This document shows positions 1 through 64,000 of a stretch of DNA of 64,000 bases, piece by piece. The stretch is from Pachysolen tannophilus NRRL Y-2460 (Eukaryota), in assembly GCA_001661245.1 (NCBI GenBank), contig KV454014.1, forward strand, positions 1,321,989 to 1,385,988, given 5' to 3'. Made by a program: the position numbers and the translations under genes. The notes under the pieces were generated by a model. It was not told the origin of the DNA and did not search any database. It saw only the letters and a program-made list of their open reading frames with translations. Position 1 is the stretch's first letter. Every line of letters starts with the position of its first letter.

Positions 1-261
1 AGAGGGCTAATTATTATTGAAGTGAGTATTATAAGTGAAGGGAGGTTTTTTTTTTATATATTCAAGTGGTACGAAAAAAAAAAGTTTTTATAGAAAAGAA
101 GAAAAATTAGTTTCAGCGCTTAATTGATAGGTTAGAGAATCAAGTTTTTTTCTTTTTTTAATTCTTTTTTTTTTTTTTTTTTGATTGCTTGATTGATTGT
201 TTGATTGATTGATGGTTCAGGAATTGGTGGTGATTAAGGAGTAGACGTATATATAAGGATA

Positions 262-2487
262 ATGTCTGTTCAGCCGCAGACCGAAACACAGATATCTTTT
301 GTTCAAGCATCATATGATTCCGATTCTGAGATGAATTTGGATGATCAGATAACAATGACTGCTAATGGTGATGGGAATCAGAATGAGTCTGTTGAAAAAG
401 AATTGATTATGGATCTTGATGAAGATGAGAAGGGCGATGAGGATGAAGAAATCCTAGACATTGAAGAAGTTAAAGACCAAGAAGATGAAGCTTTGTCTGA
501 TATTTCTTCTATGACTCAAAGTAATAGCTACCACGAAGAAATTAGCGAGAATGAGGAGAATTATGATACAAGTAAAGATAACGATGAAGAGTTATTGGAT
601 TTTGTTGAAGAAGTACCAGGTGACCAATCGGTAGAAGCGAAAGAAGAAAATCAACAGGAAGGTCAATTAATTGATAATGATAAGAATCAAGAAGAAAAAA
701 TAACCGATACAATATCAGAAATTCAGACAAGTAATCCAAATCCAAATCTAGAATTGAATAAAGATGAGGCACAAAATGAACTGAATTCTGAATTCGGCCA
801 ATTAGAGGGAGACGACCAGAATAATGAAGTTTCAAAAGAGTTGGATGATATAACGGAAAATCAAGTAAAAATGGGGAGTAATAGCATGCATCGAGACCCA
901 GAATTTGAAAATCTGAGTGTAAACGAAGAGACTTCACAAACTCAAGAAGATTATAGTAATAACGAAAAAGAGAATGCTAGTGCCACAGATGATGAGATTT
1001 ACAACGAACAACTCGAAACTGAGGATAAAATAGAAAACAAGAACAAAAATGATAGACTGGGTGAGAATGATGATTCTGAAAAAGTTTTGAACAAGAATGA
1101 AAATGACAATGACCATGACAACGTACATGAGGACGAACACGAGGATGAACATGAGAACGTGCATGAGGGAGAATACGAAGAAAGACACGAAGATAACCAG
1201 CAGGATAATCATGAAGACGACCATGAAGACGACCATGAAGACGAATATGAGGTCAAAGAAGATGTGGAAAATGAGGAGGAGCACGATATTGAAGAGAAGA
1301 ATAGAGATGACCACGAAGGTGACCACGAAGACAGACTTGAGGTCGACCATGAGGTGGAAAATCAAGAGGAGCAAGATAATGAAGAGAAGAATAGAGATGA
1401 CCACGAAGGTGACCACGAAGACAGACTTGAGGTCGACCATGAGGTGGAAAATCAAGAGGAGCAAGATAATGAAGAGAAGAATAGAGATGACCACGAAGGT
1501 GACCACGAAGACGGACATGAGGTCGAACATGAGGTTGAAAATAAGGAGGAGCACGATATTGAAGAGAAGAATGGAGTCACGAGTGAACATGAAAGGGATG
1601 AAATACAGAAAGAGAATTTTGATGATAATAATCTGAACGTATCGCGAGAATCTGTAATAACTGAATTGGAAAAAAGCGAAGAAAAAAAACGAGAGGTGAC
1701 TGAAAACAAGGAGTACAATACTTCCGATTCCACTGTGGCTTCTATTGAAAATGAGATAGTTGACGAAGTGATAGATGATATTTTCAATAAAGGGGACTTG
1801 CCTTTAATTTTGGAAACTGAAACTAGCAGATGTCTCTTAATACAACCACCAGAATATTTTAACAAGGATGAGTTGACTTTACCTGTTCTTTATCAGGACA
1901 AGACAATTGCGGGTAAAACATTAGAAGCCATATTTAATTTGATAAGAGCTACTGAAGAAGTTTCTGGCGAATTTGAAACTGATAAGGAATTGGTATTAAC
2001 AGTTGATGCCTTAGATTTAAAAATTACTGAGGATAATATTTACTGTCATGATATAACTGTGCTGGATTTAATTCATTTGAAAAAAGATGCAAATAAGAAA
2101 AATTCACTGATGTTTAAAGGTAGAGCTGTGGATAATTTGGATAAGATTTCATTAACTTTAAAATTATCCACTCAAAGTAGGTTTATCACTCGATTCAATG
2201 ACTTATGTTCTTCAATAACTTCAGATTCTAAGATTGACGCTGAAGATAATGGAGAAAAGCCAAGTTCGAAAGAAGAAAGAGAAGGAAAAGAAGATGGAAA
2301 AGAAGTTGCAGAAGAAGAAGAAGAGGAAGATGATATTTTAGAGGAAATTGATAATGATGGTTCTTCTACGATCCAACAAAAAGAAGTTGCACAACCAGTG
2401 AGATCTAATAAGCGGGAACTTTATACTGATGATAATAACGATGGACCAGATCAAGAAAGAGGAGGTGTTAAGAAACAAAAAGCTTAG
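262..2487 (+). CDS. Acidic protein with a C-terminal DUF2420/Rmr1-like domain
   Basis: 741-aa ORF; very long D/E/H-rich N-terminal region; C-terminal block LDLKITEDNIYCHDIT...LSTQSRFITRFNDL resembles recalled Rmr1/DUF2420 proteins. Confidence 0.6.
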   Translation: MSVQPQTETQISFVQASYDSDSEMNLDDQITMTANGDGNQNESVEKELIMDLDEDEKGDEDEEILDIEEVKDQEDEALSDISSMTQSNSYHEEISENEENYDTSKDNDEELLDFVEEVPGDQSVEAKEENQQEGQLIDNDKNQEEKITDTISEIQTSNPNPNLELNKDEAQNELNSEFGQLEGDDQNNEVSKELDDITENQVKMGSNSMHRDPEFENLSVNEETSQTQEDYSNNEKENASATDDEIYNEQLETEDKIENKNKNDRLGENDDSEKVLNKNENDNDHDNVHEDEHEDEHENVHEGEYEERHEDNQQDNHEDDHEDDHEDEYEVKEDVENEEEHDIEEKNRDDHEGDHEDRLEVDHEVENQEEQDNEEKNRDDHEGDHEDRLEVDHEVENQEEQDNEEKNRDDHEGDHEDGHEVEHEVENKEEHDIEEKNGVTSEHERDEIQKENFDDNNLNVSRESVITELEKSEEKKREVTENKEYNTSDSTVASIENEIVDEVIDDIFNKGDLPLILETETSRCLLIQPPEYFNKDELTLPVLYQDKTIAGKTLEAIFNLIRATEEVSGEFETDKELVLTVDALDLKITEDNIYCHDITVLDLIHLKKDANKKNSLMFKGRAVDNLDKISLTLKLSTQSRFITRFNDLCSSITSDSKIDAEDNGEKPSSKEEREGKEDGKEVAEEEEEEDDILEEIDNDGSSTIQQKEVAQPVRSNKRELYTDDNNDGPDQERGGVKKQKA
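1250..1572 (+). repeat. 90-bp (30-aa) coding minisatellite, about 3.5 copies
   Basis: 1291-1380 and 1381-1470 are identical; 1471-1560 is diverged; unit EEKNRDDHEGDHEDRLEVDHEVENQEEQDN. Confidence 0.95.
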
Positions 2488-2772
2488 GCCAATATATACG
2501 TATATATATACATATATGTAAGTAGTAAGTAGTTGTATAGTTTTAACTTAAAATATACGTTACAGAAGATATATTCTCATATATATATGAGGTTTAGGTA
2601 TACAAGAACAAGTACAAAATATCAAATTTAGTTTTTTTTTCATATATTAAAATTTATTTCCCTTTTAATCTCAAATGAAACCAACACTAAACAAAACGTT
2701 ACAAAAAATAATAAAAATTTAAGAAAAAAATAAAAATTTTTTCCTCTTTTCTAATTATTGGTTATTATGATT

Positions 2773-3279
2773 TTAGTTTGTAGCAACAGTTCCTTCAGCA
2801 GCTTTTTCAACTTCTTCAGCTTTTTCAGTTAAGATTAATTCAATGTGACATGGAGATGATTCGTAAGCATTGATTCTACCGTGGGCTCTGTAAGTTCTTC
2901 TTCTTTGTTTTGGAGCTTGGTTAACTTGAATATGAGAAACAACTAATTTTGATGTATCTAAACCTTTTGCATCAGCATTTGATTCAGCATTTCTCAACAA
3001 ATCTTGGATGAATTTAACAGACTTAACTGGCCATCTAGCTTTGGTAACACCAAATTCTTTACCTTGGGCAGTTCTACCAATTGAAGAGTTGAAACGACGG
3101 AATGGAATTGCTCTTTCATGGTTAACAACTTGGTCCAAATATTGTTGAGCTTTTTTCAAGTTCCAACCGTTAATAGATTGAGCAGCTTCTCTGGTGTTCT
3201 TGAAAGAAACACGCAAGTATGAGCCACGAGCTGAAGCTGAACGAGCTGGGTTTGATGGAGTAGCACCGTATCTAGTCAT
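2773..3279 (-). CDS. RPL17: 60S ribosomal protein L17 (uL22), intronless
   Basis: [32 protein letters not shown] and [12 protein letters not shown] motifs. Confidence 0.97.
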
Positions 3280-3440
3280 TTCTTATGCTTTTTAATATAA
3301 ACTTGAATAATTCGAAAAGACAAATTAAACTATATTATTTTTATTATAGTATTAAAATATTGGTGATAATTTTTTTTCCTATTTTTTCTTTTTCTTGTTT
3401 TTTTTTCTTTAATTTTTTTTTTTCACTTTTAATTACACGT

Positions 3441-3527
3441 TGAAAAATTTGAAAAAGGTTAAAAAATAAAAAATTATAAGAAAATCTGCCAAATCATTAA
3501 ATATTCCCAAACGGGAAATTAGGGTTT
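3441..3527. promoter_or_regulatory. RPL17 upstream elements: RRPE-like, Mcm1-like and Tbf1-like sites
   Basis: TGAAAAATTT 3441-3450; TTCCCAAACGGGAAA 3504-3518; TTAGGGTTT 3519-3527. Confidence 0.5.
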
Positions 3528-4176
3528 TCTTACATTGTGACCGTCAAAAAAAAGTTGTTTATTTTATAAAAAATCTGTTATGGTGTCAGGATGTTAGATA
3601 AGAACAAATTGTAAAAAAAAAAATCAAAAAAAATTCAAAAAAAAAAACGATTTTTTGGGGGCTTTCGGGAATTATATAAAATTCCCGAAAAAAAAATCTG
3701 TACTTTCCGCATGAAGCAAATTGTCATTCAGGAGAACGACTTTTGTTATTTCTTCATTTCAATTCAAGCAAAACGAAATTAAAGAGAATAAATATTTCCA
3801 ATTTACCGCCTTTACTATACTATATTATTATATTTTTTTTTTCAATATTCAAAAAAAAAACCAACCAATTCTTTTCCAAGTTGTTTCGTTTTTGCCCTCT
3901 TTATCTTGCTGTATTCTTTCTTTTAATCTTTAATGTTTTCAAAGTATTTTCTATCGGAGTAGATTTGATCTGTGGAACACTACTATTTGTAATTAAGTAT
4001 TTTTTTTTTAAAATTTCAAAGAGTTGTGTAAAGGCGATATAATATGTAAGTTAGTAAAAGAAGGTAAATAACTAGATATGTTTTATATACAATAAAAATA
4101 AGAGAGTATAATAATATATTACAATTAGCATATGATTTTAGTGGGAATTTTTTTATAAAGTAATTAAAAGTTTTAA

Positions 4177-5066
4177 ATGATGATGATTAATAAGAGTAAT
4201 TTTGCAATTCTTCATTTTGTTTTTTAATTTTTTTTATGAAGTTAACATTTGCAATTGATGTTGCTCATGACCTGTTATCAGATTATAAAATTGGACAATT
4301 AATAGGTATTTATGAATTATCATCAATAAGAGATACTCCACCATCGGTAACGAATTTAACATGGGTATTAAATATATATGATTCAAAAGCTGATAAAAGT
4401 TCGAGTAAATTAAAAGTTGAAAATTGTCCTGAAAATGCTCAATTATGTGGTCTTACAACTGTATCTTTACCTGGAAAAGATGCAATATTAACTGAAATTA
4501 TTTCATTTCCAAATAATTTAAAATTTAATACTAGAGTAGAAGAAAATATTGATTATTTTCAAAGAGGTATGAATGATTCAGATTTTTTAGAAATTGAAAT
4601 TGAAGGTGCAAATTGGGGGAAAAATTCAATAAATGCTCATTTAAAATTTATATGTGATAAATCTTCTAATAATAAATTAGGATTAAATATAAATGGGTTA
4701 ACTTTCCAAGGATGGAATGGGTATGATTTATATACCGAATGGGTTACAACAGCGGCATGTGCCGGTACAGAAGGTTCGAATCCTTCAAAACCTCCTCCAA
4801 AACAAAATCATGGTGAAAATGGTAATGATGATTCATCTCATTGGGGGTGGTTCACGTGGTTATTCATATTCATGGTATTATTATTTGCTGCCTATGTTAT
4901 CGGTAATGCTTGGATAAATGCTAATAGTAGTAGTGGGAATGAATTTTTAAATGAATTAATTGATTCATTTATTGATATTCTTCATAGAATACCAAGTTTT
5001 TTACAAGAAATATGGAATAAAATATTTGGAAGTAGTAGTGAAAGAGGTGGTTATAGTGCTGTTTAA
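4177..5066 (+). CDS. ATG27: Atg27-like type I membrane protein (M6PR-like); signal peptide interrupted by a probable 1-nt homopolymer deletion near 4220-4225
   Basis: TPPSVTNLTWVLNI, CPENAQLCG, WVTTAAC, TM segment WGWFTWLFIFMVLLFAAYVIG and C-terminal RGGYSAV (YxxPhi); main ORF 4236-5066. Confidence 0.85.
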
Positions 5067-5202
5067 TATTAAAAAATAATAATTTTTTAAAATTATTTGT
5101 GTGTTATATATATATATATATATATATACATATATAAGTATAAATAAGAAAATAATAAAAAAAGCAAAATTAATTTTATGGAATTATTTCTTTATATAAT
5201 TT

Positions 5203-5658
5203 TTAATCTTTTTGTGGAGCCAAATATTTTTTCATATTATCAAATGTTACATTTAATGAAGTTTCTAAATAATGTTTTTTCTTTGTTAAAGCATTAACTT
5301 GTTCATCTATTATCTTTTTCTCATTATTTAATTTATCATTATAAGTATTTAAATCAGTTTTGAAAAACATCTTCCCACAATTTTCCCAAACATATTGAGG
5401 TTTATCATCTGTTAATTCTTTTATAGTTAAATCTGCTATTTTCAAATTCGTTAATTGTCTTTGTAATTGTAAATCAGTTATCGATAATTCTGATTTATTT
5501 TTTTGTAATTGATTATCCATCTCAATCAATGTCTAAATAAAATTACATAGATAGCTATAGTTAATACATGAGCGGTAAACAAATAAAAAAAAAAACACAA
5601 AAAGCGCTTAATATCAAATCAAACTTACTTTTCTAAGAGCTACTTCTGGAATTGACAT
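5203..5658 (-). CDS. PFD1: Prefoldin subunit 1; exons 5658-5629 and 5532-5203 (119 aa)
   Basis: Exon 1 MSIPEVALRK; donor GTAAGT at 5628; branch TATTAAC 5566-5560; TAG acceptor at 5533; coiled coil-VWENCGKMFF-coiled coil beta-prefoldin layout. Confidence 0.85.
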
Positions 5659-6236
5659 CTTGGTATTCGGGCTTTGCTTTAATATTCTTTTAGTGATAAT
5701 GATAATTCAGTTAATAAAATATATATATATGTAGCGCGCTCAGATTTGTATAATAAATTCTTTCTTCTTCTTTTAGAAGTTTGCTCGGGATTGCACTACC
5801 CTTTGGGGTTTTTTTTGCACTTTTAACACACTACTTTATTTCGGAAAAAAATAAACAAAATGGAATTAAAATACACTACCATTAAAGCTTTCCCAATAGG
5901 GAGTGTTTAGTTTTTGGATACACGACTGCGAGGCAGTAGTGCAGACGAAATTAAATAATCTTAAAAGAGAAAAAAAAAATTTAAATTTCCGTGTTTGGAA
6001 ATTGAGTTGTCAGAACACGATCTTTATTTTTTAATTGATTTTTTGTTTTTTTAAATAAATAAAAATTGAGTGTAAATGAAATTCGTTAGCAAATAAATAC
6101 TAAGGAAATAAATAATAATGATAAAGTTGTAATTGATCAATTTGTAAATATATTTTTAAGAAGAAAAAAAAGAGTTGAGGAAAGTTTTTTTGTTTATAAA
6201 ATATTTTTGGAAAAGATTTAAGTTTACAAAGTTTTA

Positions 6237-7535
6237 ATGATGAAGGAGAAAAATGGAGATCTTAGACCTAGAGCTTCATCAAGTTTACCAGTTCCAGTTA
6301 ATTTTAATAGTTTTAGAAAACAAAATAAAAAATCATTATTAATATTAGTATTAATATTATTTTTATTAAATTTTGTAACTTCAAAATTTTTAAATCTTAG
6401 GCTTTTCCCCTTTTTAAGTTATTATTCCAAGAAATCTTCAATTTCAAATTTATTATATACAAATCCACAATTATTATCAGAACATGGACTTTCAAGATCA
6501 GAAATTGAAGTTACATCACCATTAATTTTTCCAAGTGTTGAAAATGCTCCATTATTAAGAGAATTAACTTTAAAGAATTTATTTAAATCTAAAATTGATC
6601 CAAAGACACAAAAATCAGTTTTTTTATATGATGATGAAGAAGAAATTAATTCTGAAAATGAAATAAAAGAATCTCCTTCAGATTATGATACAAGTAATCC
6701 ACTTATAAAAGCTAAAAAAAATTTTAAAGAACAAGGTAGAAGAATTTTACAAAAAAATTTAAAAAATTCTCCAGAATTAGTTATAGTTACAGGTTTAGAT
6801 TTTGAAAATTATGAATTAACTTACCTAACTAGAGTTGCTCAAAATAGAGTTGATTATGCTCAAAAACAAAATTATGGAGTTTATATAAGATGGTTACAAG
6901 AATTTATTCCAATAATGCAAGATACAGAAAGTGATACAAGATGGATTAAATTATTTTTAGTAAGAGCTGCAATGCATGCTTTCCCAGATGCTAAATATTT
7001 TTGGTATTTAGATCAAGATACTTTAATTATGAATCAAGATATTGATTTAATCTCATATATATTGACTCCAGATGCTTTGGATCCAATTATTATTAAAGAA
7101 CAACCAATTATTCCTCAAAATGGATTAATTAAAACATATAAAAATTCTAGACTGGAAAATGTTAGGTTAATATTAACTCAAACAGATACAAAAATAGATT
7201 CTTCATCATTTATTATAGTTAATGATGTATACGGTAAGAGTTTATTAGAATTTTGGTCTGATCCATTGTTTAGAACATATACAAATTTCCCATATTTTGA
7301 AGAAAGTGCAATAACACATATCTTACAATGGCATCCTGTGTTATTAAGTAAAACTGCAATCATACCAATAAAGACAATAAATTCTGTACATTCAGCTTTA
7401 GAAATTAAAGATCAAACGGATACATTACATTATACAGATAAGGATTTGGTTGTTAATTTTAGAGGTTGTAGTGATCAAAAGAACTGTGATGAAATACAGA
7501 ACGAATATTGGAATATTTTAAAGAATAAAAACTGA
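6237..7535 (+). CDS. MNN11: GT34 alpha-1,6-mannosyltransferase (mannan polymerase II subunit), Mnn11-like
   Basis: Type II signal anchor; QNRVDYAQKQNYG, RAAMHAFPDAKYFWYLDQD and HILQWHP motifs. Confidence 0.8.
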   Translation: MMKEKNGDLRPRASSSLPVPVNFNSFRKQNKKSLLILVLILFLLNFVTSKFLNLRLFPFLSYYSKKSSISNLLYTNPQLLSEHGLSRSEIEVTSPLIFPSVENAPLLRELTLKNLFKSKIDPKTQKSVFLYDDEEEINSENEIKESPSDYDTSNPLIKAKKNFKEQGRRILQKNLKNSPELVIVTGLDFENYELTYLTRVAQNRVDYAQKQNYGVYIRWLQEFIPIMQDTESDTRWIKLFLVRAAMHAFPDAKYFWYLDQDTLIMNQDIDLISYILTPDALDPIIIKEQPIIPQNGLIKTYKNSRLENVRLILTQTDTKIDSSSFIIVNDVYGKSLLEFWSDPLFRTYTNFPYFEESAITHILQWHPVLLSKTAIIPIKTINSVHSALEIKDQTDTLHYTDKDLVVNFRGCSDQKNCDEIQNEYWNILKNKN

Positions 7536-7558
7536 TTAAAAATATAAAGGTAAAAATA

Positions 7559-7603
<45 letters not shown>

Positions 7604-7646
7604 AATATATATATATAATTATTTATTTTTTATTTATTATTATTAT

Positions 7647-7955
7647 NNNNNNNNNNNNNNNNNNNNNNNNNNNNNNNNNNNNNNNNNNNNNNNNNNNNNN
7701 NNNNNNNNNNNNNNNNNNNNNNNNNNNNNNNNNNNNNNNNNNNNNNNNNNNNNNNNNNNNNNNNNNNNNNNNNNNNNNNNNNNNNNNNNNNNNNNNNNNN
7801 NNNNNNNNNNNNNNNNNNNNNNNNNNNNNNNNNNNNNNNNNNNNNNNNNNNNNNNNNNNNNNNNNNNNNNNNNNNNNNNNNNNNNNNNNNNNNNNNNNNN
7901 NNNNNNNNNNNNNNNNNNNNNNNNNNNNNNNNNNNNNNNNNNNNNNNNNNNNNNN
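7647..7955. other. Assembly gap (others at 12439-12734, 15513-15880, 17541-17953, 53899-54261)
   Basis: N runs flanked by poly-A/T or (AT)n tracts. Confidence 0.99.
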
Positions 7956-7963
7956 ATAAAGTA

Positions 7964-8013
<50 letters not shown>

Positions 8014-8163
8014 TGACATATTATATAATTACAAAATTAGTTTATTTTTTTTTTTTATTATTATAATTTATTGATTGAATTGAGATTTATTCTTGATGTT
8101 TCAAAGTTTCATAATACTGTAAATCAAAAAATGATAATTTTTTTAAAAAAGATTGTGTTAATT

Positions 8164-9312
8164 TCATCTCTCAGACTCAATATCTTTAGCTCCACCGACT
8201 CTTTCTTCCAATACTTTCAAAGCAAGTTGTCTTCTTCTTTCTGCAGCACTATTTGCAGAATTATTTCCTGAATTTCCGCCTCCAACACCTAGCACACTTA
8301 TTCTCTTGATAGCTCTTAAATTTCCAGTCTCAACTTCATCTGCATTAAAATTATGCACTAATCCCAAGGTACTGAATATTTTATACAAGAAATCGATTAC
8401 TGGCCTGAGATATGGTTTCAAAAAATCAGGGAAAAATTGTATAAAAGCAAAAGTATCCGAAGCATCGCCTCTTATTCTTCTTTCACTAGCAGTGGTAATT
8501 GGATTAGAACCACCACCATTGGCATTTCCACTTGCATTACTGCTACTGGTCATAGTTGGTAGTATTGGTTCATTATTCAAATTAGTTGATTGAATAAATC
8601 TTAAATAATACCAAGCAATGAAAAAATTATTCGTTATGGGGAAAAATGGTGTTAAAGATTTAAATACAATTGACAGTAATGCTGACAAGGTCAAGATTAA
8701 AAATGCCAATTGTTTAACTCTAAATTGTATCTTTCCTTTAAAAAATTTCAAATCATGTTCTGGTGAAAATTGTTTCAATACAACAATAAATGACATCAAA
8801 ATGGATAAAATACCATGTTTAATAGGCCTAGATAATAAAACACTTTTATCCTGAACAAATGAAGCTATTACAATATAATTTAAAACCGTAGTAAAATTTG
8901 TTAAGATACCAGTGATGGATAAATAAACCACTGTTTCTGAACCAAAAAGTGTTGAAGGTTTCTCCTCAATATTAACATTATTATTATTGTTGTAATTCCA
9001 AGATTTTTCACAATATCTGACACCATAATACAAGATAAATAAACCAGCCAGGTATTGGAAAACATTTGATTCTGTATAAGTAGCCGATAGAAAGACCCAT
9101 GGATTATATACCACAGATGTTGGAATCAATTCCATTGAAGGGATAACAACTTCCTCAACATTCAGTTCTGGATTTTCTGCTAACAAGCCCTTAACCTTTT
9201 TAACTTTAAATATAAATAAAGCTGTTGATAAAATTATATAAGTTGCAAGATATAACTTGACTATACCATTTGACCTAATTGATAGTCTGTTAAAGAATAA
9301 TATCGCCGGCAT
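8164..9312 (-). CDS. TMEM115/DUF1751 (YOL107W-like) rhomboid-like Golgi membrane protein
   Basis: Several TM segments; RGDASDTFAFIQFFP and C-terminal AERRRQLALKVLEER; first ATG at 9312. Confidence 0.85.
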   Translation of the reverse strand: MPAILFFNRLSIRSNGIVKLYLATYIILSTALFIFKVKKVKGLLAENPELNVEEVVIPSMELIPTSVVYNPWVFLSATYTESNVFQYLAGLFILYYGVRYCEKSWNYNNNNNVNIEEKPSTLFGSETVVYLSITGILTNFTTVLNYIVIASFVQDKSVLLSRPIKHGILSILMSFIVVLKQFSPEHDLKFFKGKIQFRVKQLAFLILTLSALLSIVFKSLTPFFPITNNFFIAWYYLRFIQSTNLNNEPILPTMTSSSNASGNANGGGSNPITTASERRIRGDASDTFAFIQFFPDFLKPYLRPVIDFLYKIFSTLGLVHNFNADEVETGNLRAIKRISVLGVGGGNSGNNSANSAAERRRQLALKVLEERVGGAKDIESER

Positions 9313-9446
9313 CGTCAATCTTTAAAAATGATGAATTGCAGTGTTTATTTTAAAAAATATATATATATATATACATCAATATAAAATAATGCTTGTTTTA
9401 AATTTTCGCTTTACTTCCTATTTTATAACAGATTCTAAATGAAGAT

Positions 9447-9816
9447 ATGACCGACAACAACAACACCGACAACAACACCAACAAGAAACAGTTTCTTTCT
9501 GAAGATGTTAAGAAACATAATCATAATGAGAGTGAACAGAGAAGAAGAGAACAGTTAAGATCGACTTATGACAAACTTGTGGAGTTGATACCAAGTTTGA
9601 GTTTTGAAGAGAGCAGGTCAGAATTAGCTATATTGAATAAATGTGAGTTTTATTATTTAACAGCAAATATTTTAGAGTTATCGAGTGATAAGTGATTAGT
9701 TTACTAACGAATCTAGTTCAGCTGTTAATTATATTAAACAACTTCGGAAGGAACATGATGAATTATTACAAAAATCAAAAGAAAAAGGTATTGATGTTGA
9801 AAGTTTGCTTAAATAA
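9447..9816 (+). CDS. INO4: Small bHLH factor, Ino4-like; exons 9447-9642 and 9722-9816 (96 aa)
   Basis: KKHNHNESEQRRR basic region, SRSELAILNK; donor GTGAGT 9643, TACTAAC 9702-9708, CAG acceptor 9721; splicing restores helix 2 SVNYIKQLRKEHDELL. Confidence 0.75.
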
Positions 9817-9901
9817 AAAATGTATTACAATTACTATATAAATAATAAATAATGAATATATATATAAATAGAATGTATATTGACAAAGTTCAATTATGAA
9901 A

Positions 9902-11404
9902 TTATTCAATTATATCTTCAGGCCAGTATTCTGGAACAAAGATTCTGACAAACAGTTTTTTTTCAGAGTTATCTTTTATATTTAATTCAAAATCGAAAAA
10001 ATTTGTTCTTTCTTTATCAGATTCCAGCAGTTTTTTGTTAATTTTTTGTAAAAAAGCTAAATTAACAACAGCAAAACCTATATTATCATTTTGTTTAAAG
10101 ATTTTACCAATAACGTTTAATTTCCTTTGTGGAGTTTCCTTTTTCCTTTTAATAGTACTACCAAATGGTGATGCCAGAGTAGATTTTCCAACAATAGCTA
10201 CATCATTTGTTATGATTTCACCACCATCAATTAAATTTTCATTTTTTAAATATTCAACTACTGGTGAATTTTTGTTGTATTGAATTTCATCTGAAACTTC
10301 ATCTTCAGAAATAAATAATTGGAATGGCATAATTCTTTTTCTTATAATACCATTAAAATAAGTTCTAATGGTCAATTCTTGACCCACATAACATCCTTTA
10401 TCATAACTAATTCCATTTGTTAAATCAATATTGCTTTCAAATGGTAATGTTTCCTCATTGGGTTTAAGATCTGATACTTCTGGTATTCCTTTAATATTTC
10501 TTCTAATATCATAAATTTCTGTTGGTTGTAAAATCACTTTTTCATTTATATATGATAAAAAATCATTTGAAAATAATTTTTGTACTTGATTTTCTTCTTT
10601 AATAGTATTTGTAATTGAAGAAGTTATAAATTTTATTCCTGTTAAAGGAGCTCTATTATCAATTGCAAAACTAAGTAATTGTAAATTTTTAGGGAAAAGT
10701 AATTCATTATTTATAAAATTTCCAACTAATTTATTAGCATAAGAAATATCTCTAGAAATTGTATTATTAAAATAATTTTGTTCAATTACTTCAAGAAATT
10801 TTAAAAAATTTTCATTTTCATTAAAATAATACCAATTATTTGTAGTTTGTTGTTGTAATTTAATTATATTCACTTTTGAAGAAAGTTTATGTACTTTTAA
10901 CATCATGAAAATTTTATTTAAAAATGAATTATTTATTTCTAATAAATAACTTGGTTGTTTTAATAATTCTATTGTAGAAATTTTATTATCATTTAATTTT
11001 AAATCTTGACTAGAAACGTTAAATGGTAAAGGATATATAAATAAATCTGTCACAACTCTACCTTTACTATTCAATATCATTGAATTAATTCCATCTCTTC
11101 TAATACCAATTTTTGCAGGATCACTTTCTTCACTTATAAATGAATCTTCATTAATAATACCCCAATTTTCAGTAGTTAATTGATCTTCAGTTAATTCCAA
11201 CTTGTTTTTATCTTTATCTTCATCATCAGGAGAAATTGTGTATTCATTCTTCTTGACAAATGTTGGTAACAATTTAGAAGTTGTTAATCCATTCAAGAAA
11301 TATGGAGCATCTTTACCAGTAACTAAAATTAATGATTTCAAAGGGTTTAAATTTATTAAACCAGACCGTGGCAATATTTGAGAATATAATCTCTTGAATA
11401 ACAT
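9902..11404 (-). CDS. IBA57: Mitochondrial Fe-S assembly factor Iba57/Caf17
   Basis: Presequence MLFKRLYS; GKDAPYFLNGL, LNSKGRV and KGCYVGQELTIRT motifs. Confidence 0.93.
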   Translation of the reverse strand: MLFKRLYSQILPRSGLINLNPLKSLILVTGKDAPYFLNGLTTSKLLPTFVKKNEYTISPDDEDKDKNKLELTEDQLTTENWGIINEDSFISEESDPAKIGIRRDGINSMILNSKGRVVTDLFIYPLPFNVSSQDLKLNDNKISTIELLKQPSYLLEINNSFLNKIFMMLKVHKLSSKVNIIKLQQQTTNNWYYFNENENFLKFLEVIEQNYFNNTISRDISYANKLVGNFINNELLFPKNLQLLSFAIDNRAPLTGIKFITSSITNTIKEENQVQKLFSNDFLSYINEKVILQPTEIYDIRRNIKGIPEVSDLKPNEETLPFESNIDLTNGISYDKGCYVGQELTIRTYFNGIIRKRIMPFQLFISEDEVSDEIQYNKNSPVVEYLKNENLIDGGEIITNDVAIVGKSTLASPFGSTIKRKKETPQRKLNVIGKIFKQNDNIGFAVVNLAFLQKINKKLLESDKERTNFFDFELNIKDNSEKKLFVRIFVPEYWPEDIIE

Positions 11405-11852
11405 TCCCACCACTCCAAAACAAAAGACAAAAACCACTAGCAAAATAAGTAATTTAGATAAGCAATCAAATGGATTCCTTCAACAATAAAAAAAAAAAAA
11501 AAAAGAATCCAATCAAAGAATACAATAGAGAAACTTATTTAGAAATAGATGGATGATACAGAGATGAAGATGCTCTTCTTCTTGAACAATTAAAAGTACC
11601 TCGGAGAAGATTCTCTTCTCCTATACGGAGAAATAAAAAAATAAAAACCTATACTTCTCCTACACGGAAATACAAAATTTTAAAAATAAAATAAAAACTT
11701 CTCCGGAGAAAAAAAAGCAAAAAAAAAAAAAAAAAAAAATCCTAAAACGGAACTTGGTATCTACATGCACACCATTATTTACAAAAAGGGTAATTTTTTT
11801 CTTTCAATCATAACATAACTATTAACTATATTCATTCATATTCATATTCTAC

Positions 11853-12212
11853 TTAGTCTTTATCTTCTTCATCTACTCCTTCATCCAAGATTCTTCTTTC
11901 CAAGTCTCTATCCTTGTCTGTAGTTTCTGTACTGTCTTTGTTCATTCTTTCTGTAAGAAAAGTATTGATATCATCTTGTAAAGTTGTCAAGACTGCTCTC
12001 AATTGTCCTAATTTCGATTCTTTATTATGTGGTGAAGGAATATCTTTATCTGTAAAATTTAAATCATCTTTAGTAACATTTACAAGGTGTGATGAAAGAC
12101 CTGTTGTTTTCCCCAATGTTGTATGGTTTCCATGAGAAATATCTGGCTTTATGATTAACTCAGGTATATCTGGGGAAGAATAAGTTGCTGAAGGTACTAA
12201 TTCAAAAGTCAT
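11853..12212 (-). CDS. GON7: KEOPS/EKC subunit Gon7
   Basis: ATYSSPD, GKTTGLS and LGQLRAVLTTLQDDINTFLTERM; first ATG at 12212. Confidence 0.85.
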   Translation of the reverse strand: MTFELVPSATYSSPDIPELIIKPDISHGNHTTLGKTTGLSSHLVNVTKDDLNFTDKDIPSPHNKESKLGQLRAVLTTLQDDINTFLTERMNKDSTETTDKDRDLERRILDEGVDEEDKD

Positions 12213-12902
12213 AACTAAACCCAAAAAAACAAAAAAACACAATTTCCTTCTTCCACTTTCTTTTTCTTTTAACCAATAAATATCAGAATTAACTTTTCAA
12301 ATAACTTTACTAATCTCTAAACTCTTATTTATTCCACTGTCTCGTCGTCTCCTCGTCGGTTTTTAAGAGTTTTTGATAACGAAATTCTGCGATTTACCCG
12401 GAAAAAAAATCGATTTTTTTTTTTTTTTTAGTTTAAAANNNNNNNNNNNNNNNNNNNNNNNNNNNNNNNNNNNNNNNNNNNNNNNNNNNNNNNNNNNNNN
12501 NNNNNNNNNNNNNNNNNNNNNNNNNNNNNNNNNNNNNNNNNNNNNNNNNNNNNNNNNNNNNNNNNNNNNNNNNNNNNNNNNNNNNNNNNNNNNNNNNNNN
12601 NNNNNNNNNNNNNNNNNNNNNNNNNNNNNNNNNNNNNNNNNNNNNNNNNNNNNNNNNNNNNNNNNNNNNNNNNNNNNNNNNNNNNNNNNNNNNNNNNNNN
12701 NNNNNNNNNNNNNNNNNNNNNNNNNNNNNNNNNNTTTTTTTTTTTTTTTTTTGAAAAATTTAAAAATTTTTTTTTTTTTACTTGTTTTTTTTCACGGTAG
12801 AAATTTTGACAACGAAAAGATAGAGAAGAAGAAATATAAAGAAAATATATTTGTAATTATTAGGTGAGGATTAGAAGCTATAAGAGATATAGTTTATAGA
12901 TC

Positions 12903-13029
12903 ATGTCATCGGTTATTATAGTAGATGGGTTGTTACAGGACTCTATTGCTGAATATGCTGCTATATTAGATTCTGCTACGGAATCAAATCAATATTCGGA
13001 ATCTTTTCTTTCATATTATAATCCTGAGG

Positions 13030-13063
<34 letters not shown>

Positions 13064-14252
13064 TGATAAATTAATAGGTGGAATTATTGATTCATTAAAA
13101 ATTCTTAATTCTTTGAATGATAGGGATTTTGAGCCTGCTAATAATTTAGCTATTTTCATTTTAAAAAATTTATCAAAAAATGGTGATTTTGAACAAGTTT
13201 TAATGTTGAATAAAGATGCAATTTTATTAAATTTAATTCAATTAAATTCATCACTTTTACAAAATAATAAACAATCTATTAAACCTACAAGCATTATTAG
13301 CATATTATCCAACATTTTTAATTTGCTTTCAAATACTTCAAGTTTTAGAATTCATATATTATCTCTGATTTTGCAAATAGCACAAGATTCAAAATTAGTA
13401 TCACTTGTATATCCAATAAGAAATAATTTTTATAAATGGTTAAAAGCATCAGGTGCTTCTGATTTAGAAATTAAATCTCAATTGATTAGATTAAGTCAAC
13501 TTTTACGTGAAAACACTGAATATGAAGGTGAATCATTACTGTTGAATAATTTTGTTATTAAAAATTTATCATCACTTTTATCTACAGATGATTATAATAA
13601 ATTTATTATTCAATCTTGGAATTCAGAATCAGAATTGGATTTAGCAATTTATAATTCCACTTCTTTAGATCCATTTTTGGAAAAATTATTATCATATTAT
13701 ATTGAATTGGATGATAAACAATTTGTACAAATTTTTAATCAAAATTCAAGTGATTTTAAATCATTATTGAATTTAGAAAATATCTTGTACAAATTAAAAT
13801 TATTAAAATTAATAAAATTATCATCACAAACTTTAATGTCTTCTACTTCAAGTGGTAATAATGATAATAGTAATGGTCATGATGGCCGTAGTGGTCACCA
13901 TTATTTATCATATGAAGAAATTGCTAAATTCTTAAATTTAAATTCAGATTTAGAGGTTGAAAATTTAATTATTAAATCTATTCAAAATAAAATTTTACAA
14001 GGAAAATTAAATCAATCTTTAAAAATTTTCCAAATACATAAAGTTTTATATAATTTTGAAAATCAAGTTTTCAAAATGGATAACTGGAGATTAATACAAT
14101 TAAGATTAACTAATTGGAAAACTTCTTTGAAAGAAATTAAAGAAAGTGTTGATAGCGTAAACAAGAAAAAATTGATGACTAAGCAGCAGCAGCAACAGCA
14201 ACAGCAACAACAACAACAACAACAACAGCAAAAGAAAGAAGTTACAGTTTAA
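12903..14252 (+). CDS. PCI-domain protein, probable eIF3 subunit m
   Basis: PCI winged helix LSYEEIAKFL...VENLIIKSIQNKILQGKLNQ followed by F...W..I..RL..WK; poly-N and poly-Q tracts. Confidence 0.7.
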
Positions 14253-14376
14253 AGAAGGTGGTGGTGTTTTATCATTAATCATTTTTTTAATGATTTTTTT
14301 TTTTTTTTATTGTTTTAGTTTTGTATGATTTGAATTTATTTTATTATCTCTAAATCCAGTATTTCTATATACAATT

Positions 14377-15171
14377 TCATGGGAATTTTATTCTAATCAT
14401 ATTATCGTTGTTTTTACTAATAACAAAATGATTGCAATTGAATTCCAACTGTTGCAACATCTCATTTGGTATTCTATAATTATCATTTTTCAGAATAATT
14501 TCTTGGTTTATATATTTACAATTTGCAAGATTAAATTTGCTTTCCTTTGATGGTAAAGGTGTATAACCTCCTATAGATGAATGTAAATAATCCAAATCAT
14601 AATCACATTTGTATTTTGTCTTAATATTTGCTATTTCACATACCAATAAATTATTTAAAAAATTTATTAATGGCTTTAATTGATCATTGGTTTCTCTTGT
14701 TGTTTTCAAACTTAAAAATATCTTGGAATTATTATAATCTGGTAAAATGAACAGATATGGTTCAAATTTTACCTTAACAGAACTTTTCATTTCTTTTTTA
14801 AAAACTTCAATTGCTGAAGATACACCTTCATTTAATGGTCGCACATTTTCTTCTTCACCAAAAAATTTGTTCAATTTTAAAACTTCAGAATAATATTTTT
14901 GTAAATTTTTGTTATTATTAAATAAAATATTATGTGATAATGAAATATGTAAATTAAATCTATTATTATTAAACTTGGTTATTAAATTACTATCAAATAC
15001 CATTGGTTTATCATTTATAAGGTATTTTTTAACGAAAACTTCATCATTATTTAAACTTTCATTATATTTTGAAGCAATACCTGATATCACATCTCTCTGC
15101 TTGCAATTAGTTGGCAAAATTATCTGAGAATATGTCTTAAATATTGTGGGTGGCCTATTTTTATAACTCAT
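14377..15171 (-). CDS. USB1: Usb1-like U6 snRNA 2H phosphodiesterase (start uncertain)
   Basis: Two HxS motifs, LHISLSHN and LHSSIG; first ATG at 15171. Confidence 0.7.
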   Translation of the reverse strand: MSYKNRPPTIFKTYSQIILPTNCKQRDVISGIASKYNESLNNDEVFVKKYLINDKPMVFDSNLITKFNNNRFNLHISLSHNILFNNNKNLQKYYSEVLKLNKFFGEEENVRPLNEGVSSAIEVFKKEMKSSVKVKFEPYLFILPDYNNSKIFLSLKTTRETNDQLKPLINFLNNLLVCEIANIKTKYKCDYDLDYLHSSIGGYTPLPSKESKFNLANCKYINQEIILKNDNYRIPNEMLQQLEFNCNHFVISKNNDNMIRIKFP

Positions 15172-16006
15172 CACTTCTTTAATACCAATCAACTAATGAA
15201 TAGATGAAAAAATCAAACTTTTCTTAAAAATTATGTAATTTTGAAAAATTTTTTTTATTTATTTTTTCGGATTTTAAAGGCCATCAACTAAACAAACTAA
15301 TTACTTTCTTCAATTAATCATAAAAATATTATAGTTATATATTAATGAAACTTCAAATAATGGTAAAAAAAAAAAGAAGGGAAAAACGTAGAACTTCTTA
15401 AAAAAATATAGAAAACTATATAGAATAAATAAATAAGTGATTAAATTCTCATTCTTTTCTTTAATAAAAGAGTAAAAAGAAAGAAAAAAAAAAAAAAAAA
15501 AAAAAAAAAAAANNNNNNNNNNNNNNNNNNNNNNNNNNNNNNNNNNNNNNNNNNNNNNNNNNNNNNNNNNNNNNNNNNNNNNNNNNNNNNNNNNNNNNNN
15601 NNNNNNNNNNNNNNNNNNNNNNNNNNNNNNNNNNNNNNNNNNNNNNNNNNNNNNNNNNNNNNNNNNNNNNNNNNNNNNNNNNNNNNNNNNNNNNNNNNNN
15701 NNNNNNNNNNNNNNNNNNNNNNNNNNNNNNNNNNNNNNNNNNNNNNNNNNNNNNNNNNNNNNNNNNNNNNNNNNNNNNNNNNNNNNNNNNNNNNNNNNNN
15801 NNNNNNNNNNNNNNNNNNNNNNNNNNNNNNNNNNNNNNNNNNNNNNNNNNNNNNNNNNNNNNNNNNNNNNNNNNNNNNNNTATTAGATCATCACGTATTG
15901 CCAGATAATTCACTCTAACTTTATAATATTTGTGAATAATTTTTTAACTTTTTTTTTTTTTTTTTTTTAATGATATATTTTTATAGAATATATATATATA
16001 TTTTTT

Positions 16007-17419
16007 TTACATCAATAACATCTTTCTTGGATCTTCAATCAATTCTTTAACTGTTCTTAAGAAAGTGACTGCTTCTCTACCATCTAACATTCTGTGGTCA
16101 TAAGTTAAAGCCAAGTACATCATTGGTCTAGCTTCAACTTTACCATTGACGACAACTGCTCTTTCTTTAACACCATGTAAACCTAAGACGGCTGTTTGTG
16201 GCATATTAATGATTGGAGTACCATATAAGGAACCAAAGACACCACCATTTGAAATGGTAAAAGTACCACCAGTCATATCTTCCAAAGTTAATTTACCATC
16301 TCTTGCTTTCTTTCCAAGTAATGAAATTTCATTTTCAATTTCTAAAACGCTTAAACTTTCAGCATTTCTAACAATTGGAGTAACTAAACCTTTTGGAGTA
16401 GCAACTGCAATTGAAACATCGAAATAATCTCTGAAAACCATTGTATCATTGTTTTCAATAGCAGCATTAACAGCAGGGATATCTTTCAGAGCCAAAGTAG
16501 CAGCTCTTGTGAATGCACCCATGAAACCGAATTTTACACCAGTTTTCTTGAGGAATTCATCCTTGTATAATTTTCTCATTTCCAATAATGAAGACATATC
16601 AACCTCGTTAAATGTAGTTAATGAAGCAGCAGTGTTTTGAGCATCCTTCAATCTTTGAGCAATTCTTAATCTCATACGGTTCATCTTGACTCTTTCTTCA
16701 GATCTAGAGAATGCCTTACCAGCACCTGCTGAAGGAGGAGGAGGAGGAGGTGGTGGAGTAGCATCCTTCTTCTTTGGAGCAGGAGCAGGAGCAGCTTTTG
16801 GAGCTGATGGTGGTGGTGGTGGTGGAGCAGCGGCGGAGGCAGCACCTTCAGTTTCGCTCTTCTTTGGCTCTTCTTTCTTTGAAGGAGAAGGTGGAGGAGG
16901 AGCTGAAGCTGAATCCGAAGCAGCGCCAGCAGGTTTTTCACCTGGTTCAATTTTCAATAAATCTTGACCAACTTGAACAGTATCTTCTGGTTGGACCAAA
17001 AATTCCTTAATAATACCAGCTATTGGGGCATTGACTTCCACATCAATTTTATCTGTTTCTATAGTGGCAACAGTTTCATCTTGGTCAACATAATCACCAA
17101 TTTTTTTAGTAAACAGAGATAAAGTACCCTCGGTAATAGATTCGGCCATTTCCGGAACTTTAACAACGGTAGCATTCCCACGAATAAATTGAAGTCTTGA
17201 AATACTACTAACATTACCATTATTGCTAATTGATTTTATAGCAATTGGTCTAGATAAACTTTGAAATGATCTTGTAAAAATACCAAAACTATCATTTTTG
17301 GAATTTTGTAATAAAACAATCTTTGTAGCATTGGCGCTAATAGAAGATTTTAAACCGACTTTAGTCGATACATTCTTTAAGGTCATAGATGACCTACTGG
17401 TAATATTTCTAGAAAGCAT
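16007..17419 (-). CDS. KGD2: 2-oxoglutarate dehydrogenase E2 (dihydrolipoyl succinyltransferase)
   Basis: Lipoyl motif IETDKIDVEV, Pro/Ala linker, catalytic LTYDHRMLDG, mitochondrial presequence. Confidence 0.98.
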   Translation of the reverse strand: MLSRNITSRSSMTLKNVSTKVGLKSSISANATKIVLLQNSKNDSFGIFTRSFQSLSRPIAIKSISNNGNVSSISRLQFIRGNATVVKVPEMAESITEGTLSLFTKKIGDYVDQDETVATIETDKIDVEVNAPIAGIIKEFLVQPEDTVQVGQDLLKIEPGEKPAGAASDSASAPPPPSPSKKEEPKKSETEGAASAAAPPPPPPSAPKAAPAPAPKKKDATPPPPPPPPSAGAGKAFSRSEERVKMNRMRLRIAQRLKDAQNTAASLTTFNEVDMSSLLEMRKLYKDEFLKKTGVKFGFMGAFTRAATLALKDIPAVNAAIENNDTMVFRDYFDVSIAVATPKGLVTPIVRNAESLSVLEIENEISLLGKKARDGKLTLEDMTGGTFTISNGGVFGSLYGTPIINMPQTAVLGLHGVKERAVVVNGKVEARPMMYLALTYDHRMLDGREAVTFLRTVKELIEDPRKMLLM

Positions 17420-18335
17420 TCTTTTTTTTTTTCTTTATCTCTATTCCAACTGAGAGACAAAAAAAGTAAAAAAAAAAAAAAAAAAAATAAAAAAATAATA
17501 ATAAAAATAATAACAAAAGTAACTTAAATTAGTAATAATANNNNNNNNNNNNNNNNNNNNNNNNNNNNNNNNNNNNNNNNNNNNNNNNNNNNNNNNNNNN
17601 NNNNNNNNNNNNNNNNNNNNNNNNNNNNNNNNNNNNNNNNNNNNNNNNNNNNNNNNNNNNNNNNNNNNNNNNNNNNNNNNNNNNNNNNNNNNNNNNNNNN
17701 NNNNNNNNNNNNNNNNNNNNNNNNNNNNNNNNNNNNNNNNNNNNNNNNNNNNNNNNNNNNNNNNNNNNNNNNNNNNNNNNNNNNNNNNNNNNNNNNNNNN
17801 NNNNNNNNNNNNNNNNNNNNNNNNNNNNNNNNNNNNNNNNNNNNNNNNNNNNNNNNNNNNNNNNNNNNNNNNNNNNNNNNNNNNNNNNNNNNNNNNNNNN
17901 NNNNNNNNNNNNNNNNNNNNNNNNNNNNNNNNNNNNNNNNNNNNNNNNNNNNNAAAAAAAAAAAAAATAAAAAAAAATATATAAAAATATACAAAAGTCT
18001 TAAATTGAATATATTATAAAAGAGCTTTTTTTTTTATTTTAAAAAAAATAAAAAATTGTATTATTATTATTAATTTACTTAAATACTATTTGCTTTAATT
18101 TTCTTCCACTTAAAGCTTTAGTTCGGAACCGATTTAATTATTAAAAAAAAAAAATCAGAAAAATAGAAAAGTAAAAAAAAAAGGACCCCCAAAACAGGAA
18201 CCATTGGGCATACGCGCACGATAAAATATTCAAAAAGAAAGAAAGAAAGAAAGAAAGCAAGAAAAAAAATAAATCCCGGGCGTTTTGGAATAATCATTTT
18301 GGAATAAATAATCTTCTCCTTTTCGGAGAAGAAAG

Positions 18336-20132
18336 TTATAAGAATTCACAATCCATAAATTTAACATCTTTTAATCTATCTTTATCTATTATATCTTTTT
18401 CAGTCAAATTTAATTGAATTAAATCTCCAATAAATATTCCATTTTTATTTAAAGCATATTTGAAATAATCAAAATCATCATCTGAAACTTGATTATTTTC
18501 TTCAATTTCCAGTTCTTCTTCTTCATTTACTTCTTCTTCTTCTCCAAGATTTTTAATTACATAACGTTCTCCATTTATACCTCCAATTTTATCAATATTA
18601 ATATTAAATTTTGTAAATTCTTCTTCTTCAATTTTTTTAACAATTCCCCATAAAGCCCAATAAACAGAATTTACAGGTCTCCAAAGAATACATTCATTAT
18701 ATAATTTTTTAATATCATCCATATCTTTATTAAGATTATTATTATTATTATTATTGTTATTAATAAATGCATGATATTGAATATAACTTCCAATAAAATT
18801 TAATCGTTCTTCTTTAGATGGATACATTTTTTCATCTAAATAATAAGATTTTTCTGGATCATGATAATTTGCCATCCATTCACAAAAATGATTTGTTATA
18901 TCATAAGCAGGTATATTACTACCAGAATATTCAAAATCAATAACAACTAATTTTTTATCAAATTTTGTAGAATCTGAAATTAAAGAATTTGAAGAATTAT
19001 TATTTTGAGGAATTTGATATAATAAATTATTTATATTATTTTTTTGTGGTAAAATTTCATTTAAATTTATTTCACTTGTTCCTGATACAATTTCATCAAT
19101 TAAATCTTCTTCTTCTACATCAGAATTTTCATTATTATCTTGATATTCTTCTTCATTTTTTGGATTATAAAATAATAAATTACCATATTGTGTATCATTA
19201 TGACAAAATACTAATTCATTAAAATATAATCCATTATTATAATTTTTATTTAAAAATTTTTTCAAATTTAAAACTTGTTGTTTATAAGTTTCAAAATCAA
19301 CAATTAATAAATCTTTTTGTTGTTTAATTGAATAATTTTTTTCTTTAAAAATTTTTTCAATTATATCTATCCATTTAAAAATTAAATTCCAACACATTGG
19401 TCCCATTGATTTTTCTTCAACATCTAAAATAATACCTGTATGTAATTCTTTCATTCTTCTTGCAATAATTCTAGAAATTTTAGGTTCTCTAATTTGTAAA
19501 TGATTTAATGTAATTGAATTATTTAAAAATTGTTCAAATCTTCCATTTGTAAAACATCCTAATAATTTGGGTCCAATATTTTTTTTCGATAATTTTGCTA
19601 AAATTTTTAATTCACTTTCACGATCAATAATTGAATCAATATTAGCACCATAAATTCTTAATAATAATGGGTGATATTTTTTATAAGTAACTTTATAAAT
19701 AACATTCGTTAATGCACCACTAATCCTCTCAATTTTTATTTCATTAATAGTCTTTTGATTAACATTTAATCTATGCCATTTCGATATCCCTAATTTTTGT
19801 AATATAGATATTAAATCTTGTTTGAAATAATCCAACGGTAACGTATTATCTAAGAAGGCTTTTATTGATTTCACCGATGAACTTCCAGAAGCACCTCCAG
19901 CACCTCCAGCACCAGCATTACCTCCGGCTCCTGTACTACCAACACCTCCAGCACCGCCAACTCCAATTCCAATTCCTGCAATTGAAACAGAAGAACTTTC
20001 ATTATCGCTAATATAAGAAAATCTCGAAGAAGTTGATGAAGATTTTCTAATCAATGAAGGCCTCCTACTTTCATTAAAACTACCTCTATGCCTCGACCTT
20101 GGTCTCCTAACAGATGCTCTTGTATGATCCAT
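18336..20132 (-). CDS. CKI1: Choline/ethanolamine kinase
   Basis: ISGALTNVIY, LLLRIYG, FCHNDTQYGN (Brenner motif) and VIDFEYS. Confidence 0.9.
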   Translation of the reverse strand: MDHTRASVRRPRSRHRGSFNESRRPSLIRKSSSTSSRFSYISDNESSSVSIAGIGIGVGGAGGVGSTGAGGNAGAGGAGGASGSSSVKSIKAFLDNTLPLDYFKQDLISILQKLGISKWHRLNVNQKTINEIKIERISGALTNVIYKVTYKKYHPLLLRIYGANIDSIIDRESELKILAKLSKKNIGPKLLGCFTNGRFEQFLNNSITLNHLQIREPKISRIIARRMKELHTGIILDVEEKSMGPMCWNLIFKWIDIIEKIFKEKNYSIKQQKDLLIVDFETYKQQVLNLKKFLNKNYNNGLYFNELVFCHNDTQYGNLLFYNPKNEEEYQDNNENSDVEEEDLIDEIVSGTSEINLNEILPQKNNINNLLYQIPQNNNSSNSLISDSTKFDKKLVVIDFEYSGSNIPAYDITNHFCEWMANYHDPEKSYYLDEKMYPSKEERLNFIGSYIQYHAFINNNNNNNNNLNKDMDDIKKLYNECILWRPVNSVYWALWGIVKKIEEEEFTKFNINIDKIGGINGERYVIKNLGEEEEVNEEEELEIEENNQVSDDDFDYFKYALNKNGIFIGDLIQLNLTEKDIIDKDRLKDVKFMDCEFL

Positions 20133-20475
20133 CTACACCTCTGTCTTTTAATAATCCTACTATCCTACTATCCTACTATAACACAATCACACTATCACAC
20201 TATCCAACATATAATATATATATATATATATACGTTTTTTTATTTTAATTTATTTTATATATTTATTACCTTAACTACTTATCAGCAAACCTTTTATCTT
20301 TTGATTTGAGCTGCCTAAATTTTTGTCCCTTCTTTTTGTTGGAATGAAAAATTTACTAAACAATTTTAGTCGTGTAACTCTATGCAACAACAACAAACAA
20401 CAATAATAAACAACCATCTTTTAGCATGTGATTTTTCAAAATTTTCCAAAATTTTCCAAAATTTTTCAAGTTTTC

Positions 20476-21474
20476 CTATGTTCTCTTGGTATCCCAGACG
20501 TAAACCATTTCATCCCAACCAACGGTTACCAGCCATCCTGGATCTCCCCAGAGACACCAGTCTCCTCCAATTACAAATTCTTTATGTAAGGAAAAAATAT
20601 TTTCACTACCATGATTAAATCTTCTATTTATTCCGGGTAAATTTTGATCAGTCTTATCACTCCAAATTCTAGCTGTCATATCGTATGAACAACTTAAAAT
20701 TTTATCACTATAATGTGGAGACCAAGTGACATTTCTTATTGCGAATTCATGTCCTAACAATTCATTTATTGGATTTCCTGTTCTTATCATTCTAAGATCC
20801 CAAATATTTATTGATTTATCAACACCAGCAGTTGCAATTATTGTTGGTCTATATTTATTCCAATCACAACTAAGACATTCCATTCCATGTTGTGCTATAA
20901 AATCCATTTGTAAAGGTTTTGGAGAACGAATATCCCAAGTTTGTAAATTTGAATTAGAACTACATGAAATTAAAGTATTTGAATCATGTGGAGAAAATTT
21001 TGCTTGATAAATACATTGATTTTGTTGTTCATTATTTATATTTAAAAGAGTTAATATTGAATCATTTCTATTTGGTGACCATATCTTGATTGTACTATCC
21101 CATGAAGAAGAACAAAAAATTGTCTTATCAATTAAATTCCAATTAACTGAAAAAACTTCTCTCTTATGTTCTTTAAATTTTTTAATTGGAAATTTTTGTA
21201 AAGTCAGATCAAATAAAAAAATTGAACCATCACCATTTGCAGTTATTACATGATTTTCATGAACCTCAGACCATGATAAATCAAATAATCCATCCTGAGT
21301 ATCGAAAAAATTCTCTTGTACAATCTCTCCATTGGCAGAAATATTTAAAATATATAATCTTCCATTACCTACAAGTCCATAATTTGAAGATGTAGCAACT
21401 GCTAGTTTATTATCATAAAAAGGTGAATATTTCAGAGCATACCCATTAAAGCCAGCAGTACGAAATGATAACAT
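20476..21474 (-). CDS. PEX7: PTS2 receptor Pex7 (WD40)
   Basis: MLSFRTAGFNGYALKYSPFYDNKLAVATSSNYGLVGNGRL, DWNKYRP; first ATG at 21474. Confidence 0.96.
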   Translation of the reverse strand: MLSFRTAGFNGYALKYSPFYDNKLAVATSSNYGLVGNGRLYILNISANGEIVQENFFDTQDGLFDLSWSEVHENHVITANGDGSIFLFDLTLQKFPIKKFKEHKREVFSVNWNLIDKTIFCSSSWDSTIKIWSPNRNDSILTLLNINNEQQNQCIYQAKFSPHDSNTLISCSSNSNLQTWDIRSPKPLQMDFIAQHGMECLSCDWNKYRPTIIATAGVDKSINIWDLRMIRTGNPINELLGHEFAIRNVTWSPHYSDKILSCSYDMTARIWSDKTDQNLPGINRRFNHGSENIFSLHKEFVIGGDWCLWGDPGWLVTVGWDEMVYVWDTKRT

Positions 21475-22007
21475 CTCCTCCCCCACCTAAACAAAATTTT
21501 TACAACTTTCTGTTTTTTCTTTCTTTTCTTGCTCTAATCACACCTTCTAAAAGAAAACAAAAACAAAAAAAAAAAAATCTTCAATTCAAAATCTTATTAC
21601 TCCATCCATATAGTTAATACTAATATAAACTTGGGGACCAAAAGATTACTATCAATCTATTTTCCTACCTTGGTAATAACTCTCTTTCTTTTACACTACA
21701 AATTGAAATCGGCTCGGCCAAAAAAAAAAGAAAAAAAGAGAGAAACTGTTTTGAGCCCACGCGCACTACTTTTGTGGGTTTTTTCATTTCTTTCTTTTTG
21801 GCCTGTAAAATAGATATTCCTCTTTAGGAAAGATGTAAATACAGGCTAAGCGACATATTCCTTGAGCAGGACGATATCTGGGGATGGGTTCTTCCCATTC
21901 TTTAAACACTTTTATATTATCTTTATATTATCTTAAATTCTTTTTGAGAGCTCGTCGTAGTGGTGGTGGTGTTTCTGTTATTAGACTATAGGGTATTAGA
22001 AGTGATA

Positions 22008-24869
22008 ATGACTGACCAGGAAAAGATAATAGTTACAATTCCATTTTATTATTTTTCATTTACCAAGCCTGATTCTAAAAGCTTAATCTATGAAAATATT
22101 GAACATGTTCGTTGGGAATTAGTGAACAACAATTTAAATGTAAACAATTTGACATTTATTAAAACATATATAATTGAGTTGAAACTGAAATATGCAAATG
22201 AGAATGTGGATATCATTTTAAATGATTCAAGATTAGATGAAAGTAATAAATTTGTCATAAACATTATAGGATTTGATATAAGTTTAGTTAATGAGATAAA
22301 ACTGAAATTATTGCAAAATTATAATAGAATAGTGAAAAAAGATGATTTTTTATTTATCAACAAAGTTAGAGATAATTATCTATTTAGTGAAACTGGTCAT
22401 TTGAAAAAAGAATTTACATCTTCATTAGATAATATTTGCAAATATTGTAAAATATCAATTTCAATACAACAAAAAGATTTAAACAATTTTGGAATTAATT
22501 TTATCAGTTTTTATACAGCAAGTATTATGGCAGAAAATAGAATACGACTCGCAATTGATAGTTTAAATCCAATTCTTTATGTTGATTATATAGATCTCAA
22601 ATCAGTATCAATTTTACCCTTAATTGGTGGTATCAAATTCAATAATTTTAAACAAATTGTTAAACAAACAAATTGTCATTTATATTTACCAAATGTTTTA
22701 TCTACAGTATCTGTCAATAATGATATATCAGAAAATGAAGTAGAAACTAAGATTTTCATTACAGGTTTAAAATCTCAAGTTTTCTTAACAAAACATTTAC
22801 TTTCAAAATTGATTAAAAATTTTACAAATGTTGACAATACTAAAACTACAAATTTATTTATTAAAAATTGTTTGGCAAATACTACGAAAAAAGATTTAAT
22901 AATCTTGTTAAATCATGAAGATGAGCCATTACAACAAATTATCTATAATAATGGATGTTTTATTCAACTTTCTTCTTTGGGCAGTGAATCAAAAGATGAA
23001 ACTATTATTCATTTCCAAGCTTCCAATTCAGAAGCTATTGAAAATTCTATAAATGAAGTAATGGCTTTGTTTGGTAACTATTATAATGTGATTTGTAATT
23101 TAGACTCTGTGGATCCCGGTTATATTAATAACTTTATTAGTGAAATTTTATTCAAAACAAACAACATAATAACATTAAATGGTAAACAGTTGAAGATTTG
23201 TGGTCCTCGTTCAGATATCAAAAGATCAGTTTCAACATTAAATAGCTTACAATTTTCAAACAATTCAGCGTTTAGTAATATTAAATATCAGATTGAATTG
23301 GACAACGAGGAAAGGGATTTTATTGGAGGCAAAAAAAATGGTAAAATGCTCAAGATTATGAATAATTCAAAAGTTCTGCTTAAGATACTTCTGTACACTG
23401 AACATAATTTTATAATCGAATTACATGCTAGTACTTTAAATGACTCAATTATTGGGTTAAAATTATTAGAAGATGAATTACCAACTACTTTAACTTTCAA
23501 TGTTCCAGAAAGTTTCCATAGACAAATTATAGGAGTTGGTGGGTCAACTGTCCAAACAATTATGAGAAAATACAATGTTTTCATAAAATTTTCAAACACG
23601 TTTGTTTATGAAAATAGTAATACTACAAATCTGGAGCAAATGTTTAGTCCAGTTCAATCTTTTATCAGAAAAGATAATGTTATAATTAAATGTCCTTCAA
23701 AAAATGGTTGTAATGTTCCTTATGCCCAATTAGAATTAAAAAAATTGGTAGAAAACTGTTCAAATTCAAATTATTATAGTACATTTATTAAACTATCAAG
23801 GTCTTCATGGAGACTTCTTTCCAACAATTCTATTGGTATTAATAATGAAACTTTGAAACTAAATGAAAATACCTCAAATTCAAATTTCATAAACGATTTG
23901 GAGAAAAGAACAAATACTTTAATAAATTATAGTCAATTTGAACCGTCAAACTCAATAGAATTATTAGAAATTAAAGGTATTGATAAAAATTCAGTTGAAT
24001 GTTCCAAGATTTTTGAAAAAGATTATATGCCTTTGAATTATGAATTCAAATTATCATTCAATAAAGATTTTTACAAAATTTATTTATTTGATAAAAATGG
24101 TAAACTGAGTTTACAAAAATTTGGAATTGATCAAAAAAATGTTGGGTATAAATTTTTAAATCAAATTATAGTACCTTTCAAGATTATGTATAACATTGAA
24201 GTACAAGCTTTTTATGATCCAAAATTAGAAAATGATGAAGAAGATTTGTTTAATAATAATAAAAGCAAAGAGAATGATTTGGAAAATACAACGAGAACTT
24301 CGTTATTAACGATTTCTAATAACGTAAAAAATTATTGTTCAGAGCTCAGATTTGATGATTTTAATAACAACAATAATGGCACTGCTGTTAATCCACAGTT
24401 TCACTCTATAATATTAACTTTCTTTAAAGAATCAGAAAAGCATATAAAAGATTGTATTGAAATAATGACAAATTTCTTAAGAGAAAATAATTTTATGATC
24501 ATTGATAAGGCAATGGTTGAAAACAAAAGTTATATAGTAAATGGTTCTTGCTTTAAGCATTTACAAAATAATAAAGAAAACTTTTGTTTCCAACAACAAC
24601 CATCACAGCCGGAACCCATACAACCGCCGCGATTACAACCTACTTTTACCGCTAATCATCAACAACTTCTACAATCACAGCAAGAAGTTACAAATCAAGA
24701 TTTAACTTATAGCTACAATAATAATGAAAGAATTCCTTTAAGGTCTAACGATACAAATTTACAATATGCAATTAACAACAAATTACCAATTTTAAACAAT
24801 CATCAGTTTTTCAGTAACAATAATAATAATAAAACTAATACACATAACACTCTGTTACCCAAGTTTTAA
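22008..24869 (+). CDS. Multi-KH-domain RNA-binding protein (YLL032C-like)
   Basis: KH GxxG loops DFIGGKKNGK and VPESFHRQIIGVGGSTVQTIMRKYNVFIKFSN; Q/N-rich tail; first ATG at 22008. Confidence 0.8.
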   Translation: MTDQEKIIVTIPFYYFSFTKPDSKSLIYENIEHVRWELVNNNLNVNNLTFIKTYIIELKLKYANENVDIILNDSRLDESNKFVINIIGFDISLVNEIKLKLLQNYNRIVKKDDFLFINKVRDNYLFSETGHLKKEFTSSLDNICKYCKISISIQQKDLNNFGINFISFYTASIMAENRIRLAIDSLNPILYVDYIDLKSVSILPLIGGIKFNNFKQIVKQTNCHLYLPNVLSTVSVNNDISENEVETKIFITGLKSQVFLTKHLLSKLIKNFTNVDNTKTTNLFIKNCLANTTKKDLIILLNHEDEPLQQIIYNNGCFIQLSSLGSESKDETIIHFQASNSEAIENSINEVMALFGNYYNVICNLDSVDPGYINNFISEILFKTNNIITLNGKQLKICGPRSDIKRSVSTLNSLQFSNNSAFSNIKYQIELDNEERDFIGGKKNGKMLKIMNNSKVLLKILLYTEHNFIIELHASTLNDSIIGLKLLEDELPTTLTFNVPESFHRQIIGVGGSTVQTIMRKYNVFIKFSNTFVYENSNTTNLEQMFSPVQSFIRKDNVIIKCPSKNGCNVPYAQLELKKLVENCSNSNYYSTFIKLSRSSWRLLSNNSIGINNETLKLNENTSNSNFINDLEKRTNTLINYSQFEPSNSIELLEIKGIDKNSVECSKIFEKDYMPLNYEFKLSFNKDFYKIYLFDKNGKLSLQKFGIDQKNVGYKFLNQIIVPFKIMYNIEVQAFYDPKLENDEEDLFNNNKSKENDLENTTRTSLLTISNNVKNYCSELRFDDFNNNNNGTAVNPQFHSIILTFFKESEKHIKDCIEIMTNFLRENNFMIIDKAMVENKSYIVNGSCFKHLQNNKENFCFQQQPSQPEPIQPPRLQPTFTANHQQLLQSQQEVTNQDLTYSYNNNERIPLRSNDTNLQYAINNKLPILNNHQFFSNNNNNKTNTHNTLLPKF

Positions 24870-24870
24870 A

Positions 24871-24901
<31 letters not shown>

Positions 24902-25251
24902 AATACATTTTTTACTTTTCTATAGTTCATTAGTATACTCTCATTAAATATACAAACCTAACTTTGATACCTCATTAACTTGAATACTTTAATGAACTGG
25001 TCATCTAAAATCTTGTTTTAATAATATATTCGGGGTACATCGAAGCTTTTATGCACTACTAGAATTACTTGCATGATATTAAAAGTAAATAAGGTGAGTA
25101 CAAGAATTATCACAAAGTTCTAGTTCTTCTTCTGTTTATGATATAAAAAGACAGTTATTTCCACCTAATCTGAATTGCTTTAAAGTTTAATCTCTCTATT
25201 TATATAATTTTTTGTTTTTTTCAATATTATTTCATTGAAGTTTAAAAAGTG

Positions 25252-25554
25252 ATGATGTTAAAATCAAACGTCTGTAGGTTTATGCAAAAACAGGCCATTG
25301 CAACAAGAAGCCCAGTTATTCTTTCAAGAAGAAATTTCAATATTGTTTCTTCAAAACCAAAAGTTAAAGAGCCAAAGGAAAAACCAGAAGATACTCATTC
25401 GGCAAGTTTCAAGCCACAGGAAGAAAAAATACCAGAGACAGAAATAGCTCACGATAGAGAAATTGTATCTGAAAATGTAAAAGGTTACAAAGACTTACAG
25501 GATAAGGGATCCAAAGTTGAGTTGGAACAAGAACGTCCGGAAGATGAAATGTGA
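25252..25554 (+). CDS. Small mitochondrial protein, Fmp16-like
   Basis: Basic presequence ending LSRRNF; C-terminal DLQDKGSKVELEQERPED resembles the recalled Fmp16 C-terminus; TATAAAA at 25142. Confidence 0.6.
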   Translation: MMLKSNVCRFMQKQAIATRSPVILSRRNFNIVSSKPKVKEPKEKPEDTHSASFKPQEEKIPETEIAHDREIVSENVKGYKDLQDKGSKVELEQERPEDEM

Positions 25555-26079
25555 TATGTTTTTTCATTTATCTAATTATTACTTTTTCTATATGTGATTA
25601 GTTAATTTTATCATATAGTTATGGCGAACTTGAACGAAAAAACCTTGTTAAATTAGTTCATTTTTTTCATTTTTATCTTTATTTATATATATATGTATAT
25701 GTATATATTCATTTATTTATTCCAATAAGTTACATTTATCCGCTTAAAATCAATTATTTATTCTGATGACTTTATTTGAATTTTGACTTATCGTCATCAG
25801 AAAAAAAAAAAAATTAAAACATAAATGAAAATAATTAGGAAAATAGTTTTATTAGCTTGTATTGACCTTAATTCTAAATATGCTATTAAATGAAATAATG
25901 TAAATGATATACGCCAAAATAAAATAAATAAATAAAGAAAAAAATGAAATAATAATAAAAGAAAAAAAGGAAAGCAACTTCTATCAAACGGAAAATATGA
26001 AAGTGAAGAGACAGGAAAAAAATTGCTTTCCGTCTTGCTTGCGGAAATTGGATGTTTTGGTGAGTAATCTCTTAAAAAT

Positions 26080-26652
26080 TCATTTAGAAATTGGCTCACC
26101 TTTACGCAATTCTTCTTCAGACCATCTTTTTTCAGCATCTAAAAACTCGGCTTGTAATGCATCTCTCTTTGAAATTGGTTCACCTTTACGTAATTCCTCT
26201 TCAGACCATCTCTTTTTGGCATCTAAAAATTCAGCTTTCAATGCCTCTCTTTTTGAAATTGGTTCACCTTTACGCAATTCCTCTTCAGACCATCTTTTCT
26301 CAGCATCTAAAAACTCGGCTTGTAATGCCTCTCTTTTCGAAATTGGTTCACCTTTACGCAATTCTTCTTCAGACCATCTCTTTTTAATCTCTAAAAATTC
26401 GGCTTGTAATGCATCTCTCTTTGAAATTGGTTCACCTTTACGCAATTCTTCTTCAGACCATCTTTTCTCGGCATCCAAAAATTCGGCCTGCAGTGCTTCT
26501 CTTTTTGAAATTGGTTCACCATATTCTAACTCTTCTTCAGTCCAAGGTTGAGCTTCTCTTTTCAAACTTTGACCGGAAATGGAAACTGGAGCGGCGTTGG
26601 TAAAACATAAAAATGTTAAAATTGAAATCAAAACTGTTGATGAAAACTTCAT
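26080..26652 (-). CDS. Secreted Kex2-processed repeat peptide precursor, alpha-pheromone-like (190 aa)
   Basis: Signal peptide MKFSSTVLISILTFLCFTNA; short pro-region ending KR; KR-flanked 13-mers WTEEELEYGEPIS x1 and WSEEELRKGEPIS x5 separated by KR-flanked 11-mers. Confidence 0.9.
   Translation of the reverse strand: MKFSSTVLISILTFLCFTNAAPVSISGQSLKREAQPWTEEELEYGEPISKREALQAEFLDAEKRWSEEELRKGEPISKRDALQAEFLEIKKRWSEEELRKGEPISKREALQAEFLDAEKRWSEEELRKGEPISKREALKAEFLDAKKRWSEEELRKGEPISKRDALQAEFLDAEKRWSEEELRKGEPISK
26083..26544 (-). repeat. 84-bp (28-aa) tandem repeat, about 5.5 units
   Basis: 13-mer coding blocks recur every 84 nt (26544, 26460, 26376, 26292, 26208, 26124) with synonymous variation. 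Confidence 0.95.
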
Positions 26653-26781
26653 TTTTTTTTCCTTCCTGAGTTTATTGTAAGATGGCAATTAATTGTATTT
26701 AAAAGATTAGGAAATTGTTATTTTTGATTTTGATCTAGTAAGATAGAAAAATAATCTTGGTAAATCAAAGATCTGACTTGC

Positions 26782-27227
26782 TTTATATACGAAAACAATT
26801 CTGAAAATATAAAAACATAAAAAGGTAAGAAATATCCCCAATATAGAAGAATGAAACAAGGGTTCCAAACAATTTACAGGCCAACTTAATACTTCAACCA
26901 AGATTTATCAATTAATGAACCTCAAATCGGTGTTTTGAAATTGATCTGGAGGTAAAAAATTACTCTAAAAACAATCCAAATTAGGGGGAAAACTGGGTAC
27001 TAAACATTACAAAACATATTTGATTGAATAAATTCACAAGCCATAATTTGTTTGTCAAGCTATTTCTCCTCACAAAACAAATTTAAGCATACCATTAAAC
27101 TATTTCAGATCTTCCTTACATATGGAGTTTAATACTTGTGCATTGACTGAGAGATGTGATGGCCAATAAATGTGATGAGCTTTGATTCTAGTTTCAGAGT
27201 AGCCCCTTTACTATCCCAATTAGGAAA
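26782..27227 (-). promoter_or_regulatory. Promoter of the repeat precursor: TATA, Ste12 PRE-like and Mcm1-like sites
   Basis: TATATAAA (-) 26782-26789; TGAAACA 26852-26858; CCAAATTAGG 26976-26985; CCCAATTAGGAAA 27215-27227. Confidence 0.6.
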
Positions 27228-27873
27228 CTTTTTTTTAAATGATATTCTATTAAAAAGGGATGCAGATGTCAGTTAATGTCTCTATTGTTTAACTGAAGAA
27301 CTAAGTTAGTTGGATTTTGTCTTTTTTGAGTCTTTTGATAAGATTTATTTAATTAAAAAGTTCGAAAGCGTTTTTTATTTTTTTTTTTATTGTTCATAAG
27401 AATTTCAGCGTAAATTGGTTGTTACAAGGTATAAAAGATTGAAAATAAAAGTAATATTTTAATAAAAAGTGGACATAAAGTTTGAGGCTCACAAACACTA
27501 TTTTTTAAGATGAATTAAAATCTTATTGAAATCAAATGTAAGTAAAATGACAAATTAGTGGTGCTCCTCTTCCCATAAAAGTCTAGCTTAACTTATAAAA
27601 CCAAAAAAAAAAAAAAAATAGCTTTTTTTTTTTTTTTTCTACTTCAATTTACCAATGAAGAAATATAAAATGCCTTAATCAAAGATGATTATTAAATTAA
27701 TAACCTAACATCAGCAGTTTCTAAGCTCTAATGTAATTTATAACGGTACAGTGGTAACGAACTAAACTTCAAACAATGTTTTATTGATTCATATTCACGT
27801 TTCATAATTGTTCAATTCGTCTTTTAATTCATATCAAAATCTTCAATTGATGGGTACTATGTTACATCTTTTA

Positions 27874-28311
27874 CTACATGATGGGAAGTGGCCTAGTTCT
27901 GAAAACAATTTTTTTGTCCACAATTTCTATCATTTCGATTTTAGAAGAAGAATTTTTATTTTCATCATTTTCAACATGATTACTGAATTTTAAGACGCCT
28001 AACGGTGGGTCAATACTTTCTACTGTCCCCACCAACCTCTGACTTTTCCCAATATACAAAGTAGCCTTGTTATTATCCTCCAACTGCAAATCACCAAATT
28101 TAATTGCTTGCCTAACTAAATCAGAGTCAATAGCAGTATCATCTAATAACTGATGAGTTGAATTTAATTTTGTTGGAAGATTTAATACACCTTGAATCTC
28201 TAGTATCAGCAACCCACCCGGCGTATCTATCAACGAACTATTATTTTGAATTCCCTCTTTCGACTCCAATCTATCATGAGCCTTGGAATAATCTACCTCC
28301 AGAGATGGCAT
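27874..28311 (-). CDS. CTF8: Ctf18-RFC subunit Ctf8
   Basis: TPGGLxILEIQG, LYIGKSQRLVG and C-terminal KIVFRTRPLPIM. Confidence 0.92.
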   Translation of the reverse strand: MPSLEVDYSKAHDRLESKEGIQNNSSLIDTPGGLLILEIQGVLNLPTKLNSTHQLLDDTAIDSDLVRQAIKFGDLQLEDNNKATLYIGKSQRLVGTVESIDPPLGVLKFSNHVENDENKNSSSKIEMIEIVDKKIVFRTRPLPIM

Positions 28312-28562
28312 CCTTTCGTTTTATTCTTAATCATTGAAGATTAATCATTTGATGGAAACGCGCTATTCAAATTTATATAGCAAAAGGGTTTTGAAATTAT
28401 GAACACTACTTTGCAAAAATGTAATTTTAAATTCTTATCAAAACCAGTTTAAATGAATGAATGAATGAATTAGTGAATGAATGAATAAATGAATGATGAT
28501 ATAATTATTATTCAAAGTTTTTGACGTGACGTTTTGTTAATTGTTGTGATTAATAATTGGTG

Positions 28563-29495
28563 ATGACTTCTTGGATTCCATTTTTGTATAAATCATCTAA
28601 TAAAAATAAGGGTAATGCTATTGAAGTGTTTGAAAAAGAGTTGAAGTTGATTTCTTTAAATATAAGTAAATTGACTGAGAAATCAAATCAAATAATTAAA
28701 TCACAGAAAACTGTTAAATTTCATTCGATAATTTATTTTATACTGTGTTATTTGGTATATTTGTTTTATTTATTTGTATTGTGTAGTGGGAAATTAGAAC
28801 CACATGATTCATTAGGGTTAGTGATATCACCTATATTATTTAGGTTATACCTTTTCCTGTTAAAATCTATTTATAATAGGAGAATAAATAGTTTAAGTAT
28901 TAAGATTGAAAATTTAAAACAAGATCATCTGGATAAGATAGATGAATTAAAAGAATTAACAAATTTTGCCAAGACAAAGGATATTTTAAGAAAATTTAAT
29001 GAAGAAGGAGAAGATTTAGAAGAATTACTGAAAAAAAATCAACAAGAATATTTTGAAAATTTACAACTTAATAATGTTATACCAAATCAACTGCAATTAC
29101 CACAAAGAGGTCAAAATAATTTCAGTTTAATGGATAAACTTATGCAATTTATTATTGGTGAAGATGAACTTTCTCCTAATCAAAGGTATGCATTAATTTG
29201 TTCAAAATGTTTCCAACATAATGGGTTAGCACCACCAAGCAGAATTCCTAAATATGTTAAATATAGGTGTCCCAACTGTGGTGAACTTAATGGAGAAGAT
29301 GATCCAATTTTGGTAAATGAGGGTGGAAAAGAGGAAACAGAAATAGATGTACTGGAACAAGAACTTAAGGAGACAAAAGATAACGAGAATGAAAAAGTAC
29401 CTGTTAATATTGTTGATAATGAAGGAGATTCAAGCAGTGGCAGTGGTGCTAATAAATATAACGAGAATTCAGCTGCTAGTATTACGAAAAGATAG
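28563..29495 (+). CDS. LNP1: Lunapark ER junction protein
   Basis: Two TM segments, coiled coil, RYALICSKCFQHNGLAPP...YRCPNCGELN zinc ribbon. Confidence 0.93.
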   Translation: MTSWIPFLYKSSNKNKGNAIEVFEKELKLISLNISKLTEKSNQIIKSQKTVKFHSIIYFILCYLVYLFYLFVLCSGKLEPHDSLGLVISPILFRLYLFLLKSIYNRRINSLSIKIENLKQDHLDKIDELKELTNFAKTKDILRKFNEEGEDLEELLKKNQQEYFENLQLNNVIPNQLQLPQRGQNNFSLMDKLMQFIIGEDELSPNQRYALICSKCFQHNGLAPPSRIPKYVKYRCPNCGELNGEDDPILVNEGGKEETEIDVLEQELKETKDNENEKVPVNIVDNEGDSSSGSGANKYNENSAASITKR

Positions 29496-29590
29496 TACTG
29501 CAATTATTTTTTGCTTTTTTTTTTGGAAAAAAGGGTAGTATTTATTTATTTAGTTAATACATACAGTTTTTTTTTTTCTTATTTTTTTGC

Positions 29591-30151
29591 TTATGGGGAT
29601 AAAGACATGATAGCATTAACCATATCACCTTTATGATCTTTTAATGCCTTAACAGCCTTCTTTCTTGAAACATTGGTTTGTTCAACAACAATGTCAATAT
29701 CAGCGGAATCTAAACCAGTTTCATCAACTGGCTCACCATCGTCGTCATTGTCATCTTCATTTTTAGCATTTTCTTTCAATGCAGCAGAAGCTTCCAAGTC
29801 AGCAGTGATTGAAGCTGGATCTTTTGAAGGAATCTCTGAACCAGTAGCATTAGCATTAGCAGCAGAACCTTCTTCAGCAGCAGCAGCAGCAGCAGCAGCC
29901 TGTTGATATCTCTTGTTCAAGTCTTCAACTTTACATTCACCAAAGACGACGTATGCACCACCTTGAGATTTATAAACTTCTGGTCTATCAATTGCAAAGA
30001 CAAAATTACCCTTTTTCTTAAAAGTAACTCTTGAAATACCTGTAATTTGTTTTAAACCTAATTTTAAAATTAATTTCTTTGCTTTTTTTTCATTTTTCGA
30101 TAAAATCGAAACTTCTGCACCTGCAGGAATTTCTTCTTGTTCGATTGACAT
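29591..30151 (-). CDS. EGD2: Nascent polypeptide-associated complex alpha subunit
   Basis: SKNEKKAKKLILKLGLK NAC domain and C-terminal UBA GDMVNAIMSL. Confidence 0.96.
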   Translation of the reverse strand: MSIEQEEIPAGAEVSILSKNEKKAKKLILKLGLKQITGISRVTFKKKGNFVFAIDRPEVYKSQGGAYVVFGECKVEDLNKRYQQAAAAAAAAEEGSAANANATGSEIPSKDPASITADLEASAALKENAKNEDDNDDDGEPVDETGLDSADIDIVVEQTNVSRKKAVKALKDHKGDMVNAIMSLSP

Positions 30152-30314
30152 TTTTATCTTTTAAATAATATAAAATTTGATTTTCTTATTAAAGAATTAA
30201 TATGAATAATTATTAATATCTAGTAAAACTGTTTTATAAAATGGTTTACTGAAAAAATCGTCGTCCAACAATTTTTCACTCATCAAATTGATTGACCATG
30301 GAAAAAGGCACCTG

Positions 30315-30349
<35 letters not shown>

Positions 30350-30450
30350 CCGGGTAAATACAAACATCTCACACCATAATAAAAAGAAAGTCTTACACCA
30401 CACACACCATTTGCACCACCACCTACACCACAAAAAATTTTTAAAAAATT

Positions 30451-30521
30451 TGCGCAAACCCGGAATCGAACCGGGGGCCCAACGATGGCAACGTTGGATT
30501 TTACCACTAAACCATTTGCGC
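30451..30521 (-). tRNA. tRNA-Gly(GCC)
   Basis: Reverse complement GCGCAAATGGTTTAGTGGTAAAATCCAACGTTGCCATCGTTGGGCCCCCGGTTCGATTCCGGGTTTGCGCA; cloverleaf, A/B boxes, T6 Pol III terminator just downstream. Confidence 0.98.
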
Positions 30522-30887
30522 TTACAACTTGGTACTGATTTGTTTTTTTTGTCCTTTTTTTTAAGGAAAAAACCACTTTACTAAACAATCTAGAATTAAC
30601 TATCCAACTAGTTTTATCCAACTAGTTTAAATTCAACTAATAAAATTGACTTGGCTAAAAAAACTTATTGATTTCTTATAATAACTACAAGTAAAATCTT
30701 AGTTAGATTCACATCTCTCATTATTATTATTATTATAATAGTTTATCTTGATTAATTTTTATACACTGCCTTTTAAAGCCCGTGCGTTTTTAAAATTTTC
30801 TTTACTTTTACTAAGCGGTTGTGTATTATTTCTAAAAATTCTCATAATAATAATAATAATAATAATAAATTTCAAGTATTATTGTTA

Positions 30888-30918
<31 letters not shown>

Positions 30919-31004
30919 CATATATATATATGTATATATAGATAGATATAGCCTTTTGAGGAAGTAGAAGGTCTGTTAGCTATATAGTGGCTAGATATAG
31001 TTAG

Positions 31005-34000
31005 ATGGATTCAGATAGTGGGAATCTGAGTTTGTCTTTTGAAGAGAAGCTCAGGTTATGGTTTTATAATCATAATATTAAAAGTGTTGATCCTCCACTA
31101 TTTATTAAAAATAGGATATCAAAAGAATCAAGAAAAATATATGTTAATCTTGATTTACCACAAGAATTAATTAATCCAAAGACCAATACCCCATTAGCGA
31201 CATATCCAAGAAATAAAATTAGAACTACAAAATATACACCATTAACATTTATTCCTAAAAATTTATTTAATCAATTCACTAATATTGCCAATTCATATTT
31301 TTTATTTCTTGTTATATTAGGCGCTTTCCAAATTTTTGGAGTTAGTGATCCTGGATTATCAGCTGTACCGTTAATTGTTATTGTTGTTATTACTGCAGTT
31401 AGAGATGCTTTTGAAGATTATAAAAGAGGTGCTAGTGATCTGAATTTAAACAATTGTTCTATTCATTTATTATGTGGATTAATAAATAATAATGTTATTA
31501 TTGATCATGTTGGACCATGGAGAAGATTTAAAAAAAGTTGTTCCAAATTATTAAGAAAAAATCTGGAAATTATTAAAAAAATTAAAAAAGAAGAAAATAA
31601 TAATTTAAAAAATCCTAAAAAAAGTATTGATTCAAATAATAATGAATTAAATAGAGCTTCAACTGATTTTAAATTTTCTTTAGATACTAATAGAAGTAAT
31701 AGGAAAAGTTTACAATTTTTACCAGAAACTATTAAAAATCCAGATTTTGAAGCTTCTTCAAATGTTAAATTTTCAAATAAACGTTGGAAAGATATTTATG
31801 TTGGTGATTTTGTTAGAATTAGAAATAATGAAGAAGTTCCTGCTGATATTGTAATTATTTCAACTTCAGATTCTGAAAATGGAACATGTTTTGTTGAAAC
31901 AAAAAATTTAGATGGTGAAAGTAATTTGAAAGTTAGAAATGCTCTTGGTGCTGGTGAAGGGATAAAACATTCAACAGATTTAGCTTCAGCACAGTTTATG
32001 ATTGAATGTGAACCTCCAAATGTTAATTTATATTCTTTTAAAGGTGTTTTACATTATAAAGATTATATGAATGAAGAAAAAAAAGAATTAACTGAACCTA
32101 TAACAAATGATAACGTATTATTAAGAGGTTGTAGTTTAAGAAATACTAAATGGGTCATAGGTATTGTTATTTATACAGGACCAGAAACTAAAATTATGTT
32201 AAACTCAGGAATAACACCAACAAAATTTTCCAAAATTTCAAGAGAATTAAATTTGTCTGTCATTATCAATTTTATCTTTTTATTTGTAATATGTTTTGTC
32301 TCAGGTGTGGTCAATGGTGTATTTTATGATAAAAAAAATGATTCAAGAATATATTTTGAATATAAAGCTTATGGCCCAAATCCCCCAGCTAATGGTGTCA
32401 TTGCATTTTTCGTTTCAGTCATTTTATATCAATCTTTAGTTCCAATCTCATTATACATTTCTATTGAAATAATTAAAACGATCCAAGCTTTTTTCATTTA
32501 TTCAGATGTCAATATGTATTACGAGAAATTGGATTATCCATGTACACCAAAATCTTGGAATATTTCAGATGATTTGGGTCAGATTGAATATATTTTTAGT
32601 GACAAGACAGGTACTTTGACTCAAAACGTTATGGAGTTTAAACATTGTACAGTCGGAGGTAAAAGTTATGGAGTAAGTTATACCGAGGCACGAATGGGTA
32701 TGAATAAGAGAAAAGGAATTGATGTCATTAAAGAGGCTATAGAAATTGGTCTGAAAATAAACAATGATAAATCGCAAATGTGTAATTTGATCAATGAGAA
32801 CTTAACAGTTGAAGACCAATTTGATGATAAAGATTTAACTTTTATCAGTCCAGAGTACGTTGAAGAAATGCTATCTAACACTGAACAAGGCTCTAAAAAT
32901 GGATTTTTCATGTTTTGTCTTGCTGTATGTCACACAGTTATAACTGAAAGGAATAAAGATGGGAAGATTTTATTTCAAGCGGAGTCACCAGATGAATCTG
33001 CCTTAGTGAAGGTTGCTAGAGATTTGGGATATCTTTTTGTCGAAAGAACAAGAAATGGATTTATTTTACAAAAATTTAATGGAACCCCACAGGAAATAAA
33101 AGTTTTAAACATAATTCCTTTTAATTCTACTAGAAAGAGAATGTCTGTTATTATTGAGATAAATGAAAATGATTCGAAGAAAATATTTATGATTACAAAA
33201 GGTGCTGATAATGTGATATATGAAAGGCTAAGTCCAAATCAAGATCAAGAAGTTATTTCAAAGACAGCGTTACATTTGGAAGAATTTGCTAAAGAAGGTT
33301 TAAGAACTTTATGTATTGCATCGAAGGAGATAACAAATATATCTTACTTCAATGACTGGTTAAAAAGATATCATGATGCCAAATCTTCCATTGATGAAAA
33401 TAGAGAGGAATTAATTGATAGAATCTCTGAAGAATTAGAAAGTGATTTGATTTTGTTAGGTGGTACAGCTATAGAGGATAAGTTACAGGAAATGGTTCCA
33501 GAATCGATAAATATCCTCTCAAAGGCAGGAATTAAATTATGGGTCTTGACCGGTGATAAGGTTGAAACTGCTATCAACATTGGATTTTCTTGTAATTTAT
33601 TAACAAATGATATGAAGTTATTGGTGATTAGCAAAAGTGGGGACGATAGTGCCGATGTAAACCCAGATGAGTATGACGTTGCTACATTGATTACAAAGTA
33701 TTTGGAGCAAGAATTCAATATGGAGGGAAGTGCTGAAGAGTTGGAAATTGCCATCAAAAATCATGATTCACCTACAATTCCTTATGCATTAATTGTTGAC
33801 GGTGATGCATTGACAACGATTTTTCATGAAGATAATTCTGAATTGGCAAGAAAATTTTTATTATTGGGTAAACACTGTAAGTCAGTATTATGTTGTCGTG
33901 TTTCACCTTCGCAAAAGGCTTCGGTTGTAAAATTAGTAAGAAAGAATTTAAAAGTTATGACTTTGGCCATTGGAGATGGTGCAAATGATGTTGCAATGAT

Positions 34001-35330
34001 ACAGGCAGCGAATGTTGGTGTTGGTATTGCGGGTGAAGAAGGTAGACAGGCTGCAATGTCCTCAGATTATGCTATCGGCCAGTTTAGATTTTTAACAAGG
34101 TTAGTTCTAGTACATGGTAGATGGTCTTATAAGAGATTAGCTGAAATGATTCCTTGCTTTTTTTACAAGAATGTTATTTTCACCATGACATTATTTTGGT
34201 ATGGAATTTTTAACAATTTCGATGGTTCTTACTTATATGAGTATACTTTCTTAATGTTTTACAATTTGGCATTTACATCATTGCCTGTTATCTTTTTAGG
34301 TTTTTTGGATCAAGATGTCAGTGATACAGTTTCTTTATTAGTTCCTGAATTGTACAAAAGTGGTGTTTTAGGGTTGGAATGGTCTCAATATAAATTCATA
34401 TACTACATGCTTGATGGTTTATATCAATCTGCTATCGCTTTTTTTTTCGTTTATTGTGTTTATCACCGTGGAAATTTTTTGAATGACAATGGTTTAGCTG
34501 TTGATCATAGATTTTGGATGGGTGTTATGGTTTCCCACATTAGTGTTATTTCATGTAATCTATATGTTTTATTACAGCAGTATAACTGGGATTACATAAC
34601 ACTATTAATCAACCTGTTTTCGAATTTGATTATATTTTTTTGGTCAGGTGTGTGGTCATCAAGTCTAGCTAGTCAAGAATTTTATAAAGCTGCTAGTCAG
34701 ATGTTTGGAACTCTTGGTTTCTGGTGCTGTTTCTTTGTTGGTGTGGTATCATGTTTATTGCCTAGATTTATCTATGATAATATTTCTAGATATTGGTATC
34801 CAAAAGATATCGATATTGTTAGAGAAAGAGTTATATTGGGTGATTTCCAAAAATATCCATCTGGGTATGATCCAACGAACCTTGCAGCTGTAGAAAAATT
34901 AAGGAATAGTATTTATACAGGTACAAGTGATAATTTCTTTGAAACTAAAGACAGTTCTTCCAAGGATGAAGAAAGCCAAGTTGAGATATTAGGAGATACA
35001 GAAGAAAAACATTTGAAATTCCCTGAAAAATCAGCTGTAATAAGCAGATTTAAATCAATATCGAAATCTTTGAAAAAACCACCAAATTTGTTCAACTACA
35101 ATAATAGCAACCATAATAAAAATTCTCATGGTAATAATGATAAGAGTGATTCAGAAAATATTTCTTCCAAAGATTTACAAAGTATCAGACTTTCTATGGT
35201 TGCTAGAGGTGAATTAAGCACCACCTCTTTGGAAAGAATTCAAACTACTCATGAATTGCCAGGTCTAACACAAGCCGATTCGTTGCTAGAGAGGTATTCC
35301 ACAAGAGGAACCACTGGAAATAACACTTAA
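31005..35330 (+). CDS. P4-ATPase phospholipid flippase, Dnf1/Dnf2 family
   Basis: KNLDGES, IFSDKTGTLT, WVLTGDKVET and AIGDGAND motifs; 10-TM layout. Confidence 0.95.
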   Translation: MDSDSGNLSLSFEEKLRLWFYNHNIKSVDPPLFIKNRISKESRKIYVNLDLPQELINPKTNTPLATYPRNKIRTTKYTPLTFIPKNLFNQFTNIANSYFLFLVILGAFQIFGVSDPGLSAVPLIVIVVITAVRDAFEDYKRGASDLNLNNCSIHLLCGLINNNVIIDHVGPWRRFKKSCSKLLRKNLEIIKKIKKEENNNLKNPKKSIDSNNNELNRASTDFKFSLDTNRSNRKSLQFLPETIKNPDFEASSNVKFSNKRWKDIYVGDFVRIRNNEEVPADIVIISTSDSENGTCFVETKNLDGESNLKVRNALGAGEGIKHSTDLASAQFMIECEPPNVNLYSFKGVLHYKDYMNEEKKELTEPITNDNVLLRGCSLRNTKWVIGIVIYTGPETKIMLNSGITPTKFSKISRELNLSVIINFIFLFVICFVSGVVNGVFYDKKNDSRIYFEYKAYGPNPPANGVIAFFVSVILYQSLVPISLYISIEIIKTIQAFFIYSDVNMYYEKLDYPCTPKSWNISDDLGQIEYIFSDKTGTLTQNVMEFKHCTVGGKSYGVSYTEARMGMNKRKGIDVIKEAIEIGLKINNDKSQMCNLINENLTVEDQFDDKDLTFISPEYVEEMLSNTEQGSKNGFFMFCLAVCHTVITERNKDGKILFQAESPDESALVKVARDLGYLFVERTRNGFILQKFNGTPQEIKVLNIIPFNSTRKRMSVIIEINENDSKKIFMITKGADNVIYERLSPNQDQEVISKTALHLEEFAKEGLRTLCIASKEITNISYFNDWLKRYHDAKSSIDENREELIDRISEELESDLILLGGTAIEDKLQEMVPESINILSKAGIKLWVLTGDKVETAINIGFSCNLLTNDMKLLVISKSGDDSADVNPDEYDVATLITKYLEQEFNMEGSAEELEIAIKNHDSPTIPYALIVDGDALTTIFHEDNSELARKFLLLGKHCKSVLCCRVSPSQKASVVKLVRKNLKVMTLAIGDGANDVAMIQAANVGVGIAGEEGRQAAMSSDYAIGQFRFLTRLVLVHGRWSYKRLAEMIPCFFYKNVIFTMTLFWYGIFNNFDGSYLYEYTFLMFYNLAFTSLPVIFLGFLDQDVSDTVSLLVPELYKSGVLGLEWSQYKFIYYMLDGLYQSAIAFFFVYCVYHRGNFLNDNGLAVDHRFWMGVMVSHISVISCNLYVLLQQYNWDYITLLINLFSNLIIFFWSGVWSSSLASQEFYKAASQMFGTLGFWCCFFVGVVSCLLPRFIYDNISRYWYPKDIDIVRERVILGDFQKYPSGYDPTNLAAVEKLRNSIYTGTSDNFFETKDSSSKDEESQVEILGDTEEKHLKFPEKSAVISRFKSISKSLKKPPNLFNYNNSNHNKNSHGNNDKSDSENISSKDLQSIRLSMVARGELSTTSLERIQTTHELPGLTQADSLLERYSTRGTTGNNT

Positions 35331-35564
35331 TTTAATGAAGAGTCTTAGAATGTAAATATTTCTTTTTTGTTTTTGCTACTTGTTTTTTTTGTTTTTTTCT
35401 TTCTTTCTTTTTGTTTCAACATTAGTTTATGTCACGGATATTCATTGATTTTAAAAAATGGTTATCACTTTTATGAATGATAATATATATATATATAAAT
35501 AATATAAAATAAAGCTCAAATAGAACAGCTGATATGATATATGAGAAAGACCATTTTTTTAAAA

Positions 35565-36185
35565 CTACACATAGAATTTTCCTTCATTATATCTGTATAG
35601 ATTCTCTTTGCGCAAATGATAAACTTTTCTGCTTTGTCTGTAATCAGAAACAAATTTTGATAAATCGTTATCTTTTATGAATTCTCCAGGTTGATATTTT
35701 TGTAAAATATTGACATATAATTCATTACAAGTATTGTTAATTTCTTTAATCTTGATATTCAATAGATTAATTAAATTTTCCAATGAATAATTATTCAAAT
35801 AATTGTACATTTTTAATTCTTCAACTGACCATTGATTTTTGAATTTTAAATTTAATTTATCAAACTCTTGCAATATTAATGTATCCTTAGGTATAATAAC
35901 TTTAACCAATTTTTCTCTTAATTGAGCCAAACAATTTAAATTCTTTTCCACCTGAGTAATAACATCTTTATGGAAACTAGATAATTGTTCATAATTTAAA
36001 TCAATTAAAAAATTTAAAAGTAATTCATGATTTAATGTTAATTCTTTTAAAGTTGTTAATGGTAATGAATTCAAATAGTTTGGAATTGTACTTTGATTAA
36101 TTTCTAATATATTCAATTCTAATAACTTTTCTTTATAGTTACTACTAGTAGGCTTTGGAGGTAAAACCGGTGGAGTCTTATTCAT
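35565..36185 (-). CDS. ESCRT-I subunit Vps37/Srn2-like (Mod(r) domain)
   Basis: N-terminal PPVLPPKP; C-terminal FVSDYRQSRKVYHLRKE. Confidence 0.75.
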   Translation of the reverse strand: MNKTPPVLPPKPTSSNYKEKLLELNILEINQSTIPNYLNSLPLTTLKELTLNHELLLNFLIDLNYEQLSSFHKDVITQVEKNLNCLAQLREKLVKVIIPKDTLILQEFDKLNLKFKNQWSVEELKMYNYLNNYSLENLINLLNIKIKEINNTCNELYVNILQKYQPGEFIKDNDLSKFVSDYRQSRKVYHLRKENLYRYNEGKFYV

Positions 36186-36262
36186 ATTCAATCAATATAT
36201 TCTTTAAAAAATTATATATATATATATATATGTAATACTTTAATAATTAATTAATTATAGAT

Positions 36263-36955
36263 TTAGATTAATATTTTTTCAAAAAATTTAAAAATATCAT
36301 TTAATTCTTCATCACAAGTTGAATGTCCCATTCCCGGATAAGTCTTGAAAATATAATCGGTGAAACCTAAATTTTTTTTATAAAAATCATAGGTTTGTTC
36401 ACCAACATTGTAATTAACAACTGGATCAGCAGTTCCATGACATTGTAAAATTGGAGTATCCACATTAGCATTTTTAATAAGTTCTTTCACCACATTTGGA
36501 ATATTAACAAAACCTGACATTGCTAAAAATCCACCTATCTTATTATCCAATAATGCCAGTGATGCCAATGTTAAAGCAGCACCTTGAGAAAATCCACCAA
36601 GAAGAATTTTGTTTGGATTGATACCTTCATCAATTTGTTCTTGAATCAATCCTTTTATTATATCTATACATTTTAAAAAACCTTTAATATCTTGTTTTGA
36701 AGACAGCGATGGGTTACCTAATTCAAAAAGATCAAACCAACTAGTCATGCGATAACCACCATTAACTGTTACAGGCATTTCAGGAGCATGAGGAAATACA
36801 AATTTGACATGTTGGAATTTATCACCAAATGAGTTATGAGCATAATCTGCTAAAAATTTCCAACCAGCACCAGTATCTCCAAGACCATGTAAGAGAATTA
36901 CAACAGCAGTGGCTGGAACTTTCTTGGAAGGAATTCTTAAAGCAGAGTAAACCAT
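36263..36955 (-). CDS. Acyl-protein thioesterase 1 / lysophospholipase (YLR118C-like)
   Basis: LHGLGDTGAGW, GGFSQGA nucleophile, CHGTADPVV and GMGHS. Confidence 0.93.
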   Translation of the reverse strand: MVYSALRIPSKKVPATAVVILLHGLGDTGAGWKFLADYAHNSFGDKFQHVKFVFPHAPEMPVTVNGGYRMTSWFDLFELGNPSLSSKQDIKGFLKCIDIIKGLIQEQIDEGINPNKILLGGFSQGAALTLASLALLDNKIGGFLAMSGFVNIPNVVKELIKNANVDTPILQCHGTADPVVNYNVGEQTYDFYKKNLGFTDYIFKTYPGMGHSTCDEELNDIFKFFEKILI

Positions 36956-37411
36956 TTTTTTTTTTATAATTCAAAGATTTTCAATAATTATCAAATCACA
37001 ATATCTTGATGAATAGATTTAATTCTAAAAAAAAAAATATAGCAAAATAAAAATAATAGGTAAAAAGGGTTAAAAAAGTTGAAATAAAAGGAAATGAATT
37101 GAAAAAAAAATAATTAAATGATATGAATTTTAATTGAATTTTGAAAAGTAAAATATACAGTAATAAAAATGAACAATTATGCCGTGATGTATTCAAGGTT
37201 TATATAATGAATATATATATATATATAGTTACAAGACTAGTTCATAACATCGTAAGTTTAATGAAACCTGCTAGTTAGTATATAAACAAAGAATGGTATT
37301 AATAAATAATAAATCGTTAAAATAGTATGCAGATATAAGTGAAATCGGTAAAACCCGTTGAAAAAAAAAACTTTTGCAAATTAATTAAACTCTATCTATT
37401 TTCTTATTAAA

Positions 37412-39031
37412 TTATGTTGGTGGTTTTGGAGGAGCAGGTTTTGGAGGTGGTGGTGGTGGCGGTCTTGTTTTCAAAGGTGGAGGAGGTGCTGCAATTTTGG
37501 GTTGTGGTATGTTTGATGGAGGTGGTGGAGGTGGAAGTGAAGTGTTCTTGTTGATACCAGGTGGCACTGATGGAGGAGGATGATGATGGGGAGTAGGAGC
37601 AGCTGTAGCTGTAGAAGATACATGCGGAGCGGCTCGTGGCAATGTTGCTGGTGGTGGTAATGTTGCTGGTGGTGGTAATGTTGCCGGTGGTGGAGGTGGT
37701 ATCTTGTTGGAAGTTGTTGAGATTCCAGGTGGATTTCCTGTTTGACTTTTAATGAGATTGGATGGAGGCACTCTTGGATGTGGTGGAAGTAATAGCTGTG
37801 ATGAATGTTGCGATGAGTGTTGTGATGAATTATAATTATTTCTAATTTCTGGTTTTGGTGAATTAGATTTTGACCAAGGTGCATTTGGTAAGAAACTTGG
37901 ATTTCCAGTTGAATGATAGTTATTATTATTATTATTGTTGTTATAGCCTGCCTCAGCTTCTGCTCCACCTAAATCTTTCATAAATTGGTTGATTTCATCA
38001 TCGATCAGTTCATTTCTATAGCCGTTATTATTTCTGTGATGACAATCTCTAGCAATATGACCAACATGTCCACAAATATCACAAGTGATTGACCTGAAAC
38101 CTCTATGAGATCCATTATTAAATTTGTCTGGACATTGATATTTCCTATGTCCAGAAATTCCACAAATTGGACAAGGTCTACCATCATCTTGAGGAACTCT
38201 TAAAGTACCATTTAATACAGCCAAATCTCTTAATTGAGTTCTTTTCAATTCATTTTGTCCCTCAGGAGCATTTATAGTTTTCTCTATAACTTCTTTACAA
38301 AGTTGTACAGCTTTATTTATTTTTTCTTCTGAATCTGATGTAATTAAACAATGTAAATCATCTTCTAAATTATTTTTATCCAGAGTTAAATTTGAAGTAT
38401 TTTTACCACCTTTAACAGAACCTTTACCTCTAAGTGCAATTGTAGCACCACTTTCTTGTTGTAAATTTTTTAAAGTATTACCTCTTGGTCCTAAAAATAA
38501 TCCCATAAAATTTATATCTGGATAATCTTTAACTGGTAAATATAATTTTTCCATTGTTTTTAAAGGTTTTTTATAATTTGCAGGTGGTGAATAAAATGTA
38601 ATATTTTTCATAGCATAATCAATTAATCTATGTCTTTCATCTTCTAATTTTTTCCTGTACCTTATTTGTCTAGTATTTATTCTTTTACCATCACCATCAT
38701 ATTCTGGTGGAGGTGATGGACTTCTTAAACCATCTGGTGGAATATAATCATTAATATTTAATTTAACTGTAATCTCTTCAATTCTATAAATCGTTTGAAA
38801 CAGTAATTTTTGCTCCAAACTTAACAGACCTTGAATATTTACCGGAACATTCATAAGGTTTAAAGGTAAATTTTGTGCTTTTGATCCATTCCATCTTGAT
38901 TTATAAATATTAGCGCCACTTCCAAAACTTAAAGAATTAGAATATACCAGCTGTTTCAACTTCTTCCTTCCCCTTTCACCATCATTTTCAACCCCAAGAG
39001 CAGGAGCATACGTTCTCTTATAAGATGACAT
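37412..39031 (-). CDS. MSL5: Branchpoint-binding protein (SF1/BBP)
   Basis: RSPSPPPEYD, KH-QUA2 LGPRGNTLK, two CCHC knuckles, Pro-rich tail. Confidence 0.96.
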   Translation of the reverse strand: MSSYKRTYAPALGVENDGERGRKKLKQLVYSNSLSFGSGANIYKSRWNGSKAQNLPLNLMNVPVNIQGLLSLEQKLLFQTIYRIEEITVKLNINDYIPPDGLRSPSPPPEYDGDGKRINTRQIRYRKKLEDERHRLIDYAMKNITFYSPPANYKKPLKTMEKLYLPVKDYPDINFMGLFLGPRGNTLKNLQQESGATIALRGKGSVKGGKNTSNLTLDKNNLEDDLHCLITSDSEEKINKAVQLCKEVIEKTINAPEGQNELKRTQLRDLAVLNGTLRVPQDDGRPCPICGISGHRKYQCPDKFNNGSHRGFRSITCDICGHVGHIARDCHHRNNNGYRNELIDDEINQFMKDLGGAEAEAGYNNNNNNNNYHSTGNPSFLPNAPWSKSNSPKPEIRNNYNSSQHSSQHSSQLLLPPHPRVPPSNLIKSQTGNPPGISTTSNKIPPPPPATLPPPATLPPPATLPRAAPHVSSTATAAPTPHHHPPPSVPPGINKNTSLPPPPPPSNIPQPKIAAPPPPLKTRPPPPPPPKPAPPKPPT

Positions 39032-39676
39032 GACCTAGTCTCTCTTCTTACAATATTTTCTTGTAATATTTTCTAACGGCGCTTAATTATAATTATTATT
39101 ATTATGTTTTTACAACACTCATACAAAAAAGAGAAAAAGAGAAAAAATCTCAAAGAACACACAATTCGATCTGCCAAAAAGAACAGTAAAAAAAAAAACA
39201 TCAAAAGATCCACCACTTAACGTGTCAGTAAATTTCTTGTGAAAAAAAATAAAAAAATGAAATCTGTCAATGATGCAGTTTTCTTTTTTTTTTTTAAAAA
39301 AGTGCACGGGTCAGCAAAAAAACCTTTTGAAAATCGGAATTTGAAAAATTTTGAAAATTCGGAACTCGGGGTCTCGAGACTGTCAAACCGAGGTAAAAGA
39401 AATCCTTACTAATTTACGTGTCAATTAAGAAGATGTAAAAATGTAAAAAAAAAAACAGGAAAAAAATCTGTCATTTTTGCTTTTTTTTTTATTGACACGG
39501 TGTGACATTAAGTGTCATGCTATTTGTATATTGATATTAATTATGGGGTTTTTTTTTGCCTATTTATAAAGTAATTAGAATAAATATCAAAAAAGAAAGA
39601 ATAATAGTTATAATTGATTGATTATATCAAAGGATTTTATTTTATTTTATTTATTTTTCAATCAATCGAATTTGTG

Positions 39677-40006
39677 ATGGCTCCGTTACAGCAAGTTAGT
39701 AGACATGGTGGACCAAGCAAGTGTTTTCCTGAATTTCAAAGAGTTGTGGAATGTATGACAAATGATAAGAATGATTCTTATAAACCTTGTGAATTGTTTA
39801 AAAATGATTATATAGAATGTAGAAAACATAAATTAGAAAGGTATAAGATGTTTTTAATGAAAAATGAATTACAACAACAAGAGATTGATGAGGCAAAAGT
39901 TGGTAATCCTTATGTTAGGAAGAGACAATATTTAACTCCAAAAACTTTAGGATTAGTTGATGATGAATATGATACTGATAGAGAAATTAATTTAAATTTT
40001 TACTAA
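39677..40006 (+). CDS. Complex I accessory subunit NDUFS5/NIPM-like (twin CX9C)
   Basis: GGPSKCFPEFQRVVEC...CELFKNDYIECRKHKLE; first ATG at 39677. Confidence 0.8.
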   Translation: MAPLQQVSRHGGPSKCFPEFQRVVECMTNDKNDSYKPCELFKNDYIECRKHKLERYKMFLMKNELQQQEIDEAKVGNPYVRKRQYLTPKTLGLVDDEYDTDREINLNFY

Positions 40007-40068
40007 GAGATTATATTATTTATTTATTTATTTATTTATTTATTACAATATATTTATTTTTATTTATT

Positions 40069-42735
40069 TTAGAAATGTGCTAACATATCGTTAATTAAAT
40101 CTCTAACTTCGTAAAAACATTCATTAGGTATACCATCAATGATTAAGTCTTCATTAATTTTTTTAATTAAACATAAATCATCATTAATAACTAATATACC
40201 TTCACCTTTAAATTCAGCTTTATAATTGATATTATTTAATTTTTTCTTTAATTCTAATAATTTTAAATCACCAATTGTAATTTCTTGTGTAGTTGCTGTT
40301 GTTGTTGAAGATGAAGAATCCAATTGTTTTAATACATATTTAGGTTCATTACTATCTGTATTTGAATCATTTTTAACTAATTCTCCATATACATGACTTA
40401 TACTATAACCATCATTTAATTGTTGCCATTTAATAAATTTACTTTGTTCAAAAAGTTCATCAATTTTAATATCAATATTTGTAATAATTCCTTTAATTTC
40501 AATTTTTTTATTTTTAGTAGCAATTAATAAAAATCCTCCATCTTTATCAGGAATTTTTTCTTTAATTAATTCAATATTATTTTTTATTAAATTTGATTGT
40601 TGTTGTAAAATAGATTGTTCAGATGGTAATGATAAATTATTATTATCATATACAATGATTTTTTTAGGTTTAATCAAATTTAAAATTAATAAATAAGATC
40701 TTAAATCAACTGTACCACTTAAATCAACAAATGATAATCCACACCTTGTTCCAATATTTACCGTTGAATTCACTAATTTTTTAGGTGCAATTAATGGATC
40801 TAAAGATTCTACTAACCTTATTTCTTCTTCTTCTTGTTTAGTTTTTTTCTTTGTCTTTTTCATATTTGAATTTTTTTTATTTTTATTCAATTTATGCTTA
40901 TTCCATTTCCTCTTTCCACCATCTTCTGTTTCATTATACTCATAATCACTTTCATCACCATTATCTTCAGCCATTGTATTACTACCGTTAAGATTTGATG
41001 ATATTTTTTTAAAATTCAATTTTTCTTCTTCTCTAATAAAATCTTTAATATTAATTACTTCACCATAATCATCAAATTTCTTCTTGATATTATTACCTAT
41101 AAATGGGAAAATTTTATTTTTATTCTTATTAACTAATCTTAAATCAAAATCAAATTTTAATTCATTAATTGACAAATCTTTATTATTTTCATCAATAAGT
41201 TTACCATCTTTTGTATTACTTCCATCAGCATTAACACTTAAATTATTGGTGCCCTGGTTTTTATCATTTCCGTTATCAATGACATTATTATTATTATCGA
41301 TTGTGATGTTATTTGTTGCAACGTCATTTTTTTCATCATCACTTTCTTCATAATCATCACTTTCATTTATATTTAATCTTAATTTTTCATCATTTAAAAT
41401 TTTCAAATTTTCTTTTTCTAAATTTTTTAAAAAATTTTTATCTTTTCTACGTTTATTAATTTTTTTAATATAATCAATTAATTCATTATTCTGTAAGAGT
41501 TCAAATCTAATATTATTGAAAGATAAAATTTCTTGTAATGGAACAGCAATACCATCTTCTAATACTCCATTATTTCTTTTAAGACATAAATTTTCCCAAA
41601 TTTTGTATAATTTAAAACCTAAAGAATTTTCAAAATCACATTTTTCAGTTAAGATTAAAGTATTTTTTTCATCATCACAAAGTTTCATTAAAACATTAGA
41701 ACTTAATGATCCATCATTTATTTCTAAATCTGTAACAAACATAATTTTGGGTCCAATAAAATGGTTCAATTCATTTAAATCTTCAATTAATAAAACTCTT
41801 GAAGGATCAAAAGGAATTTGATTTTTAACTTCCCAATTTTTAATAATTTGTGGTGACATCCATTCCAACATATTTCCAGCTAAACTTAATGATTTTGTAC
41901 CAGTTTGAGATAAAAGTAAAACTGGAATTGGAGCATTTTTCAAATGATCATCAATAAGATGTATTAATTCAAAGATTCTACCTGAAATAGAAGTAGGTAA
42001 TATAACTGTACCACCTCTACTAAGGGTAAAATCTATTAATTTTAAAAAAGTTTCAACTTTTTTTTTATAAGATTGTAAAGATCCTAAATTTGATGAAGTT
42101 ATTATTGATGTTGGTCTTAATAATTGAGGTAATGGAAGTCCATTATTTTGTTGTAAAAAAGATGATGCATTTAAAAAAGAATCTCTTGAATGATTAAAAA
42201 CTGGGGAATAAATGATTTTTTCATTTGAATTATTTAATAATAACCAAAATGAACCACCTAAAGTATGACCTGAATTAAAACAAAAAATTTTAAAATTATT
42301 TAAATGTGATAAACTTATAGATTGACCATGTTTTAATAATTGACAACAATTATTAAAACAATCATCTAAATCATCCAATTCAATTAAATTATTATTAAAA
42401 GGACCAATAAATCCAAAATTTTTATATAATTCAATTATAGCTAATTTACCTAATTGAGATATTGGTAAAGTTGTATAAATTTTAATCCTAGATAAAATCA
42501 TTGGAAATTTTTTAAAAATTAAAGGTAATGATCCAAGATAATCTATTGTTGAATGAGAAATTATTATAAAATCAATAGTCGGTATAATTGGATCTAAAAA
42601 TGATAAATCAGTCTTACCATCCCAACCTGGATCAGCCAATATTTTAATCTTAGTATTGGTTGATTCATCTTCAAAAGTTAATAAACAAGTTTTAATCGAT
42701 GATTCCTCAGGCGACAAAAGAGTAAACGTAAACAT
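40069..42735 (-). CDS. CFT2: Cleavage/polyadenylation factor CPSF100
   Basis: KILADPGW, NSGHTLGGSFW, LEWMSPQI and DDYGEVI; inactive metallo-beta-lactamase/beta-CASP layout. Confidence 0.93.
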   Translation of the reverse strand: MFTFTLLSPEESSIKTCLLTFEDESTNTKIKILADPGWDGKTDLSFLDPIIPTIDFIIISHSTIDYLGSLPLIFKKFPMILSRIKIYTTLPISQLGKLAIIELYKNFGFIGPFNNNLIELDDLDDCFNNCCQLLKHGQSISLSHLNNFKIFCFNSGHTLGGSFWLLLNNSNEKIIYSPVFNHSRDSFLNASSFLQQNNGLPLPQLLRPTSIITSSNLGSLQSYKKKVETFLKLIDFTLSRGGTVILPTSISGRIFELIHLIDDHLKNAPIPVLLLSQTGTKSLSLAGNMLEWMSPQIIKNWEVKNQIPFDPSRVLLIEDLNELNHFIGPKIMFVTDLEINDGSLSSNVLMKLCDDEKNTLILTEKCDFENSLGFKLYKIWENLCLKRNNGVLEDGIAVPLQEILSFNNIRFELLQNNELIDYIKKINKRRKDKNFLKNLEKENLKILNDEKLRLNINESDDYEESDDEKNDVATNNITIDNNNNVIDNGNDKNQGTNNLSVNADGSNTKDGKLIDENNKDLSINELKFDFDLRLVNKNKNKIFPFIGNNIKKKFDDYGEVINIKDFIREEEKLNFKKISSNLNGSNTMAEDNGDESDYEYNETEDGGKRKWNKHKLNKNKKNSNMKKTKKKTKQEEEEIRLVESLDPLIAPKKLVNSTVNIGTRCGLSFVDLSGTVDLRSYLLILNLIKPKKIIVYDNNNLSLPSEQSILQQQSNLIKNNIELIKEKIPDKDGGFLLIATKNKKIEIKGIITNIDIKIDELFEQSKFIKWQQLNDGYSISHVYGELVKNDSNTDSNEPKYVLKQLDSSSSTTTATTQEITIGDLKLLELKKKLNNINYKAEFKGEGILVINDDLCLIKKINEDLIIDGIPNECFYEVRDLINDMLAHF

Positions 42736-43454
42736 ATCCAGCAGCCAACAAAAAAAAAAAAAGACAGTAATAACAAATATATTCTCTTTTGAATCAACTA
42801 TTACTTATCCAAGTTATATATATTTATACTATTACTGATACTTTTTTTTTTTTTTACTACTACTACTATACTTATTTGTCTTGAATTCTTTTTTATTTTT
42901 AATTTTTTAATTTTTTCTTTTTTCATTGTAAATTTTAGTGCAAAAAACACAAAAAATCCAAAACGGAAGTTAGTAAAATGGACCACGACTTTACCCATGC
43001 ACAATAATGCAACTTGGAGAAAATTTGTAACAATAATGTAACCAAAATGCAACAATAATGCAGAAATATGCAAAGCGGTGCGTGGAAAAAACTAAAAAGT
43101 TTATATACTTAGTATGTAACATTATGCACTATGTAACCACAAAGAAAAACAAAGAAAAACAAAAAAAAACAGATTGGTAACTATGGTACTTAATAGTTAT
43201 ATATAAAATATAAATTTGTTCGAGTTGACAAATCTTCTCTGTTTGTGATGACTGCTATCTATCGTAGTGACCGATGATGGTGATAGTGATGAGAAAAGTT
43301 CAATCTCAATATCAATGACAATGACAATGACAATGGCAGCTGTTTTCCATATATCCAATTAGAGATTAGGGTTTGCCTGAAATAATTTTATTCGGTCATA
43401 TTTGTGACACAGTCTATATATAAGTCACAAGATGTCACAAATTTTTTTGATGAC

Positions 43455-43764
43455 ACTCCACGAAGAAAACTTTGAAGACATCACTAAAGTAATGGGTTAT
43501 AACATCTTACATCTTCAAAGTTTCTGTCTCTGTGGTTTCCATTCAATTTAGGTGTTAGTTCTTTCATAAGGAAGGAAGATTTCTAATATATAGTGCGGTA
43601 TTTACACAGTGTCTGCCATTTCTAAAAGGTTTAGTTCTCATAGACCAAACCACTATTCAATTGGTAATGGAAGAGAAGATTTAAAAAATGACTACGAGGA
43701 GATAAGGGATTTGAGATGGCTAAGTTAGAAGGAAAGAATTGAGTTGGATATTTTATCTACATGT
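43455..43764 (+). ncRNA. Candidate structured ncRNA (snoRNA-like), family not recognised
   Basis: 12-bp perfect stem 43467-43478/43512-43523; three nested stems with G-U pairs on the + strand; upstream TTAGGGTTT and TATA; ACA at 43759-43761. Confidence 0.4.
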
Positions 43765-43822
43765 GTTTTTGTTCGATAAATATCGTTACGTTAAACCAAG
43801 TATATTAATAATAATTTCGATA

Positions 43823-44367
43823 TTAAAAACCTCCTCTTAAAGTTAAAACCAAATGTAACTGTGAACCTGCTGTAATTTTATAAAATTCAATTGTTTCATC
43901 ATCATTTCTTTTTCGGTTTTTAAAATAAAATTGTTAGTAACACAATATGGTTTTATTAATGAAAATATTTTTTCTTTTTTTAAAATTTACTTACAATTGT
44001 TTACCACCAAAGAGAAATCGTTGTTGAATTGGTGGAATACCTTCTTTTTCTTCCATTAATTCTTTGATACGAATGATCTAATAAGTCTCGGTCAGTATAT
44101 GATTCATTCATTGGATGTAATATTTGAAAAATCCTGATAGTTACTTACTTTATCTTGGGGTTCAACATCAACGGGAATCTATTAAATTGTTAGTCAAACA
44201 TATTGAAATATCTAAATAAAAAAATTAGATTTCGATTATCGCAAACTTACCTCTCTACCCGTTAAAGTCTATATATATATAAATATAAATATAAAACCTG
44301 GTTAGTAAATAATTTCATCTTCAAAAACAAGTTCATCCGCAAAACTTACTTTGACTTTAATTTGCAT
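43823..44367 (-). CDS. RUB1: Rub1/NEDD8; exons 44367-44350, 44268-44251, 44178-44149, 44077-43995, 43907-43823 (77 aa)
   Basis: Spliced product [77 protein letters not shown]; four GTAAGT donors, each with a branch site and AG acceptor. Confidence 0.95.
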
Positions 44368-44561
44368 CTTATCGAATTCGAAATTGAATATTGATTCCAA
44401 ATTATAACAATTTTTGAATAAATTAAATAAACATCAAAAAATCCGTTTTTTATTTTTTAATTCATTTTTCTATATCAGTGAAAAAAAACATAAAAACATA
44501 AAAAAAAATTGGGTAATTACAACTACTAGCTAAGTACAATACTTTTATTATTAAGCGATTA

Positions 44562-45248
44562 ATGTTTTCAACGCCATTATTACCCAAAGATATCGATTAT
44601 GATCAAGTGTATGAGCCAGCAGAAGATTCTTTTTTATTATTAGATGTTTTTGAAAAAGATTGTTTAATGTTAAAGAATCATAAATTCAATAATACAGTTC
44701 CTTTAGTTGTTGAAATTGGAATTGGTTCAGGAATAGTAACAACTTTTATACATAAATATATCTTACAAGATTCTATATTTATTGGAACCGATTTGAATCC
44801 GTTTGCTTGCAAGACAAGTGTTAAAACAGATGGGTTGAATATTGGGAAAGAGGAAGGTATTGATCTGATTCAATCAGATTTGGTATTCCCATTTATAACT
44901 AATAGTATAGATTTATTGGTATTTAATCCTCCATATGTTCCTACAGAATTTGTACCTCCAGTACCGTCAGAAAATTGTTTCTCTGAAAAGAAAAATAAAT
45001 GGTTAGATTTGGCTTTAGATGGTGGTTCAAATGGTATGGTTATAACAAATAATTTATTAAAAAACTTGAAAAATTACATAAGCAAAAATGGTTTAGTCTA
45101 TTTATTGTTTTGTGAAAGGAATAATCCAACTGAAGTTATTAAAAATTTTATTAAAATGGAAAATTTTCTTTGGGAAATTGAATTAGTATTGAAAAGAAAA
45201 TGTGGATGGGAAGTTTTAAGCGTCTATAGATTCAAAAAATTAGTATGA
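44562..45248 (+). CDS. MTQ2: eRF1 glutamine methyltransferase catalytic subunit
   Basis: VYEPAEDSFLLLD, EIGIGSG, FNPPYVP and RKCGWEVL. Confidence 0.94.
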   Translation: MFSTPLLPKDIDYDQVYEPAEDSFLLLDVFEKDCLMLKNHKFNNTVPLVVEIGIGSGIVTTFIHKYILQDSIFIGTDLNPFACKTSVKTDGLNIGKEEGIDLIQSDLVFPFITNSIDLLVFNPPYVPTEFVPPVPSENCFSEKKNKWLDLALDGGSNGMVITNNLLKNLKNYISKNGLVYLLFCERNNPTEVIKNFIKMENFLWEIELVLKRKCGWEVLSVYRFKKLV

Positions 45249-45261
45249 TAATCATTTTAAT

Positions 45262-48200
45262 TTAAACATCAAATAAATCATCAAAACAATCTTTTTCCAA
45301 AATTTCAAAATCAACAACATAGTTTAAATTATTATAATTGTTTTCAAAATTATAAATACTCAGATAGTTATAAAAACAACTTCTTAAATTATTAAATTTT
45401 TGATAATCTTTAACACCAGTCAATAATGGTTTAATTTTTAAATTGAGATTATCAGATATCATATTTCTTTTCAAATCTTTAACTTTACTTCTCAAAAGCT
45501 TATCATCATCATCATCAAGATCAATATGATGGTTAAGGGTATCTGAAATTTTTTCACTAGAATCTTCTTTTAAGTCAAGTCTGGAAATCTTTTCGATTAA
45601 TCCAATTAATTCTTCACTTGGGTCATCTTTTTTGAAATAAACGCAATCTTCATTGTCATTGATAAATAACCATTCATCTAATTGAAAATCTTCAATCTTT
45701 AAAATTAACAGTACATCCAACAATTTGCAAGCTTGAACTATTAATTTACTATTTGTACTCTCACCATTAATTAATGAATTTAATAATTTTTTGAAAAATT
45801 TTTGTAATTCAAAATAAACAACTGAGATTATATGTGATAAATGATTTGAGCTAAGTCTCAACAATAATATTCTAAGTAAAAGGTATAATTCTATCTTTAA
45901 ATCTTCAGAATCATCATTGTTTTCCTTGTTGAAAATCTCTTTAACTTTAGTTAGTATTGGATTTATCAAATTAATATATCCATTTTTATCATTGACTAAG
46001 ATTAAATAGTTTAATTTCTTCAAGTTATTTCTTTTAAAGTTTAATATTTCAGAATAATCATTCCAATTAATTAAAGCCGATGATGCAGAACTTGTTGAAA
46101 TTTTTAATATTAAATCTTGTAATTTTTCAGTATTGTCTCGTTTATACAATTTCCTGTAGATTGAATTATAAATTTTCATGTTTTGTTTAATCTTAATATT
46201 GCTGAAGAAACTATTGTTATTGAATAATAATTCATTAAACATGAGTCTCCAGCTTTTGCAACTATCTGAAATTTGATCATTGTTAATAACAATCAATAAA
46301 TCCAACAACGGTTGATTCTCATTTAGCATCTCATTGAATTTCTTATTATTTTTAAAATAATTGATCAAGAAATTATTAATAACATTATTTAAAAAACTTG
46401 TCATTAATTTGTCTTGGTCGGTTATGAGAATTGAAATTTTCGGAACTGAATAAATCAAAGATTCAACAAAATCATCTTGTTTTATATCCTTATCACTTAA
46501 TATCGTATTCAAAAATTTGATGTAATAGTCTGATAATTCTTTTTTAAATTTTCTAAAATCGTTCCCATTATTTAACTTGCTCTCTATTTGATTTAGTTTA
46601 AAATTAACCAAGACTATAACTTTCAAAAGACTTGGAACTATAATTTTACTATTAATATCTTTCAAAAAATTTAGAATTATAGTAATTAAATCTTCAATCA
46701 AATCATCACTCAAAGAATTTAAATATTCAAATAAAAATTCAACTAAATTAAAACCATTTAAATTTGAAATACTTGTATCACTGCTGTTAGTTTTACTGTT
46801 ATTAATCAATTTGACAATATGTGGTAAGGTCAACTGTGGCCTCGACCCATCTAATATGTGTAAAATCTTGAAATTTAATGCATTATGTTCTCTCTCAACG
46901 CTTATTTCAATCAAATTCTCAATAAAATTCAATGGCTCAACAGAGTGAAAAAATTCTAAAAATTTCTTGGATTTATATTTGAATTTTGTAGAATTATAAA
47001 GCAATGATTTGTTATTGTCAATTTTAGAATGATCATAGTCATCAGTGTTGATTATTTTGGAATTAGTTTCTGACCACAACCAAATATCATAACAACATTT
47101 GATACAATTTCTAAAAGATAAGATTATATCAATTTTTTTATTTTGTTCTAAGTTTCTGTCAACAGGAGTTTCTACTTGGAAGACTCCTTGTATTACAGTA
47201 CCAAAAAAACTTTCTCCTGCACCCTCGGTACTATCGTAACCATTTGAAAGTCCATTTGAGTCACTGTTAAAAAAATTCAATTCGTGCGTTTTCAAATAAT
47301 TGTTGATAAATGATGTTAACTGCACTAGACTATTTAGCATTATTGAGATTGACTGATCAACGTCCACAGATTCTTTACTCTTAACTTCACCTTGTGATGT
47401 TAGTATGGTTACAAAATTGTTGAATATCTTGAGTACTTTGGTTGTAATACACTCAGTTAAGATTAATGCAATATTAAATATGCTATCATTAAATTTTTTC
47501 AATGAATTAGTCAACAATTTCATTGAATAATTAAGTAAAATAGAATTTGATCCAAAAGTGATTAAGTCAATCAATAAATTAAGGAAAGAATTATTCCTAT
47601 TAGTATCTTCATCAGTTTTGAAGAAAATGGCCAATTTATTCTTTTTATCATTCTGTATTATATTGTTTAGTGTATCAATCAAACTGATCAAAATTAGGTC
47701 ATTATTCCTGATATGCTTTGTAGCCAAGTTGATCAAATTTTCAAAGATATGAGGTAAATTGGATTCATTACCATCTACTAGAAAAGTTATTAAACTTAAC
47801 GATGATTTGAAGCTCGATTGAAACTCTTTATCATTGCTATCGGAATTTTGAAAATTGATAAATTTCAACAAAATATTGATCATGAAAATTTTATAACTAG
47901 TATCCTTCCAATTATTCAGTTTCATGATTTTAATCAACAAATCGGAATCCAGAACAATAACTTCATTAGTCAAATTCTCACATATAGTCAGCCTATCAAT
48001 ATCAATAAAGTTTATCAAATTATTCAAATTATAATTGAATTTGCATAAATCGTTTTTATCCACATTTAAGGTACTAGAACATAAAAACTCCATTTCTAAA
48101 ATTGGACTTATCAAGATTTTGAAAAGTTTATTAGCATTCATGCCACTGTTAAGCAAATTCAATACCCAGTTACTTATAAAATATTTTTCATTTTCATCAT

Positions 48201-50559
48201 TCAAGCCATCTAAAATCAATTGTAACCACTTGCTCAATATTGACTCATTATTTCCATTTAAAGGAGTTAATGCAACAGTCAAGGGTAGAGTATGAGTATA
48301 TAATAAATTGAAAATTCTTAATCTTTCTTGAACACTTTGGACTTCAATAAAAAATGATGATAAACATGATTCTATGTAAGAAGTGTCAACTGACATTTCC
48401 AAATTAGATATGATTCTAATAAGCTCAATCTGATATTTGTTTGACAAGTCGAAATCCAACAATAGTTTCCACAATAAACTTAACAAATTTTTTAAAAGTT
48501 TCAATTTTTGGAAAATGGATTCATTTGAGGAAAGCGGTTTAACTAAATGATCAAAAATTTTACCAAAGCTAAAAGCTAATTCAATACAAGTAACTTCTGA
48601 TTTTTGGTTCAAGTTACCGAAAACTTCAAGCAAATTATCATCTCTCCATAATTCGTTTTGCTTATCCAATTGTGGAATTTTATCCAATATATCACATAGT
48701 ACATCCGTTAATGGATATATCATCTTGTTCGATGTTTGTTTGAATTTAACAATATCACTAATACTTTCTGCAATTAGCTGAGAACATAAGCTTACCATTA
48801 TAAGTCCTATATCAGTTGATTTAAAGGGCTTGATATCTTCATTAGATTCACTTTCATCATTAGCATCAGTTTCATCTTCTAAATAATAATTTTTAATTAT
48901 TTGTAATGGATTTTTTAAAGACTTAACAAAATTCTTATCTGCCAGATCAATCGGAGAATATGCTCTCTGAGGTATTAAGGAGCTAATCACTTTAATGATC
49001 GTATACCAATCATCATTTTTTTTGGGTATACATAACAAAGAGATCAAGATTAAAGGCAAATGGTTAACAATCATATCTTCTTCTTCAACATTAAAATTTC
49101 TCAAAATAAACAAACATAATTTAAAATTTTCCCCAGAATCATCTCCATCTTGCAATAAAATTTCTAAGAAATTACTCCAAATATTCAAGCAATCAACGTT
49201 ATCAAAAAAAGAATTTGCGAATTTCAAGACATTTTCCTCATCCAGTTCATTATTTTTGCTATGATTATAACAGCTTTTCAAAATTGGAGTCAAAACTTTC
49301 GGTATTATCAATTGACTGATTTCCCATTTATCCATCATAGCCAATGCAATCTTGTAACTTTCAATTCTTTGCTGCGCAGGAGGAAAACAATTTGAAGAGG
49401 CGTTTATCAACTTTAATAAACCTTTTATTAGAGGATTTAATCCATACATGGAAAAATATTCGGATCTTGTTAATTTTGTCGATGTGGCAGAGTTAACAGA
49501 ATGTGTGTCATCTATACTTGATCTGGATTTATGTGGAGAGACCAGTGCTTCTGGATCAGGTCCCAATAACCAATTCCATAATCTTCTATTCAAAGACATA
49601 TCTTTTCTTAATACTGTAGATAAGGCACTCATTATTAAATTTTCTTTATCATGTTCATTTATCAATTTCTGCAACACATCAGATTTTAATTCTAATCTTG
49701 TTACTAGTACATCAAAAAATCCACGTTGTACAAATAAATTTTCATCACGTAAACCTTTTGAAATTGCTCTTACCAATAATCCAGTTTCTGTTGCTATACA
49801 AGCTTTAGATTCATCTTCAGGTAACAATTCCAAAATTTTTGACTTTTCAGTTTCATCACTAGTAATATTAAAATGTGGCAATCTTTTATTACACCAAATT
49901 AAACCACCTAATCTTCTATCTGGTGAAGTTATAATACATAAAAATAAAACATTCCAAAAATGTGAATCACTGTTTAAATTTAACTTCAAGCTATCTATTA
50001 AAGATAGACATTGAATAAAAGTTTCTGATGTCTCATCATCAATTGAGGGAAGCAAACTCAACAACAATGGCTTTAAGATAATTCTTAAAGTTTTACTTGG
50101 TAATGTTACAATGAAATTTCCAAATAAATTAATTATTTGAGGTTTTACACTCATACTAGCAAATGAAATCAATGGTAATAATCCAGGTAACCATATATCA
50201 ACAGTTTCTGCCAATTGTGGCAATCCCAATACATTAAATACCAACTCGTATACTTCCAAAGTTTTTTTATGAACACCGCTAGGTAAATTCTTGTTCAAAC
50301 AATTTGATAAGCATTTTGAAAGTTGATCAGCATACGGAATGAAATTCTTGGTATTTTCAGTATTCGGGTTGGATTGTAATGACTTGACCAACTTTGACAA
50401 GAATGATATATAATCCGCCCACTCTATCACAGAATCAAAATTATTGATTGACTTTTCCACATTAACAATATATTTTTTCTCTTTTGAATTAAAGGCAATG
50501 CTACCATTACCATTATTATCTTTGGACGAAGAAGTCAATATAGACAACGAAGGCGGCAT
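45262..50559 (-). CDS. DOP1: Dopey-family trafficking protein
   Basis: EWADYISFLSKL, LPSGVHKKTLEVY and RKDMSLNRRLWNWLLGP. Confidence 0.95.
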   Translation of the reverse strand: MPPSLSILTSSSKDNNGNGSIAFNSKEKKYIVNVEKSINNFDSVIEWADYISFLSKLVKSLQSNPNTENTKNFIPYADQLSKCLSNCLNKNLPSGVHKKTLEVYELVFNVLGLPQLAETVDIWLPGLLPLISFASMSVKPQIINLFGNFIVTLPSKTLRIILKPLLLSLLPSIDDETSETFIQCLSLIDSLKLNLNSDSHFWNVLFLCIITSPDRRLGGLIWCNKRLPHFNITSDETEKSKILELLPEDESKACIATETGLLVRAISKGLRDENLFVQRGFFDVLVTRLELKSDVLQKLINEHDKENLIMSALSTVLRKDMSLNRRLWNWLLGPDPEALVSPHKSRSSIDDTHSVNSATSTKLTRSEYFSMYGLNPLIKGLLKLINASSNCFPPAQQRIESYKIALAMMDKWEISQLIIPKVLTPILKSCYNHSKNNELDEENVLKFANSFFDNVDCLNIWSNFLEILLQDGDDSGENFKLCLFILRNFNVEEEDMIVNHLPLILISLLCIPKKNDDWYTIIKVISSLIPQRAYSPIDLADKNFVKSLKNPLQIIKNYYLEDETDANDESESNEDIKPFKSTDIGLIMVSLCSQLIAESISDIVKFKQTSNKMIYPLTDVLCDILDKIPQLDKQNELWRDDNLLEVFGNLNQKSEVTCIELAFSFGKIFDHLVKPLSSNESIFQKLKLLKNLLSLLWKLLLDFDLSNKYQIELIRIISNLEMSVDTSYIESCLSSFFIEVQSVQERLRIFNLLYTHTLPLTVALTPLNGNNESILSKWLQLILDGLNDENEKYFISNWVLNLLNSGMNANKLFKILISPILEMEFLCSSTLNVDKNDLCKFNYNLNNLINFIDIDRLTICENLTNEVIVLDSDLLIKIMKLNNWKDTSYKIFMINILLKFINFQNSDSNDKEFQSSFKSSLSLITFLVDGNESNLPHIFENLINLATKHIRNNDLILISLIDTLNNIIQNDKKNKLAIFFKTDEDTNRNNSFLNLLIDLITFGSNSILLNYSMKLLTNSLKKFNDSIFNIALILTECITTKVLKIFNNFVTILTSQGEVKSKESVDVDQSISIMLNSLVQLTSFINNYLKTHELNFFNSDSNGLSNGYDSTEGAGESFFGTVIQGVFQVETPVDRNLEQNKKIDIILSFRNCIKCCYDIWLWSETNSKIINTDDYDHSKIDNNKSLLYNSTKFKYKSKKFLEFFHSVEPLNFIENLIEISVEREHNALNFKILHILDGSRPQLTLPHIVKLINNSKTNSSDTSISNLNGFNLVEFLFEYLNSLSDDLIEDLITIILNFLKDINSKIIVPSLLKVIVLVNFKLNQIESKLNNGNDFRKFKKELSDYYIKFLNTILSDKDIKQDDFVESLIYSVPKISILITDQDKLMTSFLNNVINNFLINYFKNNKKFNEMLNENQPLLDLLIVINNDQISDSCKSWRLMFNELLFNNNSFFSNIKIKQNMKIYNSIYRKLYKRDNTEKLQDLILKISTSSASSALINWNDYSEILNFKRNNLKKLNYLILVNDKNGYINLINPILTKVKEIFNKENNDDSEDLKIELYLLLRILLLRLSSNHLSHIISVVYFELQKFFKKLLNSLINGESTNSKLIVQACKLLDVLLILKIEDFQLDEWLFINDNEDCVYFKKDDPSEELIGLIEKISRLDLKEDSSEKISDTLNHHIDLDDDDDKLLRSKVKDLKRNMISDNLNLKIKPLLTGVKDYQKFNNLRSCFYNYLSIYNFENNYNNLNYVVDFEILEKDCFDDLFDV

Positions 50560-50976
50560 ACTTCAAAACAACTCAAACTCTTCCAAAAAAAAAAACAACC
50601 CCTATCAGCTCAATGGATTAATATCACAGCTACTAACAGAAGAACAACTTAGCTTCAATTTGAAATTAAGAAGAAACAAATGAAATATCTATAATAACAA
50701 CTAAGATACCAAAATCTATATTTTTACCTTTGACTTAGATACGCAAAAAATAAAACACTCACACACATAATCCGGAGAAGAAACTAAATAGGAGAAGTTT
50801 GTTTTCTCCTCAAGGTTTCCATATTGGAGAAAACAGATTTGAGATCTTCTCCGTTCTTCATTCAAACGGAGAAGATAACTCTAATCAATTCTTATATTGG
50901 TGAGAAGTTCTAAACCAAGATTCAAAAGTTTATCATTTTTATAATTATATTAATTATAAGGTTGAAGGTGGGAGTT

Positions 50977-51688
50977 ATGGCTGTATATTCATTTTGGATC
51001 TTTGATAGGCACTGTGTGTATAAGAAAGATTGAAACTTTTGGGTTTTAGTTTTTTTTTTTTTTTTTTCTTGATAGTTTAATTTAATTTATTTTATTTGCC
51101 AATTACTAACTGTTTGATGAATTTAGGCAATTGTATTTACAGTCGAGAATGGGTTCTGATAACTCAGGATAAACCCGATCATCAGCAAGAGCAAACGCAG
51201 AAAAATATAACCAATACGGGGACAATCAATGCTAGGAACCAAGATCATGTGGCCAAGTTACTTTTTGGTGCAATTTTCTCATTGAAACAAATATCTTCAA
51301 AGCTTAATCCACAAGAAGAAACTACACTGAATAATTTAAAAAGTTTTTCAACATTAAAATATAGATGTCATTTTTTCGAAACTGGTACAGGGTTGAAATT
51401 TTGCCTATTAACAGATCCAAAGACAGAAAATATGCAATTTGTATTGAAGGAAATTTACGCAAAATTATACTATGAAAAAATAGTTAAAAAGTAAGTAATA
51501 ATTTTTGAATTTTAATTCAATTAACTTTTACTAACTTCAGCTTTCTTCACCTATTTTTTATTTTTTTTTTCTTGCAATTTAGTGTTTTATCACCAGTAGA
51601 TTTTAAAGAAAACGAATATATCGATAACGAGGTGTTTATAACCGGAGTCGATAATTATATAAGTTCATTGGCTGTTTTCAATAATTAA
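50977..51688 (+). CDS. BET5: TRAPP subunit Bet5 (TRAPPC1); exons 50977-51013, 51127-51490, 51583-51688 (168 aa)
   Basis: Spliced MAVYSFWIFDRHCNCIYSREW...KLLFGAIFSLK...ETGTGLKF...VKNVLSPVDF; TACTAAC at 51104 and 51529. Confidence 0.9.
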
Positions 51689-52126
51689 TAAATGTTTGAT
51701 TAGTTATTTTATCTACAAAATAGTAAAATTATGTTTTAATAATAATTAATATATATAGAAAAACTAATAATAATCTCCACAAGATTTTAACTCTATTCTT
51801 ATAAAATAACTTTTTTTTTTTTTTTTTTTTTTCTTTATGTTTTTTTTGGTTATTTTCTTGTGTTTGTTGACAGTTGATGGTGAAAGTATAGAACAACATT
51901 AGTTCGAGATAACAATATGTTGACAAATTGAAATTAAATAAAAAAACAGAAAAGACAAAACAATAAAAATGAAAATAAAAATAAAAAAATTGGTTCAAAA
52001 AAAAAAGAACAAAAAAATAAAAAAATAAATCAAAAAGATGAAAAAAAAAAAAATCAAATAAGTAAACTTATCATTAAAAAAAATTCTTGCTTTTTCTTCT
52101 TACACACTCTTTTCCTTCTTATGTTC

Positions 52127-53659
52127 TTAAAATGATAATAAATCAAAATCGTTTTTGGTGTCATTACTTGCCTTGGTAGATGATGAGGCAGCACCGGCTT
52201 TAGCACTTGAATCACCGAATAAATCGTCAATGTTGGTTGAGCCATTGGTATTGGCAGCAGTTTTTCCTGTACTATTGGATTTACCATTCAATGTTGGAGT
52301 AGGAGTAGGGTGTGAGTTTGTATTTGGGTTCGAACTACCTCCCATACTTTTAGCAGAAGAAAATAAACCACTGAAAGCATCTGGCTTCTTTTTTGGAACT
52401 TCGGACAGAGTCAAGTTATATTGAGGCTGAGAAGGAATACTACCTGGAATAGGTTGTACTGAAGTGAAAGTTGCAGTAGGTATTTGTTGTTGTTGTTGTT
52501 GTTGAAGTTGTTGCGGAGCAGTGGCAAAAGATGCAAAATCATTCGAAAAACCTGCTGTAGTATTGAACTGTGGCGCTACTATAGTTTGAGCAGTATTAGT
52601 AGAAGTGACCATTGTAGGATTATTGTTGGAAGCAGCAAATAAAGTTGCCAAGTTATTAGCATTCAATGGCTTCTGGGTCAGAGCAGGTGAGGTGGTTGCT
52701 GTTGGGACTGCACTCTGAAAATCATCAAAATCATCGTCATCATCATCATCATTATTGTTATTATTATTTCCACCATTTCCATTAGCATTGTTGTTGTTAT
52801 TGTTAACATAGTTAGTTTCTTGACCGAATGAAAACAAGTCAACATCAGGTTGGGGTTGATGTTGTTTTGAAGCTTTAGATGATGAAACATTTACATTAGA
52901 AGTTGTTGTAGTAGCTTTACTTGAACGTCTGTTTGCAGAGTTTCTATTGTTATTTGCCGAAGAGTCACCAACTTCGTATTCTTCATAAGCATTGGATCCA
53001 CCGGTTACTCTTGGTTCTTCAAATCTTTGTCCAAAGACACCACCATCACCATATACCCTATTGGTATAAGTATCACCATCATCATCATTATCATCCAAAG
53101 CACCCAAGTACCTATGATTTGGATTAATAGAACTTTTACCTCCAGCAACACCAGCAAATTTTTTAGCATTGTCTCTTGCCTTTTTACGTTCTTGTCTTAT
53201 AATATTTTCATCATTTAATAATTGAAGTAATTGTTTTGTTCTATTTCTAACATTTATACCTTGATCTCTTCCTTGAGAATCAATATAATGGAAAGATTTT
53301 AACATTTGAACAATAGAAATATTTGCTCTAGCATCATCAACAAATCTTTCACTTCCATTTTTAACTAAATATTCTAATAATTGTAAAGCTTTATAAATTT
53401 GTCTCCATTCATGAGCAGATTTTTCTGTAAATCTTCTAAAAATCATATTTGTAATTTCTTCTCTTTCCCTATAATTATAAGTTCCAGCAGCAATTTCTTG
53501 CATCAATGAAGATGAAGCTCCCCATGGTTCATTATTGGTTGCTTCTCTTACTTTAGCTTCCATCTCAGTAAGGTTTAAAACAACATTTTGAGCTTTCCTT
53601 ACGTAAGCCTTAACCTCATACAACGACAAGTTGTTCAATGTCTTATTCAATGAATCCAT
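52127..53659 (-). CDS. ENT3: ENTH-domain epsin-related adaptor Ent3
   Basis: VRKAQNVVLN, EATNNEPWGAS, EWRQIYKALQLL, acidic FDDF motif, C-terminal DLLSF. Confidence 0.9.
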   Translation of the reverse strand: MDSLNKTLNNLSLYEVKAYVRKAQNVVLNLTEMEAKVREATNNEPWGASSSLMQEIAAGTYNYREREEITNMIFRRFTEKSAHEWRQIYKALQLLEYLVKNGSERFVDDARANISIVQMLKSFHYIDSQGRDQGINVRNRTKQLLQLLNDENIIRQERKKARDNAKKFAGVAGGKSSINPNHRYLGALDDNDDDGDTYTNRVYGDGGVFGQRFEEPRVTGGSNAYEEYEVGDSSANNNRNSANRRSSKATTTTSNVNVSSSKASKQHQPQPDVDLFSFGQETNYVNNNNNNANGNGGNNNNNNDDDDDDDFDDFQSAVPTATTSPALTQKPLNANNLATLFAASNNNPTMVTSTNTAQTIVAPQFNTTAGFSNDFASFATAPQQLQQQQQQQIPTATFTSVQPIPGSIPSQPQYNLTLSEVPKKKPDAFSGLFSSAKSMGGSSNPNTNSHPTPTPTLNGKSNSTGKTAANTNGSTNIDDLFGDSSAKAGAASSSTKASNDTKNDFDLLSF

Positions 53660-54261
53660 AATTGATATTTATATATATATAGATATATATATATATATTA
53701 TTCGATTATATCACTTGTAAAGTTAAAACCCTAAACTTTTCCACCGTTTAATGACAATAAAACTGAAAAATCAAAAAATAAAATTAAAAAAAAAAAAAAA
53801 CACCCAAATAAAAACTAGTAATTACAAGAAATAATAATAATAATAATATTAATAAAAAACGAAAAAGAAAATGAAAAAGAAGAAAAACAGAAAAAAAANN
53901 NNNNNNNNNNNNNNNNNNNNNNNNNNNNNNNNNNNNNNNNNNNNNNNNNNNNNNNNNNNNNNNNNNNNNNNNNNNNNNNNNNNNNNNNNNNNNNNNNNNN
54001 NNNNNNNNNNNNNNNNNNNNNNNNNNNNNNNNNNNNNNNNNNNNNNNNNNNNNNNNNNNNNNNNNNNNNNNNNNNNNNNNNNNNNNNNNNNNNNNNNNNN
54101 NNNNNNNNNNNNNNNNNNNNNNNNNNNNNNNNNNNNNNNNNNNNNNNNNNNNNNNNNNNNNNNNNNNNNNNNNNNNNNNNNNNNNNNNNNNNNNNNNNNN
54201 NNNNNNNNNNNNNNNNNNNNNNNNNNNNNNNNNNNNNNNNNNNNNNNNNNNNNNNNNNNNN

Positions 54262-54310
<49 letters not shown>

Positions 54311-54662
54311 ATAGTCTATCTCTTTAAATGAAATCTGAATGAACTCAGGGTGCAAAAGATTAAAATTAAATCAATTCGTTTTTTTTTTTTAAAAAATTAT
54401 ATATATNTATATATATATATATATATATAAATTATATTTAATAAAATGAATTTTAATGATTGATTTTTGGCTTTGAAATGAATACAATAAAATTTCAGTG
54501 AAAAGCAAAAGATCAATTGAGTTGCTCTACACTACCATTTTTTCTCTACTAGTTAAATTTTATTCATAAGAGAAGAAGAAGAAGAAGAAGAAGAAGAGAC
54601 AAAGTAAGACAAAGTAATTGATTTTAAAAAAGAGTTTATACAAAAAAAAGCTAGGTGAGAAC

Positions 54663-55211
54663 TTATTCTTTGAGTTCTCCTGATTTAACAATTTCGACTT
54701 TTGATGAAGGAGTACCTGATCTTGAGCCAGCAGCCTCGATAGCATCAATAGTTTCAGTACCTTCAACAACTTCACCAAAGACAACATGATGACCATCTAA
54801 CCAAGGACATGGGACGGTTGTTATGAAGAATTGCGATCCATTTGTATTTGGTCCTGCATTTGCCATTGAGAGTAAATATGGTTTTGTATGTTTTTTTTCA
54901 AAATTTTCATCTGGAAATTTTTCACCATAAATTGATTTACCACCTGTACCATTAAAATTAGTAAAATCACCACCTTGTATCATGAATTGAGGAATGATTC
55001 TATGGAAAATGGATTTCTCATATCCAAAACCTTTTTCACCAGTACATAAAGCTCTGAAATTTTCAGTTGTCTTTGGAACTGTTTTATCAAATAATTCAAA
55101 TACAATTCTTGGTTGTTTATTACCGGCAATAGCGGTATCAAAGAAAACTTTCTTACCAAAGACAGCAGCTGAAGAAGAAAAAGAACGAATACCAAATGAT
55201 TTAGCAAACAT
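54663..55211 (-). CDS. CPR3: Cyclophilin with mitochondrial presequence (Cpr3-like)
   Basis: [15 protein letters not shown] presequence; [15 protein letters not shown] and [18 protein letters not shown]. Confidence 0.85.
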
Positions 55212-55259
55212 ATTTCACAATTAATACAACAATAAAATTTTATATTATCTCAAATATCT

Positions 55260-55290
<31 letters not shown>

Positions 55291-55482
55291 TGTTATATTG
55301 TTATATAACTTTTTGTATTCATTTAATTATTCATTGTTCACCGTTAAAAAGCGTCTTAAAATAGTTATAATTTTAATTTCCTAATTCGGTACTTTCCTAA
55401 ATTGAAAATCGAGATGAGTGTTCCTAACGGATAATGGATAATGAATGGATGGTTGGATGGTTGGATGGTTGGATGAATTGTG

Positions 55483-57831
55483 TTAACTTAGTTTCTTTAT
55501 AACTGATTGAAATTTTGATATCAAGATATCTAGCCATTTCACAGCATCGTTGAAATCATTTCTCATAATGGCCTCGTGTAGTCCCGGTAGGACATCACCT
55601 GTATAACCCAAATCTCTATGTGGAGCAAAAATTGTATGTTTCATCCATGTTCTATTTTCCAATGCTTCATTATCTAAAAACATTCTATCTAGATGTGATA
55701 ACTTTAAGTTTGCCAATTTAATTCTTATAAGTAATACTAATTTGTTGAAAAATTTAAACCATGGATAATCCTGCTCCACTTGTGTTTGTAAATCTTTTAT
55801 ATAAGAATCATAATTTTTACTAGTTTCAATCAATTTATTCATGTTAATTTCAAATAATATTAATAAAGAATTAAATTTAGGACTTGTATCTTCATCTAAT
55901 TTTTGTAATTGTTTTATAATATTTCTTCTATTATATTTCAAATATGCACTATCAATATAATAATTAAACCACCTTGTTGGAATTTCTTTATAAAAACTTT
56001 CATAATATTCTTTAATTCTTGTAGAGTAATCTTCTGGACTTACAAAGCAAACTTCTCGTTCACTCAAGCTTAATCCTAATAACCCCAAGAATTTGGCCAT
56101 ACAGTTATGACGCTTATAATCAGGGTCAGCAAATGTATCCATCCATTTGAAAGAATCATAATTCGAATGGTAATGATATACAGGATCAGTCTTACCATTA
56201 GCATCAAATCCCATATTAACAATAGGAATTCCAAGATGATTTTGGAAAACTGCAAAATCCGTTCCAGATCCTGGGAAATCAATTGTTGCATTATCTTGCT
56301 TATGCCAATAATCAAACAATGTCAGTCCTTCAAAAGGTACTTTCGAAGCAACGTCATGTATTGATTTTTCAAGTAAAGGATTAGCCTGCAGACTGAAATG
56401 AGTACCTGTAACGCTTACATCCAAGTTCAAATACAGTAACGTTTTTTTTTGTAAAAATTTGGAATGTGTTTCTCCAAATTCAGTAGATCCTAACATTGAA
56501 TATTCTTCACCATCCCAACTTGCGAAAACAATAGTTCTTAAAGGTTTAAAACCTTGCTTTATCAAATCCCCATAAGCTCTTGCAACTTCCAACAAAGTAG
56601 CTGATCCACTATTTGGGTCTCCGGCTCCGAAAGTCCAACTATCCCGATGATTACCAATAATTATTTGTTCTTCTGGTAATATTCCATCAATTTTTCCCAT
56701 AACATTATAAATTGGAGTAATATTATACTCCTGTAAATTGAATAAATTTAATTCTAATTTACTTGGACCAGGAGTATAAGTAAAATTTTCCAAATTACCT
56801 ATCCAATTCAAATCAGGTCCAATACCATTTAATTCAGCCAATATCGGTTCAATGGTTCTATAACTAACGGGTATTGATGGAATATTTGGAATATAATCTT
56901 TAGGGGAATTTCTTTTACAATTTTTGGTACTTCCATGACCAATTGTTGTTGGATCTCCTGGGTAATCTGTAAAATATTCAACGCTTCCTCTCTGAACTGA
57001 AGAAGGATTTCTTGCAGGACCATTTGGATATGACTCGTATCCGTTCTTGACTGTAATTTCACCATCATCATAAGGATCCGAATACAATATGGCACCAATA
57101 CATCCATTTTGTTGAGCATGTTTAACTTTTAAACCTCTAAAAATCTTTTCATAACGCATTATGCAGATGGTACCATGGACATTAACACCGGACTTTTCCA
57201 ATATTTCAAAATCAGATTTTGATCCATAATTTGCAAAAGTGAACTTTCCAGTGACATTGCCATTCGCGGAATATCCATGGAAAATTGGTACCGAGTTGTT
57301 CAACATGGATGTTTCGTCTTCGGGTAACTTATCTTCTTGTAAATTTGGATTATATATGACATTACTGTCTTTATCCAATAATTTCAAATGTGCATCAACA
57401 GGTCTATTTAACCATATGTAAAAAGTTTCAATTTCTGTTTTTAGTCCAAACTCTTTAAATTTTTGTTCAGTGAATTCAACTAAATCATATCCATCACCTG
57501 CTAAATGAGGTTCATAAGTATATTGCTTCAACCATTCTCTTGCATGATTCTCGGTATCCAATGAATTTAAAAAAATCCTTTTAACTTCTGATACAGGTAA
57601 CTTGGCTCCATGAATCCTTCTCAAGTCTCTACCTAAAGATGTTCTTGGTAAAAAAATCAAATTCACAATACAAATACAAACTATTCCTACAATAATAGCA
57701 GCCCAAAATCTTTTCAGTTTATAATTACCATTATTTTCATTACTATTGTTAACTATATTGGAATGTGAAGAAGAAATAGGCAACAAAGGTTGCCTTTCAT
57801 CCATATCCTCCCCAACGATCCTTTCAATCAT
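55483..57831 (-). CDS. M28B glutamate carboxypeptidase II / transferrin-receptor-like protein (Vps70-like)
   Basis: Type II TM, PA domain, GNHRDSW, GAGDPNSG, SWDGEEY and YHYHSNYDSF; start ATG 57831 or 57804. Confidence 0.88.
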   Translation of the reverse strand: MIERIVGEDMDERQPLLPISSSHSNIVNNSNENNGNYKLKRFWAAIIVGIVCICIVNLIFLPRTSLGRDLRRIHGAKLPVSEVKRIFLNSLDTENHAREWLKQYTYEPHLAGDGYDLVEFTEQKFKEFGLKTEIETFYIWLNRPVDAHLKLLDKDSNVIYNPNLQEDKLPEDETSMLNNSVPIFHGYSANGNVTGKFTFANYGSKSDFEILEKSGVNVHGTICIMRYEKIFRGLKVKHAQQNGCIGAILYSDPYDDGEITVKNGYESYPNGPARNPSSVQRGSVEYFTDYPGDPTTIGHGSTKNCKRNSPKDYIPNIPSIPVSYRTIEPILAELNGIGPDLNWIGNLENFTYTPGPSKLELNLFNLQEYNITPIYNVMGKIDGILPEEQIIIGNHRDSWTFGAGDPNSGSATLLEVARAYGDLIKQGFKPLRTIVFASWDGEEYSMLGSTEFGETHSKFLQKKTLLYLNLDVSVTGTHFSLQANPLLEKSIHDVASKVPFEGLTLFDYWHKQDNATIDFPGSGTDFAVFQNHLGIPIVNMGFDANGKTDPVYHYHSNYDSFKWMDTFADPDYKRHNCMAKFLGLLGLSLSEREVCFVSPEDYSTRIKEYYESFYKEIPTRWFNYYIDSAYLKYNRRNIIKQLQKLDEDTSPKFNSLLILFEINMNKLIETSKNYDSYIKDLQTQVEQDYPWFKFFNKLVLLIRIKLANLKLSHLDRMFLDNEALENRTWMKHTIFAPHRDLGYTGDVLPGLHEAIMRNDFNDAVKWLDILISKFQSVIKKLS

Positions 57832-57976
57832 CTCATTCAACTGACTTCAATCCTGTAATATAAGTAATCAACTGGATTTCATTTAGTTTATTATATTTTA
57901 TCGTATAAAACTTTGAGAGAATTAAATATATGTTTCCATTTTCGGAACAAAAATTTATTTTACAATTCTATAAATG

Positions 57977-59326
57977 TTATACACTTATCTTGACTATTTT
58001 ATTAGTATTATTATCCGAGACGATATCAGATTCGGCCTTTCTCTTTGTATTTCCAGTGTCAGTGTTGGTATTGCCACTGGTGTTATTGTCAGTGGTGATA
58101 TCTGTTTGGTTTATTGTACTGACTGTGTTTTTTAAAGCCTCTTTAACTCTTTCCTTACCATCAACACCATTAACTGGTCTGAAATATGGTTGACATCTCC
58201 AATAGGGAATGGTCTTATAACATCCACCCCATGCTTCTAAAGGTCCATCTTCTATTATATCCAATTTTTCAATATCTTCATTTGTGAATATTTCTTGTAC
58301 TATTTTTTCAATTGAAATTACTATTTTTTCAAATTCTTCCAAAGGAGCACTTGAATGTAATTTAGCAATATCAGTTCTTATATCTGTATGTTTTGGTAAG
58401 AAATTTCTCAAGTATTTAAATAAATGGTTTTTAAATGCATGTCTAGAAGCATGTCCCGGTGTCTTTGTCAAGATTTCAAAATATTCTCTTGTAATCTTAT
58501 CAACTCTTGGGTATTGTTTTTCTTTATCATTGTCCTTTGTCCAGAATACACCTGGATTAAACAAATTCCCCTCTGCAGACATAACTCCATCACAGTTAAC
58601 ATTTTTTATACATCTATCGATATCATCAGGGTACAATATATTACCATTACTGAAAAATACAGTATCATTCGGTAAATTATCTCTCAAATATCTTAAAGTA
58701 TCCCAATTTGCAAGTCCCGTATTTTGTCCCTTCATTTCTCTAGTTCTTCCATGAATAGTTATGAATTGTGCACCTGCATCAAGTACCATCTTTGCATAAT
58801 CCAAAGATTTTTCTAAATCATCGTAAACCCTTATCTTTGCAGTAACAGGAACATTTAAATTCTCATGTAATGTTCTAATCAATTTATGAACCAAATCCCA
58901 ATCATCCATCAAGAAAGCACCATAATGACCCTTTCTAGCAATACCTTGAGGACACCCTAAATTTAAATCAACAGCATCAACTTTATCTTGAACCAATTTA
59001 GCCGCTTGCAACAAATATTCAGGATCATTTGCACAAAATTGTGCAATTAAAGGTCTATCAAATTTTTGATCACCATCTAATTCTGACCACATATCTTTCC
59101 TATATTTTTCCTGTGTTGCAAAAAGTCTTGCATGCATCATTGGTGTATAACATAACGTAGCACCATATTTTCTAGATAAAATTCTCCACGCCAACTCCGA
59201 CTGATCCACCATTGGTGCAACAATTTTAGTTGGACATCCTATCAGATTAAACAAATCCCGACCTTGAAGCTTAACTTTCTTCCCATCACTAACAGATATT
59301 GAATTATCTTTGGACTCCACTGTCAT
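57977..59326 (-). CDS. DUS1: tRNA dihydrouridine synthase 1
   Basis: APMVDQSELAWR, DLNLGCPQGIA and HGRTREMKG; first ATG at 59326; RRPE/PAC-like elements at 59515-59560. Confidence 0.95.
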   Translation of the reverse strand: MTVESKDNSISVSDGKKVKLQGRDLFNLIGCPTKIVAPMVDQSELAWRILSRKYGATLCYTPMMHARLFATQEKYRKDMWSELDGDQKFDRPLIAQFCANDPEYLLQAAKLVQDKVDAVDLNLGCPQGIARKGHYGAFLMDDWDLVHKLIRTLHENLNVPVTAKIRVYDDLEKSLDYAKMVLDAGAQFITIHGRTREMKGQNTGLANWDTLRYLRDNLPNDTVFFSNGNILYPDDIDRCIKNVNCDGVMSAEGNLFNPGVFWTKDNDKEKQYPRVDKITREYFEILTKTPGHASRHAFKNHLFKYLRNFLPKHTDIRTDIAKLHSSAPLEEFEKIVISIEKIVQEIFTNEDIEKLDIIEDGPLEAWGGCYKTIPYWRCQPYFRPVNGVDGKERVKEALKNTVSTINQTDITTDNNTSGNTNTDTGNTKRKAESDIVSDNNTNKIVKISV

Positions 59327-59859
59327 CTTTACAGATTTATTGAAAACCCTACCAATAAATTTATCCAAAACTGAATATATTCGTTTGGAAATCACTTTGA
59401 ACAAAAATTTGCTAATCTACCTGATCTCAAAGAGCTTCTAGCCTTCTAATTATAATAGTTTATATTTATACTTATCTACAGAATACTTAAGAAATGGAAA
59501 AAGAAAAAAAAAAAAAAATTTTTTTTCAGTCATCTCCTGCAAAATAAGTGAAAAATTTCTATTTATTTCAACTTGTAGTCGAAGATATATTTTCATTCAA
59601 ATGTTTCTTAACCCCAAGTAATAGTAATGTGAATAAAAAAAAAGGGGGATTATCATCTTGATAATATAGAAATAATAATAAACTTATCAATAAAGCTTTA
59701 AATGAAAATATATATGTTGAACAAAATATTGAAAAAAAAAAAAAANAAAAAATAAGAAAAACCCCCCCAATAAATAAGTACAACAACGTACTACTACTAA
59801 TAAATACATATAAGTAAAAGTTATTCAAAAAAAATTTTTAAACATGTGTAGTATCTTCT

Positions 59860-62800
59860 TTAAATGTTTTGACTATTGCTTACCGAATCTGTATCGTTGA
59901 TGAAAATGGCTCTTGCCTTTAAAGCCTCTGCAAAAGCTAAGGCCACAGGCCAAACAGGTGCATCAGCAAGAATCCTAACACCTAATGATAAAGCTCTAGA
60001 AGATAACCTGGCTGAAACGATGATTTCCGCAGAACGTTTTAAATTGTTATCGGACTGGAGGGCCAATTGAGCAATCTTATCATCTAATATATCAACATCA
60101 AGTGCACCTTTTGCTTGAGCCCGCAAGAATTCAGAATACGAAAAATTGTTCGATCCTATAGGTGATAAATTTTTTTCAACTTTTTTAAACAAATTTTCAG
60201 TTTTTAACCATAACACTCTATCGATAGCATTTAATGTGGGTAAACTACTGCTATTGATATTACTTGAATTACTGTTTTCGGTAAAAGTTGGTGAATTAGA
60301 TATAGGTGATCCATTTGAATGAATTTGTAAATAATTCTTTGCCCATAATTCTGTTGCATATAAGTATTCAGAAATAATTAACATTGAAGCAAATATACAT
60401 GTCAAGAAAAAAATTGGTGTTCTTATTGATGTTTTCTCTGCATCGTTGGTAATGGATATGATTTCGATCCAAAGACCAATGATTTCTAATGCATATGTTG
60501 AACTCTCTCTTAATGCTTCTGGATCATGATCCAAATTTTTCAATTCTCTATTCATTCCATTCCAATCTTGCAGCCAAAGTTTCTCCAAGATCGGTGTTAA
60601 ATAACAACATTTTCTAATCTTTGCAAAATGCAATAATGGCAATATTAATTTCAAGACAGGTGTTTCATTTATAAGATGTAAATTAGCCTCTCTAGGTATA
60701 AGTACACCTTCGTTTTTAACAAAAATAAATTCCCATGACTTGAGTAAACTTTCAATAATCGGTCTCGAATTCATTCTCCACTTTGTCAGTTTTAATGCTC
60801 CAGTAGAATCTTTTTCTAATTGAGTTCTCTCGTTGTAAATTCTTTCACTAATAGACATCAAAGCACTCAACAAAGTCTTAAAATTTAGTTTCTTGTCACA
60901 ATAATGATTTTCCAAATCCCTTAAAATTTCCGGAAATGGTTCACCATTCGAAATCTGGATAAGTGAAAATTTAGAATCAATAATTAATCTGTTTTCCTTC
61001 AATATTGTAAACCATTCTTCAGGCTTCTTGGCAGTCCATAAGCCTTCAATCTGACATGGAGTTCCAGATTTGATATCACTAGCACTCAACTCAACAGGCA
61101 ACCCCAACAACGATGCAAACAAGACACTAAGATAATACAATACGTGTAGAGTTCTTATTCTAGATTGAGACATTATGAAATAATCATAGTTACTTTTTAA
61201 TTGACGCTGATCATTATTAGTATCTCCATCTATAACCGGAGGAGGTAAAACAAAATTTTCTAATGCTAAATTTAATTGTATTGTTTTCACCAAGGTAATT
61301 AAAGAAGACAAATGCCTTGAAGTTATTTTAAAAATTTCCAGTTCATTACTAAACATTCCCAAGAATGTATCTAATACCAAAGCTTGTATTATGTGTAGTG
61401 GGAAGTTGTTAAAATTGTTCAATGAAGATCTCTGCTTTTCCATGAAATTTTGAATCAAGAATCTTGAAAGCCTTGCCAATATCAACGAATTTGTTGAATG
61501 AAATGAATATAAAGCACCTATAGCTGCCATTGCCAATAACAAAGCCAAATTCTCTTCTGAATTACGCAGTTGCAATGTAGATAAATGAATAAACGGAAAG
61601 TATTTGTCAAATTCTAATTCATACAACGACATATAACTGTTCAAATCTTGCAAAGGTGGGAATTGGGAATTATGTAACTGATATGTCAAGAGAATGTAGC
61701 TTCTGAGTTCTTCTGTAAAAAACTCGGATGAACCTCTGACTTCTCCCAATTTAATATGTGATTGATTATCATTTAAAGGTTGTAAGTTGTTTCCCAAAGA
61801 ATTACTGCTGGTATTATTGCTGGATATATGTTTGAATAAATCCATTTGTCTGCTTCTAAATAAAGAAGTGATTTCATCTGAATTTTGATGTTGCGAAGAC
61901 GTAGATTGCAAAGATTTAGAGTCTGTAAATCCAATGTGATGTGAAGCTAAGGGTATATTAGCATTATTGAGATCAAAAGGAGTATTAATAAATTCAGCCA
62001 ACCAATCATCAGTGGCATTTCCATTATCACGATTATCTCCAGAATACAAGTGTTTTCCTGCTTTATGTATATCATCATCTTTAACTTTAAAATTTCTATT
62101 TGTCACAGATGAAAAATTTTCAAAGCCTGCACCTCCCCCTGCTCCTCCAATATGAAGATATTGTTGTAACATCGGAATATCTATCACAGACCCACCTGGA
62201 GTCATATTGAATTCAAATGGAGTACTTCCTCTACTATTATAATTATTACTATTATTATTAATGTTGTTGTTATGACCATTATTCTGATTACTATGAGTAA
62301 AATTGAAGTAACCTTGTTGTTGTTGTTGTTGATGATGTTGTTGCTGGTTTCCTTCTGATTTATTACCATATTTTTCCAAATCCAAATTCAACGCTTCTAT
62401 TGTATCTATATCACGAAAATCAACACCAAGTGCGTCTAAATCAAATCCGGATAAAAGTGCTTTTTCGGCTAACTCTTGAGCACTTAGTTGTGGTGTTGCA
62501 AAACCAATTTGGTGAGGTGCTTCAGATATACAGTTCTCTTGAATATTTTTAGCGTCTTTCAATAATGTATAAGAGGAAGCAGAAGCAGCACTAAATGAAG
62601 CATGTCTGTTTTTATTTTTTTTACTTTGTTCCAGATGACTATTATTTGATGAAGTTGAATTATTGTTATCATTGCTATTATGATTACTATCTCCAGGAGT
62701 AGTACTTGATTCTGGGAAAGTGGAAGAGCTCACACTATGGTTCATTGCTGTAGAAACAAATGTCATAGGTGAAGGTCCTAAATAATTAATATCCAAGTTA

Positions 62801-63720
62801 TCCTTATTTGTATGTGCAAGATTTGGAGGTGAAGTATTTGAAGTTGCTGGTGAAGGTTCCTGAGGTTTGTTTAAATTTGAGAAAAGTGATCCCACGACAA
62901 TAGGAGATCCATTTGATGAAGAAGATGTCCTTGAAGTATTATTTTTAATATTGGTACTATTATTAGCAGATGAATTTCCAGCAGTCATTGATATACCATT
63001 ACTCAGTATTGATAGATTTTTTTGATTAAAATCCGATTGAGGAGGAGTAAAAGTTGATGGGATATTTTTACTATATCTTCTTGGTCTTTTAGTTTTAAAA
63101 TTTGGATCATTTGTATCTTCTTCAGTAGTAACATTATCATCATTTTTAATTTCTCCCTTGGGGCTTAACAAATTATCATTATCCTTTGATGGTAGAGGTA
63201 AATTTGGATTTGTATTTTTATAAACTATATTAATATTTTCATTTAAATAATCTTGAATAACGTCTCCTGGTTTAACATTTGGATTAAAATTATGTTTTCT
63301 TGTTCTTGACCTGTTTGGTGTTGGTAATGAAGCATGTAACTTTTGTTGATGCCTCAATACCAAATCTCTTCTTGCAAAACATCTTCCACAAGCACCACAT
63401 TGGAAAGGTTTTTCATTTGTATGTGATCTTTCATGTCTTTTCAAATGTTCTAATCTAGCAAAAGCTCTTGTACATGTCACACAAACATGTGGCCTCGGCT
63501 TATCGGTTTTAATTATAGCCGACTTCTTAGGTATTGGTTGATGAAGAGATGGCGATAACGGCGACTCGGATCTTGATTCTGGTGACGGCTGTAAAGGGCG
63601 CTTCACAGCAGTAATATTGACATTAGCAGCAGGAATCATACCAGCAACAGTAGTATCTGAATTCAAATCAGCAACAGAACCAACACTGTCTTGTTTTATC
63701 TTTGATGTGTTTAAAGACAT
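59860..63720 (-). CDS. C2H2 zinc-finger transcription factor, Tda9/Rsf2 (Adr1-related) family
   Basis: [30 protein letters not shown] and [19 protein letters not shown] fingers, RHASFSA motif, fungal TF middle domain (YFPFIH). Confidence 0.88.
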
Positions 63721-64000
63721 CCAAAAGAAGAGAAAAAAGTAAAAAAAATTTCTTTGTAAAAATCAATGAATCAATAAATCTTTTAATCTCTTGATCTTTT
63801 TTTTACTTTTTTTTTTTTTTTATATTATATATATAATATAAAAAAAAAAAAAAAAAAAAAAATTTAAAAATTAAAAAAGTACTTTATTCTTCCAAATCCT
63901 GCCCACAAATGGGTGGTAGAATATTCAATACCGTAAGATTAAAAGCTTAAATAAGGTTACTATATTAAAGCCTGATTCTTTATATAAAGTATTATCTGGT

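Follow-up and report, generated by a model that had tools for sequence, protein, structure and literature searches.

We identified a 190-amino-acid precursor, encoded on the minus strand of a 64-kb stretch of Pachysolen tannophilus DNA (the window, by which we mean the whole stretch analysed), that is probably the alpha-type mating pheromone precursor of this CUG-Ala-clade yeast and would act through a Ste2-type receptor. Profile matches, homologue searches and the codon pattern of its repeats indicate that the gene is genuine and under selection, and that it belongs, as a divergent member, to the well-known family of alpha-factor precursors; it does not represent a new type of system.

Organisation of the precursor

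Translation of the window yielded an ORF of 190 codons followed by TGA (Table 1). Residues 1-20 are hydrophobic and end in TNA, in agreement with the 20-amino-acid signal peptide of the original prediction, and residues 21-32 (APVSISGQSLKR) form the predicted pro-region of 12 amino acids ending in KR. Five identical 13-mers (WSEEELRKGEPIS) and one variant (WTEEELEYGEPIS) follow, each succeeded by KR, with the exception of the last which is succeeded by a lysine and the stop codon. All parts listed in the original layout were present, although it left out 69 residues in EAQP and the five 15-residue KR-spacer-KR blocks. The 190-residue precursor contains 11 Kex2-type KR pairs and, across its entire length, no N-glycosylation sequon. 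KR stands directly before Trp in copies 2-6, while copy 1 has the canonical layout KR-EA-QP-W, which fixes Trp as the mature N-terminus. As KR, an 11-amino-acid spacer and a second KR (15 residues) are joined to each 13-mer, the repeat unit is 28 amino acids. Tandem Repeats Finder located the repeat at 26083-26520 with an 84-nt unit, equal to 28 codons (5.2 copies, 87 % matches, score 664). An antisense ORF of 184 amino acids is open on the plus strand (25997..26551) as a shadow of the repeat.

Table 1 Features of the putative pheromone gene and its upstream region (positions are those of the window)
Feature	Residues	Position	Strand	Basis
Putative prepro-pheromone coding sequence	1-190	26080..26652	-	ORF; Pfam MF_alpha 31.3 bits vs cut-off 19
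Signal peptide (predicted), MKFSSTVLISILTFLCFTNA, hydrophobic, ends TNA, cut before APV	1-20	26593..26652	-	Sequence; A20/A21/P22 invariant in alignment
Short pro-region, APVSISGQSLKR, ends at first Kex2 site	21-32	26557..26592	-	No sequon, no MF_alpha_N
EAQP, two Ste13-type X-Ala/X-Pro dipeptides before copy 1	33-36	26545..26556	-	Sequence
Copy 1, variant peptide WTEEELEYGEPIS	37-49	26506..26544	-	Sequence
KR + spacer 1 + KR	50-64	26461..26505	-	Sequence
Copy 2, WSEEELRKGEPIS	65-77	26422..26460	-	Sequence
KR + spacer 2 (DALQAEFLEIK) + KR	78-92	26377..26421	-	Sequence
Copy 3, WSEEELRKGEPIS	93-105	26338..26376	-	Sequence
KR + spacer 3 (EALQAEFLDAE) + KR	106-120	26293..26337	-	Sequence
Copy 4, WSEEELRKGEPIS	121-133	26254..26292	-	Sequence
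KR + spacer 4 (EALKAEFLDAK) + KR	134-148	26209..26253	-	Sequence
Copy 5, WSEEELRKGEPIS	149-161	26170..26208	-	Sequence
KR + spacer 5 (DALQAEFLDAE) + KR	162-176	26125..26169	-	Sequence
Copy 6, WSEEELRKGEPIS (177-189) + terminal Lys	177-190	26083..26124	-	Sequence
Candidate TATA box TATATAAA, ~130-137 nt upstream of ATG		26782..26789	-	Sequence
Single TGAAACA, ~200 nt upstream		26852..26858	+	Pattern
Perfect CC(A/T)6GG box (Mcm1/SRF type) CCTAATTTGG, ~325-333 nt upstream		26976..26985	-	Pattern
Best match of the window to the Mcm1 P-box palindrome, 2 mismatches, contains CCTAATTGGG, ~560-575 nt upstream		27212..27227	-	Pattern

Homology to alpha-factor precursors

The Pfam family MF_alpha (PF04648) matched the precursor with 31.3 bits against a curated whole-protein cut-off of 19 (E 2.2e-7), a score which is the sum over the copies, no single stretch passing alone. 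The best stretch covers only positions 5-12 (ELRKGEPI) of the 13 positions of the model, so that the family match does not extend to the N-terminal half. The pro-region family MF_alpha_N (PF05436) gave no match to the precursor at E ≤ 10.

An exhaustive phmmer search of 1.84 billion representatives returned 10 matches at E ≤ 1e-3. The sequences of six were retrieved; the remaining four, all long (770-1416 amino acids), were examined by peptide pattern only, and the alpha-factor peptide pattern was absent from them. Four of the six retrieved matches are alpha-factor-type precursors (E 9.1e-11 to 5.9e-4), namely P0003, the best match (E 9.1e-11), with the peptide WHWLYLRPGQPMF, P0004 from Saitoella complicata with WQPYYGEPIM, P0007 with WGWIRFRKGQPVN and P0010 with WHWLELDWGQPLY. 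The other two are unrelated repeat proteins. A word-indexed homologue search with the single protein gave no match at E ≤ 0.01 among 8000 candidates, and the single locus from a scan of metagenome contigs (L001) was a chance word match inside the ORF of a large unrelated enzyme.

The precursor and the four alpha-factor precursors align in register, with M1, K2, A20-A21-P22 at the signal cut and the W, G, P, K and R of successive repeats invariant in all five sequences; the predicted cut site is placed by the sequence and this alignment. In pairwise BLASTP against P0007 the two proteins are collinear from Met1 (65 bits, E 9e-18). A profile built from the five sequences recovered 33 precursors, 32 of which carry MF_alpha_N. 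The pro-region of the Saitoella precursor P0004 is also short in the alignment, so that a long pro-region is typical of MFalpha and not universal. The ESM Atlas contains the standard-code precursor letter for letter; its feature matches score 0.79-0.86, below the 0.9 level and thus leads only, with a MF_alpha_N/MF_alpha cluster at rank 3. Taken together, the Pfam MF_alpha score above cut-off, the phmmer matches and the collinear, in-register alignment identify the precursor as an MFalpha homologue, and as a statement of homology the earlier proposal of a very divergent MFalpha stands.

An altered N-terminus in the predicted mature peptide

For comparison of the mature peptides a pattern was used that read 30 of 36 precursors, mostly of Saccharomycetaceae, yielding 22 distinct peptides; six misfits were left out. 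The residues predicted to be shared with S. cerevisiae alpha-factor, W1, L6, basic 7, G9, Q/E10, P11 and hydrophobic 12, hold against WHWLQLKPGQPMY (read from P0018 and P0037). Measured against the W-x-W...G-Q-P consensus, the 13-mer retains W1, L6, R7, G9 and P11 but lacks W3 and has Glu in place of Q10; the resulting GEP is found also in P0004 and P0040. The W-x-W motif occurs in all 20 other peptides compared and is missing from both peptides of this precursor, which are the most hydrophilic of the 22 (GRAVY -1.43 and -1.15; next -0.97) and contain fewer aromatic or His residues than any other (1 and 2 versus 3-5). The peptide is net acidic, as had been claimed, with a charge of -2 in its main form and -5 in copy 1, but the case for acidity as its unusual trait is weakened by the same charge of -2 in WHWLELDWGQPLY (8 precursors) and WHWLELEWGQPLY (3 precursors), which make up 11 of the 36 precursors compared. 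Not acidity itself, then, but the exchange of H-W-L for S-E-E is the distinctive trait, and the peptide stands out by the loss of the second Trp and all other aromatics and by its extreme hydrophilicity. For S. cerevisiae alpha-factor, the review by Naider and Becker describes four N-terminal residues that initiate signalling, a bend at residues 7-10 in which Gly9 is critical, and three C-terminal residues that bind (PMC7570734). In the 13-mer the bend (R-K-G-E) and Pro11, with which the binding tail begins, are retained and the signalling end is altered.

Upstream region and a possible non-mating role

We count the 1.2-kb spacer up to CTF8 as upstream DNA of the pheromone gene, since CTF8 is read the same way and terminates at the far end of the spacer. 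The best match of the window to the 16-bp Mcm1 P-box palindrome lies in this spacer. Two of the window's three CCTAATTNGG boxes also fall within it, with 0.46 expected per window for this pattern, which was picked after promoter inspection. Window-wide, CC(A/T)6GG was not enriched (5 versus 5.35 expected), and neither was TGAAACA, the Ste12 pheromone-response-element core, with 17 occurrences in the 64-kb window versus 24.6 expected and one upstream of the gene. As the patterns were partly picked after inspection, the Mcm1-type boxes are only suggestive; what they suggest is a cell-type-regulated gene.

The 13-mer could be a pheromone-derived secreted peptide with a non-mating role, autocrine or quorum-type, beside a separate conventional MFalpha that serves mating. 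The four N-terminal residues that trigger signalling in S. cerevisiae alpha-factor are not conserved (PMC7570734), the peptide combines the highest hydrophilicity of the 22 with the fewest aromatics, the long pro-region has been lost, and Kex2-processed repeat proteins (KEPs) with a pheromone-like build but other presumed roles have been described in the survey of Le Marquer et al. (PMC6339444). We nevertheless consider a non-mating role unlikely: a second KR-repeat ORF was not found in the 64-kb window, the same survey counts one KEP for P. tannophilus, which is indirect evidence (PMC6339444), the upstream Mcm1-type boxes fit cell-type regulation, and pheromone N-termini are known to diverge among clades. 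A mating pheromone also accords with what is reported of the lineage. Both MATa and MATalpha genes are reported from the CUG-Ala clade, and in P. tannophilus the MAT region is invertible and inducible by nitrogen depletion (Krassowski et al., PMC6692504), so that a functional alpha pheromone is expected.

Constraint on the peptide and the spacers

The 13-mer codons of copies 2-6 differ by five synonymous and no non-synonymous changes (binomial P 3.6e-4, 31 of 39 sites being non-synonymous), showing that purifying selection acts on the 13-mer. In the KR-spacer-KR blocks, of which four copies were compared, we found seven synonymous and five non-synonymous changes. The spacers are likewise constrained, with 5/12 changes non-synonymous versus approximately 82 % expected (P 1.9e-3), and they share the consensus [ED]AL[QK]AEFL.. 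in which A2, L3, A5, E6, F7 and L8 never change when the standard code is used. Since the spacers are constrained and do not differ significantly from the 13-mer in this respect (Fisher P 0.24), selection alone does not mark the 13-mer as the sole active product.

The active product might thus be the 11-residue spacer, the undivided 26-mer (spacer, KR and 13-mer) or both peptides. Besides their constraint and their six invariant positions, the spacers are enclosed by KR pairs whose cleavage would free them as separate peptides, and the P. tannophilus KEP is listed with two derived peptides in the survey (PMC6339444). However, none of five copies of the 13-mer shows an amino-acid replacement, as compared with five variable positions in the spacers; copy 1 is preceded by plain KR-EAQP with no spacer; and in the alignment the spacers fall opposite the (Asp/Glu-Ala)n Ste13 spacers of other precursors, which are trimmed away. 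We consider an active spacer or 26-mer very unlikely. The end of the spacer, D-A-E-K-R-W, aligns with D-A-D-A-[KR]-W of the other precursors. This suggests that the spacer derives from a Ste13 spacer by remodelling, the position just ahead of Trp having been taken into a second KR.

Proposed processing and action

The proposed scheme of Kex2, Kex1 and Ste13 processing fits the sequence, Ste13 being required for copy 1 only (EA-QP) with KR-Trp elsewhere. Ste13 is described as specific for X-Ala and X-Pro dipeptides (PMC6339444). By analogy with alpha-factor we infer the processing, secretion, receptor and mating role of the 13-mer as follows. The signal peptide would direct the 190-residue precursor to the ER and be cut before APV. 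Kex2 in the late Golgi would then cut after each of the 11 Lys-Arg pairs, Kex1 would remove the C-terminal Lys and Arg, the single terminal Lys included, and Ste13 would trim EA and QP off copy 1 only. The expected products are five copies of WSEEELRKGEPIS, one of WTEEELEYGEPIS, five acidic 11-residue spacer peptides and one 10-residue pro-fragment. Calculated monoisotopic masses are 1558.763 Da for WSEEELRKGEPIS, 1580.688 Da for the copy-1 variant and 1220.56-1275.67 Da for spacers 2-5; that of spacer 1 is 1234.57 Da with Leu54 (standard code) and 1192.52 Da with Ala54. The secreted 13-mer would be the signal, binding the Ste2-type receptor of a-type cells through the conserved turn and tail, L6-R7-K8-G9-E10-P11-I12, while the changed N-terminus (WSEE for WHWL) would activate a correspondingly changed, co-evolved receptor pocket. 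More speculatively, the conserved amphipathic spacers may stand in for the missing long pro-region in folding or ER export.

A more specific version of this scheme is one we hold only tentatively, and judge rather improbable. In it, the activation contact has shifted from aromatic-hydrophobic (W-H-W-L) to electrostatic (W-S-E-E-E), matched by basic substitutions in the receptor pocket, and the KR-bounded amphipathic spacers replace the glycosylated pro-region as export or folding helpers or serve as a second signal. Were the spacers released as a second signal, two conserved peptide species would come from one gene.

AlphaFold2, run on the single sequence without an alignment, gave a model (mean pLDDT 61.8, pTM 0.33) with helices of approximately 22 residues, each running from KR through the spacer into WSEEELRK, and with GEPIS as linkers. 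We take the model to indicate helical propensity and nothing more. Helices of this length separated by GEPIS loops would also suit an unprocessed secreted alpha-helical repeat protein in which the KR pairs are helical and remain uncut. But the model is weak by its scores and lacks an alignment, the 11 KR pairs align exactly with KR sites of true precursors and the protein matches Pfam MF_alpha, all of which makes an uncut protein highly improbable.

Genomic context and genetic code

The gene lies downstream of CTF8 (27874-28311), which is on the same strand and beyond which are a lunapark-type gene and then a NAC-alpha gene; a KH-domain gene is found downstream of the precursor gene. A Pfam scan of the 28 ORFs of the window detected no receptor, Kex2-like protease or DUF3328/tyrosinase gene among them, and no further KR-delimited repeat ORF was found within its 64 kb. 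The window has a G+C content of 27 %. The best named relatives of its DOP1 protein are from Pichiaceae, at only 35 % identity, and the DOP1 copy in the protein collection has Ala at all 8 of its 8 CTG codons. CTF8 translated with table 26 is likewise in the collection (NCBI, UniRef). These traits point to a yeast of the CUG-Ala clade. The sole CTG codon of the pheromone gene encodes residue 54 in spacer 1, which is Leu in the standard code and Ala under table 26. Neither translation of the precursor (Leu54 or Ala54) is in the collection of 15 billion proteins, in which the neighbouring CTF8 is present, so that the product of this gene is apparently not among the proteins deposited. Among the matches listed for sequencing runs, seven of nine rows contain the stretch or part of it, and none of those listed is RNA.

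That there is no gene and the ORF arose by chance across a DNA tandem repeat can be virtually dismissed: the opposite strand is open too and the protein is absent from the 15-billion-protein collection, but the ORF has a Met start, a signal peptide and a candidate TATA box, its 13-mer differences are synonymous only, and the part homologous to alpha-factor precursors includes the non-repeated N-terminus.

Prior description and significance

The exact 13-mer occurs in none of approximately 8.4 million texts, and fragments of the peptide are absent from the searchable supplements of PMC7329392, PMC6339444 and PMC6265332, a set that does not cover the KEP sequence table of PMC6339444. In the literature joining Pachysolen with pheromone terms we found no description of a P. 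tannophilus alpha-factor. For P. tannophilus NRRL Y-2460, Table S1 of Le Marquer et al. has a single KEP, from which two peptides are derived (PMC6339444). This KEP fits the precursor gene, which may already be counted there, though not described.

The peptide is an outlier among natural alpha-factors and widens their known range. With the turn and tail of the family kept and the receptor-activating N-terminus now Ser-Glu-Glu-Glu, it lends itself, as a natural variant, to asking how the first four residues are recognised by Ste2-type receptors, and together with its receptor it is a candidate orthogonal peptide/GPCR pair of the type mined for synthetic cell-cell communication (PMC6265332). The precursor also suggests that a long glycosylated pro-region is not indispensable in the alpha-factor precursor family. 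The deposited proteins of this lineage, which is used in biotechnology, apparently do not include the precursor, and knowing the pheromone would help mating control in strain breeding.

Comparison with known systems

The precursor has the features by which KEPs are defined, being predicted to be secreted and having at least three near-identical peptides separated by dibasic sites (PMC6339444; PMC7329392). Unlike RiPP-type KEPs of the ustiloxin/dikaritin class, it has a DUF3328/UstYa or tyrosinase domain in none of the 28 neighbouring ORFs (Pfam); mating-factor KEPs are likewise without such neighbours (PMC7329392). The MFalpha of Komagataella phaffii, in the neighbouring family Pichiaceae, has been studied experimentally. 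It is reported as a single gene with nine copies set between Kex2 and Ste13 sites; it is induced when nitrogen is limiting, and the synthetic peptide is active (PMC5993090). Compared by description only, it differs in its usable pre-pro leader, whereas the precursor described here has almost no pro-region.

The prepro-alpha-factors of Saccharomycetaceae (S. cerevisiae MFalpha1 and MFalpha2, PF04648 with PF05436) share the signal cut before A-P, a tandem array of 13-mers that begin with Trp and have KR after each copy, and, ahead of copy 1, Ste13-type dipeptides. In these, however, the pro-region is approximately 60 amino acids long with N-glycosylation sites, as against 12 amino acids and no sequon here, and the spacers are (Glu/Asp-Ala)n, as against conserved 11-mers closed by a second KR. 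Ste13 dipeptides precede only copy 1 in P. tannophilus and are lacking before copies 2-6. Relative to the S. cerevisiae-type peptide, the second Trp and the His are absent, Glu10 stands for Gln and the C-terminal residue is Ser in place of Tyr or Phe. The four-copy yeast alpha-factor precursor P0007 differs in its long pro-region with a sequon, its Ala-rich Ste13 spacers and its basic aromatic main peptide (net charge +3). It is nonetheless collinear with the P. tannophilus precursor from Met1 to the C-terminus with the core R-K-G-[QE]-P in common, and it too has one odd acidic copy, ending in IGEPAA, which aligns with the SEEEL..GEPIS units described here.

Decoding of CTG codons

All eight CTG codons of DOP1 are given as alanine in the copy of this protein held in the 15-billion-protein collection. 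Three of the eight, despite being alanine in that copy, fall at columns where the homologues are strongly leucine or isoleucine (Leu in 50 of 59, Leu in 47 of 59 and Ile in 30 of 59). Residue 311 of the KGD2-type E2 is likewise encoded by CTG and lies opposite Ile/Leu in two solved homologues. The remaining CTG positions are in variable columns. The sole tRNA gene of the window is a tRNA-Gly(GCC); no tRNA with a CAG anticodon is found within it, and hence none that bears on the reading of CUG.

Features of the window discussed in the text
Feature	Position	Strand
DUF2420 protein (741 aa)	262-2487	+
Shadow ORF overlapping the DUF2420 gene	934-1590	-
Shadow ORF overlapping the DUF2420 gene	1097-1636	+
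KGD2-type E2	16007-17419	-
About 18 A, 5 bases, then about 18 T	27600-27640	
tRNA-Gly(GCC)	30451-30521	-
DOP1	45262-50559	-
Cyclophilin gene	54663-55211	-
Two side-by-side matches to the Mcm1 P-box palindrome (3 mismatches)	55377-55408	+

Repeats and promoter-like elements

The DUF2420 protein carries at least three copies of an internal repeat, EEKNRDDHE, and the DNA repeat of its gene accounts for the two shadow ORFs. The cyclophilin gene has the paired P-box-like matches, CCTAATTCGG among them, on its upstream side. The A-run/T-run pair is mid-intergenic, upstream of the pheromone gene.

Comparison with other yeasts

CTF8, a lunapark-type zinc-ribbon gene and an NAC-alpha (EGD2-like) gene adjoin one another at 27874-30151, near the pheromone gene. 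S. cerevisiae probably keeps these three in an identical order on chromosome VIII, and it has no pheromone gene there. P0007, a yeast alpha-factor precursor homologous to that of the window, is otherwise canonical with four copies of WGWIRFRKGQPVN; one further copy is degenerate, acidic and without Trp, has the C-terminus IGEPAA, and aligns with the SEEEL..GEPIS units (the 13-mer copies) of the window gene. This copy may illustrate how an acidic variant could emerge inside a normal precursor.
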